This document shows, in pieces, positions 1 through 64,000 of a stretch of DNA of 64,000 bases (the stretch's first letter is position 1; every line of letters starts with the position of its first letter). The position numbers were made by a program, and so were the translations under genes. The notes beneath the pieces were generated by a model. The model made no database searches, was not told the origin of the DNA, and saw only the letters and a list, made by a program, of their open reading frames with translations. Origin of the DNA: Guillardia theta CCMP2712. Taxonomy: Eukaryota > Protista > Cryptophyta. The stretch covers positions 601,548 to 665,547 of the forward strand of contig NW_005434661.1 in the NCBI RefSeq assembly GCF_000315625.1, given 5' to 3'.

Positions 1-470
1 GCTTCCTTCCCGAGGTTTCTTATCTTCTTCCTCCTTTCTATCTCGAACGACTTGTCTTTCTGCTCACGTTGCGAGCATCAGAGCAGCGGAAGCTCTCCGA
101 CCCCCGACTATGACTGGTCCGTGGAGGAGGTGAGTGGAAGAAGACGAAGAGGAGACGGAGACTGACTTACTGCAGGTCTCAGTGCCGGTTTCTCAGAGAA
201 TGTGAGCCCCTCCTCCTGATCCTCATCCTCCCTTCTCGCCTCTCCTCCTCTCGTCCTCCTCTCCCCTTCTCTCGTCCTCCTCTCCTCTCTCCACTCCTCT
301 CTCCACTCCTTTTCTTCTTCTCTTCCTTCTTTCTTCTTCTTGTCCTCGTCTCTTTCTCCTCTTTAGCGGTGTGTGAAAATTTTCCTTGCAGCCAGGCTTT
401 CAACCAGGGCGAATCGATGGTGGGAGGAGGCGGATGAGGTTGAGTAGCCTGACGATGGTCGCAGACGTCG
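1..470 (+). CDS. Probable 3' exons of an unidentified gene entering from the left edge
   Basis: A canonical intron lies at ~130-175 (gag|gtgagt...ctgac...ctgcag) after a short coding-like segment (SSGSSPTPDYDWSVEE). No recognisable family. Confidence 0.25.
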
Positions 471-568
471 CCCAAGTTCATGGGCAAGAGCGTGTAAGGC
501 GAGAAGGGATAATGTGAAAAGAATGAAAAAGATAGAGACTATGCCAGTATGATGGAAAGGAGAAGAGC

Positions 569-603
<35 letters not shown>

Positions 604-722
604 GAAGGAGAAGGTAGATAACAGTTGGTGGTGGGGGAGGGAGGGAAGACAGGGGCACGCCGAGATGAGGGGAGGGGACGGGCGGGGCGGACATGGTCTA
701 GTGTTTACTTTTCCTGCTCCTG

Positions 723-1923
723 TCATGATCCTCCTTGAAGATCTCGCAGAATCTTGAGGTTGCCCGTCTTGATTGTTGGCTTCTTCCCCTGCAGCCAAGT
801 CATCGATAGATCCATCCTATCCTCCTCCCCCCTTTCCCTACTCTACCTCCCCTGCTCCTCGTCCTTCCCTGCTCTGCCTCTTCTATCCTCGTTCTGCCCT
901 CGTCATACCATTCCATCCCTCCTAACTCGGTGTTCCCTCCCTTCTCCGGCCTTCCCTCCACTCCTCTCCACTCCCTCCTATACCTTGGGAAACTGCCGAG
1001 GATAATCGTAGACAACTTTCTGTGCCCTGTCCTCTTCGTCTTTCCAAGACGCCTGTCCCTGCCATCATCTCAGCAGCAGGTCGAACTGGGAGATCGATCT
1101 TACCAGGTCGACGTTCGATCCTTCAGCCCCCACCCCCTTGATTGGGCTCAGCGAGTTCTTGTGCTCCGTCAGCTGCAGAGGGAGGGAGAGGAGAAGTTTC
1201 ACCGGCGACTTGGACTCGTCGATCGACCGCCGGTGTACCATGCTCGTGTCTCGGACATACTGCAGGAGAGAGGTGTGAGGAGGTGGGGAGGAGGAGGAGA
1301 AGGAGGAGGAGGAGAGGAGCAGCAGCAGCAGCAGGGGGAGGAGGAAGCGAAAGAGATTGTCAGACCTTGTTCTCGCTCGCCAGGTATGAAGTGACGACTC
1401 CATGTCCATGAGCACCAGGGAAGATGGGAGGAGGAAGGAATTCCTTGGGCACCTGCGCCTGTACGGGGAGTGAGGCGGCAGAGAAGAAGGGATGCACAAC
1501 AAGGGAAAAGACGGGGAGAGAGGAGGGGAGGAGGAGGGGAGGGAAGGAGAAATAGGAGGAGGAGATGGACAAGGAAAGTAGGGAGAGGCAGGGAGAGGGT
1601 CTGCTGCTCACGCTGGGTGGATGAAGCGATCTCTTGGATTCTTGAGCCGCACTCCCACCGTCGTCCTTCTCACCCTCTCGTCCGGTTTGATCCTGCGAAC
1701 GGTCAGCTCGTCCTCGACCTCCCGCATGCGCCAGCACCGAGCAGAGGGGTCAGGGACGATGAGTTTGTCCTTGGCATAGAAGTCTTGCTTCTCCCAATCG
1801 TAGCTCGCCTCCTCCTTCGACGCTTCCTGCACCTTCTCCTTCTCCTGCTTCCCTCCTTGCGCCGGTGCTTGTTTGCCTCCTTGCTTCCCGCTCTGTGCCG
1901 ATGCGCCTGGTGAGCCTGCAGCT

Positions 1924-1958
<35 letters not shown>

Positions 1959-4900
1959 TTGCGGCTGCTGCTGCTGCTGCTGCTGCTGCTTCGAACCTGA
2001 ATCCGTGGACTTCACCCGCTCAAGCTGCTTGCTGTTGTCCACTTTCTCTTTGCTCTCCTGCGCCCCCACAAGATAAGGATGAAGGCGGTGGTGATAATGA
2101 TGGCGACGATCGGATAAATAAGGAGTAGAGAAGGAGGAAGGAGCAGGAGGAGGAGCAGGAGGACACCGAATCAGTGTGAGAGGAGGTGAAGAGAATTGGA
2201 AGGGAAACAAGCAGGAGAGGAGGAGGAGGACGACAAGTAGGGAGGAGGAGGAGGAGGAGGAGGAGGGGGAGGAGAGCGCAAGAAGGCTCTGACCTGGAGG
2301 TTGGTCGGTTCCTTGCGGAAAGATTGATCTAGGGAAGCGAAGTCTGACTCTACGAGGGTCTTGTACTCGTTGCGGGTCATCCTGAGGTTGTCTCGCTCCC
2401 TTGGAGGGCCTTCACGTCCTCGTGAGACATGCAGGGAGGGAGGGGAGAACGAGGAGCAAGAGGCGGCGGAGCGAGAGGAGAGAGGAGAGAGGAGAGAGGA
2501 AAGAGGGGGAGGGAGAGGATGGACAGGAGAATGAGTTGAGAAGGTAGGGGGAGGAAAGGTCGAAGTGGCAGCGAGATTGGGAAGATAGAGGGAGGAGGGA
2601 GGAGGGAGGAGGGAGGAGGGAGGAGGGAGGAGGGAGGAGGGAGGAGGGAGGAGGGAGGAGGAGCAGCACCATACCTGACTTCACAGCAGCACCTTCCTTC
2701 AAAGTAACGCCGGAAGCCAGTACGTGAGTCTGCATGGCAGGTGGCTGCCGAAACAACCAGTGAGGAGAACGAAAATGGAAAAAGTTTGAAACATGACAAG
2801 GAGGAGGAAGAACAGAGTGAGGAAGAAAAAGATGAGGAAGAACGTCAAGGAGAGGAGGAGGAGGAGGAGGATACCTGCACAGTGTCCGAGGGGACAAAGA
2901 ACTTCTCGGGCTTGATGGAGCTGCTCTCTTGCTCGACGTGCCGGATCTTCGACTCCTCCTGCAAGCAGGGATCAGGTGAATGAGAGCTGAGGAGAATTGC
3001 CTCCTCCTCACATGAAAGACTTCTGTCGTCTGGTTCGGCGGCAGAGCGCTCTTGACAAGAATGTTGGGTCCAGGGATCTGAAGGGAGAGATGAGGGGCAG
3101 GGGAAGAAGGCCAGATGGAGGGAGAGAGGGAGGAGAACAAAAGTACAAAGAGGAGGAGGAGGAGGAGGAGGAAGAGGAGGAGGAGGAGGAGGAGGAGGAG
3201 GAGGACGAGCAGCAGCAGCAGCAAAGGAGTGGGAAGAGGAGGTGGTGGTGTTTGAGGAGAAAGGAGGAGGAGGAGGAGAAGGAGGAGGAGGAGGAGGAAG
3301 GAAGAGTAGGAGGAGAAGACAAGAGGACGAAGAGGGGACGGCGGATCGTCGGAGGGAGCAAAGGTTCTCACCTTTTCTCCCGAGATCTCATTCACAACGA
3401 GCAGCTCTCCCTTCCCGTCCATGGTGAAATTCTGGGAAAACCCGTCAAGCTAATTGCGTTTCGGCGATCGTTATTACCTGCCCTCTGCTCTGGAGACTCT
3501 TCACCATCTTCTCAACTTTCTCCACCTGAACAAGTTTTCATCAACATCCACATTATCATCTCCCTCGCTCCCTCGCTCCCTCGCTCCCTCGCTCCATCTA
3601 CTCCTCCATCTATCATCCTTCTCCTTCCCCTGTACTCCTTTCTTGCCTGTTGAGCATATTCCTTTGCCTTCCTCTGTCTTGACACCTGAGAAACAAACAA
3701 GTCAACGACGTGCTGATCCATCACGAAACACAGGAAACAAGGAAGGGAACGAATGGAAGGGAAGGTGGAGGAGGAAAGATGGAAGGAAGGAGTGCTCGCC
3801 TGCTCCTCGTGCTTTGCCTTGAGCTGTTGACGTATTGCCTCCTCCTCCGGATTTTCCTCCCTTGTGACCTGCACAGCAACGACGTCAACTCAGCACTCCA
3901 CAACCACCACAACCACGTCCTCCTCCTCCTCCTCCTCTTCCACCCCCCTCCTCCATCCCTGACCTTCTTTGTCTCGTCCATCCTCGTCCGCTGCGTCAGC
4001 GTCTTTCCTTGAGCAGGAGGTTTCTTCTGCGCTGGCTCCCTCGTGCTCCGCACAGACCTCCTCGAGTTTCGAGAGCTAGCGCTTGCTGGCCTTGACTTCG
4101 CTCCGTCTCCCTGCTCCCAGTGTCAACGATTCCCCTCATCCTCCTCCTCCTCCTCCTCCTCCTCCTCTGCCTCTCTTGCAACGCATGCTTATGAGTGTCT
4201 TCCCTCCAACACGCTCCGTTCTCTCCACTTTCCTCACTCCTTCCTTCCCCTTCAAACACCTCATCCAGATCCTCCCCACCGCTCGCCGCCCTCCGCTCTC
4301 CTTCCTCTCCTCACCACGAACTGCTCAAAGCTCAGCGGCTTCAGCTTCCTCTTCAGCGGCACCGACCCTCTGCTCCAGCTGTCGATCTCCGCCGGGACGG
4401 GCTCGGGCCCGGCGTCCCAAGTAGGATCGCTCTCCAACTCCCCGGGGTCATGCTCCACGAAGAACACGTTCAGCAGCATGTCCATGGTCTTGATCGCATG
4501 CTGGGCGGCGTACTGATAGGTCAGCCGCTCTACCCTTGATCGCTCCAAGAACATGTCGAACAGCTCTCCCAAGCAAACGTCTATCACATGCCCTGCCACA
4601 CTCTTTCTGAAGTCGTCGCCAACCAGCTTCTCCTCGCTCGTCTCAGCAGGAGCTTCTCCCTCCGCTGCTTCAGGGACTCTCTCTTCCTCCTCCATCCTCT
4701 CCGTCAACCTCTCCCTCACTTTCTCCGGGTCCACCAACAACGGCCGGGCACTCGCCTGCGCGAGCAGAGGAGCAGGGGGTTTGACGTAGCTGGCCACCTC
4801 CTCTACCAGGTCCTCAAGGTCCATCTTGTCGCCATGAAAGTCTCTCCTGATCATCTCAAAAATCTCCAGGACCGAGTCCATGTTCTCCTGGAACGCCTCC

Positions 4901-5457
4901 AGCCTCCTCTCCACGGCCTCACTGTTGTCGTCCAGCCTGCGAATCAAACGGGCCTTGACCTCAGGGTCGTCCGGGGGAGGCCTGAAGTGGCTGTGGTAGA
5001 TGTCACCCGTGACAGGATCTACCATCCTCCCCAGGCAGCGCTCGAGCAAGATGTTGTCAGGCACTTCTATGTAGATGAACTTCTCAGGTATGATCCCTAG
5101 CTCGACCATGGCTTCGGCCTGCTCCGTGGTACGCGGGAAGTTGTCCAAGAGCCATCCATGCTGCTGCACCTCAGGTTGCGACACCTTGTCCCGGACGATA
5201 CTAAGAGCGAGCTCGTCTGAGACCAGCCTTCCTTCCTTGAGATGCTCCTCAATCTGCTTTCCGATCTCACTCCCCTTGGCGATCTCCTCTCGCAACACGT
5301 CTCCCACTGAGATGTGCACGACCCCGAACTGCTGGACAAGAGCTCGGCATATGGTTCCCTTCCCACATCCTGGCCCGCCCATGATGATCAGGCGAGGAGG
5401 AGGAGGCTTCTCCTCTATGACGAGCGCCCCTCCCCGCTCCCTCCGCTTCATCCCCAT
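723..5457 (-). CDS. Adenylate kinase fused to a C2orf81/DUF4639-like region and a long low-complexity tail (multi-exon)
   Basis: Exon 1 (5457-4315) has the P-loop GGPGCGKGT, HISVGDVLR, GWLLDNFPRT and LID GRMVDPVTGDIYH, then DPTWDAGPEPVPAEIDSWSRGSVP. Further GT/GC-AG bounded exons follow (e.g. 3963-4076, 1608-2060 with polyQ, ~984-1051). The last exon reads GKKPTIKTGNLKILRDLQGGS*, with the stop at 723-725. Confidence 0.8.
1926..1990 (-). repeat. (CAG)n trinucleotide repeat encoding polyQ in the ADK-fusion gene
   Basis: A tgc/ctg tandem run inside ORF 1608..2210. Confidence 0.85.
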
Positions 5458-5484
5458 CGTCAACTGCCTTGGGCGTTGAAGAAA

Positions 5485-5690
5485 ATGTTGGGGGGTAGGG
5501 TTCCGAATTGGGTGTTGAAGTGGGGGTACCAGAGGAAATTGTGAATAAGTATGGGGTCTGTTTCTACAAAATTGAAGATTCAAAGGAGGGTACTATGGAA
5601 AAAATTAAGCATGATGAGGGTGGGGTTATATATGGAAGGGTAGTGGAGTGCAGGCGAAAACGAAATTTTCCCTGTCGGAGAGCTTCGGTG
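5485..5690. promoter_or_regulatory. GGGGTA/GGGTAG-rich, AT-richer island in a divergent promoter (ADK / TPR)
   Basis: Repeated ggggggtaggg, gggggtacc, gggtact, ggggttat and agggtag between two head-to-head start codons. Confidence 0.45.
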
Positions 5691-5823
5691 ACAACAATCC
5701 AACGAAGGAGGAGGAGGAGGAGGAGGATAGGAAGGGAGAGGGGAAGAGTAGAAGGATAACATAGAGATCTGAGCAAGGAGCAGAGACCAGGTGCCTGGGA
5801 AAGGCAGGGACAGTGCAGGAGCC

Positions 5824-7760
5824 ATGATCTCCAGAGTTATTGCAGAGCCCCTCCTCCTCCACCATCTCCTCCTCCTCCTCCTCCTCTGCTACATGCCAGT
5901 GCGAGTCTCCTGGTCGAACTCGGCCCAGCCTGCATCACTCGGGGCTCCCTTCCTTGGAGCAGGAGCGCCCCAGTGCATGCGGCTGCGGGGGGGGGAGGAC
6001 GGGGAGGACTCGTCCGACATCATCCAATTCTACGAGCAGATCCTGGAGGGCAACCCCACCTCCGCCACTGCCCATGTCAGCCTCGGGCGAGTGTACGAGC
6101 GCAAGAACAACTTCGATGCGGCTGAGAGCCAGTACGCCATAGCAAAGGCCCTGAACCCGTTGGACCCACTTTGCTACTCCTACCTCGGTCAGGTCCTGCT
6201 GAACCAGCGGCAGCGCCCTGAGGCAGCCATGGAGGAGTTCAAGCAGGCGCTGGCGCTGAGCCCGGATGCAGCAGAGCTGCATCATGTGATGGCTCGGATC
6301 AACCATGGCTTCGGTGAGCAGGAGGAGGAGGGGAGGAGGTGTGGGGGAGGCGGCGAGAGGAGAGGAGGGGGGGGAGAGTATATGCTGTCCTGACCGGGGT
6401 ACTGCAGGGAAGTACGAGGAAGCAAAGGATGGATACAAGAAAACTCTGGAGCTGCAGCCTAACGATGGACAGGTCGGTAAACTTGCAGGGGAGAGCGAGT
6501 GCGGGATGACTTCATCCTCTCTTGCTCTCCTTCTCCTCCCTATTCTGTTCTTTGAGGGCTGAATGTGAGAATAGACTGTGTCTGAATGTGAGAATAGACT
6601 ATGTCGGATCTCGGTAGCTTGCTGGAGGCCGAGGATGGCGATCAAGACACTGTGTTTGGGTTGTACAAACAGGCGACCAAGTTTCATCCAGACAGCGCAC
6701 TGGGTGAGGAAGGGAAGGGAGGGGAGGGGAGGGGAGGGGAGGGGATGGGAGGGGATGGGAGGAGATGGGAGGGGAGGAGAGGAGGTGGGAGGGGATATGA
6801 AAGTTGTCTTTGTTCTCGTTTCTGATGGGATGTGAAAGTGTGGTCGAACTATGGCAGAGCTCTGCTGAATAAGAAGAAGTACCGTGATGCCATCACGTCG
6901 TTGAGAAACGCGCTTGTGCGTACCCGATCACGATGGTTTCCCTTGCCAACTGACGCTGTGTAGCGCATTGAACCTGACTCTCACCACGCCCTCTGCAACC
7001 TGGGAGCAGCGTTGGCCTCCTTCGCGCCGGACTGCACCGAGAGTGAGTTCATGGAAGATGAGGAGCCGAGGAGACGAGGGAGGGAGGGGATGGTTGAGGC
7101 AGAAGGGGGAAGGACAGAGGAGGAGGAGATCAATGAGAAGGAGAGGAAGGAGGAGGGAAAGGAGGAGGGAAAGTGTGGTAGCGATAAGGAGGAGAAGGAG
7201 AACAAGGAGGAGGAGGTGATGGTTTGTGACGGTAGCGGTGAAGGAGGAGGATGTGGAGATGACAGTGGGAGCAGTCGAAGACATTTACGCTAGGGCACTT
7301 GATCTCTGCCCATTCGACCCGTCGACCCTCGTCAACTACGGGAAGGTCTGCATGGAGAAAGGAAGAGTGAAGATGGCCGAGGAGCTGTTTGAAGAAGCAC
7401 TGAAGCTCGAACCTGACATGGTACCTGTCTAATGCTTTCGAACCATGTCAATAGTGTGCTGAGACGACGATGTTGCCGTATACGATGATATGAAGTTTCA
7501 TGTCGATGTTGATGATATTGATGATGTGTTGCAATGTGCTTGTTGCCATCTGTTTGTTCAGGTGAAGACATTGTGAAGTGAACATGTCGATCTTGTCTAT
7601 GTTTTTCACTGCTTCAAACTAGACCTTTCCTCGGAGGCTATCTCAGACTTTCCGCTTCCTCTGCTCCCTGCCAGCCACTGACCTCTGCATCAGGTTGAGG
7701 CCATCAGTGGGCTCGGAAGCATCATCGAGCATCGAATGACAGTGAGACGACGAGGACGGG

Positions 7761-7802
<42 letters not shown>

Positions 7803-8115
7803 GGCTAGGGAGATGACGGGGCGGACGAGGACGAGCACGAGGACGAGGACGAGGACAGGGAGGGGGAGGCGAGTTGTCGCTGAGGGTGAGAGCAGGATGA
7901 GCTGGACACGAAGAGGAAGGAGCAGTTCCTGAACATCGCGGAGGCCCATCACGAGAAAGCACTCTCTCTGCTCCCCGACAACCCGGATGTCATCACCAAC
8001 TATGCTGTGAGGTCTGAAGGAGGAGGGGAGGAGGAGCTGACTGCCTCGCAGTCCTTCCTGCAGGCGAATCGGGGGAACCGGCAGAATGAAGCTGAGGAGC
8101 TGTACCAGCGAGGTT
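5824..8115 (+). CDS. TPR-repeat protein with signal peptide and MRLRGG motif (multi-exon; 3' end approximate)
   Basis: Hydrophobic leader [14 protein letters not shown], then MRLRGG at 5977-5994. TPR helices include AHVSLGRVYERKNNFDAAESQYAIAKALNP, AMEEFKQALALSPD, YARALDLCPFDPSTLVNYG and AEELFEEALKLEPD. Introns are GT-AG. Confidence 0.8.
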
Positions 8116-8227
8116 GCCTCTCTGAGATGATGATGATGAGGAGGAGGAGGAGGAGGAGGAGGAGGAGGAGATGGTGGACATCGTGGTGGTTGAGGACGAT
8201 GGCAATGTTGATGATCAATGATATTTC

Positions 8228-11200
8228 TCACATCCTGATGTACTCCTCGTCGTCTCTCTTCAAGTGTTCTGCTCTCTTCTGCTCTTTTAGTTTCTTGTGC
8301 TTCTCTTTCAACCCTCCCTCCCTCCCCTCTCCTCCCTTCCCTTCCCTCTCNNNNNNNNNNNNNNNNNNNNNNNNNNNNNNNNNNNNNNNNNNNNNNNNNN
8401 NNNNNNNNNNNNNNNNNNNNNNNNNNNNNNNNNNNNNNNNNNNNNNNNNNGTCTCATCATCATCAATCATCATCATCATCTCCCTCATCTCCATCATCAT
8501 CCATCATCATCATCATCATCATCATCATCGTCATCATCATCATCATCACTACTTCTCATCATCATCATAATTATCATGTCTATCATCATCATCATCATCA
8601 TCATCGTCATCATCATCGTCATCTCCATCATCTCCATCATCATCATCATCTCCATCATCATCATCATCTTGTTCATCCTCGTCCTCGTCGTCATTGTCAC
8701 CTGACGTTTCTGACCCACTCGGTGAACTCGGTCCATGGCCTGACAGGAGGAGGAGGTGGAGGTCAGCACCGCGAGAGGGAGCGATCGTTGCTCAAGCAAG
8801 TCCCACCTGCTCCTCTGCGGCTCCGTTCCACCACAAGTCAGTGAGGAGGACGTTGTTGGCAACGACCTGAGGAGATGAGGGTCATCGCAGACAAGAAGGG
8901 AGGAAGAGGAGGAAGGTTGGAGATAGAAGAGCAGGGAGGCAGGATGGAGAGGAGGATGGAGGGAGGCGGGAGAGGAGGAGGAGAAGGAGGAGGAGGGAGA
9001 GGAGGAGGAGGAGGAGGAGGAGAAGAAGAAGGAGGTGCAAGGGAGCCGGGAGTGGAGGGATGCAGAAGAGGGATGGACGGAGGGGGAGGGGAGGAAGATC
9101 AGCAGGGAAGAAGCAGGAGCAGAAGAGCGAGAGCAAATCGTCTCCCGCTTGTCCCTTGGCAAATTTTCAGCAAGAAAATCTCACCAGGTTGAGGCCCATT
9201 CCTCCGCTCTTGAGGGTTACGAGAAGGATGATGACCTTGAAGGAATGGAAAGAGATCAGCTGCAGGTGCGAGGAGAAACTTGTTCTGCGAGTGTCAAGGG
9301 GACAACTGGGGAGGAGGAGAGTCGATGGGGGAGATAGGAGGAGATTGATTCCGGTATGGAGAGGAGGACATCTGTATAGGTTTGTTGTGACATGGAGAAG
9401 GAGAAGGCGATATTGGTCGAGGAGGTGGTGAGGAGGTGGAGACAGAGAAAAGGACAGAGGAGAAGACAGAGGATTCAGGGTTGATGAGGAGGATAGTAGA
9501 GGAAAAGAGAGACAAGAGGTACGAGGAGGAAGAGGACGAGGAGGAAGAGGACGAGGAGGACGAGGAGGACGAGGAGAGGGAGGAGGAGAAGGAGCAGGAG
9601 AAGGAGCAGGAGGAGGAGCAGGAGGAGGTGCAGTGGCAGGGTAAAGACACTTCATCGGACGCACCTGCGGGTTCTGGTGGAAGATCTGAAGGGAGCTAGT
9701 ACGTTCATCGCGGGACATGGTGCCATCTAGACGAGTGAAGCTGATCTGAGAGAGGGGAGGACGTGAGGGAGAGAATATCATAGGAAATTATGCGGAGAAG
9801 TCGGAAGTGGAGGGGGGAGGGGGGGAAGATAGGGATAGAGATAAAGACAGAGATAGAGACAGAGCAGGAGGATAAGGAGACAGAGAGGGGAGTGGGGGAG
9901 GTAGCGAGGGGGTTTGAGCAGGGACAGTAGTACAGGGTTGGAGGCTAAAGAGGGACAGGGAGGAAAAGAGAACCTGGTGAAGGTCAAGGACAGCTTCTAG
10001 AACATCCAGGAAGCGATTGAACTGTGAGAAGATTATCTGAAAGAGCAATCAGATCGGAGAGAGGATGTTGTATTTGTTGAGAACTGACGATTTTCTCTCC
10101 CTCTCTCTCAGTCCGGATATATTCGATCTCCTTCAAGATTGCCCGCAGCTGTGCCAGAGGTCAGAACAGCAACAAGACGGCTGGGGAATGAGAGGGCGAG
10201 AGCGGTGGGGGAGGAGGAGGGAAAGGTTGATCTAAGGGGGTGAGGAGGAGAAGAAGAGGAAGGAGGAAGGAGAAGAAGATGAAAACATGGAAAGTCGAAG
10301 ATGAAGAAAATGAAAACGCAAGTAGGAGGAAACGAAAAGAAGGGATAGGGGACAGGGGAGGGAAAGGAGAGAGAGCTAGGGGAGGGGGGAAGGGGAGAGG
10401 GTCAGGAGACGACAGTAGATAGGGAGGAGGAGAGGGAGAGGGAGCATCTCCAAAGGCCTCCTTTTCTTGCCTTGCTGCTCAGAAATATCGTCTCGCTCAT
10501 AGAGCATTCGTCTGTGAGTTTGCTCTTCTTGCTCGAGCTGGCCGTGTTTGCCTTCTCCCTCGACCACTCGGACGCTCTCTCGAACACTTGAAGCTTCTTG
10601 AGCATCTGCGAGGCATGCCAGACGTCCACTCGCTGGCTCGGAGAGTCTTGCTCCTCCAGCGATCGGGTCACGACGTCCACAAGCTCGACCCTCCGCTCTG
10701 CCCCGCCCCCCGCCCCGTCAGCTCCTCGCAGTCAGTGGGAGGATCTCCTGATTCTCACCGTAAGGGAGGAAAGTGAGGATGCTCTTGACGATGTTAATGA
10801 CATCCTGTAAGAAACACTTCAAACGACAAAAGATACAAGACACAACACGTACATACATGCAACATACATACAACATACACACATGTGACATACATAAGAC
10901 ATACATATATGCTAAATACAACATACATACATACACCACAAATGACAACATCAAACGATTTTTGACAGCTGACTCAAATAAAGTCTCTACCGTCTTCTTG
11001 ATGCTACCGCCCTGTGTCGCGGCAAAGCAATCGCAGCACTCTCGGAACTGCACCAAGATGAAGATCGAATCAAAGGAGGAAAACGGTCGAGGGGGGTGGG
11101 GGGGCTAGAGGAAACAAGAGATGCAAGAGAAAAGAATGGAAATGAGAGAGAAGAAGAAAACACAAGAGAGGAGGTAAAACATGAGAGGAGGTAAAACATG

Positions 11201-14200
11201 AGAGGAGGTAAAGCATGAGAGGAGGTAAAACATGAGAGGAGGTAAAACATGAGAGGAGGTCAAGAAAGGAAAACAAGTTCAAAGAAGGGAAGCAGTGCAA
11301 GGGAAATGCCCAAGTCTCTGACCTCCTGCAGCAGCGATTCCTCTTCGTACTTCCCTCCAACAACGATCTCATCATCAGCCTTCTGGTCCCCTAAACCATC
11401 CTGTCACCCGCACAGCATCCTCCCTCCTCCTCTCCTCTCCACCGTGCCAACAAGCATGTAGATCCTTCATGTCCTGCCGGGCTCCTCTCAGCCCGTCATC
11501 CCACTCTCCGTCCTCCTCCTTCCCCGCGATGGCAACGCTGTCGATCAGGTTGGCGAGCAAGCTCGGGTGGTTGCAGAACTGTCTCACTCCCTTTAGCTGC
11601 TCCTGCCATCCCTCCCTCCTCCACGTACCTGCCGCAGGCGCAGGAGGAGGACAAAAATCTTGGAGAAGATAAAGTTCTGCTCCTTCCCGCCCTCCCCTTG
11701 CAGCGTCCGAGACCTCAAGATCATTGACCCCCTCATGTGCAGAGCTTGATAGATCGTCTGGTCAGCACGACGACGGTCAGCCTGCTCGTTGCTCCTTCCT
11801 CCTCAACCCCTTTCCCTTCCTCCTCTTGCGCCTTTCCCCCAACTGCAACACCCCATTTCCTCCTCGTCCTCTCCACCACAACCACCTCCTTCCACTCCCC
11901 TCCTCCTCCTCCTCCTCCTCACCTTTTCTCTCTCTGACAAGACGATCTCTCGCATCTCCACGATCTTGGGAGGCAGCATGATGATCGGCACCCCGTGCAG
12001 CTTCTGGTCTTTGGTCCTCCTCAGGCAGAAGATACGAAGCAGCTTGCGGATGCGAACCTGTAAGGAATCGAGAGTTTAGAGACCTTATTGCTCCTTCATT
12101 CTCCTTCCTCCCTCCCTCATCCTCCCTCGCTCATCCTTCCTCCCCGCTCCCGTTTCCGTCCTTGCTCGGGTATCCCCTTTCTCCCCTTCCTCCTCTTCTT
12201 CCTGTTCCTTCTCTTCCTAATCCCTTTCCATTCCTCTCACTCCACTTTTCCTCAACCCTCGTCCTCTTTCCATTCCCCCACTCACCAGGCTCGTGGGGTT
12301 CCTCTGTCGGAGAGGGAGGAGAATGAGGCGCTGGAAGTAGTCGTAGGTATCGAGAGGATGGAGGCGGAGGAAGGAAAACAGCGGGAAGATATCTTCAAGC
12401 TTGTTCTGGATCGGAGTACCAGTGATCGCCCACCTGTGTGTTCCATCCAACTCCACCACCGCCTACCACCCCTCTTCAGATCCTGGCGACCACCCCTCTT
12501 GCACCCTCACCATGCTCTGCAACGTCTTCCGGTTGGAGATTAGGTGTGCCTCGTCCAGGACGATGCGCGACCACTTGACGCAGTGGAGAAGAGACGCTGC
12601 TTCCTCTGCGCTCCTCTTCGTCTGAACGAGCCATGAGATTCTCGTGCCAGAGACGAGGAAAGGGAGGGACCAGGAGGAAGACAGCAGGGGGAACAGCAGA
12701 GGAAACAGGAAAGGAGGGGGATCAGCAGGAGGGTCAGGAGGGAGTGGGGCGAGATCAGAAGGAACAGACCTCAGGGATGAATTCTGAGGAGAGGACGCTG
12801 TAGGTGGTGAGCACAATGTCATAGAGCATGAGGACGGCAGGATTCTTGGTCCTTCCTCCTCCATGGTACACGTAGACACGAAGTGACCCGTCGGTGTGCT
12901 CCTGGATCTGCTCGCACCAGGTCTGGAGGACGGAGAGCGGGGAGACGATGAGCGTCGGGCCCGTCATGTTCTGGGAACAAAGCTTTCCTTCCTCTATCAA
13001 GCTCCTCCTCTCCATTACCCCATGCATGATCAGCGAGATTGTAGTTAGCGTCTTGCCCAACCTGCAGGCAAGAGCGTCAACGGCCTGCCTCGCCTCCCCC
13101 TCATCCACAACTCCTTCCCTCCCTCCTCCCTCCTCCCTCCTCCCTCCCTGCTCTTCCAACAAAACAAAACTTCCTTTCTCTTGCGCACTCTCTCGCCATT
13201 TTCTCCACATCTCCTCCTGTCCTCCCTACCACCACCACCCCCTCCTCCTCCTCCTCCTCCTCCTCTTCCTCTTCCTCCTCCCAATCACCCCATGTCGTCT
13301 GCCAGCAGTCCTCCTCGGGCTCCCTCCGGCTCCTCCGCGCTGAACTTGCGGGTGACGGAGTTGTACCACCCTCGGACTCCCGTCTTCTTGTTCTTGTAAG
13401 GCTCCCAGAACAGAGCTCGTCCCTGCTCCTCCCGCTCTCGCATCCAGAAGAGCGCCTGTAAGGAGAGTGAGGATGGCGAAAGGAGGTGTCCACGGGAGGG
13501 ATGCAGGGGCGGGAGAGGCGAAAGGAGGAGGCGGGAGGGGGAGGGGGGGAGGGGAGGAGGAGGGCGGATCCTAGAGGGGTAGCGATTGATGAGCTGGAGA
13601 GAACAGGATGGGACAAGGAGAGCAGGAGGGAAGAAGTGGAGCAGACGACAGCAAACACCAACACCAACTTTTCTCTGATGTCGCAAGAGTTTGGTCTTCA
13701 CGCAGGGAGGAGCTTCTTCTTCTGGCATGGCATCATGCTCGACCTGGACGATGAGGCACAAGTCAGATGGACATCGAGAAGGGACGGGGAAGGGGGGAGG
13801 GGAGTGAGAGAGGAGAGACAGAGAGGGCGGCTGGCGGGGGAGAGTGGGAGAGAAGGGGGACAGAGAAGACATATTGAGGACCAGAGACTGGGAGTGGCAA
13901 GAAACGGGTGGGAGGTGGGGTGTGGAAGGATGCTGTAGGGAGGGAGGATGAAGATGGGAGGCTCGTCGGAGGCGGAGCAAGGACGGGGAGGAAGGGGGTG
14001 AAGGAGGGCAACAGGAAGGACTGACTTCTCCGTCAAACAAGTCATCGAAATTCGAGTGCATCCGGAACTCGATTCCACCGTCCATTTGCAACACTTCCTC
14101 CAAGTCCCTCTCATCCTTCTCCCTCCGGTATTGCTGAGAACCAGGATCAGCACCTGGCAAGCTCAGCAAGCGCAACAAGTCTCACCACGGCGCTGGGGTC

Positions 14201-15502
14201 TCTTGACAGGTAGTAATCCTTCTCTAGGCGGATCTCAAGGTCTTCAGAGACCAGGCTCTTGAGAACGGCCGCTTCCACCTGCTCTGATTGTCAGCCAGCG
14301 GCCAGGACCGCCAACTATGCTAGTAAGGCAAACAAGAATGGAGAAAATGGAGAAAGAATGGTGAAAGAATGGAGAGGTAGCAACAACATCACGAACGCTT
14401 TGCTCACTGATTCTGGCCCTTGCAACCAAGCATCAACCACATACTCGCGCTTCTTCTTCCCGTCGTTCATCTCTGTCAGCAAGCACCGGATGCTACCAGG
14501 AGGGATGTTCTCCCGCATGAACGGGATCAGCCGCTTCGCCTCCTTCCTGACGACCTGCGCGATCGACATGCCGCTGACCACCACATGAAGTACGTTGCCG
14601 TCGATGAGTAGCTCGCAGCTGTTGCCCAGCAGACTCTGAGGGAGCTCTAGAACCTCTTGAGAGCTTGCCATGTGCAACCTCAGCCAACAGATGTAGTCGT
14701 CTAGCGAGGAAGACAGTGCGTTCCCCTCCTGCATGGACGACTTGACCAGCGAAGGATTGTAGTGCAGCAAGTCATCGACGGACGTCGAGTTGTGCTTCGA
14801 GACAGGATACAGCTGCTCGCTGTGCTTCGGTTTGACCTGTGCCTCCAACTTCTCTTGCCACCTCACCTTCTTCGCTGCGCCCTCCTCCCTGCACCCCTCC
14901 CCCCCGTGCCCCTCGTCCCCACTGGATGATCGCTTGCCTCCCAACTGCTTCTGCAGGAATCTCTCCATCTCACCCTCGTAGTCTCTCTCTATCTTGGGCT
15001 CGGCTTTCACCTCTGCCTGCTTGTCGTTGGGCGCGTACTGATCCAACCACCTATCCAACTCCGCTTCTGACCCGCTAACCTCTCTGTTCTCCATGAGGGC
15101 CCGGGCAACCTTGTCCCTCCTAGACTGGATGATCGTCCTGAGCTGCGAGACATGATTGATAGGCACCAGGGTCTCGTTCGATGTGCAGAACCTCCTCCTC
15201 AGCTTCTCAACCTCTTCGCTCTGGAACAGCTCGTATCCCCCCTCGTTCTCCAACAAGGCATGGAAGCTCGGGCCCTTGGGGAGCCTCGTGGGGTTACGGA
15301 ACACCATCCTCCCTTGCACAGCAGCGTCTCCTCCTCTCAGCATGAGGCAAGGTGTCCTCCTCGCCTCCTCCTGGAGCCCCGGGGCTGGACCTGCATGGCA
15401 TAGAAGCCCGACCAGACATAGAATGCGAGCGGAAGGCGCGAGGACAGATCTCCTGGCGATCAACGTGCCTGCAGCACGTGGCACGGGTCTAGCCATAACC
15501 AT
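8228..15502 (-). CDS. SNF2-family DNA translocase, RAD5/RAD16/TTF2-like, with an N-terminal signal-like leader (multi-exon; one 3' exon probably in the N gap)
   Basis: Spliced motifs: RGGLLADDMG|LGKTLTTISLI, TLIVSPLSVLQTW, YDIVLTTYSVL, WSRIVLDEAH, RWAITGTPIQNKLEDIF, CLRRTKDQK, LRQFCNHPSLL, IIFSQF, RLDGTMS, LKSGGMGLNL, QAMDRVHRVGQKR. Exon 1 (15502-~14408) can be joined in frame via VEAAVLKSLV... and QYRREKDERD... Confidence 0.85.
8351..8450. other. Assembly gap (100 N)
   Basis: Run of n, flanked by simple repeats. Confidence 1.
8453..8695. repeat. (CAT)n/(ATC)n degenerate microsatellite, intronic
   Basis: Tandem catcatcat run. Confidence 0.9.
11166..11260. repeat. 17-bp minisatellite (gagaggaggtaaaacat) x ~5.5, intronic in the SNF2 gene
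   Basis: Direct tandem copies are visible; one copy has the variant aagcat. Confidence 0.9.
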
Positions 15503-15756
15503 GTGTCGCTCGATAGTCTCCCTGCTTCACGCATGCCCGCTGGTCCATCGGCGCCATGCCATCTCGTGCCGCCGCCATCGCTAGCGCATGGCAGTCGGGT
15601 GGGTCCAAGAAGGATACGAGTCCGCCTCATGAATAATTTGAAGGCAGAAACACACATTTAGAAACGATTATTAGGGTAATTATTGAAGGAAGCGTGGGGG
15701 TTGTTTGTTGCTCTTGGTAGTTACGGGGGACGGCAAAGAGACACGGAAAGAAGAGA

Positions 15757-15862
15757 GGGGAGAGGAGGGGAGGGGAGAGAGAAGAGAGAGGAGAGGAGAG
15801 GAGAGGAGAGAGGAGAGGAGAGGAGAGGAGAGAGGAGAGAGGAGAGGAGAGAGGAGAGGAGG
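15757..15862. repeat. (GAGAG)n purine pentamer repeat, intergenic
   Basis: Tandem gagag/gaggagag. Confidence 0.85.
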
Positions 15863-15976
15863 AAAGTGGACGAGGAGAAGTACGGTACGATTGTTGTAAG
15901 AGGACAGAGTAAACGAGGGAAGAAGATCGCAGGCAAGGGAGAAGATGGAGGGAGAGGCTAGGTTGAGAGAACAGTG

Positions 15977-18463
15977 ATGGTAGCACATAAGGATAAGACG
16001 GCGATCCACCGTGGAAGTGGAGAGCGTCAGGGGGCGATGGGTCGCATGAAGCACAATGGTGGCTCCTTGAATGAAAGGCAAGATTTGGAAGGCTCGAAGC
16101 ATGGGGGAATTGGCGGCCAACCAGAGGGCTTGCAAGTCGACATCAAGGTTGAAGATGGGCGCAAGGCAAGGAAGCACAAGAGGGGCTACTCTCCCTCCCC
16201 CAGCGTGAAGAAGATGAAGACAGGAGAGCAGGAGGAAGAGGAGGCTGCAGATCCGATCCTGGACAAACTCGGCAGGAAGCTGTACACCAACCTGATCGCA
16301 GAGATGCGAGTGAAGGAGGAGGAGCTAGAGGGATCACTAGCAAGGGAGGCTGACCTCCACTACAAGCTCTCCGTGAGCACGCGGGAGCTGAAGACGTACA
16401 GGAACATGGCCGACGAGCTGTCGGAGGCCATGGAGTGCAGCATCTGCCTCGAGCGACCGGCCCGGTTCGCGTTCAACCCGTGCGGGCATTGCTTCTGCTG
16501 CCATGAGAGCTGTGGGTCGTTCCAGGTGCGGAAGTGCCCGGAGTGCAGGGTAACAAAGAAGGGAAAGCTACACCTCTACGGAGTCTTCACCGCCATCTCC
16601 TCTGTCCTCGAACGGTTCACCTCGCTACGGGAGTCTGAGGGGACGGCTGAGGAGGAGGGGGAGCCGAAAAAATCGCACGATGCGGTGCGGGTGCGGGTCG
16701 TGGAGTCGGAGATGGAGTCGCTGAGATACGAGCTGGGCGCGTACAAGGAGGAGGCAGGCAGGCTGCATGCAGAGTTGACGCAGGCGGAGGAGCAGGTGCA
16801 GAGCTTGATGCTCCAGCTGGAGCAGAGCAGGTGGGCTGAAGATGACGTGAGGCAGCAGCTGGAGGCAGTGAAGGAGGAGAAGACTTGGTGCGAGAAGGAG
16901 ATGAAGGAAACGAGAAAGACTTTCAATGAGGCGAAGAAGGAGATGGAGGCGGTTGCGAAGCAGGTGGAGATGTGGCGCAAGGAGCACCTGGAGAAGTTTG
17001 AAGAGTGGGAGGTGGAGAGGAGGGAGAGAGAGAAAGCGGACGAGGAGAGGGCAAAGCGGGAAGAGGAGAGGAGGAAGGGGGAGGAAGAGGAAAGGAAGAA
17101 GGAAGAGCAAGAGAGGAAGAAGAAAGAGGAGGAGAGGGAGAAGGAAGAGCAAGAGAGGAAGAAGAAAGAGGAGGAGAGGAAGAAGGAGCAGGTGGAGCTG
17201 ATGAAGGATGTCAAGGGTGAAGTGGACTTGATGAGGGAGGAGCTCAGGCAATGCCATGACGACCTGCAGTCGGAGCTACAGGCGCTGACTCTCAATGACA
17301 CGATCAAGCAAAAATGCGTCAAGTGGCTGAGGGACGAACTGACTACGGCCAACAAGGAGAGGGACGAGGCATGCAAGGAGCTCTCGGAGCGAGTGGAGGC
17401 GGAGAAAAGGTTCAGAGCGCTCCTGGAGGTTGCTTGCAAGGCGGCTGAGAGGGACAGGGAGCGGGTCAAGGAGCTGGAGCACGCGCAAGAGGCGATCATC
17501 ATGTGCATGCAAGACATGGAGAATCGTGTGGAAGGGCTGAAAGTGGTGGGCCTTTGTCTCCCTCCTCCTCTTCTCCTCTTGTTCCTCCTCATCCACCACC
17601 ACCACTTCCTCCTCCTCTTAAATGCCATCCTCTGTCCCTGATATTCTTTTCACCTGCTCCCTCCTGTCCCTTGGCATACTTCTGCCAATCTTCCGCCGCT
17701 GATTTTTCAGCCTCCAACTCTCTATTCGCTTCCTGGCTACCTCGCTGAAATGTACTTGTCTCCCGCAGGTCATCAACGACCTGGACCTCTTCCTCCCTCA
17801 CTACCGCGAAGAGAGCAACAGGAAAGATGCTGCTGCTTCTACCTCCAGCGCTCGAAGGAGAGGAGACAGCTGCATCATCTTCCGCAGCATGGACCCTCGG
17901 CTGCAGATCGGCAGCTCGCAGCAGAGGGCGCGGCGGATAGACCTGAGCACCTACAGGAGCAGGATGACTTCAGCTTTCAGTGCTCAGAAAGCCGATATCC
18001 CTCCTGTCCTCCCACATACTACGTGAAGGAGGGGGAGGGGCAGGGGGAGAGGAGGGGCAGGAGCGCTTGGACATGGGGGGTGAGTGAGAAGGAGGTGTTC
18101 GGGGAAGGCGGGGAGGAGCAGGGGGAGGAGAGGAGAGGGATGTCTTGTGTTTTACAGGAATGCTCGCATGCAGTTGTCTTTATATGTCTGTCTATTGTTT
18201 TATTATATCATCATTCAACTTACACTCCTTCCTCCGTCCTCGTCCTCTTCATTCCCGTCTTTTGTTTCATCCTCCTCGTCGCCTTCCATTCCAGACCCCC
18301 ACCTCCCTCACATCAACCATCCTCCCTCCCTCCCTTGCTCTGTTTACTTCACCATGACAAACAGCATTTCACGCTCCTGAATCACTTCCAGAGAGGGCAA
18401 TCTTCCATCTTCTCTGTTTTCATGCCCTGCCCATCATCTCCTCAGGGTGCGGCTGCTCACTGA
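15977..18463 (+). CDS. RING-finger (C3HC4) long coiled-coil protein (multi-exon; start and end approximate)
   Basis: CSICLERPARFAFNPCGHCFCCHESCGSFQVRKCPECR followed by an E/K/R-rich heptad region in a 555-aa ORF. Further exons lie at ~17769-18021 and ~18366-18463. Confidence 0.75.
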
Positions 18464-18712
18464 CAGCTCGCAGACATGAGCTCTATGAACTTTTGCTGAT
18501 AATTCTTCTAGCTTGCTCCTCCTCTAGGCGACTCCATCTCTGCGATCATCGTCATCATCATCACCGACAACATTGTCTGCGTCCTGTCCATCCTATCCAT
18601 CCGCATCATTACGATCATTGTCGTCGTCATCATCATGGTCTCAATCATGATCATCATCACAGGCTCAGTTATCATCATCTGTGTCTCAATCCTCATATCC
18701 ATCATCATCAAC

Positions 18713-21672
18713 TCAATCACCATCATCATCCACAAGAAGTCCTTCTCTCACCATCAAGACAGAAATCGACTCCTCCTTCAGCATCTCATCGCTGTCAAGG
18801 TCGATGACATGTTCTGCGTGCTCGACTGCAGATCGGATCTCCTCTCCTTCCAACTTGCCCTGGCTGCAGATAACCAGGTCGAACGCTGAGCACGCCACGT
18901 CGCAGAGATCGATGCTCTCGACGCAGGGGAGTTGCTGCGGTGATCCCGACGGGCTCAGGAACGATATGGGAGCAGAGACAAACCCCAAGGGCATCAAGAT
19001 CAGAGCGGCAGCCGCTGCCCTGACTTCCTTCTCCTCTCCGAGCAAGAGAACTTTGAGAGGTTGGGAGGAACTTCTCCTCTGATCGATCACCTTCAAGTCC
19101 AAGAGAGATGTACGAGTGTGAGTTGATCCTTGCTCCCTCCCTCCTCCAGCTCACCTCCTCGTCGAACATCCCCCTCAGGATCCTCCCGACGCTCTGGTGA
19201 CAGGCTGAGATAGACATGCGTCACGACCCAGCAGCACACCTGGGACTTGTACTCGTCGGCATGCAGGTAGAGCTCTCCCCCGCTGCTCATCAGCACTGTG
19301 AAGAAGTTCGCATGCTCCCCCTTGACACAGGCCGGGGTCAAGGCCGAAACATGGTCACTTGCCTTTTTCCACGTCACATCCTCGCTGGTCCATCCCCCCA
19401 TCCCCTGACTCGGTAGCCTCAGCATCTGTTCGAAGGAGGAAACATTTTTCGCCCCGTCCTCTACCCGGAAGACCCCGTCAAGGCCGGCTTCTGTGAAGGC
19501 CCTCCGGACCATTGCTCGTAGCCTCTCGCTCCTCTCACCCTCGGGGATGATACAGAAAGTCCTCGGAGCAATTAGCCGCTGCTGCACCCTCCTCGAGAAA
19601 AGCGACGAGGCCGTCAGTGGTCGACTCTCCCCGTGATCTCCACCTCCTGCACCTCCTCCACCTCCTGTAGCTCCTTCAGATCCTTCAGCTCCTCCATGCG
19701 CCTGTCGGGTGGGTGTGAAGACTGAGTTGTACAGTCTTGACAACTCGCTCGTCCCATCTCCATTGCAGACAACACTCGCACACGTCCGTTCTGTCGCCCT
19801 GAAACTTCTCAGCCCCTCCTGCACCTCCACGACTTGATCGGCCGACGACGAGGTGACGGTCAGTCTGATCACGTCGACCAAACCCTCAAAGGCGTTCGCC
19901 GCCAACTTCAGCGTCATGTAAATCTCGCCTGTCAAATTGTGTCATCCATACTCACCTTTCAAAACCAACTACATCCCATCCCATCCCATCCCGTTCCCTT
20001 CCCTCCCTTCCTCTCCCCTTCCCTTTCCTTCCCTTCCCCTCCCTTCTTATCCTTCCCTTTCCGATTCCCCTTCCCCTTTCAATCTTGCGCCTCCCTCGCT
20101 CCCACCTGCTGTGTAGAATCGTTCATCGGGGTCTATGGTAGAGGAGATTATGCGAGTATGCCGCTTCGACTTCATGATCTTCTCCTGTACCTCAAACGAG
20201 AAGCTCGTTTCCACCTGCCTCTAGACCGTCAACTCCTGCATTCCCTCCCTCCTGCCCCCCAGCTTCTGCTTCTCCCTTTCTCCTCTTCCCACTTCTCCTC
20301 TCCGCTCCACCCTCCCCTCCCCTCCCCCCCCCCTCTCCCACTATTCTCCATCATTCCTCTACTGGCTGTCGGCTGCTTCCCTCCCTGAAATCTGCTTCCT
20401 CACTCTTCAGAACAGTCACTTTCCTCCAGGAATTCTGCGCCCAACAGCACCCCGAGCATCATCAGCTCCGTGTATTCCTCCTCCGAGCCCCGGAAGTTCC
20501 CTCCCTGTGCGATGCTGCGCACAGTCCAGATGATAGGAAGGCGGGAGAGGCGCCTGGACCAGCACAGAGACATCAGAACATCTTAGAGAAGGAGGAGAGG
20601 AGAGAGGTGAAGTGGCAACAAGAAGAGAGGAAAGAGGAGAAGAAGATTGCAGCAGTCGGAAGGGGAAAGCGAATAGAAGAGAACAGAACAGAAAACAAGA
20701 GTAGAAACTCTGCAAGAAGACTTGTATGGAAGAGGAGGACCTGATCTTGGCGAAACTCCTCTCGATCGCGGCTGCCTCGGTTTCATCCAACAGGTCCACA
20801 CGGAACACTAGAGCATCCCCCCCGCTCTCTACAGCAGCGATCTCACGCCATAGCCCTTCCTCTGACTGCATCGGCAGCTTCTCAAGAGGGACGGTGAAAG
20901 AGCCTGCACTTCAGCATCAGCTCCTGGGGGCTTGCAAGGTTCAGACCTAGAGGGATCGGGCATGCTGGGAAATGGACGAGGCGAACGATCAGGAAGTGGA
21001 GATCTTGAGCTGCCCTCTCCCTTGCAATGCTCGCCATGCTCCTGTCCGTCGTGCTCCAATCTATCAACATGAAGACACGAACCACGGGCGCATCAAGGTC
21101 AAACTCTCTTGCGAAGATAAGAATCCACCGTAATCCATGTTGGTGAAGCGATAAGGGATCTTGTCCCAGCGAACGGCTCGCCCTGCTGACGATCTCAACG
21201 AGCTCCTCTTGTCTTCATGCTGAGCATCTCGATTGATATGAATGACGAGGTGCCCTTCTTCCTGCAGGCCTTCTAGGAGCCGGGTACATTCAGGCTTCTC
21301 CCACTCCGGACATGTACACGCCAAGACCTCACTGCGCTCGCACTCGTCGAACTTGTTCATGAAGTTCCTCAACATCTCGACACTCCTCAACTCTCGGTAG
21401 CTTGCATGCAGTCGGGGAGCAACGAGCTCCCCCAAACATCTCTTCCCTGCATCGCGAGCTCCGATCAGAAAGACATGCTTCTTCTGCCTGTCTGTCCCTT
21501 CCCTTGCTTCTTGCATGATAACGGGTCTGCACATCCTGCAGCAGCCCATGCTCTCCTTCCTGCTCATCGTCATCCCAGGTAAGAAGCCGACGCAAGACGA
21601 CTGCATGGCCAACAAACATGTCGCCATGCGAACCACCATTGGGCCGAGATGCGACCGCACGGATACAGCCAT
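18713..21672 (-). CDS. Plastid-leader-bearing shikimate kinase / type I dehydroquinase / shikimate dehydrogenase-like protein (C-terminal three AROM domains), catalytically degenerate
   Basis: Leader ...TCLLAMQSSCVG-FLPG. SK-like HVFLIGARDAGKRCLG. DHQase-I-like GGDALVFRVDLL, LPIIWTVRSIAQGGNF, LGAEFLEVE, TRIISSTID, VDVIRL and ELSRLYNSVFTP. SDH-like RTFCIIP, GMGGWT and KVLLLGEEKEVRAAAAAL. The domain order matches AROM. Confidence 0.7.
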
Positions 21673-21829
21673 TGCCCGACGACTCTTTCCCTTTATTGAC
21701 TGAAAAAGAAAGGCAAACCGTAGAAAACAAGGGAGGCTGAAAGTAAGTCCAACAAACCCGCCTCAATAAAATACTAGGAAACGAAAAAGGCAGCGAAAGC
21801 CGCTACTCCAACCACGCAAGCGACAGTCT

Positions 21830-22345
21830 CTTTACTCCGACGACCCGCCGCTCGATTGTTCGCAAGCCGGGCCGGGCAGCCCCGGCGGCCGAGCTCATCA
21901 TGTCGACTCGAGTCACCGTCAGATCCGGGACCTATCCGACCGGCGTGCTGACGGAGCACAAGTTTGTTAGACTTGTACTAGTCCAAAAGTCACGCAGATA
22001 TCACATCGACCTCAGTTGTAACAACACAGTTTTTGCTCAAGACCGAGTTTAATGCACACAAAACCAGAATTGAGGAGCACATGAGAGATAGACTGTATGC
22101 TAGGATGTGAAACCCAAGCATCCAGACATGAGAGGACCTTAGCAAGACGGCTAGGAAAGCCCCCTCTTCGTCCCACACGCTACATCGGCCGCCTCGCCAC
22201 GTAAGTCGTCTTGGTTTACAGGAGAGTTTTTGTTAACTCGGCGCTATCTGACTGGCACGGCTGGCATACGTTCCATCACGTGCTCGGAGTCACTACTCAG
22301 TGTTGTGCGGGCCCAGGTTCCGAGTTCAGGTTCAGTTCAGTTAAT
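21830..22345. promoter_or_regulatory. CCGG/GAGTC-rich intergenic island (interrupted by the solo LTR)
   Basis: gccgggccggg, ccccggcggccg, tcgactcgagtcacc, atccggg and gaccggc upstream of the AROM-like gene. Confidence 0.4.
21949..22278 (-). mobile_element. Solo LTR (330 bp) of a copia-type family
   Basis: Near-identical, in reverse complement, to 47492-47825 and 48704-49035. Ends are TGATGGAA...CTCCGTCA. A perfect 5-bp TSD CGTGC lies at 21944-21948 and 22279-22283. Confidence 0.93.
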
Positions 22346-22492
22346 TTACGATTATTATAAAAGAATAGTGAACAAACATTGAACAACATTATTCGAACAC
22401 ATAATTGAAACATAGCCTTCGCATATGATATACCGGGCCACCTCGGGCCACAACCATCCGATGAAGCAGCCGCATGACTCACAGCAGAATGC

Positions 22493-25162
22493 CTACTTCT
22501 CCTCTTCGATATAGTCCCAATGAGCGTGGCCGGTGGACCGAACACTCGGGGCTGCCGGCAAGGTCAGACCGGACGGGAGCGGAGAGTCGCACAACGCCGG
22601 GCTACTCACTGCGGACTATCGTGGAGCCGTTCTCGGAGAAATGAAGCTCGATGGACCTCGTCGAGTTGCTGTCGTTGCGGATGGACACGCGTCGCCGCTG
22701 CTGGCTATTGGCTGAAGCGCAGGATCAGTGCGAGAGGTAAGGATAGAAGCTAGGAGGGAGACAGGCAGGGGGAGGAATATCGAAGGAAAGAGGAGGGGGC
22801 AAGGGAGAGGAAGCAACTTGTCCTCACCACTCTGTGGGTGAATGTAGGTGTCATACGGATCCAAGGTTGCTTCTTCTCCCTCCCTCTGGCATAAGGGGTC
22901 AAACTCAACCTCGACGAGTGAGTTCCAGAGGTTACCAAAGTCAACACAATAGTGTTTCCCCTGCTCGGGATGATGATGATCTCATCATCCGGCGCACTTT
23001 TGTTCGCCTTCCTACAGAAACTGCGGGCAGGCTGTCAACGTTCATGCCTCAGGACTCCGCAGCTTCACCAGACGAAGCAGCAGATCACGATCAAGAGCCC
23101 TCCCAGACCGGCTCCTCCGATCTTGATCCAATACATCCAATCGACGCCTGGTGTGAATGGTTCAGGGGACTTCTCGTCGTTCATCCATTCAAGACATACC
23201 AGATTGAGCTGCAAAGTCCGAGGAAACATATTGCCAAACAAACAAACATCAAAACCCAAACTTGTGACAAGCCCGCAGCCTCCAAGTCACCTGGTTGGTT
23301 GGGATACGAGGGCGATTTGATTACTTCTACTTGATAACCCTAGATGATTGAAGCTTCAGCAAAACCGGTAAAACAGGTCAAATAGACGATCTGCCTGCTT
23401 CAGGAAGCAGGACTTGATGTTGCCGTCTGTCATCTGAACACGGGACACGTCAGGTCCAGACAATCGAATCGCTCAACCGTTACCTGCTCAACGGTCTGAG
23501 CAGCGATGTCCATGTTGGCTACAGAGACTGGATGCAATACAGCCATCAGAATCATCTATGCACCAGCACTACAGTACTCTGCAGGTCGACTTGCGAGTTG
23601 ATGTTGGTCACTGACACTAAGTTAGAACCTCTTTCGCACAGCTGAGAATGCAACCTGGCGGGTTAGGAGCTATCACTGTCACCAAAGTGATATTCTGGGG
23701 ATCCACTCCAGATGAACAGCTGGCTGCCCACCGGATCCTAATCGCATCATGACATGTCAGGACCGGATGAGAAAAGGAGCATTCTCAATCCTTACAATTG
23801 CCGATCATTTGACGACAACGATCCTGGAAGAATTGGATCACAAGAGCACAGAGACTTGCAAAACTTTTGAGGACCTGGAGTCTGCTGCATTCCAACAGAG
23901 AAGGATATCACAACATTTGTGCTTGATCCCTGGGGTTGGTTTCCTTTCCGAGACAAACGTCACCACATAAATCAATAGCTCAGAGCAATCTCTGCTACCG
24001 CTTGGAGCATAACTGTAAGTTCCAGGTCCAACGCAAGGACAAGCAGAGCAGGTTGAAGGCGAACCCTACGAATCCTTCTTCTTAAAACAAGCGTGCGATC
24101 CCATACAAGTTCACCAGGATCGTCGCTTCAATCCATCCTCCGTAGAAATTGACCAAGGTGTACATGCCATAACGGCCTTGAACGCCGCAGTCCTGGGTGT
24201 TACTGGGAAGTTCTGATCCCTTGCTGAGCACCCCTGTTAGAGATTTCAGCATCGGAAGCGAGCGAGGGGAAAGGTCAACCTACGACCCATGGCACAGAGT
24301 TAACGAAGATAATGGCAGGTCCCCCAGAGTCACCATTACAACTGTCTTTCCCAGCAATGCCCCCCGTGCAAACAACGTGATTGAAGTCGATAGCACCGCG
24401 CGAGTAAGACCAAGGGTTTGCACTGATACAGTCTTGCTGGGATGCTATATGCAAATCTACTTGCATCAGGTAGGAGGGTATCTGCTTGTTGTTGTTGACG
24501 ACTCCCCACCCTGCAAGAGTGCAAGCGTCTCCTGCAGAAACCTGCAATACGATCAACGGCCTCATGAGAAGGATCAGGATACGAACATTGAGGCTTCCAC
24601 TCAGCCCGTTGACCTTGGCATACTGCGGGACAATCGCGTCCGAGTCAAGCTCGATCAGAGCAATATCGTCGTGGTCCTGATCCATACTTGGCGTATAACA
24701 TGGATGGGGGATGTATCTTACAGCTGAAACGTACTTGCAGTCTACACTGTTGATATCTACACAATTGTACATGATCTTGGTGCTCGCTGTGCCTGTGACG
24801 CTGACGTAACCATCACTGTTGCTGTTCAGCAGACAGTGAGCTGCTGTGAGTAGCCATCGAGGACTGATCAACTGCCCTGAGCACAGGATGCCAGCTCCAC
24901 CCAACATCGTGATCCTTGCTTCCCACGGAATCTGCGAGAAACTGGACTGCACGCCTCCGATGATTCGCAACCTTTCCCTTCCCATGTGTGCTGCGACTTG
25001 GTCCTTCCCACCCAGCGCATTAGGGTGTACGTTGTTCTGTTGCAGTTGCGAAACTCCTACTGGTGTCGCATGAATGAAAGATGAAAAGAATAGAAGGAGA
25101 GAGAGGTAGAGAGATATCCTCGTGTAGGCCGTAGCCGTGGAAACACAGTCAAAACTCTTCAT
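22493..25162 (-). CDS. Type I membrane-anchored trypsin-like (S1A) serine protease (multi-exon)
   Basis: Signal peptide ISLYLSLLLFFSSFIHA, activation site R-IIGG, and triad motifs LTAAHC, DDIALIEL and GDSGGP (GKDSC, S1 Asp). TM segment WIKIGGAGLGGLLIVICCFVW at ~23065-23140. The probable last exon reads PSVRSTGHAHWDYIEEEK*. Confidence 0.85.
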
Positions 25163-25559
25163 CTCTCTTGCATGGCAGTGGGGTGCCTGATCAAGTGGCG
25201 GCCTGATCAAAATCGTCCAATGTCTGACGGCAAGGCGTTGAATCTGTCTATCTTCGAGTTATATCGGAGGTTGCAGTTGTCTCTTCCTTTGTATCTGGGT
25301 CTCCTTTCCTTACTTTCCTGGCTATTCCTATCTTTGCTGCAAAGCTTATATCTTTCCTTAACTCACAAACCCTACGACGAGAACCTACGCATAATAAAGA
25401 CTGAAGTGTCGTCCCAACAAACCCGCAGCATTTCCATGTGATCATGGCCCTTCTTCACCGCCAGTCCGCCTGCCATATCCTCTTCGCCAGCATTCCCATG
25501 CCCTCCCCCGCATTGTCCCCAAGTAATCTTGCTGTTGAAATCTTTACGCCGTGCAACTC

Positions 25560-26270
25560 ACGAGGGTTTTTTTAGATTTCCTTTTCGCCTACCACCCCCT
25601 CTAAATACTGGATAACCCACCCCTTGTCCAAGGCTTTTAGTACCTAAAAGATGATTTGTAGCAGTCTTTCAATCTGACCAGTATTGGGTACGGACAAGAT
25701 ATTAAGTAAATACTCTTACTCAGGAGTTCTGCTATCTTTCGGGGAAGCGAGTGGGTGGACGGATTGGGGGACATATCCTGGGAAACTAATCTAAAGCACA
25801 TGATCAGACATTTTAAATCAAATATTTTATTATTACCGGATAGAGCCTATCGACTCCTTCACGCAACCGTGCAGGCAGGCTAGCATGGAGACCAGTGGTG
25901 ATATTGCAGTCAAAAGGGGGGGTGATGTCCGTGGGCGATGGTAGACATAGGGCACAGGGGGTAGTAAAACCTTGATGGGCTAGGGTGGGGGTTGGGGTGA
26001 GTAGGGGTTATATTGTATATTCTCAATCCTATATGTTTGAGGGTAGGGTAGTTGGGGTAAATTACCCACCCCTTGTCATGGTGGTTGGAAAGGAGGGTGG
26101 CATGACTACAAACCTCATACTACCCCACCCCGATTGATGAGCGCAAATAAATCTTTCACCCCTACCCCAAGCTTTTCATCCTGTGAGCAAATACACCCCT
26201 ACATAGATTGGAGGAATATACCCCTGCTGGGACATTCGCCACGGGTATTCAACAACCCCACCCCCAAGCT
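25560..26270. promoter_or_regulatory. GGGGTA/TACCCC-rich island in a divergent promoter (protease / secreted Cys-rich protein)
   Basis: Dense gggtag, ggggta, tacccc and acccacccc motifs on both strands in AT-richer sequence. Confidence 0.45.
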
Positions 26271-26294
26271 GCCCTCAGCGGCTGTCGCGTCATC

Positions 26295-27231
26295 ATGCAG
26301 AGCTTGAAGCTCTTGGCGCTCTTAGCGGTCCTGGTGCCCATGGCAGAGGCCTACTGCAACCTGAAGACCTACCATGTGAGTCTAGCTCAGGCTCAGCTGT
26401 CTTGAGGGGAGGGGGACGTGCCTTCATGCTCACCTTACCCCATGAGTGATGTTGATGTAACGGTGCTGGCGTCCTGAAGAAGTTTGTGTTGGGTGGGAGG
26501 GGCAGAAGATACGATACTTGTCGACCGACTTGGTCTCCATATGCTGTTCTTGTTCCCCTCATCGCAGCAGGCTGTCTTTCTCCCTGAACTTGTGTGCTCT
26601 GGTCTGAGGATCCTCCCTCTCATGATGCTGATGATACACTGAGTGTGTTGCTCCTCGCATGGATTGCGTTGACGCATTGTCGAACCCAGTCATACTTGAA
26701 GAAGCAAGAGATCACATGCGGGAGCTCGAAGTCGTGAGTCTTTCGCTGCTCTGCTGCGACGTAGGTGACGGGGTCGGGCAGGACCTATTGCGACAAAGAA
26801 TGCAAGAAGTCTATCACGAGCTGGGTGATGTACTCTGACGGATGCGTGGGTGAGAGCGGAACCTGGGTGGGGTTGAGGATGTCTGACATGCTAGCCGCAG
26901 CTCCCAACGAGAACTCCCTGCCCCATCCATTCTTAGACGATAACGGTATCAATCCTGTTTACCAGAAGGACATGGTGAGAAGGCGTGCGGATGTTTCTCC
27001 TCCGTCCGTGCCCCTGCTTGCTCCCACTTCCTGATGCCCATGCTCCAGCACGAGATGAAGGTGAGGTACAAGCACTACTGTGGCAAGCCATGGTCAGCTG
27101 GGGCCCAGCTCTCTCCTCTCAGCAAGTGAGAAGCCTCTCGGGATAGTCTGGGGAAATGGCTGACCTGGCTTGTCAGGTTCGTCAGTCTTGTTGTGGGAGC
27201 TGCTGTCGTGGTCTTTTCCTACCGCATGTAA
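26295..27231 (+). CDS. Small secreted Cys-rich protein with a hydrophobic C-terminus (possible GPI anchor), many short exons
   Basis: MQSLKLLALLAVLVPMAEA-YCNLK; exons TYCDKECKKSITSW.. and HEMKVRYKHYCGKPWS..; ends FVSLVVGAAVVVFSYRM*. Confidence 0.65.
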
Positions 27232-27574
27232 GTTACAGTCGCCTCCTCTCTCATGTCAGTTGGATTTCGTTCTGCGATCAAAGGAATCGAAGGCTGCCTG
27301 TACCATCACAGCCCAGTCCCTTCTCAGTTCTCTGAAGGTCGTTGGTCGAGCGTTGAGAGTGCAGGAAGGGGGAAGAGTCCTCGAGCCGTGCAGTTGTGAT
27401 CGTCGGGTTAAGACAAGTGTTTCTTTGTGTACATGATATCGATGATGCGCTGCTGGTATGCTCTCCCAAGAACAGGATGTATCACTCTACAGAACGATGA
27501 TTCAAGAATGATTAATATTTTTTGATGATTTAAAAGCAACTCGTCTTGGTCCTAGACAAGCAATATTTCCCTTG

Positions 27575-29345
27575 TTAAGCTTTCGGCGTGTGAATTATTC
27601 TTTCTTCTCCTTCTCGTCCTGCGCTTTAGAAGTGTCGTCCTGTTTGGTTTCCGATTGCCCTGCCTCACCAGCCTCCGCCTCCTCCGCTTTCTTGGACGGG
27701 GCCTGAAAGACTTAGATCATCCACAAGCATTGAAGGAGAGTCCAAAATGCCACCGCAACTCTTCCCCCGGTCATGAAGTCCTTGGGTTTGGCAGTACCGA
27801 TCCCCAAAAGCTCGTGGATCTGGGCAAGCAGGTCAGGAGGATGCGCCAGTAGAGAGGAACTGGAAGTTACGTTGTACTTCTTGAAGCTGAAGTAGTCGGG
27901 CGCAATACCGAGGCAGCACTGCGGAGCAAGACAGGTTGAGCAACACGGCAGCAAACAGGCAGCAACGTGAACACCGCGTTGGTCAAGATGTCCACGAGGA
28001 TGCAGACTTCGGGAGACGAAAGATCAACCTACGATGTCTCAGATGCATGTGACTTGCTCGTCTTCATACTTTGTGCTTCTTGTCGACAAGCTGAGCAATC
28101 TTGTCAATGATCTTGTGGAAGAAAAAGTAAGTGAGGGAGAAGGAAACATCCACATGCCAAACGAGGAACCTTGATTCTCTCGACATCATCGTTACTCCTC
28201 TTGCGAAACACAATGCTGTATCTGAAAGATGATGAGCATGAGAGCAACGACACTGTACGAGAGCTACCGTGTCTCCTTAGCTTGAGCGCTCAGATGCTCA
28301 TCAATCAGCTTAACATCCGCGTTACAAGACAACGAGAGCGGACGAACGACTGACCGGCTGGACGGCCTTTAGAATACATTCTTCGCTTGCATAGCAAGTT
28401 GCCAACACTGGCGTTATCCTCACGGCGTACTTGGTCTTGCTGTGGTTTTGTTGCTTCACCTGTGACCCGCTCATCAACCTCCTGCTGGCCAATGCGGCGT
28501 GCTCAATTCTCACCTCGTTGAGAAAATCTAGACAGATCTCTAGCGGGTTCATCTCCTGCTCATCGTGCGTTACCAGCGGATTGAGGATGATGGAATCAAA
28601 CCTTGTTCTGAAACTCAACGAAGACCAGCCCCTTCACATCCGTCTTGATAGTAGAAAACAGACTGTCCTTTTTCTCCCTCGCTGCCTGTAGTGATCGTGA
28701 CGTCACCTCCAGCACATGGAGGAGGGCAAGAAATACCTCGGCCGCTATCTCTTTCTCGATATCACGAGGTCCACTGGCAGGCGCTTCTTGCTTCTGGGGA
28801 TAGCGGATCAAATGCCAGCTCCGCTCCCTCCGCTCCCTCCGCTCCCTCCCTCCACTCCCTCCCTCCGCTCCCCCCACTCCCTGAACCTGAAGAGCCTCGT
28901 GGATCTTGGGGTATCTCTTCTCCGCAAACTCTGTGAACGCCATGATGCACTCTTGCTTGCACAGGTTCTCAGACTGTCGAGGCACAACAGGCGTCAAGGC
29001 TCGCGATCCCCGTCCAAGCAAGCACCACCCGAATGTCGCATGAGACGAGGATCCCGTTGATTCCTGCGCTTCTGAGTCTCTCGAACTCTGCAATGGCAGT
29101 CATGCACAGCATTACCGACGAAGATAGCGCGAGCACCATAGTTCTTTGTGTTGCCTCCCTTGAACTGCCCCCTTCCTCTCCCACCAATGTATTGCCTCTT
29201 CTGCCTCTGTTTCAATCATGTCAGCAGCTACTCCACGCTGGAGTGAACGACCAACCTTGTTTCTCCTGTCATTGTTGGACGACTCGTTGCGTCTGCGAGG
29301 TCTCAAAGTCACCATGCCTCTCATGCTCTGCCAGGCATTGTCCAT
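27575..29345 (-). CDS. THUMPD1: THUMP-domain protein (THUMPD1/Tan1, tRNA acetylation adaptor), multi-exon; start approximate
   Basis: Spliced segments GINGILVSCD, DIEKEIAAE, IKTDVKGLVFVEF, KTKYAVRITPVLATCYA, YSIVFRKRSN, VDLSSPEVCILVDIL and CCLGIAPDYFSFKKYN match the Tan1/THUMPD1 pattern. Confidence 0.8.
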
Positions 29346-29559
29346 GATATTCCATCCCCATTTCGATCTTGACGCCTCGTCCGTTATACTTCACCCTGCT
29401 ATCCCCCATCTCTCCCTCTCCTCTGCTCTCCCCTCCCCTCCCCTCCCCTCCTCTCCCCTCCCCTCCCCTCCCCTCCCCTCCCCTCCTCTCCTCTCCTCCC
29501 TACCCATCACTCACCGCTTTCCTTCTTCTCCCATCTTCACGTGAGCACGCCCTCATCCC

Positions 29560-29900
29560 CTAGACTCGGGAGTTGAACCCGGCCGGGCGGCTGGCAGGCG
29601 GGCCCGGGACCCGGGCCCGACTGATGCCATCCCGGCCGGGAGCCTCAGTCGGGAGTGTCCGATCGGACGATCGGACTGGATGCGCTGGCAGAGTCCGATG
29701 ATCGAGCCGGGGGGCCCATGTCCGAGTCATGCCAGATGAGTCACGAGTCACCTGATCCCGACCTCAGCGGTGCTTCCATTCCGACATCCGCTTCAATGGC
29801 GCGGCACCCGCGCGCCGAGTCCGGCCGCGGATTGGACCGGGCCCGGCCCGGGGCGGCCAGGAACCACTCAGTGACTGGCCGGGCTATACGGTACTCCCTA
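29560..29900. promoter_or_regulatory. CCGG/GAGTC-rich island in a divergent promoter (THUMPD1 / EF-hand protein)
   Basis: About a dozen CCGG plus repeated gagtc and cgatcg in ~340 bp between head-to-head genes. Confidence 0.45.
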
Positions 29901-30037
29901 GCTGTGATCGCCGCAGCTTGACGGCCGTTGACGTCCGTTGACTGTCGGCGGATAGTATAAAATGAAAAGGAGGGAGGAAGAGAGCGAGCTTTCACCTGCT
30001 TGACGGCACGAGAGCAGGGATAGAGATACCTCGCACG

Positions 30038-30763
30038 ATGGAAAGAGAAAGTGAAGCAGTTCCCTCCCACGAGGGAGATCCTCCGATGGACCAAGGAACG
30101 ACATCAGCTCCAACAGTTGGAGAGGGCCAGGACGGGCAGGGCGAGCAGGAAGGGTTGACATCAGCCTCGGCAGTAGGAGCAGAAGTGGAGGGACTGCACG
30201 GCGAGGAGGGACGAGAGGAGGTTGGGCCTCAGGACGGACAGGATGGGCAGCAGGGTCAGCACGAGGAGGATATTGGAGCCAGAGAGGATAAGTGGGAGGA
30301 TCGGGGCAACGATGTAGCTCCTTCGGCGGACCAAGATCTGACATCAGCGTCAGCAGTTGGAGCAGGGGAGGAGGGAGGGGAACAACAGGGGCAGGGGGAG
30401 CAGGGGGCAAGCGTCTCAGAGGGGCAAGAAGAGCCAACATCAGCTTCAGAAGCACAGGCGGGCGAGGAAGGAGAGGGAGAAGAAGGCAAGGCTGGGGAGG
30501 AAGGGGAGGGAGAGCAGGGAAAGGAGGGAGTTGGAATGCAGGATGGAGCCAACGAAGAAGCCTTGGGAATTACGAATTCAATCGGAGGCGAGGAGCTGAG
30601 TAATGGTGCGAAGCAAGAGGGTGAGGGAGGAGAGAGGGATCGAGCTGCGGAAGGAGACCAACGTACCTCGCCTCATCGTCTAGAAACGAACAATGATGTC
30701 GGCAGCCAAGAACTGCAAGTAAGCATGGATGCTTCTCAAGATATTTCTCTTGCGGAGCGACAA

Positions 30764-30822
<59 letters not shown>

Positions 30823-30843
30823 ACAACAGGAGCAGGAGCAACA

Positions 30844-30931
<88 letters not shown>

Positions 30932-33033
30932 CAACAGAAGCAACAACAGGAGCAGGAGCAGATGCAGGAGCAACAACAGGAGCAGGAGCAACAACAGAAG
31001 CAACAACAGGAGCAGGAGCAGATGCAGCAGCAAGAGCAAGAGCTGAGACGTGAACGTGAGAAGTTAGGCGACACCCTTACCTCAAGGTCTTCACCGCACA
31101 GTGGAACCAAGGTCCCTCCTTCCCTTGCATTCAAGTTCGTTTTACTCACCCCCCTCCTCTCAGCTCCATGGCCAGCTGAAGCCGAGCGTTGTTCCCTTCT
31201 CCGCACCGATGGTCGGGTGGGCTCTGGAGGAGCAGGAGCCGGACCTCGCAGGGACTTCGACACCCAGGAAGAGGATAATGCAGCTCTATCGCAGCCCAGA
31301 CCAGGTGCCTGTCTTGCTCCCCCGTTTCTCCCTTTGCTACCTCGTCCTTGCTTTCCCTGGTGTCTCCTGTCCTTTAATCCCACGTCTTGTTGTCTCCTGC
31401 TCTTCCTACTCGCTGTCTTGGTCACCCTCCTCGCTTCTGCTCGTGTTTCCCGTTCGCCTTCCTTTTCTTGCTCTGTCTCCTCGTTGTCTGAAGGAAATGA
31501 GCTGCAGTTCCAGCGCAAGGATGGAGTATTCATGATACCCAAGGACCCCAGGTTCAAGAAGCGACTGATGGGCGTGTTAGAGTGCTACTACGGTCACCAG
31601 TTCTGCATCAAGTTAGAACAGTCGACTACTGTGCAAGAGCAGGCGGAGGGGAGAGGGAGGGATGGAGGTACAACAAGGACGGAGGAGGAAGAAGGGGAGA
31701 GGGCAGATGCGGACAGGGCGGAGGATGGAGAAAGCAAGTTCGAAGAGGAGAGAGATCTTTCCGCGGCGCCTGGAGGTGAGAAAATGTCTCCAAACTACTC
31801 AAACACAGCGTGAAGTTGATGTGCAGCAAGTACGGGGATCGGGGGCATGAAGCTGCGAAAGGATCGCGTGGAGGACGGGAAAGGAGCCGAGCCGCTGACG
31901 AGGACGAGGAGGCTGTCGTTCCTCAAGGAACTATTCTCCTCGCAAGCAGGGATGAAGGGCAGGAGAGAGGAGGAGGAGGAGAGGAAGAAGCTGTCGTTCC
32001 ACGAGGCCCTGCGGCACCTGCGCCAGCTGATGCAGAAGCAGGAGATCCTCCCCAGCGAGTTCCGCCTCGCCCGCTTCAAGCTCGCTTCCATCGAGGCAGA
32101 GCTGCGAAGGAAGCCGGGGGAGCAGCAGGGAGACGGTGGGGGGAGGAGGAAGGAGACGATCCTGCCGGAGCTGCCCAAGTGCAAGGGGATGACCCCAAGG
32201 AGGCTGGCGAACCCGATCATCGCGGACGCGCAGAGGAGGATGCGGGAGATTTTCAGCAACGCGGTGGAGTCTTTCCTGTTCTTCAACATGAGGGGAGCAA
32301 ACGCCGTCTCCCCCAACGACCTCAAGAGAGGATGGGAGAGGCTGAGGGACTACGAGGTCGACTACCGAGCTCTCTTCGTCGCGGTGAAGGCTGAGGACAA
32401 CGAGCAGAGCGAGACGATCGGGTTCCTACACTTCCTGAGGTGAGGGAGGGAGGGAGGGAGGGAGGGAGGGAGGGAGGGAGGGAGGGAGGGAGGGAGGGAG
32501 GGAGGGAGGGAGGGAGGGAGGGAGGGAGGGAGGGAGGGAGGGAGGGAGGGAGGGAGGGAGGGAGGGAGGGAGGGAGGGAGGGNNNNNNNNNNNNNNNNNN
32601 NNNNNNNNNNNNNNNNNNNNNNNNNNNNNNNNNNNNNNNNNNNNNNNNNNNNNNNNNNNNNNNNNNNNNNNNNNNNNNNNNNNNNNNNNNNNNNNNNNNN
32701 NNNNNNNNNNNNNNNNNNNNNNNNNNNNNNNNNNNNNNNNNNNNNNNNNNNNNNNNNNNNNNNNNNNNNNNNNNNNNNNNNNNNNNNNNNNNNNNNNNNN
32801 NNNNNNNNNNNNNNNNNNNNNNNNNNNNNNNNNNNNNNNNNNNNNNNNNNNNNNNNNNNNNNNNNNNNNNNNNNNNNNNNNNNNNNNNNNNNNNNNNNNN
32901 NNNNNNNNNNNNNNNNNNNNNNNNNNNNNNNNNNNNNNNNNNNNNNNNNNNNNNNNNNNNNNNNNNNNNTTCCCTCCACATAGTCTATCTTATCATCAAG
33001 GAGCTCGCAGAGATGAAGACGCCAAGGAAGTGA
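30038..33033 (+). CDS. Acidic G/E/Q-rich protein with a (QE)n repeat and C-terminal EF-hand-like pair (multi-exon; 3' part spans the gap)
   Basis: The 591-aa ORF contains the EQ repeat (30765-31040). A later exon reads [23 protein letters not shown]...[15 protein letters not shown] (degenerate EF-hand loops). Confidence 0.6.
32444..32582. repeat. (GGGA)n tetranucleotide repeat, intronic, running into the assembly gap
   Basis: Perfect tandem ggga. Confidence 0.95.
32583..32969. other. Assembly gap (N run)
   Basis: Run of n. Confidence 1.
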
Positions 33034-33258
33034 AAACAATACCCGACATTCCCTCCATCACTCCTTTCCTCTCTCCCTTCCCGCCCCCCCCCCCTTTGTG
33101 CCTCGTTCATCCTTGAATTGCTTCCTCCCTCCCTCCCTCCCTCCTCTCTCTCTCCTCCTCTCTCTCTCTCTCCCTCTCTCCCTCCCTCCTCTCTCTCTCT
33201 CTCTCTCTCCCTCTCTTCACCATTCATCCTTGCACTCTTCTTTCGCACATCGCTGGTT

Positions 33259-35425
33259 TTACGAGCGTCCAAACTTGATTCGATAAGCTTCTGCTGCAGG
33301 AGCAGCGTCCTTCTCCCTTTCCTCCCCCTCCTTCCCCTTCCCCTCCTTTCCTCCCGCCTTCTTCTTCTCTGTGTACACCATCCCTGTCAAACTAAAGATT
33401 GTAATGCAACAAAAGCTCAAACCTGCTGGCCGTGAGAATGCAGGAGGGTTCTTCTTCACCGTTGATTTCTTGCTCGGGATAGACCAGCCCTGCCCTCCAC
33501 CTTTCTTGCCCGCCTCTGCCTTCGTCTTCTTCTCCTCCACCAACTCCTTCTCGCCCTCCTCCTCCTCCTCATCCTGCGTATCTTGCCCGGTCAGAGTTGA
33601 ACATCTCAAGCTTCCTTCTCACCTCTTGTTGCTTCTTCGTCTTCGTCTTCTTCTTCTTCTGCTCCTTGACATCCTTCTTGCTCTTCTTCGACTTCTTCAT
33701 CACGGCCTCCTTCACTTCTGCCGAAGACATCCGGATCAGGTCGTCTTCCACCTGCCCTGCTGTCAATCTCTAGGCACATCCGACCGCCTGCTCCTCACAG
33801 TGAACGTCCAGTCGGGCTTGTACTTGCACAACACAGATTTGAGATCCCTCAAGCTCGGAAAACACTGTATCCTCTGGTCAGCATGGCCTCTGTTGCCGGC
33901 CCGCTCCTCTCTCCTCTCTCCTCTCCCTCCTCTCCTCTCCTTTTTACTCAGCAGTACTATCCTTCTCTTCCTCTTCCTGCCTCCCGCATGATCTCTCTTC
34001 ACCTCCGACTCGAAGTCTCCTGCGCAGTCTCGGTAACCTTGGAGACTCAAGTTCAGCACAGCAGCAGAGCACAGCATCGCTCCGCTCCTCGACCTCGGAA
34101 CAGCCGAGCGTCGTCGATCAGGATGGTGTCTTGCTCGTGGACGTGCTGGAGGGTGTGAAAGAGCTCCTGCAGGACCTAGGAAGCTATTCCTCACAACCCC
34201 GGCAGCCTCCTCGTCTTACCGCACCGGCGTGTCCATGGTCGACTTGGACGTCTCGAACCGAGACCCTGAGAAATGTCCATCCAACCAGAAGATGGCTGCT
34301 TTCGACCGATCCCGCTTCTCAAGGAGAACAGGAAGCACGTCCACCTGGAGGGAGGGAGGGTCAGAGGTGCGGCAACGGAGGGCAAACACTGTCAGGTACG
34401 CTGTCTCCCGTGATGATCTGGATGTTGTCGTGCCCTTGGAACCTCTTCCTCGCCATGTCAGCGATCTGAGAGCTGATCTCGATGGACTTGATCCTAGGAA
34501 AGTGATCCTTGATCCCGTTCAATGTCTCCCCGTACCAAACACCTGCCGCACCCTAATCAACACTCCACCCCCCAGCAGCCTCCAGCGAACCTGTCTCGTA
34601 GAACTCCTCTGCGCCTGTCTGAGCCTTGTAGTCGAGGATGTACTTGACCTTCTTGTCCGGCGCGAGTCCCTTGTGCTTCTGGTACTTGTTCCCCTTCGGC
34701 AGCCCCTTGTCATCGCAAGCTTCGTTCCACCGTTGATTGGTGAAGTTGAGCTGCGCTTCCAGCGACAGAGACCGCTCCTCAGACGCGTGCACCAGCGAGA
34801 AGATGCGCTTGTGCGCCATGGCATTGTCAGGGCGATATCGCAGCACCTGCAGGTAAAGGTGCACAGCATGGTCGACCTTGCTATGTGTCTCAAGGATCCT
34901 CGCAAGCTTCACAAGGTCCTCCACCCTCCCCTCCACGTTGAGCTCCTTGCTGCTCCCCAGCTCCTCTGCATCCAGGAACTCTCCTTCCTCATAGTAGTTC
35001 TTGACAGGGAGCTCATAGCAATCCGGCGGCTCTGCAAAGGCTAAATCGCCGAACTGCATCTTCCAGTGGCAGCCCAACTCCAGCGCATACTGGTAAGCGC
35101 GGCATGGTTTCCTGTATCTCTCACTGCCGTCTCCCTCACAGGGCGGGATCAGGAGATTGCAAGTGACTGCACGAAACAGCTGCTCGCAGAAGTCACCGGA
35201 GAGGCTCATCCCCCCCTTGCCCGACTCCTTCCAACGCGGGATCTCCGCGCCTACGATTTGTCGAGCCTGCGCTTCTGCCTGCTGCAGGTTGACACTGTCG
35301 TACACCATGTAGTCGAGCATGTCGCACTCCTGCAGGTCCTCCTCCCTCCTCCTGCAGGAGCTCTCTCCTCCCGAGGCCAGCCATGCCGCTACCACCACCA
35401 ACAGCACGCGGCGGGCCCAAGCCAT
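33259..35425 (-). CDS. Secretory-pathway protein: Frizzled-CRD-like Cys domain + TPR + class I SAM-dependent methyltransferase-like domain + K-rich tail
   Basis: Signal MAWARRVLLVVVAAWLASG; CRD-like FCEQLFRAVTCNLLIPPC...RKPCRAY...C; TPR AVHLYLQVLRYRPDNAMAH; spliced FYETGVWYGETL, IKSIEIS, NIQIITGDS, AIFWLDGHFSG, DTPV and TILIDDARLF. Confidence 0.7.
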
Positions 35426-35464
35426 CGCCGGACAACAGAACAAATTTCAGACAGTCCAGTCATC

Positions 35465-35750
35465 GATGGGGTGGGGTGTTTGCATGTTAAAGGTAGGGGT
35501 ACTTTTGTGAGGAGGGACAGGGTACTTTTCTCTTTGTGTTGTCAGGGTAGGGTAGGGGCAGTTGAGGATTATAACGGTCCTGATAACGGAAAATAAATTG
35601 ACGGTTAAGACATGAAACGGAATGTTGCCAGAATAGCGGGAGACCCAGAGGGGGTGGGGTACTCAGCTTCACTGACAACTAGGGGGTACTTTATCATTTT
35701 TTGAAGGGTACTCACCACCAGGGTGGCTGATGACATGGGGTGAACCCTCC
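35465..35750. promoter_or_regulatory. GGGGTA(C)-rich island in a divergent promoter (CRD-MTase / cyclophilin)
   Basis: ggtaggggtac, agggtac, agggtagggtagggg, ggggtggggtac and gggggtac. Confidence 0.45.
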
Positions 35751-35761
35751 TGAAGAGACAG

Positions 35762-36776
35762 ATGGCAGCCATGCGTGCGGTAGCGCTGCTCCTTGTGGGC
35801 ATGGCGGTGATGGCGGAGGGTAGCAAGCAGAAGCTGCTTCAGGAGGAGCTCGAGGATGCTGTCCTCACCAATACAGGAAGCAAGATCGCTACCTCCAAGC
35901 TCTACAGGACTGGAGAGCCCGTGGGAGACTTCCCCCAGCCCTCGGATCCTCGCATGAACCTCAAGTCTCCCAAGAAGTGGCAGGCAACCTTCGCCACCAA
36001 CGTTGGATCCTTCAACGTCATTGTTCACCGTGACTGGTCGCCTAAGGTATGGTTCCATGCGATGCCATGCTTCCTCCTGCTGTGGTCGATTTGAAGATCC
36101 CTAATGTTTTCTGCTCGTTTTGTACGCGTCCGTCGAGTGATGTGGCCTTTCCCTAGTGTTGTCGCGATGCATCGTAACCCTGATGACTATGTCCTGATTT
36201 TGTCACGCCAGGGTGCCGACAGGTTCTACAGCTTGGTCATGAACGACTTCTACGATGGGGCCCGCTTCTTCCGATATGCTGACAACTTCGTCGTGCAGTG
36301 GGGGTTGAAGGGAACCCCTCAGATCGACTCGCTGTACGAGAATGGCGCGAACATCATGGATGATCCTCAGTTCAAGAGCAACACCAAGGGAAGGATCACC
36401 TTCGCCACCAGCGGACCCAACACCCGATCCACCCAGGTCTTCGTCAACCTTGCGGACAACACCTTCCTGGACAGCCAGGGCTTCACTCCCTTCGGTGAGC
36501 TGGCCTCCGAGGACGACCTCAACATCTTCATGAGGAAGATCAACGCCGAGTGAGTTCTGCTGGCGGGCAGCCCTGACGATACGTTTCTCATGAGCGCGTG
36601 CAGGTACGGCGAGAAGGCGAACCAGAACAAGATCATCCACGAGGGCAACCAGTTGTACCTCAACTCTCACTTTCCCCACATGTGAGGCTTCGGAAGAATT
36701 TCCTGGTCGATGCTCAGACTGATGGTCTTGCAGGTCTTACATCAAGTCTGAGAAGGTGCAGGTCTTGGAGGAGTAA
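35762..36776 (+). CDS. Cyclophilin-type peptidyl-prolyl cis-trans isomerase with signal peptide (4 exons)
   Basis: VHRDWSPK|GADRFYSLV, FYDGARFFR, FVVQWG, SNTKGRITFATSGPNTRSTQVFVNL and FLDSQGFTPFG; stop taa at 36774-36776. Confidence 0.9.
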
Positions 36777-37144
36777 ACGGTGGTCAGTTTCCACGGGGTT
36801 GATGGAGAAGTTTTGTGAATGAATCTTAATTTTCTTTGAACTGAAGTTGCATATCAATATCATGGTTGCAACATCGTGAAACCCTCCGTGAATGGGACAT
36901 GCTGACAGTTACTAGCGTTCGTGGTCGGATTTGGCATGTGAAACTCAGGCTATGTCTCGTCACGGTAGATAACTGTAGTACCGTAGTACGCAGACTGCTT
37001 GAGCTTCCGATGCTCTTCCGATGCTCGGATCGGATCGGACGCAGTTGGCTGCTTGCCATCTTGCTTGCTCGTCCAAGAGCCTGTCCGGAGAGCCAGTGGG
37101 GAAGCCCGCCTCACCAGGACGATTCTCCAGCGCCCCGACACGCA

Positions 37145-38925
37145 ATGGGGCCAGGGACAGGGCGTAACCTGATGGCGGTGATGCTGGCATGCTGTGCCTG
37201 CTGCTCCAGCGCTTGGATGTGTCGATCCCTATCATCTCTCCCACGTCTGCGACCCTCCGCCACCTGCCTCCGTCCATCTGTGGCTCGTAGGAGTGCGCTG
37301 CTGTCGGTGCAGGCAAGTTCCGATGGCAGCTCGCAAGGTGTGTGGAGGGAGGGGTCGGTGGAGCCAGGATGCGTGCTCGTGGCGTCTCCCGAGGAAGTGG
37401 ATCACTTCTTCCGCCATGCTGTCGTCCTGCTGCTCGAACATTCCGATGGCGGATCCAAGGGAGTCGTTCTCGAGATGGCGACGGCGTTCATGCTGCAGGA
37501 AATGGCTCCAGCAGCGTTCCTGGAGCATCCTCTGGGAGAGAACTCCCTGTTCAGAGGAGGAAGCAGCGGGAACGACAAGGTGATCATGCTGCACGCCCTC
37601 GAAGACGTGCAGACCTCGAAGCCGATCGGGAGACATGGGGTGTTTGCGGGGGGCATGCAAGAAGTGAAGGAGCTTGTCTCGGAAGGAAGAGCATCGAGTG
37701 ATCAAGTCAAATTCTTGTAATCCTCCTCTCCGCCTTCGTCCTCTGACCCCATTTTATCGCCCCATCCTCCTGATCCTGATCCTGATCCTGATCCTGATCC
37801 TGATCCTGCTCCTGATACTGATCCTGATACTGATCCTGATACTGATCCTGATACTGATCCTGATACTGATACTGATCCTGCTCCTGCTCCCTGCCCCACA
37901 CACCATCCCACAACCCGGTATCTGTTTTCCATCTTCCTTATTTGGATTTACTGCAGTTTTAACCATTGCGAGTGGCTGCCGGGGCAGCTCGAGCGAGAGA
38001 TCGAGCAGAAGACTTGGAGGGTCGGCTTCATCCCTCCCCAGCTCTGCATGCGGCAGGTCCCTCCCTCCCTCCCTCCCTCCCTCCCTCCCTCCCCTGTCAA
38101 TTGACTGGTCCCTTTTCCCCGTTAGGTCTCCTCGCAGAGTGAGAGGATCAAGATGGTCGAGGGCCCTCGCTTCGACTCCACTAAGGTAGCAACGTGTGCA
38201 TGTCCTGCTCAGACCTAATGCCATGATAAAAAAATAGCCTCTCTGGGATATCATACAGGAAGACCCAGTTTTCCTCGCATCGTCCTCTTCCTCGTCTTCC
38301 TCTTCATCGCCCTCGCTTCCCACACAAGTTCGAGAGGAGGAGTCACCAAAAGAGCAGAACGAGCTGAGCCAGAGCCGAAAGTTGTTCTTTGAGCTTCTGC
38401 TCCAGGTATCGTGTTTTCCTTCGCCTCTCCATCCGATGACAACCACATTCCCTTCAGCGTATTCTCGATTTCCGCAAGGAGAATGACGTGGAAGGCGTCC
38501 TGGCGTTGCTAGATGCAGGAGCTGAAGTGTACGAGAGGAAGGGAGCAGCGAAAATCAAGAGCGTCTTACAGGTCAGGGGTTAGGATGGAGCCTAGATTTT
38601 CTCTGCCCTGCTCACTTTACCCGTGAAGGAAAAATGGTCCCAGAAGCCCTCGGTCGCCATGGAACTGAAGGGCGTGGAGTTGCAGGGAGGAACTTCAGGT
38701 GAGGAAGACGAAGAAGCTTGCTCGGCCCATCGCTCATGTCGTGATCCGCTCCTCTCCAACAGTCAGCGTCAAGTACACACTGCGAGCGGACGGCGGAGCT
38801 CAGGAAGCCTTCAGATCAGACGAGGTCAGAGGGAATCTTCCCCTGCCTCCCTCGCTCACTCTCTTGCGCAGGAGGTCATCTTCTCCTCCTCAGGCCTGAT
38901 CAGGAGCATCCGAGCGCACGGCTGA
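37145..38925 (+). CDS. DUF179/AlgH(YqgE)-like protein with plastid-type leader and a C-terminal SnoaL/NTF2-like domain (multi-exon)
   Basis: Leader LMAVMLACCACCSSA-WMC...; GCVLVASP..DHFFRHAVVLLLEH..GSKGVVL, LFRGG, FFNHCEWLPGQLEREI..W and PLWD; then NDVEGVLALLDAGAEVY...EVIFSSSGLIRSIR. Confidence 0.75.
37766..37885. repeat. (GATCCT/GATACT)n hexamer repeat, intronic
   Basis: Tandem cctgat/actgat. Confidence 0.9.
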
Positions 38926-38950
38926 TGGAAAAAGTTTTATTCAGACATGT

Positions 38951-40975
38951 CTACATGGGCCTCATAGGGTCATGCAAATCCTTGTTCTTGTTGATGAATT
39001 CAGCGTTGTGCAAGATCAATCCCCCCCCCTTGGCCCGAGAAAACACCTCAGCAAGCTCCTGTTGCCTCCCGACTTGCTTGTACTCGGGAAGGGGAGGAGT
39101 GTCCGGGAGGTCACGAATGGACTGCCCCGGAGGGGTTCTGCCGTCCTGCGGCACGTAGCCCGACCTGTATGAGAGGCTCTTGGAGAGGCTCCTGGAAGGA
39201 TCAGGGATCAGAAGCTGGATCGGAAGGCAGGACATCCTTTAGAGAAGGAAAAGACGAGTGCAACAATCATGGGAGGCAAAGCAGGAGAGGAGGAGTGGTG
39301 AGCGGAGGGGATGGTAGGAGAGGAGGGCAGGGAAGGGTAGGGGATGGTAGAGGGGGGGGGGGGGGCAAAACTAATGAGCTCATGAGCAAACGCTGTTACC
39401 TAAGGGACGACTCCTGATCCTTGACCTGCTTCCTGAGCGCGATGTTTTCAGCTTGCTCCTGCGCTCTCGTCACATCATGTAAGGCCGTGAAGACCAGCAG
39501 CGCACCTGCTCAAGAGAGCTCTGCAGCTTCTGCTGCATCCTCTTCTCGCCGGCAAGAACTCGAGAAAGGGAGTTCATCCCCTCGCTCCTGACGACCCTCC
39601 TATAGTCATGCCCGTTGGACAGGATGTCTCCTGACTGCTCCCCATCCTTCCTGGCAAAGAATCCGTGGCGATCATGCTCGTACGTCGACGGGTCATACGG
39701 AGTGCCGTATACCTGCGATGATAATTCAGAATGATCGTAGCTGACTGGCACAACGAGAATTACATCATCGACGTATGAGTTCCTCAAAGACGCGCCATGC
39801 TCGGCGCCCCGGCAGAAGGACAGGCAAGGGCTGTCTTTGAGCAGAGAGCTGCAGCCATACTTGGCGATGGTGTCCGTGCACTGGCGAGCAACTGCCGTCT
39901 TGGAATCCTCGTAACCCGTGTCGTTGTCGTTGAGGATGACGTCATCAGAGGCGGGATGCTCTCGAGTCTTCGCGTGCCTCACTTGCTTCGCCTGCGTTCT
40001 GCTCGCTGGCTCCTCTACTTTCCTATCGCTCTTCTCCCTCTTGATGTTTCCCTCTGCTATGATTGCCCGTGCTCTCCGTGCAGCCTTCCTCCTCTCCTCC
40101 GCAAGCTCCAGGTCCTTGGAGGCTTCAGAGTGCTTCTCCTGGGCGATCTTCTCCGCCTCAAACGCCTCCTTGGCTGCCCGCGCCGCCGCCTTCTCCTCTG
40201 CCTCTGCTTCCATCAGCTTCTTCCTCCTCACTGCCAACTCGTGTGCAACGATCTTGTCACGGGCATCACTCTCCTTGCCCTTGGCCTCTTCAACAGCCTT
40301 GGCCGATCGCAGAACTCCGAGGACGCTTGATTTGATCCCAGGAACCCGAGATCCCTCAGCGATGGCAGAGACTTCTTTCGTCAATCTCCTTGCGGTGACA
40401 ATCATCTTGCTCAGCTCCTCACGAGCTTGCTTGTCATCGTCTCCCTTCAAGTCAAAGACGTCCAGGTCCTTGTCATCAGACTTGATCCTGACCTGTGCTA
40501 ACTTCTTCTGGATCGCGTTCGCCGCAGAGCTCGGGAACTGGGCAGCATGCTTGATCGTGTGCCTGTGATTCGCCCAGCTTCTCTTCTCCCTGCTCCCCTT
40601 CCTGTCCAGCTGACTGCGCAGGTCCCGCACGGCATTCAGGGCATTCTTCATCTCGGCAGCCAGATCCTTGGAGGTCGTCGAGCTGTGAGCAAGAGAGGCA
40701 AGCTGGTCTATGCTCTTGGAAAGCTCGCTCTCTGTTGCCCTCGCCGCATGGCTCAGGCCATCGTCGATGGGGGCGCTGCTGACGGACGAGTGGAGAGACT
40801 GGAAGAAGCTGTTGAGCTCTCCCCGGGACCTCCGGCTCGAGATCTTGGAGGCCGACTTCATGTCATGCGCGAGCAGCGATACATCGCCTCCTCTCCTCAT
40901 CGACCACCAGCTCACGGCCACGAGCATGCAGCATGCCAGGGCTGCCGCTCCTCCAACCCTCCGAGCCCGCTGCAT
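38951..40975 (-). CDS. Uncharacterised N-terminally anchored coiled-coil protein
   Basis: MQRARRVGGAAALACCMLVAVSWW, a long A/E/K coiled coil and a small Cys motif (CTDTIAKYGC..PCLSFC). The final exon ends DLHDPMRPM*. Confidence 0.6.
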
Positions 40976-40979
40976 GGCG

Positions 40980-41530
40980 AAGGGGCGCTGATTTAATTCG
41001 GACGAAACCGCTGATTGAATCCGATCCTTGCAAATGTTCGGAAGGCCCCCGCCGGCCGGCCGGCGGCGGAAGTGGGCGCCCACGGCACTCAGATCCCGGA
41101 TCATCCGATCGGCGGATGATGCCGCCCGGGCTTCCAAGTTCACCCGGCCCACCGGGCACCGTACTGTACTCAGGGCCTGTCCGGCGCCGGACTCGCCCAA
41201 CTTGCGGCGGCAGCCTCCGCCACGGTTCGAGTCAACGGTTGATTGACCGTACCGGGACAGGAGGCTGTGACTCGAGGAGTTAAGTGCCGCAGCCTGTGGC
41301 CCAGTGATCCGACACAAGTTACGTAAGTTTACTTAACGGCGGTATCACTGTCATGTGACCGTCCCGGCGATGACCTAGTAACGGTCTGACCGTACCCGGC
41401 GTACCGTACCGTGGATCTTGCCACCCGGGGGGAGCCCCCGCTGCCCTGCCAGGCTGGCAGGGCCCGGCTGACTCGTGAGGGGGGGGCCGTTCAAGTTTCC
41501 AAAGTTCATCTTCACGCCGTGCGGCAAATC
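40980..41530. promoter_or_regulatory. CCGG/GACTC/GTAC-rich intergenic island
   Basis: Dense ccgg, ccgtacc, tgactcg and gatcc motifs upstream of the 40975 start. Confidence 0.4.
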
Positions 41531-41803
41531 GGGAAAGTCCTGCTCCAGTCTGATATCCTGCGGACCTCATGACTCGCAATGAAGTCGGAGGAGTGCCGAT
41601 TCCTGACACTGGGGATTGTGGCAAAGCAACAACATAGTGCTGCGTCCAGCTACATCTTCCTGCAGCAGCTCTCTCACTCTTAAACTCCATGGCATCCTCA
41701 GGCTGACAGCATCGTCTGGCCCCAGTGAGCGGGGACACGTAAGTGACTGATTCTGATGATTGACAGGTCCACCCGAGAATGCTTCTTGAATCATGTGGTA
41801 GGA

Positions 41804-42392
41804 GCTAGAAGTTCGTATCAGGGAAGACTCCCAAACCACCATTCTTAAACGATTCAGCACCAATTTTCACTTTGGCGAATCCATCACTGACACGATGTCT
41901 TGGACGTGTAGACGTTGCGTTCCTCAACTTCTCTCTCCTCTCTCACGGATACGGCAGTTGGGGGTCGCACCCTGCCTCTCTCCTCCCTGGCATATCGATG
42001 AAAGCCCTCAACCCTCACGATCCTTCTCCCTCCTGCACTGGACGAACCTGCGATGGCAACTGCGCGTCCCTCATCCTTGCTTCGGCGACATCATGGAGCA
42101 GCTTGCTGTAGCGCTCCACCTGCCTCTCAAAAATTGCCTTCACGTCGGCCGGCACCGCTGGGTCAGCTGTCGCCCGAGTAGCCTGCAGCAGGACCTTCTT
42201 CCATATGAACTCCTTCCTCTCCCTCTCCGACTCTGCGATGTTCTCCATGATCTGCCGCACCTCCGAGCCCGCCAGGTCCTTTCCCCTGAGCTGATCGACG
42301 TAGGAGAAGTAGCTCTGCAGCCCTGCCGTCTCCTCCTCCCCGTCGGAGGACGAGGACGACGCGCTTCCTGCCTCCCCGCCCTCTCCCTCCAT
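41804..42392 (-). CDS. Hypothetical protein (helical; 3' exons uncertain)
   Basis: A 126-aa ORF with natural composition (QSYFSYVDQLRGKDL...ERQVERYSKLLHDVAEAR) followed by a GT donor. Confidence 0.45.
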
Positions 42393-42814
42393 CACGGCAG
42401 GCCAAGGGACTCTGTTTATTTTAAGTAAATTATTTACTCAACAGACGCGCCTGTTGGGAGTGCGCATGGCTTTGTTGTTGTGCCGACGCTCCCGCCCCTC
42501 CCGCCTTCTCCCTCCCTCCCCTGCCTTCTCTTCTTCGTGCTTCGTCATCATCTCACGCCTCCGCCTCCTCCCGCTCCTCTTGCCTTCTGTTCCTTCCCTC
42601 CTCCTGCTCCTCCTTCCCTCCTTCACCCACAAACACGACCATCTCTTCGCTCCCCTCCTCCATCTTATCCAACAGCTCAACCCTCCGTCCTCCCGCTCTC
42701 CACTTCCATGCCTCGAATAGTCACAGTCCGAAAAGGAAGGAGACGATAGCAGGCCATGATTGCAGCATAGCAGGTTCAGTTTGCCCTCATTGACCTAGAT
42801 CGCAGGTCCCTGCG

Positions 42815-43176
42815 ATGCTTTTCCTTGTACCTGCTCGTCTTCTGGCTGATGTAGAGCAGTTCAAACCGTGAGTTCTCTTCCTTTGAGTGTTTCTTGTCCT
42901 CATCTCCTCCCCTTCAGCTGGCACCAAGTTGAAGGAGCTCCGTTCCAGTACCCTGGGTGCTACGTCCCTGGTGAGAAGATCAACAATCAAGATCCAGGTC
43001 ATCCCATATGCCGCTCGTGTGTGTGCTCACGACTGAAACCTGATGTCTTGTACAGGGAACATGTGGTTGCCCGATCCCCACCCGTGAGCTCTGCACTCTT
43101 GCTGCTTTGTTGTATGCTCACTCATTGGCTCTGCAGATATTCCGATGGGCAGCCATGGCCAAGCGTGATCGTGTAA
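42815..43176 (+). CDS. Small Pro/Trp/Gly-rich peptide (~55 aa) built from micro-exons; start uncertain
   Basis: In-phase GT-AG splicing gives ...PWHQVEGAPFQYPGCYVPGEKINNQDPGNMWLPDPHPYSDGQPWPSVIV*. Confidence 0.45.
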
Positions 43177-43233
43177 AGGAGCTGTATCCTTCGTTCCCGT
43201 GTTGTAATGTCTGAGAGTCCTTGTTGCAATGGA

Positions 43234-46092
43234 TCATGACGTGTCTCCTTCGAAGTTTACTTCCCTCATGCCCCTGTATATCCACACCACCGCCTGCGCT
43301 CCCCGCATCCTGTCGATCAGCACGAGTGGCAGAAGAAGGGAGTAGAACCTGATCCAATCTCGAGAGATCGTCGTCGGGTAGATCGAGATGCTCGAGCTTC
43401 TGCAGGAGAATGGATGTTCATTGCGGGAGGAGGGAAGAACAACGCAGATCACCGTAGCTGTCTCCAAGAGCTCGATGTCGACTTGAGAGAGCTTGTCTTC
43501 TTCGTTCTCTTTCTGCTGGGGGATTCAAGGTCGGGTATGATGGGATAGGGGGATGGAAAGAAGCTGATGGGTACCTGCTCTGATTTGTTGTGATTGGGAG
43601 TCTGAGGTATCCCTGTGATGTTGTCAAACGTGGGAGGAGAGGAGAGGAGAGGAGAAGAGAGGAGAGGAGAGGAGAGGGGAGGGGAGGGGAGGAGAGGAGA
43701 GGAGAGGAGAGGGGAGGGGAGGGGAGGAGAGCAGAGGAGAGGGGAGCATACCTGCGAATGTGGGAGACATTGTGGTGAAGGCAAGAGTCCCAGTGAGTGA
43801 TCTCGCTCCCCTGCCAGTCTTGGTGGGAGAAGTCGAATTGATGATGGGGTTCTGAAAGGGGGCCAGGTTGATAGGAAGGAGAACAAGGGATGGGGCCTTA
43901 CCCTATCGCGCTTCTCTCTCAGCTTGCTGATGACTCGCTCCCATTCCAGGACCTGAGGGCACTTCTGCAACAGCTCCTCTAGATCCCTCGCCCTGTCCTG
44001 CCGTCAGGGAGCCAGCCGTCTCTCAGCAGATTGTGAACCTGAAGGGCATATGATCGATGATCTTCCTCTTGCTGTAACGGAATTTCTCCTCCATGACTCC
44101 CGCAACTACGCGCTGGTGAGCGGCGGAGAGGGATACGTTCTCCTCCACCGCCTTCACGCAACGATAGGCTACGTCGAAGGCGGCAGCCTGCCCCATGACC
44201 GAAGGAAAGAGGTGGAGGGGGTCGTAAACTCCGCTGCCGAGCATGAGCGCATTCAAAAGCTGATGCTCGTTGCGCTTCAGCTCTTCTGCTGTCAAGTCGC
44301 CCAGGTCCCTTCCGTCCATGCTCTTCCAGTAGACCACCTCACCCACCGACTTCCCCTCGGGGTTGGATTGGAGAGAGAGGAACAAGTTGGTCATGGCCGT
44401 CACATACTCATCCTTGTCGATGGCTCCTGAGCCATCCACGTCCATGGACACGAACATCTTGTTCAGCTCGTCGCCCTCGAGCTCCAGGCCGAGCCTCCGT
44501 GATGCCTGTATGAACTCCTCCTCGTCGATCTCGCCGCTCCCATCCGCATCGAATGCCTCGAAGGAAGCATGGATCTTGTTGACCTGCTCCTGCGACAGGA
44601 TGTTTGCTTCCTTTAATTTCTCCTTCCTCGTCGCCATGAAACCGTCCTTCCCAGCTTGAAAGATCCAGCCCTCTCCCTTGGACCCTGCCTTTTCGTACTT
44701 CTTGCGACATTCACGAATGTCCTTCATGGTGATGATGTTGTTTTGCAAGTTCAGAGTGCGCAGCGACGAGCATCGCTCACAGACCTCCATCAACCTGCTT
44801 GCCTTGTTCTGTATCAGATTGTTCGCCAGATCCATCTGGACTAACTTAACGTCGTCATGAAGCGCTTTGGCGATCACCTCCGCTCCCTGGTCGCCGATCC
44901 CGTTCGAGGAGAGATCGAGATCTGTGAGCTGGTTGCCCTTCGTCCGGATGCAGCTGGCGATCGCAGTGGCGCCAACAGGACCGCAAGAATTTCCTGCCAG
45001 GTTGAGGGAGCACAGGAACCCACCCAGTTCCAGTCCCCTCGCAATGGCCTGCACCCCCTCGGACCCAAGCGCGTTCCGAGCAAGGCTGAGTGTGGTGAGA
45101 GCTGTGTTCTGCCCCCTGTGAGGATCGAGAGCCTTGGCGATGGACTCTCCTGCTCTCGGGGACAGCCAGTTGTAGTCGACCTTGAGAACTTGTAGGAACA
45201 TGTTGCAGTGGATCCCGTCGTACCAGTCCTGCGCCAGCCTCATGCTCTTCTCGCTCTCTATGGCCGCCTGGATCGCCCTCTCTCGTTTCACCCGCATCCT
45301 CTCGAGGGTCGCCCGCAGCTTCTCGCTGTCCGAGTCTGAGCGCTGGTTGCGGGGGAAGATCACTCCTGCTTCCTTCGCCTGCCGCAGCACTCGCTCCGAC
45401 TCTTCCTTGATGGTTTCGACATCCCTCATGCAATCGCGGTATTCATCCTTACAGTCGCAGAGATGCAGCCAGGCCTCTCTGGCGTCCTCGGGGACGCACA
45501 GGGCACTGAAGACTCTGTCGACCCCTTCGTCTCCTATCTCGTTCGCCGAGATGTCGAGCATGGTCAGCGTTGTGTTCCTGAGGAGGCTCTCGGAGAGCAC
45601 GGCCGCCGCCTTGGGGTCAAGCCGGTTGCCGCGCAGGGAGAGTTCGACGAGGTGGGTGTTGCTCGACAGTGCTTCGAGCATGCGGAGGTCTTGTCCTAGC
45701 GCGCAGTGGTTCAGAACCAGGTGAGTAGCATGCGGGCTGGAGCTTCGTATCATCTCCAGCAGGTCCTCGTCTGACGCCAGCGACAACATGTACTTGGTCA
45801 GGAAAGGGCTGAATGCCTCCACCCTCCCCGTCTTGAGCCCTTCGAAGAGAGCCAGGAAGTGATCGAGGTCCATCCCATGCCCGCTGCTCCCGTACCTCCT
45901 CATGATCTCCTTGCATTCGTCCAGGGGCGCCTCCTGCCCCATCGACTGAAAGATCCTGTGCAGCTCCTGCGCATCGATCTCGCCGCTCCCGTCCTCGTCT
46001 TGCTGCTGGAAGAGACGCGAGAGTCTCTTCCGCTCCTCCTCGTCGTCTCCCCTCCTCATCCCCGCAGTCGTTTCTCCGTCGCCCTCTAGCAT
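43234..46092 (-). CDS. EF-hand pair / RI-like leucine-rich repeat / EF-hand pair protein
   Basis: EF loops DEDGSGEIDAQEL, DADGSGEIDEEEF and DVDGSGAIDKDEY; LRRs LTMLDISANEIGDEG and LTDLDLSSNGIGDQGA; several short 3' exons. Confidence 0.85.
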
Positions 46093-46405
46093 GTCATCCT
46101 TGTTTGACAGCCCTACAGTCGTTTTACTCAAAGTTAAGTTTAGAATCAGTACCGGGACAATCAGGATGGTCGAATGTAGGGTTCAGATCCTGATAGCTTC
46201 CAAGGCTCAGAGTGTGTCTTGTGTCTTGTGTGCATTCTGAATCTCACGTACTTCCTTTATTTGTAAGCAATCCTGATCTCTCTCCCTATGAGCATTCTTG
46301 ATTTGCTTTGAATTTGTCAACATCTAGTCAACATCTGCATAGTACGGTACAAAGCATCGGAAACCCTTGCCTATGTTCAAAGCTCCAGACCCCTCTTGTT
46401 CTCTA

Positions 46406-46965
46406 TCAATCGTTGTGATTGACCCATGTCCCTGGCTTGACGGTCCGGCATCCCATGTTTTCTTCACTGCTCTGGACGTGCATCAAGGCCTCCTCAAACA
46501 ACGACGGCGTGTGGTACACCTCGCGTTCTGACTCCTCCGGCCACATTGACCCGCTCTTGGAAGCGTCATCCCGTTTGCCCTCGCTCGACAAGATCTGCTG
46601 CTCGTGCTGTCTGGTCGTAGCCTCTTTCGGATCTTTATTGCAGTCAGCAAGATCGAGCCTCCCTTCTTGCTCCAGCATCACGAGCCTGTCTTGCTCCGAG
46701 TTTGGCCAGTGGTACACGCCAATTTTTTTACACGCCGACTTGAATGCAGTAAGAGATATACCCTGCACAACATGTCAGAGCTCGATATAACAACATCCTT
46801 CCTTCTTACCAGCCGTTGCGCTGCCACATGTTGCCTGAGGTGCAGCAGCTCCAGCACGGCTTCGATGCTGACAACAATGATCTTGGATTGTTTACCCGCG
46901 CCTGAGCTCTTTTTCCGCGAAAATAACTTAGCTACGCGGGGCTGGTAGATTCCAGACGTGGACAT
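46406..46965 (-). CDS. RWP-RK domain transcription factor-like protein (2 exons)
   Basis: VSIEAVLELLHLRQHVAAQRL|GISLTAFKSACKKIGVYHWP matches the RWP-RK helix-turn-helix pattern. Confidence 0.8.
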
Positions 46966-47491
46966 GTTGGTACAGTTGGGCAGAGATGCTTGGTCAACAG
47001 GAGACAGGAAAGGAGAATGGTGGAATGCTGTTTAACTTCACCGCAATTTGTTTTAGAGACACTGACCAACAGATTCCTAGGCACAAAGGATGGTGTGATC
47101 TTACAACCCTCTGCCTCAAGTTGCTGGGAGGGCTTCAGGTCGGCAGTGGCTCTTCTCCTATGCGCTGCTTGCTCTTGGCTCCCCTCCGCGGGTGCTGCCG
47201 GACCTCAGTCACGAGGGCCCCCTCCTATAAAAATAATTTTAGTCATCATTTGAGATATAGTTCTGATACAGTGCGAGTTGCGGCAGTCCTGTACATGTGA
47301 CTCCGATTGTCCTCGTACTCATCAGTTTCACTCAACTTTGGGTACAGGTCATATGATCGCGCCATAAATTCACTCCTAGTACTGATTTTTAACTTAATTC
47401 TGAGTCGCCGGACCCGTGACCCGTGCCTCCGGGCGCCGCTCTCGGCCCCCGAGCCTGATGAGTCAGCCTCCGGCCGCGCTCGGACTCAGAC

Positions 47492-49035
47492 TGATGGAAC
47501 GTATGCCAGCCGTGCCAGTCAGATAGCGCCGAGTTAACAAAAACTCTCCTGTAAACCAAGACGACTTACGTGTTTGCGAGCCGCGGCCAATGTAGCGTGT
47601 GTGGACGAAGAGGGGGCTTTCCTAGCCGTCTTGCTAAGGTCCTCTCATGTCTGGATGCTTGGGTTTCACATCCTAGCATACAGTCTATCTCTCATGTGCT
47701 CCTCAATTCTTGATTTGTGTGCATTAAACTCAGTCTTGAGCAAAAACTGTCTTGTTACAACTAAGGTCGATGTGATATCTGCGTGACTTTGGACTAGTAC
47801 AAGTCTAACAAACTTGTATTCCGTCGGTTATGGGCCCCGATTACATGCTCAATCATGTTGATCTTATATTTGGTTAGTTGAATTGTTTACTGGAGTTTTT
47901 TTCTTTCTTGGTATTGTTTTCCCGTTGCTGTTGAAAATTCATGCAAATTCTATCAAGCTTTACACATTCGGATGACTCCTCTCTTCAATCAGGCTCTCTT
48001 TCTAGCCGCAAGTTGTTTAGGCCTCTCATCTCAGCCTCAATTTGTTTGATTGATCTTCGAATAGGAAAAACAAGCCTTTTCCCAGCCAGATTGGTCGGTC
48101 GAATATCTGCTTAACCGTGTGGAAACGCACTTGAAGCTGATTCGATTCTTATTTTCTTGATCTTTGAGTAGGATCAAATGGAACTCCCAGGAGATCTGGC
48201 GGAAGTTTCATGTCATGGAGCTAGGCTGTGGCATGCATAACTGGAGCTACTTCTGGATCGGCGAACAAGGTACTACTGCACAACAATCTTCAAATGCCTT
48301 GAAACGGATGTTCCAATCTTGCGGCAGCAATCTCTGGTCACAAGTTCTTTACGGTTCAAAAATTTATCTCTTGGTCTTCAAATGCCGGCGGGCACGCTCT
48401 CTCTCTCTCTCTCTCTGTTATCTGAACTCCGAAGTTCTCTCCTCAGACTCTCTTATCTTATCCTCCTTCTCTCGTCATTGCATCAGCTCGCCAGGCATCT
48501 CCCTTATCTCTGCACTGCACATCTAATAGCCCTGCATGAAAATCTTCTTCAGAATGGACAATCCTTGAATGGTTATTGCCCGCTCAGCTTGACTGTGAAC
48601 TTGACGTTGTATCATCGTATCTTGACTTGGATCTGCTGACATTCTTGTTTGTGTGACTTTCTGACGTCCGATGTAACGTACTATTTCAGAAACTCGGGGG
48701 GAGGATGGAACGTATGCCAGCCGTGCCAGTCAGATAGCGCCGAGTTAACAAAAACTCTCCTGTAAACCAAGACGACTTACGTGTTTGCGAGGCGGCCAAT
48801 GTAGCGTGTGTGGACGAAGAGGGGGCTTTCCTAGCCGTCTTGCTAAGGTCCTCTCATGTCTGGATGCTTGGGTTTCACATCCTAGCATACAGTCTATCTC
48901 TCATGTGCTCCTCAATTCTTGATTTGTGTGCATTAAACTCAGTCTTGAGCAAAAACTGTCTTGTTACAACTAAGGTCGATGTGATATCTGCGTGACTTTG
49001 GACTAGTACAAGTCTAACAAACTTGTATTCCGTCA
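47492..49035 (+). mobile_element. Non-autonomous copia-type LTR retroelement (TRIM/LARD-like, 1544 bp)
   Basis: LTRs at 47492-47825 and 48704-49035 appear to differ only by a 2-bp indel plus their terminal bases. PBS GGTTATGGGCCC at 47826-47837; PPT GGGGGGAG at 48696-48703; TSD CAGAC at 47487-47491 and 49036-49040. No gag/pol motifs were recognised internally. Confidence 0.93.
47826..47837 (+). other. Primer-binding site complementary to the anticodon arm of initiator tRNA-Met (half-tRNA priming)
   Basis: GGTTATGGGCCC directly after the 5' LTR; the same PBS type as Drosophila copia and yeast Ty5. Confidence 0.85.
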
Positions 49036-49300
49036 CAGACGCGGCGGCCCGGGCTCTTACATCGCCGGCAGCTGAGGGCGGGGTTCAACTTTGAGTGACT
49101 ATGGGATGAGCCTGTCGGAGGGTCACGGTTCTCACATCCGAGTGATAAACCGGATGCCACTGCCGCCGGCCCCGGCAGTGACCGGGCACCGGGCAGGCCA
49201 CCGGGGCCGCCAGGCCCGGGCCGCCGGCCGGGCCGAGCGCCTCGGCCCGCCGCCGCACTGGTCAGCGGCGGGCGGCCAGCCTGTCAGCCGCGCAGTATAG
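49036..49300. promoter_or_regulatory. CCGG-rich island (continuous with 47395-47491 before the LTR insertion)
   Basis: Very dense ccgg/ccggg on both sides of the element. Confidence 0.45.
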
Positions 49301-49359
49301 ACTTGAAAAATACACATCCATATTTTGAAAACAAGTCAAATATTTTCGAAACATTTTCA

Positions 49360-49520
49360 AAACAATTCCACAACCCCGTAGTACACCTGTCCTTACAATA
49401 TCACTACCCTACCCCATACGGAAACTCCTTGACAGTACCCCCGTTTAATTTTTACACCCAGGAATTCATCGCAAATTCCATACAAAAGTACCCCTATCAA
49501 TGCAAACCACCCCCTGACCC
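49360..49520. promoter_or_regulatory. TACCCC-rich island just upstream of PHB2
   Basis: ctacccctacccca, gtaccccc and gtacccct. Confidence 0.4.
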
Positions 49521-49550
49521 CCATTCTGCGACCGCCGAGGAGACGACGCC

Positions 49551-51670
49551 ATGAACTCGCTGAACAAGCTGCGTCCTCCCAACATCCCCGGGTGAGATGA
49601 AAAGATGCTTTTATCCTTCCCATCTCAACTCCTCCTCATCCTGATTCTCGTACAGCCCCTCTGTGTTGCCTATGCCAGTGTCCTCTTTCACTGAGATGGT
49701 TTCGAGCGAATGTACCTTCCAGTTTGTTGCAAGGATACTTCGTGGAAAGTGTTCTTATGGCTCATGGCGCTATTGTTTGCGTGCCTCTGAGGCAATGCGG
49801 TTGCCATGTAGCTGTAGAGCTTGATGCTAAGCTCTCCTTGCATGTGATTGTTGCTCTCTGTGAACTACACGCTCAAAACATTGTCTGTCCCTGTCGTTAC
49901 ACCTCATGTTCCTATGGCCTCTAGCAGAGATATGACCCATGTGAGGATGTGTTGGATACTGTTTGCCGTATTGGTGTGCATTAATGACCTCCTTTCCAGG
50001 TCATTCCTTCTGACAGCTGCGGGGGGTATAGCACTTACAGTGGGTGGATATGTTGTGGTCAATCACTGTATGTACAACGTCGAGGGTGGACACCGGGCGG
50101 TAATTTATAGCAGAATAAGCGGAATGAGTAGTGTAGTGAAGGGTGAAGGCACCCACTTCAAAGTTCCATGGTTCCAGAGACCTTATATCTACAATGTGCG
50201 GTCTACACCAAGGAATATCAAATCGCTGACTGGCAGCAAAGGTGAGAGATTAGTTGTTTGACTTGGGATTTTGAATTGTTTTCTTATTGTCAAAATGCAG
50301 ATCTTCAAATGGTTGATATTAATTTGCGATTGATTTATCGTCCGGTTGTCGACAAGCTTCCGGAAATGTACAGGACACTTGGAATGGACTATGACGAAAG
50401 GTGAGTGTTGAACAGTTTGAGAGTGTCGTTGTTTGTGAAATAGTGATGTTTGGGTCCAGAGTCCTTCCATCTATCGCGAATGAGGTCCTTAAAAGTGTTG
50501 TAGCGCAATACAATGCTATAGAGCTAATCGTGAAACGAGAACAGGTATGTTCTGTATTTTATTTGTGTTGCATCTCTGTCTTAGTAAAGGAGAGAACTTT
50601 CATGGAGTGTAGTCTTCTATGGCTGCAGGAAATGAAAATTCTATTTCTCTCTTTACAAAGAGAAAATGCTACATATATACCCAAGTGTTCACTGCAATCC
50701 AAAGGGTGATCGTTTCTATCGATCGCTTCTCTTAGGCAATGAATACATGCTCCCGAACATTTTTCTTCCTGTATATTTTGTGTTTTTGCATTTTGTATTC
50801 GCAGAACAATGGTGCATTTCTCTTATACTTACGACGGGTGTCATGCAGGTCTCAGCACAAGTCAGGAACAGATTGCAGGAACGCGCAAAGGACTTCTTCA
50901 TGGTTTTGGATGATGTTTCGATTGTAAGTATTGCCTTCAGTCGTGCTTTGTGAATCGCGTACAGCGTGGTGAGGATATTTTCAAAACAAAAAAAGTAGAT
51001 ATGGACATCTGATGTCGTTGATGTTAACAATAGTCTGAACGCACTTCTGTACTTGTGCTTGTTGACCGAAATTGCACAGTGCAGCGTATGACTTGCTTTC
51101 TCAGACGCATCTTGCCTTCAGTCCGCAATTCACAACCGCGGTTGAGGCGAAGCAGGTTGCGCAGCAGGATGCGGAACGCTCGAAATGGTGAGTAATATCG
51201 TCACTTTGTTGTTGCACTCATGGCTTTGACAAACTGTCGTAGGATTGTTGAGAAGGCTATTGAAGAAAGAAAAGTATTGTCATTGCAGCTCAAGGAGAAG
51301 CTGAAGCTGCTAAACTTATCGCAACGGCTGTTGCCAACAATCCTGGTACACATTCAGGGAATTCCCTTTTTGTAGATTGAAGGTTTTTCAGGGTTCGTGG
51401 AGTTGCGTGAGATCCAGTACGCAAAGGACGTGGCGGAAACCATTGCCAACAGGTGATATCGTGGTGTCCGTCTTTGTTTGTTGTGACTTGAGCTGTTTCA
51501 GCAATTTCAAAGTCTATCTCAGCTCAGACGTTCTCCTCATGTCCGGCTTGGCTCGTGCACTCAGCCAGCAACAGGTGAGAGATTCTCATTGAATGCACAC
51601 GAAGTGAAGTCACTTGCAGGCTAACAAGCTTCAGAGCGGAAAGAGCTATTTATCCGTTTTTGGTATGTGA
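49551..51670 (+). CDS. PHB2: Prohibitin-2 (multi-exon; apparent 1-nt frameshift at ~51265)
   Basis: YNVEGGHRAVIYSRISG, GEGTHFKVPWFQRP, SLTGSKDLQMV, VLPSIANEVLKSVVAQYNA, LDDVSI, AVEAKQVAQQDAER and NPGFVELREI. Confidence 0.9.
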
Positions 51671-51695
51671 AACAGAAAGTAGTAAAAATACATTG

Positions 51696-52720
51696 TCATT
51701 TCAAGTATGGAATTATTTTTTGGATGAAGTATCCATCAGGCATCTCCAAGTGATCTCCAGGGCACTCCAGCATATCCAACTGTCCAGATTCACATCAGTG
51801 TCAACCAAGCAAGGCTCATACAAACCTTTCCAGCCGCATCCAGCGATTTCAGCCCTATCCAATCTTCCTCGTAAAGCTTTGACTGTTTCAAGTCCTGAAT
51901 CTCAACATCTTGGCCCTCTTGATAAAATTCGAACCACTAAGATGCAAATCAGTCTTGCTCAACCAGTTGACTCTCGTACCGTGCTTTCCCTTGGAACAAC
52001 TACCGTGTCGTTCTGGAACTTTACAAGCACCAGCTTGTTCAAAGAAAGAATACGATCTCGATAGACCGCTTTCTTTTCTTCAAGGTTGTTGTTGATGTCA
52101 GGAAGAAATATGTTGTATTTCAGATATTCTTCACTTTTGACGGGATCCTGCCAGTACTGCGCTTGTACTGATCGCTGCTGTACAAAACTTTCATATGCAC
52201 CCATTTCTAGAAGCTTCTTCATAGTCTCACAGAATACACTGTGCGTGATGCATCTTGGTAGCCCATAAACTCCTTGTTGTGGGCCTCCAATGGAGATCAA
52301 CGACTGAACTTTCGCTTCCGGGCATGTCTGCACCAGCGCTCGCAGGAAGAGCCCTCCCTGGGAGAAACCAACAGCATGAAACCCACCGGCAAGGTTCGGG
52401 TCCTTGGAGACGAGGTTGCAAGCAAAGGTCAGCTGCTCGTGGATGGGCATGAAGAATCCGTTGTACTGGTCCTTGGCCTCGTTCTCTCCGATCATCAGGG
52501 AACGGACGTAGGCACCTGGGACATGCTTTTCTATCAAGGATTTCACCCTCCCCATGGAGACTGGCAGGCAGCACGTGTCCCCCATGCCATGCCACATCAC
52601 TACGGCCCTGCTCGTGTTGGAGCTCCTTGCTGGCAGCGGAATCGCCGCCGAGGACGCGAGAAACATCGCAAGCAGCACAGCATGGAACGCAACTTGGGGG
52701 CACCGCAACGGGGGAAGCAT
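51696..52720 (-). CDS. PPT1: Palmitoyl-protein thioesterase 1 (3 exons)
   Basis: Signal peptide; VVMWHGMGDTCC, GFSQGGLFLRA, LISIGGPQQGV, VQAQYWQDP, FLPDINN, DTVVVPRES and GDHL. Confidence 0.92.
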
Positions 52721-52764
52721 TTCGGGGCCTGAGCGGGCCTGCGGGGCTCGGTTGAGGTGGCGAC

Positions 52765-53953
<1,189 letters not shown>

Positions 53954-54234
53954 GACCTCTCTTCTCTTCTCAAAGATGCCAATGAACTTGATCGAATCAT
54001 TCTGAACCTGCAACCTTGGAAATATTTCGAGGAAGGAGAGTAGTTCCTTGCAAAGGTGCAAGTCCGCGTCAAGAGTGGACGAACTCGCAAGGAGGAGGAG
54101 GAGGAGGAGGAGGAGGCCGGGGGGGGGGGGGGGGGAGGGAAGAAGGAGTTGATGGAGAGATGGGCTCAACGATTGGAAAGGGAGGGAAATTGAAGACATC
54201 GCAGGAGGAGGGCAGGCGTGTGGCGTGTGGGGGT

Positions 54235-54677
54235 TCAGTCGATAGTTTCTGTATTCCTCTTCCCTTTGGCTTTCTGCTTCGGACGCTTGAGGGGTCGAGA
54301 CTTGTCGTCGTTGTCCTGGGAGTGAACGCTAGTGAGAGCGGGAAGGGGAAGGCAAAGACGAGAAAGATAGGCAGGAGATAGAGGAGGAGATAAAGGAGGA
54401 GGAGAAAGAGGAAGAAGAGATAGAGGAGGAGGAGATAGAGGAGGAGATAGAGGAGGAGATAGAGGAGGAGGAGGAGGCATGAGAAGGAGAAAACCTCGTC
54501 TCGCTTCCTGGCGTACTGTTTGTCGAATCTTTGTTGTACCTGAATTGTCGCAGTATGAGGATGATGATGATGATGAGGTGGAGCAGGAGCAGGAGCAGGA
54601 GCAGGAGGAAAAGGTGGTGGTGGAGGAGGAGGATCAGGATGATGATGATGACGATGGATGATGATGAGGAAGTTGAT

Positions 54678-54741
<64 letters not shown>

Positions 54742-57700
54742 GGAAGAGGGAGGAGGAGGAGAAGGTGGAGGATGAGGAGGATAAGGAAGAAGATGGGTGT
54801 TTTCTTTGATTACTTCTTCTCTCGTGAAGAGGAACTTCGACAGGGACTGCAGGTAACAGTGAGTGGCAAGGCAGGTCGAGGAGGCTCATAACCTTCCAGT
54901 GCTGCAGCGCTGCCACTCTCCTCCTCTCCTCCTTGACCTTGTTCTCGTTCGCCTGCGAGCGCCGCCCTCCTCCTCAGTGCTCGTTCCCCCCTCACTCCTG
55001 CTCCTGCTTTCCCTCTCCCTCGTTCTCCCCTCACTCCTGCTCCTGCTTCCCCTCTCCCTCGTTCTCCCCTCACTCCTGCTCCTGCTTCCCCTCTCCCTCG
55101 TTCCCCCCTCACTCCTGCTCCTGCTTCCACTCTCCCTAGTTCCCCTCGGTGCTCCTCATCTCCTTTTCCTCCCCCTCCTCCCCTTCCTCCTCCTCGCCCT
55201 CTGTACTCCTCTCCCTCCCCCTCCCTTCCCCTCCACACCTTTGCTACCCTGAGCTCTAACAAGTCCCCCACGTTCTCTCTCTCCTCCCTCCCTTACCTGC
55301 TGCTGCTCCGCCGCGCTGATCAGAAGTTCCTCATGCTCTTTGCAGACGATCACTCCATCGAAGACAGGATATGAAGTCCCAGCTCGCGTCTGCCTCCTCC
55401 TCAGCCGCTGAAACCCACACGCTGCCTCACCTCGAAGCCCACGAGAGCTTTTGCGTGATCGATTCCCAGCTGACGGACGAGCTGGACGATTCCTGTGTAC
55501 CTTTCAGTCTCTCCGTCCTCCACTTCCACCTCCCCATCTTTTCCCCTGCTCCCCTCGTCTCCTCTCGTGCATCCTTCTCCATCATCCTCGTCCTCTCCGT
55601 CTCTTCCTCTCTATCCGTCTCGAGCCCCTTCCACGAACTTGGCTATCACCTGGCGAGTTGATGTGGACGGAGCCCTGACAGAACGAGAACAAATGGAGAG
55701 CGTCAAGATAAGGAGGGAGGAGGAGGAGGAGGAGGAGGAGGAGGAGGAGGAGGAGGAGGAGGAGGAGTAGGAGGAGGAGGGCAGAAATCGTACAGCAGGC
55801 AGGTGATGTTCAGTCCACAGCTCCCAGTTCCCGTGCTCGTTCTTTGGAATCCTCCCTTCTGTAACAGGAGGGGGGTGGTAGATATCCGTCTGCAGGGGGA
55901 AGGGGGGGTCACAGGAGCCCCCGCATCCTCTCCTCAGCATCCCTCTCACCTGCCACTGCCCGTACAGAGCGATAGTTTTCTTCTCCTCGGCTCCTCCCTC
56001 CTCCCCCTCCTCCCCTTCCAGCTTCTCCTCCGATCCGCTCTCCTCCGCTGCCTTCTTGCTGCCCTTGGAGGCCCTCTTCTTCCTTCGGCTCCTCGTTCAG
56101 AGCAGAGCAGGGTTCTCTGTCGGACTTACCTCTCAGCTCGCTGGATGGTCTTGGCAGGAAAGTCCATCTCCATCGCCCTGGCAGGAGCAACCACTCAGAA
56201 TCTCACTTCTACTTGTCGTCAGCCTGCTCCTCCTGGTCCGACCCCTCCTTGCCCCCCCCCTCCCCCTCCCCCGACTCTCCTCCATCCCGTCTTTGACCAT
56301 CCGTCGCACCCATCAACCCTCCGGCTTCTCCGCTTCACCCTCCTTCCGCTCCCCGTTCCTGCTCTCCTTTCTGCTTCCTCTCCGCGTTTCTTCCTTTCTC
56401 TCCTCCTTCCTTTCCCTCCTTCCATCTTTGTTCTTCTCCAGTCAGCCACAAGTCAAGTCACCTTACAACTCTTGGAGGTATGCTCCGGAACCAGTTTTCT
56501 TTCCTCATGAGCTGCACACTCGTCACGACCTCCTCCTCCTCCTTATCTGCTGCCGCCTCTTTCTCCTCCTCCTCGACCCCATCACCTCAACCCCTCCTTC
56601 TCACCTTTTGTATACAATCTCGTCTGTACACTGCATGACCCTGTCCACATCGTCATACCTTCCCCTCCCCTCCTCCTCCTCCTCGTACCTGTACAAGACC
56701 AACTACGGGCTTTCGAGGATAGATGCATTCGTACTTTCCTATCCAGGATTGGTAAGAGAAGGTTCAACCTGATTGCTTCTTCGCCCCCGCCGCCACCTCT
56801 GACCCAACATGCCTTTCCTCCTCCTCCTCCTCCTCCTCCTCCCTCTTCCTCTCTCTTCCCCTCCCATCAAAACTCACCGAGGTGCTTCTCAATGCAGTAG
56901 GCAGGATGATTCTTGTAGGCGACGAGGCTGAACATTCCTCAGCACGCTCCTCCTCCTCCTCCTCCTTCCCCTTCATCTCCCTCTTTCTCCCCCCTCCCCC
57001 CAGGCGACCACCTCCTCTCCTCCTCCTCCTCCTCCCACTAACTTCTCTCCTCCCCCTAACTTCACTCCTTCCCCTAGACGGACCTGCGCGGCAGCGGCTC
57101 CTGCAGATGAGCCTCGTGCATCTCCTTTGCCTCGTCCTTCACCTGCCATGGTTGAGGAAGACAATGGAAGAGAACGCACAGAAGGGAGGAAGAGGAGGAG
57201 AGAGGAAGAGGAGGAGAGAGGAAGAGGAGGAGAGAGGAGAAGACAGGGAGAGAGAGGAAGGGGAGAACAGGGTCATGGTGGAGAGAGTTTCCACAGCAGC
57301 CGACATCCGTCGTTAAGGGTAGGAAGCAAAGGGAGGCAGGTGGGAGCATCGAGCACGGCAGTTTGAGATTTCACTCTTGTATGAGGGAGGGAGCATGCGA
57401 GGGAGGGAGGGCAGGAGGTAACCTGCTGGTTTTCCCTCTCCGCAAGGTACTCATGACCCTTCACCTGCTCTCGCTGTCAAGTCGCTTGTGAGGCACTTCC
57501 CTTGTAGCTCTCACCATAACTGTCAACTTCTTCAACGTCGTGTCCCACCTGCCATAGGGGGAGGGGGAGGTGTCAGAGACGATCCCAACAGGCAAAGAGG
57601 GGATGAGCGTGAGGAGGAGACCGGGAGCCATTGTGAAGGGATGTAGGAGAGAGAGCAGGTGGGAGGGAGGAGGGAGGAGGGAGGAGGGAGGAGGGAGGAG

Positions 57701-60700
57701 GGAGGAGGGAGGAGGGAGGAGGGAGGAGGAACGAGGGAGGAGGAACGAGGGAGATTGTAGGAGGTTCTTCATACCAGTCTGAGAGACTTCGGGTTTGAGT
57801 GACAGCGTGCCAATCTGTTCACATCCTCGTCATCCTCTACCTCAGCTCATCGTCCTCGTCCTCACCCTCAACATATCTTCTCGTCACGTCGTCCACGGCT
57901 CTATCATACATCCCAACGACGTAGGAATAGGATTGCCCAGCCTGCAATAACTGTCAGTGTTATAACTCATGCTCTACTCCCAGCCTTTCCCCTCCTCTTC
58001 TCCCGTCCCCTCCCCTGCTCTCTCCTCTTCCCCCCCTCCGCCGCTCTCTTTTCTCACCCTCCACCCTCCGCCCTGCTCCCTGCTCCCTGCTCCCTGCTCC
58101 CTGCTCGCCCTGCTCCCTGCTCCCTGCTCCCTGCTCTGCACATTTACCTTACTGTACATGAGAGGGTCATCGACCCTCGCATTAATCACGTCAACGTGCG
58201 TCCACTGCCATTTCATTGTCCCTGCAGCATCAAAACCATCAAACCCTCAATCTCCCGACACTTTCTCTTTCTCTCCTCCCCTCTCCTCCTCCTCCTCCCC
58301 TCTGCTCTCCTCCTCCTCCCCTCTGCCCTCCTCCTCTGTCCGCTGCTCGTTCCTCCTCTGCCTCTCTCCCCCTCTCCCTTCCAACTCGGACCTCCTTTAT
58401 CTCACCTTCCTCATTCTTCAACAGCAAGACCTCAATCCAGTACTCGGACATAACCTGCACAAGTTCGCCAATCATATTATCAAACATCTCGTTGCCACAG
58501 ACTTACTATATCCTCCTCCTCCTCGCCTGCCGTCTCCTCCTTCTTCCTCCACCTCATCATCTTCCATGGCGTCTTTGACTCTTTCTGTCCTGTCGGCTGC
58601 TCCTCTGGATTTCTTGCTGCCTCTGCAACCTACCCCACATCTCAGAGAAGACGGAAGGAAGAAGTGAGTGAGGGAGTGAGTGCGTGAGTGAGGGAGTGAG
58701 GGAGGGAGGGAGGGAGTGAGGGAGTGAGTGAGTGAGGGAGTGAGGGAGTGAGTGAGTGAGTGAGTGAGGGAGTGAGTGAGTGAGTGAGTGAGTGAGTGAG
58801 TGAGTGAGTGAGTGAGTGAGTGAGTGAGTGAGTGAGTGAGTGAGTGAGTGAGTGAGGGAGTGAGTGAGTGAGTGAGTGAGGGAGTGAGGGAGGGGAGAGG
58901 AGGAAGGAAAAGAAGGAGGGGGGGAGAGGGGAAGGAAAAGAGGAGAGAAGAGAAGATAGGAGGGAGATCTAGGAGTTTCAACCATTCTCTGTGCCTCTGC
59001 TAGCAGCGTCCCATCCTCAGCTTCAGGGTACTTCACTTCACCTGCCTCACTCTCAACCCTCCCGCCCGCTGCCGTCACGTCATACCCGACTCTCGCCTTG
59101 CGACCTTCTTTGCAATCTTCTTTCCAGGCTGAGCTGCTCCCGGACTCTCCCTCCTCTCTTGTTTCCCTCGTGCTCCCTTCGGCATCTTGTTGGCTGCTCC
59201 CTCTGTCGACCTGGCTGGCGTCTTCTGACTCCCTCCCCTGGTCGCTCCTGCCCGCGTCTCCTCCATCTCCTTGTTCGCTTTCCTCTTCTCAACGGCTCCA
59301 GCTCGCTCCTCTCCTCTCTGGTTCGCCTGCGCAGGCCACCAGTTCATGGCATGCTGCACAGACACACAAGGTCAGCCTCACACCTTGACGTTTATCTTCT
59401 TCTGCCGCATTGGGAATCTTTGGAGCTTCACCCTCCCGTCGGCAAACTCCATCTGAGAGGAGCAGGCAGCTGGTTACTGGCACTGCCATCGCATCATTGC
59501 CAGCTGACTCACGACAGACTTGAGGCGGAAAGTCTCGCAAACAAGAGGAGCGACCAACCTCGCCTGCAGCTCCAGCCCTGCAGGGTAGTAAAGTTCAGGA
59601 GGAGCAGGGGGGAGGAAGAGGAGGAAGAGGATGAGGTGCAGGAGGAGGAGGAGGAGGAGGTTGGTGGCGGTGGCGGTGGTTGAGGAGGAGGAGGAGGAGG
59701 TGGTGGTGGTGGTGGTGATGGAGGAGCAGGAGCAGGAGGGAGAAGGTGGTGGTGGTGGTGGAGGAGGAGGAGGCGGAGGACGACGATGATGGGGCCTGGA
59801 GGGATTTGTGGGGGAAAGGAGTGGGGAATCACCGCGAACAATAGCAAGTAGCGCCAGGGTCTTCTGCAGCATGCTTCCTTTCTTCTTCCCCATCGCCCTG
59901 TGCTCATCATCACATGAGATACAGAACAGCGCGAGGAGCAAACCGCGACAGGCTCTTGATACTCTCCGCACGCTCCTCCTCCTCCTCTAACACCACCTCC
60001 TCTCCTGGCGGGTTCATCTGCGAATGGATCACCTCATCCTGCCCTGCTGCCACAAAGTCTCCGGGTGCAGAACCTTGAAGGTTGAGTTGTGCCACCCCAC
60101 CAACGTCTTCAGGTGAGAGACCTGCAGTCCAGGCATCAGTTTAGACACGTACCCACCAAGCTGCTCCCACCGTCCACAGCGTGTTCTCGGCGGGAAGCTT
60201 CAGCTGCAAGTGAAATCTCACAGGAGCGAACGGGGAAGCTCTCCCTCCCCTTACATCATCCAGCGGAACTCCTACTGCTCCTTTCCTCTTCAGCCGTTCG
60301 GCATCGCAGAGGCTGCCCACAAGGATCAGCTGCCTCTATCACAAACAAAGATTTCCTGCCTGCTGAATCGGATCCCCCGCGACAGCAGGCAGAGCAGGTT
60401 GACTCGATGGACGTGCAGGGCAAGGAGTCTTTCAGACTTGTTCGGTTTGCGAACGATGGTCGACGACTTGTCGCTCTCAGACAGGAGGGAAATGGTTTCC
60501 TCCTGCCCCTCCTCCTCGCCCACGTTCCTGTCCAGCACTTGGTCCCACTCCTCGTCATCCTGCTCGTCCTCTGCACTCTTCGGTAGGAAGCGGGCTCCTT
60601 GACCCTCGACCTTGCCGTCGATGCGCCTCTCCTGATCAGTCAACATCAAGGTTGGGAGGGGATGGGAAAACGTGACGGAAACCAGATCAGCAAGGGTCTG

Positions 60701-61250
60701 CCATTCGTCGTCGTCGTCTTCCTCTCCTTCTTCGGTCACCCTGCCCTCGGTTTTCACTGCCTGGACAACTATCAATCAATCATGGCAAGAATCTTGAGTA
60801 GGTTACCTCAAGCTCCATGCTCTCCATGTCTTCAACCTCCTCCATCTCCTCCATCTCATCACTTGATCCCATCTCTTCCCCACGACCTTCTTGGCGATCT
60901 AGCTTCGGCGACCCACGGTCATGGTCTCGACGCTTGCGCTTGCTCTTGCTCTTGCTCTTGCTCTTGCTCTTGCTCTTGCTCTTGCTCTTGCTCTTGCTCT
61001 TGCTCTTGCTCTTGCTCTTGCTCTTGCTCTTGCTCCGCTCCCTATTCTTCGCTCCTCGATTCGGCGATCGGCATTGCGGCTTTACTTGTATGAAGCCCTT
61101 GAGACAGTTAATTTCATCCCCCTCATTTTCTTCAATCATCCCCCTCATTCCCCACCCAGTTTCCGAACAAACTTCAGCCATGGAAGCAATTCTGAGCTGT
61201 TGCATGCGGCGAGGCGAACGATGCGGGGTGTCGATGGCGGGATAGAGCAT
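54235..61250 (-). CDS. XPC: XPC/Rad4 nucleotide-excision-repair damage sensor (many exons; both ends approximate)
   Basis: HVHRVNLLCLL, EYWIEV, WTHVDVIN, SYVVG..DDVTRRYV, YKNHPAYCIEKHL, KYECIYP, IYHPPPVTEGRIPKNEHGN, VGFE and YPVFDGVIVCKEH (transglutaminase-like + BHD1-3). Confidence 0.88.
54655..54741. repeat. (GAT)n microsatellite, intronic in XPC
   Basis: Tandem gat. Confidence 0.95.
54978..55140. repeat. 39-bp minisatellite x ~4, probably intronic in XPC
   Basis: Unit ctcgttc(c/t)cccctcactcctgctcctgcttcccctctcc, repeated directly. Confidence 0.85.
58664..58890. repeat. (TGAG)n/(GGAG)n tetranucleotide repeat, intronic in XPC
   Basis: Tandem gtga/ggga. Confidence 0.95.
60938..61035 (-). 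repeat. (AGCAAG)n hexamer encoding an (SK)n tract in the XPC N-terminus
   Basis: Tandem ctcttg on + strand, in frame within ORF 60780..61250. Confidence 0.85.
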
Positions 61251-61545
61251 GGAGAAGAAGTGTCACGATGAAGAGAATCAAGGAGAGGTGAGAGAGTGAG
61301 GACATGACGGAGCTTCGCGGAGGAGGAGCTCTCTACAGCAAAAGCTTCTGAATCCTGTGGCTCATAGTCGCTCGTTCAAGGAGGTGTAGGAAGCAAGCGG
61401 CGTCAGGTGGATCCACCCACGCTGGACCAGCCGGTCAAGGGAATTTCTTACCTACGGACAAGGATCAAGGGGAGCAAAAGAACCGCGTGCTTCAACATGA
61501 AGATCCGCTGAAGGCTGATCGTACCGAATACCACCTCATTGGGCC

Positions 61546-64000
61546 ATGAGGCTTTTGGATCTAGACTCTGAGCTGATCCTCTCCTTTTGGCCCCCCAACA
61601 GGATCGTTGCGGGTCTGCTTGTGTCCAAGAAGATCCACAGAGCTCTCATCTCCTCTAGACATGTGGTGCTGCGGATGAGACGGGGGGTCGACATTCCCCC
61701 GTTCCCTGGGTCGTTCACGCAGTTCAAAGGCACTTGCGACATCGTAGCACCTCGATGTGCCTTCTGCTCGCCGGTCTCGGCGCTCTCAGATGCTGGCAGG
61801 GACGGATGGAACCTGGTGAAGTCGCTGGACCTGGAAGGAAACTACATCGGGACGACAGGTGTGAAGGACCTTTCTTGCCTGCTCTCTTCCTGCGTCTTTC
61901 TGGAGACTCTGAACCTCAACGAGAACGCCATCGGGTCAGGTGGCGCAAAGATCCTTGCTGAGATCCTGCCCAACTTGTCACGGCTGGTTGAGTTGCGCAT
62001 GCAGTCAAACTACATCCATGACGAGGGACTGATTGTCTTGACCAGCGCTCTTGACAGATGTAACAACCTGACGCTCTTGGATCTCGCCGACAACGACCTC
62101 GGACCTGTCGGCATGGAGTTTCTTTCGAGCAAGCTGGCGGAGAATTCTTCCCTGACCCATCTGGACCTGTCGAACAATGCGATAGGTGACGAGGGAGCTA
62201 CGAGGCTAGCGGCAAATCTCTTCGTGTCCACCAAGTTGAGCATCAAGGCTCTTTCTTTGCGCGGTAACGGTATCACGAGCGAAGGAGCCGCTAGGCTTGC
62301 CGCTGCCCTGCCACCTCTGGGCCAGCTGGACTTGGGCAAGAACTCGATAGGGGCAGAGGGGGCAGGGCTGATCGCCTCCTCCATTCGCATGTGGCCTGCG
62401 ATCTCCTCCCTCGACGTACGAGAGCTCATGTCAACACTCCTCGCGGCTCGTCACTGACTGCGATACGCTGTTGCAGTTGTCTGCCAACTTGCTCGGAGAA
62501 GAAGGTCTGAGCCTCATCGTCAGCGTGCTGCCCCAGTGCAGCCAGGTGCAGCGGGCAGCCGGTGGAAGAAAGGAGAATCCTGACAACTTTCTTGCCTCAG
62601 CTGCAGGAACTTGATCTAAGTTGTAACAGCTTTGGGGATCATACTGTACTTCTCCTTGTCTGCTGGAAGGGTGCTTACATTCTTGTAGGCAAGTTTGCTC
62701 GCATCGGTCATTCCGCACTGCGCCTGCCTATCTAAGGTCTCGCTCTCCAATACGTTGATTGGCTCGGAGGTGAGCGGGACGAGAGCATATCAGCATGCAG
62801 CGAGCATGATCATGTTGAACAGGGGACGGGATTCCTTGCTTCGTCTTTGCCGCACTATTCTGTCTTGAGGGAATTGCGATTGAACGACAACCAGGTCCAA
62901 CACTCCGCGGAGCAAGTGATTGGAGAGTTTGCTGAATACATTGCTGGCTCCAGATTGGATGTGAAGGAATCTACCTCCTCGCTTCCACGTTGCCACAGGT
63001 TCAAATCCTGACATGCTTGCACACGTAACTCATCTGGACTGTCAGTGCGGTCGGCTGGTATCGTTGGACCTTTCGAAGAATCAGGTCTGAGCCCCTTTTG
63101 ACCTTGGTACCTGCTGGCCTTGGCTCTGTTGACTTGCCATGGGAAGATCGGAGATGAAGGGATGGCGAGGCTTTCTTCCTCCCTGCCATGGTGCATCTCA
63201 CTAGAAACGGTGAGTGTCTTGAATGGCTGAACAATGAAGGGGGGAGATGGAGGGGGGCGGGGGGGGGGGGGGCCAAGAGGTGGAGGAGAAGGAGTAAAGA
63301 ACCCTCCGTGAGTCCTTCCTGCTGTTCAGATTGCGCTGGGTTGGAACGACATCAGCGATGAAGGCATTGGGTTCCTGTCTGCAGTCCTTGCCAGTTGTCT
63401 CAGGTAATCAAGTAGAGTCTCACTCTCTCCGCCTTCCCACGCAAGTTTCCACAGGCTGAAGAGCTTGTCACTGGAGTGCAATCACATAGAGGAGGAGGGA
63501 TGCAGCCTACTGGCTGTTTCATTGCCGTCCTGCTCCAACCTCAATGTAAGTTGACCCGGCTGTCAGGATCCGTCGGATCCGGAGCATGTTTCATCTACTT
63601 CACTTGAGGACCTTGAACCCGCCGACTCGATCTTACTCATGACTGACAGACTTTGAATCTCTCTTCGAACGATCTTGAAAGCAACGGCGTCATCGTGAGA
63701 AGTATCCCTTCCATGTCCCTGCTCGTTCACTGTCTCCTCAGGTTCTCGCCGACGTTCTCAGCAAGTGTGAGAGCCTTACCCACTTGAGCCTCTCCAACTG
63801 TAAAGTGCGTTCTGTGCATCTCTTTCTCCCCATCTTGACCTGACCGTCTCAGATCGGCTCCAAGGGAGCTACTGGACTCGCCCACACCCTCCCCCGGTAG
63901 CTTGCTGAGCAAGTCCGCACACTACGCTCACCCCCGTGGTCCAGCTGTAAAGTTTCGTTCCTCGACCTGCAAGAGAACAAGATCGGCGTCGCTGGTGCTG
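61546..64000 (+). CDS. RI-like (NLRC3/CARMIL-type) leucine-rich repeat protein, runs off the right edge
   Basis: LDLEGNYIGTTG, LNLNENAIGSGGA, LDLADNDLGPVG and LDLSNNAIGDEGA; many short downstream LRR exons. Confidence 0.85.

Follow-up and report, generated by a model that had tools for sequence, protein, structure and literature searches.

Guillardia theta carries a single-copy nuclear gene that we read, with a probability of roughly 0.6, as a duplicate of the C-terminal half of cryptophyte AROM which is expressed, is kept by selection, and would encode a non-catalytic binder of a ligand or a partner. The gene lies on the minus strand of the window, the 64,000-nucleotide stretch of G. theta DNA that was analysed. 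Nine exons run from an ATG at 21672 to a stop at 18485–18483, and the coding sequence (21672–18483) is a single open frame across eight introns that specifies 727 amino acids.

A spliced transcript contig of 2339 nt, obtained from run X1 at depth 77, links the nine exons with support for every junction, and shows that the gene is spliced, with corrections to the gene model of a preliminary description of this locus. In a second study (run X2), the intron-6 joint is present along with pieces that end at exon borders. The exons are as follows.

Exon 1, 21129–21677, minus strand: ATG at 21672, leader, then the shikimate-kinase-like domain with its P-loop (transcript contig, which covers 21677–21129 here, and translation).
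Exon 2, 20947–21060, minus strand: linker from the kinase-like to the dehydroquinase-like domain (the spliced contig has joints at 21129/21060 and 20946/20902; the boundaries become GT..AG after a 1-nt shift).
Exon 3, 20741–20903, minus strand: start of the dehydroquinase-like barrel, with the motif DALVFRVDLL (transcript and alignment).
Exon 4, 20424–20553, minus strand: the best conserved piece, carrying PIIWTVRSIAQGG (Pfam PF01487 and tblastn).
Exon 5, 20106–20214, minus strand: carries IISSTID (joint 20423/20213 in the spliced contig; the upstream intron, 20423–20215, has the non-canonical ends GA..AG).
Exon 6, 19240–19928, minus strand: end of the dehydroquinase-like barrel, Gly-rich linker and dehydrogenase-like N-domain (hhalign).
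Exon 7, 19155–19193, minus strand: small exon (joints 19240/19193 in X1 and X2, and 19151/19086 in X1).
Exon 8, 18752–19090, minus strand: the nucleotide-binding (Rossmann-like) half of the dehydrogenase-like domain, in degenerate form.
Exon 9, 18334–18539, minus strand: the last 18 codons, RWSRLEEEQARRIISKSS, the stop at 18485–18483 and then the 3' UTR.

All motifs quoted in the preliminary description were recovered on the minus strand (SSCVG followed by F, GARDAGKR, DALVFRVD, IISSTID, VDVIRL, TVRSIAQGG, LSRLYNSVFTP and GEEKEV), but its gene model had missed exon 2 (21060–20947), exon 7 (19193–19155) and the last exon. Its join across intron 4 also differs from the junction in the transcript contig, which restores EFLEVETSFS in alignment with EFVDVESCWS of AROM. 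The stop that had been placed at 18713, together with the last 12 residues before it, is intronic in the spliced transcript: in the mRNA, 18752 is joined to 18539, and a 30-nt transcript loose end at 18752 maps uniquely to 18510–18539. The sequence of exon 9 aligns with the AROM C-terminal ERWTGRKARR. Loose ends at 19810 and 21691, whose sequences were not located in the window, were set aside with another at 20607 as probably foreign contigs with common short repeats. A search of the genome assembly (87.1 Mb, 669 contigs) found no further copies of the gene. The exons were joined in local scripts for translation, alignment, profile search, BLAST and tree building, and these results rest on the joined model; database searches and fold prediction used single-exon translations.

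The preliminary description had read three domains in AROM order (kinase, dehydroquinase, dehydrogenase), and had raised the question as to whether an intact AROM exists elsewhere in the genome. We found an intact pentafunctional AROM on contig C17, 100% identical to GUITHDRAFT_67756. The two proteins align collinearly over a stretch that begins at the kinase P-loop and extends to the C-terminal RW motif, with 179 of 642 aligned positions identical (28%), and an AROM-profile HMM matches the joined protein with 145 bits in a local search. Both the collinearity and the profile matches support derivation from AROM. For comparison of single parts we used a profile of the C-terminal halves of 24 AROMs (A1), which also provides the residue numbering used below. 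Exon 1 matches A1 over the kinase columns with E 2.2e-6 (hhalign) and the genome's own AROM with E 2e-6 (tblastn); a word-index homologue search with this exon gave no match. The match of exon 3 to Pfam DHquinase_I is weak (E 0.1), and the exon is included in the local AROM-profile match. Exon 4 exceeds the cut-off of DHquinase_I (PF01487; 28.4 bits versus 22.2, and 24.3 bits in a second search) and aligns with the genome's own AROM at E 2e-12 with 56% identity over 48 residues (tblastn). Against the PDB, this exon retrieves the AROM chains 5swv, 7u5s and 7tbv at E 2e-4 to 6e-4, with designed armadillo repeats ranking above them as spurious matches.

Exon 6, which spans the end of the dehydroquinase and the N-domain of the dehydrogenase, matches A1 with E 1.3e-6 and a probability of 90.6% (hhalign), and the whole dehydrogenase region matches end to end with E 4.2e-5 and 70% (hhalign, local). 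A PDB sequence search with exon 6 returned nothing. Exon 8 alone gave no meaningful match in hhalign, an unusable AlphaFold2 model (pLDDT 39, without alignment), and only weak Rossmann-like CoA-binding clusters (0.76) in a protein-atlas feature search. In the same type of search, the dehydrogenase N part pointed to clusters carrying PF08501 at 0.83–0.84, which we record as a lead only. Based on these comparisons we regard the kinase and dehydroquinase matches as firm and the dehydrogenase match as moderate. Pfam profiles applied to the exon translations recognized DHquinase_I alone, with the SKI and Shikimate_dh families silent. Among the three domains, Pfam supports the dehydroquinase, and the AROM profile supports the other two.

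The three domains had been described as pseudoenzymes, and comparison with the invariant columns of 24 AROMs confirms that catalytic residues are replaced in each of them. In the kinase-like domain, the P-loop reads GARDAGKR (residues 71–78; Walker A GxxGxGK[ST] in active enzymes), with G15 changed to D and with R instead of T after K18. D35 and D37 of the DxD motif are lost, GGG is replaced by TCP, and a 26-column deletion takes out the shikimate-binding segment, F60-R61 included. In the dehydroquinase-like barrel, the Schiff-base K337 is replaced by R (VDVIRL), the catalytic general base H308 by I (IISSTID, with SxH in active enzymes) and E216 of ExRVD by V (DALVFRVDLL). S306 and H308 are invariant in the 24 AROMs, as is K337. 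Retained in this barrel are the three substrate-binding arginines R218, R250 and R379, the QGG loop with Q254 and G256, and N382 in LSRLYN. The dehydrogenase-like domain has lost S433 and S435 of SxS, reads DEY in place of NTD and GEEKEV in place of the NADP loop GAGGTA. The Lys of its TWKK motif may correspond to the catalytic Lys; the Hanusia protein, however, reads LLRN here and does not keep it. On alignment, then, residues needed for catalysis are lost in all three domains, and the protein classifies neither as an active type I 3-dehydroquinase nor as an active shikimate kinase (PF01202) or AroE-type dehydrogenase.

In similarity scores against this protein, the 25 members of the cryptophyte AROM clusters all reach 139–164 bits, while the best of 115 other AROMs, fungal ones included, stops at 101 bits. 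These far higher scores fit the proposed independent origin from the fungal repressors, and would agree with a duplication of the AROM C-terminal half within cryptophytes, separate from the events that gave rise to fungal QutR, GaaX and TanX. In a maximum-likelihood tree of 35 sequences, the branch of the paralogue measures 9.4 substitutions per site, too long for the tree to place the protein; the AU test gave a clade with cryptophyte AROMs a p-AU of 0.275, which neither rejects nor proves it.

Beyond Guillardia, the libraries searched contain relatives of the gene only from Hanusia phi and on one metagenome contig (L028). With 91% identity in DNA, this contig probably represents Guillardia or a near relative. 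The Hanusia orthologue (P0001) is 52% identical and contains the same Lys to Arg change. Identity is concentrated in the barrel (49/65, 75%) and is lower in the dehydrogenase N part (63/125, 50%) and the linker (3/20). An exhaustive phmmer search with exon 6 returned the Hanusia phi fragment, one low-complexity match, and nothing else. Comparison with L028 gave dN 0.059 and dS 0.178 (omega 0.33, significantly below 1 with p 0.003), with a dN/dS of 0.38 for exon 8 and 1 change in 43 nt for exon 7. Splice sites and stop are conserved, the exons are free of indels, and indels occur in intron and UTR only. The gene is under purifying selection. A transcript and a conserved orthologue, whose joint absence would have pointed to a decaying pseudogene, are both present. 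A transcribed relic, that is, a functionless duplicate in slow decay, would match the extreme divergence from every AROM, the narrow distribution, and the observation that exon 8 changes per site at the rate of the introns. This explanation is highly improbable given the omega value, the conserved splice sites and stop, and the confinement of indels. We rejected a decaying pseudogene on the basis of the 727-codon frame that stays open across eight introns, the Hanusia orthologue with its conserved domains and variable linker, and omega 0.33. The narrow distribution may mean that the role is narrow or dispensable.

The N-terminus is consistent with import into the plastid. Residues 1–29 resemble a signal peptide with a short hydrophobic core (MATCLLAM) that ends in SSCVG (residues 25–29), F is residue 30, and about 35 transit-peptide-like residues rich in Ser, Thr, Arg and Lys follow. 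Judged by eye, this pattern, with a cleavage site that would follow the -3/-1 rule, resembles known cryptophyte plastid leaders that end in SVEG or TSEG before F, after Met-rich cores, and it agrees with the rule that plastid leaders have F at position +1 (PMC12136025). Plastid targeting is plausible from these features; we give an even chance that the leader of about 65 residues would direct the protein to the complex plastid by way of the ER. Both the AROM encoded in this genome and a full-length AROM from Geminigera begin directly with the dehydroquinate synthase domain, with no leader seen, and the genuine AROM appears to be cytosolic. If AROM is indeed leaderless, the cytosol would be where dehydroquinate and shikimate are produced, with pathway steps 2–6 apparently cytosolic, and a plastid paralogue would be separated from the pathway that supplies the intermediates it might bind. 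The genome contains one chorismate synthase gene, whose first exon was not found; a class II DAHP synthase was not found in the genome. Of the neighbouring ORFs, the seven largest include no recognizable activator candidate; four have no Pfam match, and the three others match a RING finger with a coiled coil and a trypsin-like protease.

How may such a protein work? Very probably it would act through binding and not through catalysis. Conservation is highest in the dehydroquinase-like barrel. Its three arginines and QGG loop, by which active enzymes hold the substrate, are retained, with the Schiff-base Lys turned into Arg and the His into Ile, so that the barrel could hold a ligand. We tentatively propose, as a possibility somewhat short of even odds, that this barrel may be the functional core, which could hold a carboxylated polyol-type ligand without turnover. 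The kinase-like and dehydrogenase-like domains, with their nucleotide sites wrecked, would then provide a scaffold or a surface for partners to bind. A protein that acts purely as a scaffold or protein-binding factor, without any small-molecule ligand, would also explain the damage to all three active sites, and would account for selection on the Rossmann-like exon in the absence of any nucleotide motif. Plant SKL1 and SKL2 set a precedent for shikimate-kinase duplicates in non-enzymatic plastid roles (PMC2593004, PMC12203367). We nevertheless consider a pure scaffold rather unlikely, because a ligand pocket is the easiest explanation for the retained R218, R250, R379 and QGG loop and for a barrel conserved at 75% versus 50%, although folding constraints could have the same effect.

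The preliminary description proposed a sensor of shikimate-pathway metabolites, or a scaffold, inside the plastid. In the sensor scenario, the protein would recognize shikimate or quinate intermediates in the stroma and regulate a partner there, much like QutR. Its architecture is that of the fungal AROM-derived repressors, which are hypothesised to be inactive recognizers of inducers (PMC10512348), and both the retained substrate-holding arginines and the F at +1 of the leader agree with such a function. Our results do not support it. The AROMs of G. theta and Geminigera seem leaderless and steps 2–6 cytosolic, the genome yielded no additional DHQ-synthase or EPSP-synthase-like gene to take the part of QutA (an AROM N-terminal half), and the nameable neighbours encode a RING-finger protein and a trypsin-like protease instead of an activator. 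Moreover, the kinase has lost its shikimate-binding segment and the dehydrogenase its substrate residues. A sensor of this kind is unlikely. Equally speculative, and in our estimate improbable, is the idea that cryptophytes arrived at the QutR type a second time, by convergence: a sensor moved to the plastid would bind a hydroxy acid in its barrel, not necessarily a shikimate intermediate, and use its dead domains to control a plastid process. If true, the QutR principle would have been invented again in another eukaryotic supergroup and compartment. The reading that we prefer remains a selected AROM-half duplicate that would work as a non-catalytic binder. The protein is a defined candidate through which regulation or assembly within a plastid of four membranes could be studied. 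It also calls for caution in pathway reconstruction, as annotation domain by domain would enter the gene as a second set of shikimate enzymes.

Comparison with known systems sets this protein apart from each of them. AROM itself, as in the solved examples 6hqv and 7u5s, has its last three domains in the order common to the paralogue. The genome's own AROM contains in addition the DHQ-synthase and EPSP-synthase domains that the paralogue lacks, and is free of introns across the examined part from EPSP synthase to dehydrogenase (a 1046-residue open frame), whereas the paralogue has eight introns. Unlike AROM, the paralogue begins with a leader of about 65 residues and its three domains have replaced catalytic residues. 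Plant SKL1 is reported to be a shikimate-kinase duplicate of the plastid that lacks kinase activity and is required for chloroplast biogenesis (PMC2593004, PMC12203367). SKL1 and SKL2, as inactive shikimate-pathway duplicates that work in the plastid, provide a partial parallel; they consist of a single kinase-like domain from the plant plastid kinase, without a dehydroquinase or dehydrogenase part. BzdR-type regulators reuse the shikimate-kinase fold as a ligand-sensing module (PMC3602430), but these regulators belong to bacteria, carry the module in fusion with a DNA-binding domain and have a working ligand site, whereas the G. theta kinase-like domain has lost its substrate-binding segment.

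The closest counterparts in architecture are fungal QutR/QA-1S, GaaX and TanX, stand-alone AROM-derived kinase-dehydroquinase-dehydrogenase proteins that are thought to be inactive binders; Pfam misses some domains in some of these proteins, as it does in the G. theta protein (PMC10512348). The fungal repressors work on nuclear transcription in partnership with a Zn2Cys6 activator whose gene lies beside theirs, whereas no such neighbour was recognized beside the G. theta gene. Furthermore, the G. theta protein begins with a leader of secretory or plastid type, and by its scores against AROMs it resembles those of cryptophytes and not of fungi. The lack of a recognized activator, the leader and the likeness to cryptophyte AROM together make an invention separate from the fungal repressors most likely. 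To our knowledge, AROM-derived inactive proteins have so far been known as fungal transcriptional repressors of catabolic pathways. What distinguishes the present case is that the gene is expressed and selected, has an apparently separate origin, and encodes a leader of plastid type, whereas the genuine AROM seems to remain cytosolic. A second, algal case would show that this half of the AROM multi-enzyme has been recruited repeatedly for non-catalytic work.

Public sequence runs were mapped onto window positions 18600-21800; X13 is an RNA run, and the RNA status of runs X1 and X2 is a guess. In X1, a single 2339-nt contig (depth 77) aligns to the minus strand as eight pieces with seven skips between them. 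The last 206 nt of this contig open with a 30-mer that has a single site at 18510-18539, and this placement together with the pieces gives a total of nine exons for the AROM-derived gene (hereafter the paralogue). Exon borders are listed after the small shifts permitted by letters repeated at the joints.

Exons of the paralogue in the X1 contig
21677-21129, minus strand, exon 1
21060-20947, minus strand, exon 2
20903-20741, minus strand, exon 3
20553-20424, minus strand, exon 4
20214-20106, minus strand, exon 5
19928-19240, minus strand, exon 6
19193-19155, minus strand, exon 7
19090-18752, minus strand, exon 8
18539-18334, minus strand, exon 9 (30-mer at 18510-18539)

Joined, the nine exons form a single open frame of 727 amino acids from the ATG at 21672 to the stop at 18485-18483. 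Seven introns have GT..AG ends. Intron 4 (20423-20215, minus strand) does not allow GT..AG ends, and an AG acceptor leaves GA..AG as the sole possibility. This join, supported by one X1 transcript contig, leaves the frame intact and recovers a motif that AROM also has. The intron-6 joint is also present in X2, a run from a second study, whose pieces end exactly at exon borders, and the unspliced DNA form is present in run X9. All peptides quoted in the preliminary description were found in open minus-strand stretches from 21672 to 18716. Its open, spliced frame is borne out by the X1 contig, which connects all nine exons; the same contig reveals that exons 2 and 7 had been missed and that exon 4 had been run on into intron 4. 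The previously proposed C-terminus and stop at 18713 are intron 8 sequence. Upstream of the gene, depth at 21703-21800 is 154-294 versus about 5-77 over the gene, and contigs there run on into sequence absent from the window. Adjacent A>G differences at 21786 and 21787 occur in X13 and in X1 and X2 (RNA by our guess), not in X9. This stretch is probably a repeat or part of another abundant transcript.

Database searches and folds were run exon by exon, and analyses with the joined protein were confined to local scripts. In the 87.1-Mb assembly (669 contigs), of which the window is G000:C13:601548-665547, contig C17 carries the intact AROM for which a search had been proposed: one pentafunctional gene for DHQ synthase, EPSP synthase, shikimate kinase, type I dehydroquinase and shikimate dehydrogenase, whose open frame matches GUITHDRAFT_67756 of Guillardia theta CCMP2712 at 100% identity. 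The genome has no further copy of DHQ synthase or EPSP synthase. A tblastn search of the window with AROM hit, in the expected order, the exon for the kinase (E 2e-6) and two for the dehydroquinase (E 2e-12 with 56% identity, and E 5e-4). MAFFT aligned the paralogue collinearly with AROM over the whole stretch between the P-loop and the C-terminal RW motif (179 of 642 aligned positions identical). Since exon 9, the true last exon, aligns to the AROM C-terminus, this alignment provides independent support for the spliced model. The C17 AROM is intron-free across the examined EPSP-synthase-to-dehydrogenase part (G000:C17:431278-432756, a 1046-aa open frame), and the paralogue (18483-21672) has eight introns across the same domains.

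DHquinase_I was the sole Pfam family recognised (28.4 bits, cut-off 22.2). A profile built from the C-terminal halves of 24 AROMs matched all three domains, as the preliminary assignment had anticipated: the kinase exon (E 2.2e-6), exon 6, where the match spans the end of the dehydroquinase and the N-domain of the dehydrogenase (E 1.3e-6), and, in local runs, the joined protein (145 bits) and the dehydrogenase region alone (255 columns, end to end, E 4.2e-5, probability 70%). The Rossmann-like exon 8 on its own was unrecognisable by this profile comparison, and its single-sequence AlphaFold model (pLDDT 39) was of no use. As weak leads, a protein-atlas feature search returned PF08501 clusters as nearest named neighbours of the dehydrogenase N part and Rossmann-like CoA-binding clusters for exon 8, in agreement with the dehydrogenase assignment.

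We compared the paralogue with the columns invariant in the 24 AROMs. The motif changes reported earlier proved correct, and catalytic residues are replaced in all three domains. The kinase-like P-loop reads GARDAGKR, with Gly changed to Asp and Arg in place of Thr/Ser after Lys; the DxD motif is lost, GGG has become TCP, and a 23-26-residue segment with the FR motif is deleted. In the dehydroquinase-like domain, Val replaces the Glu in ExRVD, Ile replaces the His in SxH, and Arg takes the place of the Schiff-base Lys; the domain retains the three arginines (FRVD, TVRS, LSR), the QGG loop and the Asn in LSRxxN. The dehydrogenase-like domain has lost SxS and reads DEY for NTD and GEEKEV for GAGGTA; a Lys possibly aligned with the catalytic one is present in G. 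theta and absent in Hanusia.

The preliminary description had allowed for a decaying gene without transcript or conserved orthologues. We rejected a dead gene: the paralogue is spliced, holds 727 open codons and is single copy in the genome. Exon 6, searched exhaustively against 1.8 billion representative proteins, returned one true relative, a transcript-derived 239-aa protein of Hanusia phi (EukProt EP00960, 52% identity) that shares the Lys-to-Arg change. Identities are uneven, at 49/65 for the barrel part, 63/125 for the N part of the dehydrogenase and 3/20 for the Gly-rich linker, which is the pattern expected of folded domains. A 968-nt metagenome contig (L028, ENA ERZ930064), probably of an unsampled species close to G. 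theta, matches 19299-18382 at 91% DNA identity; the match starts in the last part of exon 6 and extends to the 3' UTR. Splice sites, stop and GEEKEV are kept, and indels are confined to intron 8 and the UTR. Over 492 coding nt, the Nei-Gojobori method gave dN 0.059, dS 0.178 and omega 0.33 (binomial p 0.003); omega for exon 8 alone was 0.38. Two 3-nt indels in intron 8 of L028 lie inside a GAT/ATG-rich repeat. Overall, the paralogue is a genuine triple pseudoenzyme of AROM descent, both expressed and under selection.

In a maximum-likelihood tree the paralogue was unplaced because its branch measures 9.4 substitutions per site; forcing it together with cryptophyte AROMs cost only 1.0 log-likelihood unit (p-AU 0.275). 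Similarity scores are more telling about origin. All 25 proteins of four cryptophyte AROM clusters, one of which includes Geminigera cryophila, scored 139-164 bits against the paralogue; for 115 AROMs of fungi, oomycetes, euglenids and others the best score was 101 and the median 69. As judged from these scores against AROMs, the simplest reading is a duplication inside the cryptophyte lineage, and hence an origin independent of the fungal repressors. P0129 (NCBI MGB1594577.1), annotated as a protein of a 'Promethearchaeia archaeon' MAG, falls inside the 90%-identity cluster of P0005, which holds cryptophyte-like AROMs; the MAG contig is probably algal contamination.

Residues 1-65 of the paralogue have no AROM counterpart. 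This leader consists of a charged start, the short hydrophobic core MATCLLAM, SSCVG, F and a Ser/Thr/Arg/Lys/Met/Cys-rich stretch. Stromal proteins are told apart from periplastidial ones by an aromatic residue at +1, and in some known cryptophyte plastid leaders a Met-rich core is followed by an SVEG|F or TSEG|F end (PMC12136025). The paralogue leader is similar to these, a resemblance and not a prediction score, and a plastid location is plausible but unproven. The full-length Geminigera AROM begins directly at the DHQ-synthase domain, and the corresponding exon of G. theta opens with MEAVPVGD, 13 codons downstream of an in-frame stop. Since both appear to start without a leader, the working shikimate pathway looks cytosolic, which weakens the earlier idea that the paralogue senses shikimate intermediates inside the plastid. 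We favour a putative non-catalytic binder with the dehydroquinase-like barrel as its functional core.

In fungi, QutR/QA-1S, GaaX, TanX and a fourth paralogue are three-domain proteins that derive from AROM and are regarded as inactive proteins that bind inducers, and each of their genes adjoins a Zn2Cys6 activator gene (PMC10512348). In this, the one family feature that was compared, the Guillardia gene departs from them: no activator was found among its named neighbours, a RING-finger protein and a trypsin-like protease; four more neighbouring ORFs have no Pfam match. The RING-finger protein (PF13920; 15974-17638, plus strand) has a long Glu/Lys-rich coiled coil, and the serine protease (PF00089, E 3e-28) lies at 24278-25210 (minus strand). 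The paralogue also differs from the fungal repressors in its leader and its nearest AROMs, which are cryptophyte. The genome contains a second shikimate-kinase-family match on contig C14 (L005, G000:C14:494254-494424, ORF 1495-1683, minus strand; PF01202, E 5.6e-8), with GMDGSSKE and FNTNEI for the kinase motifs GxxGxGK[ST] and FxDxD. This may be a further inactive gene of the shikimate-kinase-like type, similar to plant SKL proteins. For the paralogue, plant SKL1/SKL2 offer a partial parallel, as duplicates of a shikimate-pathway enzyme that lost activity and work in the plastid. Inactive three-domain proteins derived from AROM are already known, and the Guillardia gene, a hitherto undescribed variant of this kind, may work like the fungal repressor family.

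Follow-up and report, generated by a model that had tools for sequence, protein, structure and literature searches.

A family of non-coding LTR elements in Guillardia theta carries the T and A of the canonical TG...CA termini at the outer ends of its insertions alone. The 5' LTR runs into the primer binding site (PBS) without a final A, and the 3' LTR starts directly after the polypurine tract (PPT) without an initial T. We observed this arrangement in the full copy located in the window (the whole 64-kb stretch of DNA analysed here), and contigs assembled from public sequencing runs confirmed that it holds family-wide and is not private to one copy. In agreement with this host, a protein encoded in the window matches one of Guillardia theta at 99% over 99% of the query. 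The explanation we favour, with a probability of about 0.65, is that an untemplated A is added to each blunt C-3' cDNA end by the reverse transcriptase (RT) of an unseen copia-type helper.

The full copy showed the features by which an LTR retrotransposon is recognised, namely two direct LTRs, a PBS, a PPT, a short target site duplication (TSD) and outer TG...CA ends (Table 1). The 5' LTR opened with TGATGGAA and closed with TTCCGTC, to which GGTTATGGGCCC adjoined, and the 3' LTR opened with GATGGAA right after GGGGGGAG and closed with TTCCGTCA. The outer ends formed an inverted repeat of 8 bp that contained one mismatch. The PBS was of the copia half-tRNA (Hemivirus) type and lay at the LTR border, its motif and position being those of the control copia loci described below and of Helenus. 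The LTR cores were 99.4% identical over 333 columns with one 2-nt indel, indicating that the insertion is young. One usual feature was absent from both the full copy and the family contigs: the two LTRs were not each complete from TG to CA, as the inner A and T were missing.

Table 1. Positions of the full element, its parts and junctions, and the solo LTR within the window
Feature	Position	Strand	Details
Non-coding LTR element	47492-49035	+	1,544 bp, 5-bp TSD CAGAC
Left TSD CAGAC	47487..47491	+	
5' LTR, 334 bp	47492..47825	+	outer T at 47492; last base C, without terminal A
PBS GGTTATGGGCCC, half-tRNA-iMet type	47826..47837	+	start shared with fungal Helenus internal parts and control copia loci
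Internal region, 878 bp	47826..48703	+	without detectable gag/pol remnant; multi-copy over whole length in public runs
PPT GGGGGGAG	48696..48703	+	G of 3' LTR directly after; GGGAG end as in control loci
3' LTR, 332 bp	48704..49035	+	first base G, without initial T; outer A at 49035
Right TSD CAGAC	49036..49040	+	
Left outer junction	47492	+	cagac / TGATGGAAC
5' LTR/PBS inner junction	47825/47826	+	TTCCGTC / GGTTATGGGCCC
PPT/3' LTR inner junction	48703/48704	+	GGGGGGAG / GATGGAAC
Right outer junction	49035/49036	+	TTCCGTCA / cagac
Solo LTR, same family, TG...CA	21949..22278	-	~96% identical; GCACG TSDs at 21944-21948 and 22279-22283

The preliminary description of this DNA had stated that the outer ends read TG...CA while the A before the PBS and the T after the PPT were missing, and the four junctions bear this out. 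We combined four end registers with TSD lengths of 3-8 bp, and for the full element a perfect duplication appeared solely with the T..A register and a 5-bp TSD. An origin of T and A as target-derived bases through a 6- or 7-bp duplication was rejected, as no other register fitted. The solo LTR has both T and A with the TSD GCACG, as had been claimed for it. Because T..C with the 6-bp TSD AGCACG fits it as well, its A proves nothing alone; this doubt is removed by the family-wide contig data, which show the pattern. The solo LTR informs on outer ends only and is silent on the inner junctions.

In standard reverse transcription, the linear cDNA is bounded by the base that follows the PPT primer and the one that precedes the tRNA primer. 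Both LTRs derive from strong-stop DNAs, and any end base with a template therefore turns up at the inner junction as well. The earlier argument that a templated base should show in both LTRs holds under the standard model. The primer borders were fixed with a control set obtained from a copia RT scan of GTDB prokaryote assemblies, taking the best 80 of 86 confirmed loci (L047-L126). The control loci evidently stem from eukaryotic contamination; many are short contigs of that appearance.

The strict half-tRNA-iMet PBS pattern occurred 15 times, in 12 of the 80 control loci, and each time the PBS followed an A (13 CA, 2 TA). Among the 41 GGTTATG sites in the control loci there were two more LTR-like junctions with CA (L050 and L083), and L098 had one with C; the remaining 23 sites were set aside as coding or chance, not each inspected. 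A T followed the PPT in 13 of the 14 A-bearing control loci, the PPT not being found in L081, although these PPT sites were chosen by eye, which biases toward T. When seven control loci were treated by rule, the first G-run past the pol stop was followed by TG in six, and the second G-run in the seventh. Several control PPTs ended in GGGAG and then TG. A PPT candidate without T in L051 proved to be the wrong site, and the real L051 junction has the T. In L072 all four junctions were canonical in four LTR pairs, two of which at least partly repeat the other two. L072:246-9143 contains a copia element together with short TRIM-like units (LTR ~90 bp, half-tRNA-iMet PBS, PPT) arranged nearly in tandem.

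The controls share the PBS start GG and the PPT end GGGAG with the window's family, indicating that the primer borders of this family are the usual ones. With the borders set by the control loci, the absence of A and T from the inner junctions is genuine. The element resembles half-tRNA-iMet copia elements in its GGTTATG PBS at the LTR border, G-rich PPT, 5-bp TSD, outer TG...CA and short inverted repeat, and differs from the control copia loci with the same PBS in lacking the inner A and T and in coding for nothing. The preliminary description had further coupled the trait to half-tRNA-iMet priming. This part found no support: unrelated copia elements with the same PBS keep the A at all 15 strict sites, plus the T where the PPT was found, so half-tRNA priming does not in general bring the trait about.

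The control borders also bear on a scheme in which both primers stop one base early and each strand opens with a T misinserted by the RT, the inner G having replaced T or A. A G does stand at the place of the missing base in both inner junctions, and a first-base error at the left end would appear in the 5' LTR alone, as seen. A T opening the minus strand at the right end, however, would reach both LTRs, so that CA would again precede the PBS, and the matching PBS start and PPT end of the controls argue that the borders are unshifted. We consider this scheme very unlikely.

One control locus deviated. In L098:5810-5990, T followed the PPT, and an LTR-like end in C adjoined a PBS-like GGTTATG. 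L098 has an intact copia pol (Pfam RVT_2 and rve) and is a single contig without outer ends. It is a possible second, one-sided case in which the terminal A is absent on the PBS side alone.

The stretch was present, whole or in part, in 20 of the 24 public runs listed, in every case as contigs, and no RNA data set was listed among the runs containing it. The comparison data are assembled contigs, not raw reads, and assembly drops rare variants; the runs may share one strain and are then independent assemblies, not independent genomes. Family contig depth was found in all 30 bins of the internal region. Four runs were compared over 47660-48870, where each inner junction occurs once. Loose contig ends past 47825 started with A and then diverged in 11 contigs of run X1 (agreement 0.47) and 10 of X4 (0.46), and loose ends ahead of 48704 finished in T in 18 contigs of X1, 13 of X4 and one of X6, all among the matches listed. 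These A- and T-bearing loose ends are the outer ends of many different insertions. The best 12 of 117 indel rows contained no indel at the inner junctions; the weakest X1 indel row listed stood at 811, and the summed X1 depth by the PBS was ~4,550. Flank-bearing contigs had a depth of 60-80, which suggests dozens of family copies, depth being no strict copy number. Record 29 of X6 spanned the PPT junction without a gap, and record 10 of X18 spanned the PBS junction with one gap located elsewhere. Each had 30 letters on the LTR side, and the bar for bridging was set one letter above these 30.

Three runs were compared against the solo LTR with its T and A included. Among the matches listed, LTR ends with A led into unrelated flanks in eight contigs of X1 and nine of X9, and LTR ends with T did so in 12 + 8 contigs of X1, nine of X9 and one of X19. 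In X19, one LTR end lacking A continued directly into the PBS (162 LTR letters, 167 beyond), the corresponding X1 match lying outside those listed, and LTR ends without T led to the PPT in four contigs of X1 (agreement 0.66) and two of X19 (0.88), again among the matches listed. In X9, the group without A comprised four contigs (agreement 0.59, consensus partly PBS-like) and that without T five (agreement 0.53, mixed consensus, partly PPT-like); some outer ends lacking the base may be among them. The PBS of the X19 contig was the commoner variant, unlike that of the full copy at 47492-49035, indicating that the missing A is common to different copies. This commoner PBS tail has A at 47833 and T at 47837, with a depth of 4,287 out of 4,553 in X1, and at least two PBS variants coexist in the family. 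We also searched for further copies in which CA precedes the PBS and TG follows the PPT, which the preliminary description had named as the result that would speak against it, and none appeared among the matches listed.

These data largely refute the view that the full copy carries two private one-base deletions or assembly errors, or took its T and A from the target site. The public data bearing on the full copy are contigs without its private alleles (e.g. at 48000, 48080 and 48320), which leaves this view some room; the same junctions, however, recurred in contigs of several runs, with the commoner PBS variant included, and the single TSD register stands against target-site bases. We regard it as extremely unlikely. 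Another proposal is that a few canonical master or helper copies make their ends in a non-standard way, e.g. through co-packaged helper RNA or a transcript over both whole LTRs, the inner junctions then coming from a non-canonical template. The helper is unseen, and rare canonical copies would escape both the contigs and the matches listed; indeed, a minority of canonical copies may occur beyond those matches, where a further 401 and 240 loose-end rows lie. Strong-stop DNA of any source, though, supplies both LTRs and would give canonical inner junctions in the daughters, whereas the inner junctions in the contigs lack T and A. We therefore give such hidden masters little credence.

In the mechanism we propose, the finished cDNA would be blunt with C-3' on both strands, given the G after the PPT and the C before the PBS. 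The terminal transferase activity of the RT would then A-tail the C-3' ends to CA-3', integrase would join the CA-3' ends to a 5-bp staggered cut, and host gap repair would fill the five target bases and a T opposite the added A. Because standard reverse transcription would yield C-3' ends, integrated copies have CA and the target does not supply it, the outer A is probably added before integration, and because the added bases lie outside the RNA-inherited U5-PBS and PPT-U3 segments, the A would be made anew in each cycle. More speculatively, a highly efficient A-tailing RT combined with a non-trimming integrase may have favoured elements that had shed the templated A.

Tf1 LTRs carry templated TG...CA, and Tf1 is a self-priming gypsy element, unlike the family studied here with its half-tRNA-iMet PBS. 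The proposed likeness lies in the RT: that of Tf1 is described as adding nontemplated nucleotides to most cDNA 3' ends (PMC11042837, PMC3185545), which makes the RT the likeliest source of the A. As described there, the Tf1 additions are extra tails, not the source of the integrase CA. Ty1 has blunt cDNA and an integrase that requires terminal CA (PMC2939329). The family would share with Ty1 this dependence on terminal CA, the 5-bp staggered cut and the blunt cDNA; it differs in that Ty1 cDNA has complete LTRs at both ends, and the template here would give ends one base short.

The untemplated A might instead come from another enzyme, such as a host repair polymerase, a nucleotidyl transferase or an integrase-linked activity, or be placed at the end of the template, opposite a primer ribonucleotide that was left behind or damaged. 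The junctions tell us that the base is not inherited and cannot name the enzyme, and the predicted end structure and inheritance are identical to those of RT tailing. Moreover, an integrase that selects CA, as in Ty1 (PMC2939329), would filter mixed tails to A. Against this, the RT is present at both ends when synthesis finishes, with such an activity in Tf1, and a host step would be needed at both ends of every cDNA. We judge another enzyme rather unlikely and retain A-tailing by the RT.

Two points weigh against tailing by the RT. In the recycling model for Ty3, the jumping plus strong-stop DNA ends at U5 (PMC5371799). If the jump ended there in our family, an RT that tails efficiently would be expected to leave an A at many inner junctions, and none was seen among the matches listed. 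This points to copying of the PBS ahead of the jump, or to loss of products bearing A at the inner junction. The one-sided L098 case, if real, is one that tailing at both ends does not predict.

The element is non-autonomous. No Pfam family was found in 10 frames of the internal region, and tblastn against 20, 205 and 387 copia sequences gave no significant match to it. The gag/pol domains in the order protease, integrase, RT and RNase H were not detected in the element. A candidate RNase H remnant at ~48306-48380 was rejected, as its profile score of 0.5 bits was equalled by 13 of 200 shuffles. A non-coding, multi-copy internal region between PBS and PPT is the character of TRIM and LARD elements. 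TRIMs are below ~1 kb and LARDs several kb long, and the element, at 1,544 bp with 878 bp internal, falls between the two size classes. It is like TRIM and LARD elements, fungal Helenus included, in being non-coding with PBS and PPT kept and, presumably, mobilised in trans by copia, and like Helenus in its half-tRNA-iMet PBS and 5-bp TSD (PMC10886601). It differs from that group in its 1.5-kb length, and from the TRIMs with a small-RNA-like sequence in the LTR (Helenus, Cassandra and Ajax) in an LTR without tRNA-like or 5S-like sequence, the search for tRNA genes and for Rfam matches at E up to 1 having returned zero of each. In the Helenus records the internal parts are listed separately and the LTR junctions are not visible (PMC10886601). 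A tRNA-iMet was found neither in the window nor in 41 loci.

Half-tRNA-iMet priming is described in the Ty1/copia elements Drosophila copia, yeast Ty5, plant Osser, Bryco and part of Gymco-II, and such a PBS is reported solely for copia lineages (PMC6317226, PMC10886601); we therefore infer a copia helper. A Copia-like element is mentioned in G. theta, without sequence (PMC4642659). Scans of viral, metagenome and prokaryote-assembly collections yielded chance or unrelated matches and no autonomous partner. Family-specific DNA patterns gave 1 and 2 loci in viral contigs, all chance matches, and 43 loci in metagenome contigs, none with further similarity to the element. The copia RT pattern hit one plant-organelle remnant in viral contigs, which was used solely as a copia protein seed. 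This IMG/VR contig (L045) looks like mitochondrial DNA of a plant and contains a broken remnant of copia, its best protein match being named Arabidopsis mitochondrial, and it is probably not a virus genome.

In LTR elements and retroviruses, TG...CA on both LTRs is regarded as an invariant feature that is copied from the template. Integration ends are otherwise made blunt from the template, as in Ty1, or by 3' trimming, as in retroviruses. With T and A at the outer ends alone, every cycle has to produce the end base afresh. On balance, it appears that a cryptophyte copia lineage has moved the integrase CA out of its genome and made A-tailing by the RT obligatory in each cycle, which would constitute a third end-making route. 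Nontemplated addition by the RTs of LTR elements is already known. Neither its use as a standing source of the integrase CA nor the outer-only T and A were described in the literature searched, a scope that excludes most subscription papers, Repbase reports and the older work on the termini of copia, Ty5, Osser and Ty1. RT terminal transferase activity, usually viewed as a source of error, would thereby gain a required function, and the mechanism lends itself to direct tests, both in this alga, which can be cultured, and in vitro. For annotation, libraries that split the LTR from the internal consensus cannot reveal the pattern, and LTR finders requiring TG...CA on both repeats would be likely to misplace such elements or overlook them, so further cases may have escaped notice.

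Within the internal region, the final 180 bases ahead of the 3' LTR (48521-48703) had a summed X1 depth two to several times that of the middle, which suggests that this segment is shared with further subfamilies or with the helper. Both family insertions in the window lie in GC-rich intergenic DNA with TGAGTC/TGACTC-type hexamers within ~40 bases (47401-47490 and 21910-22290). Such hexamers had 42 matches in the 64 kb and were also present in one X19 flank; their proximity to the insertions is a possible target preference.
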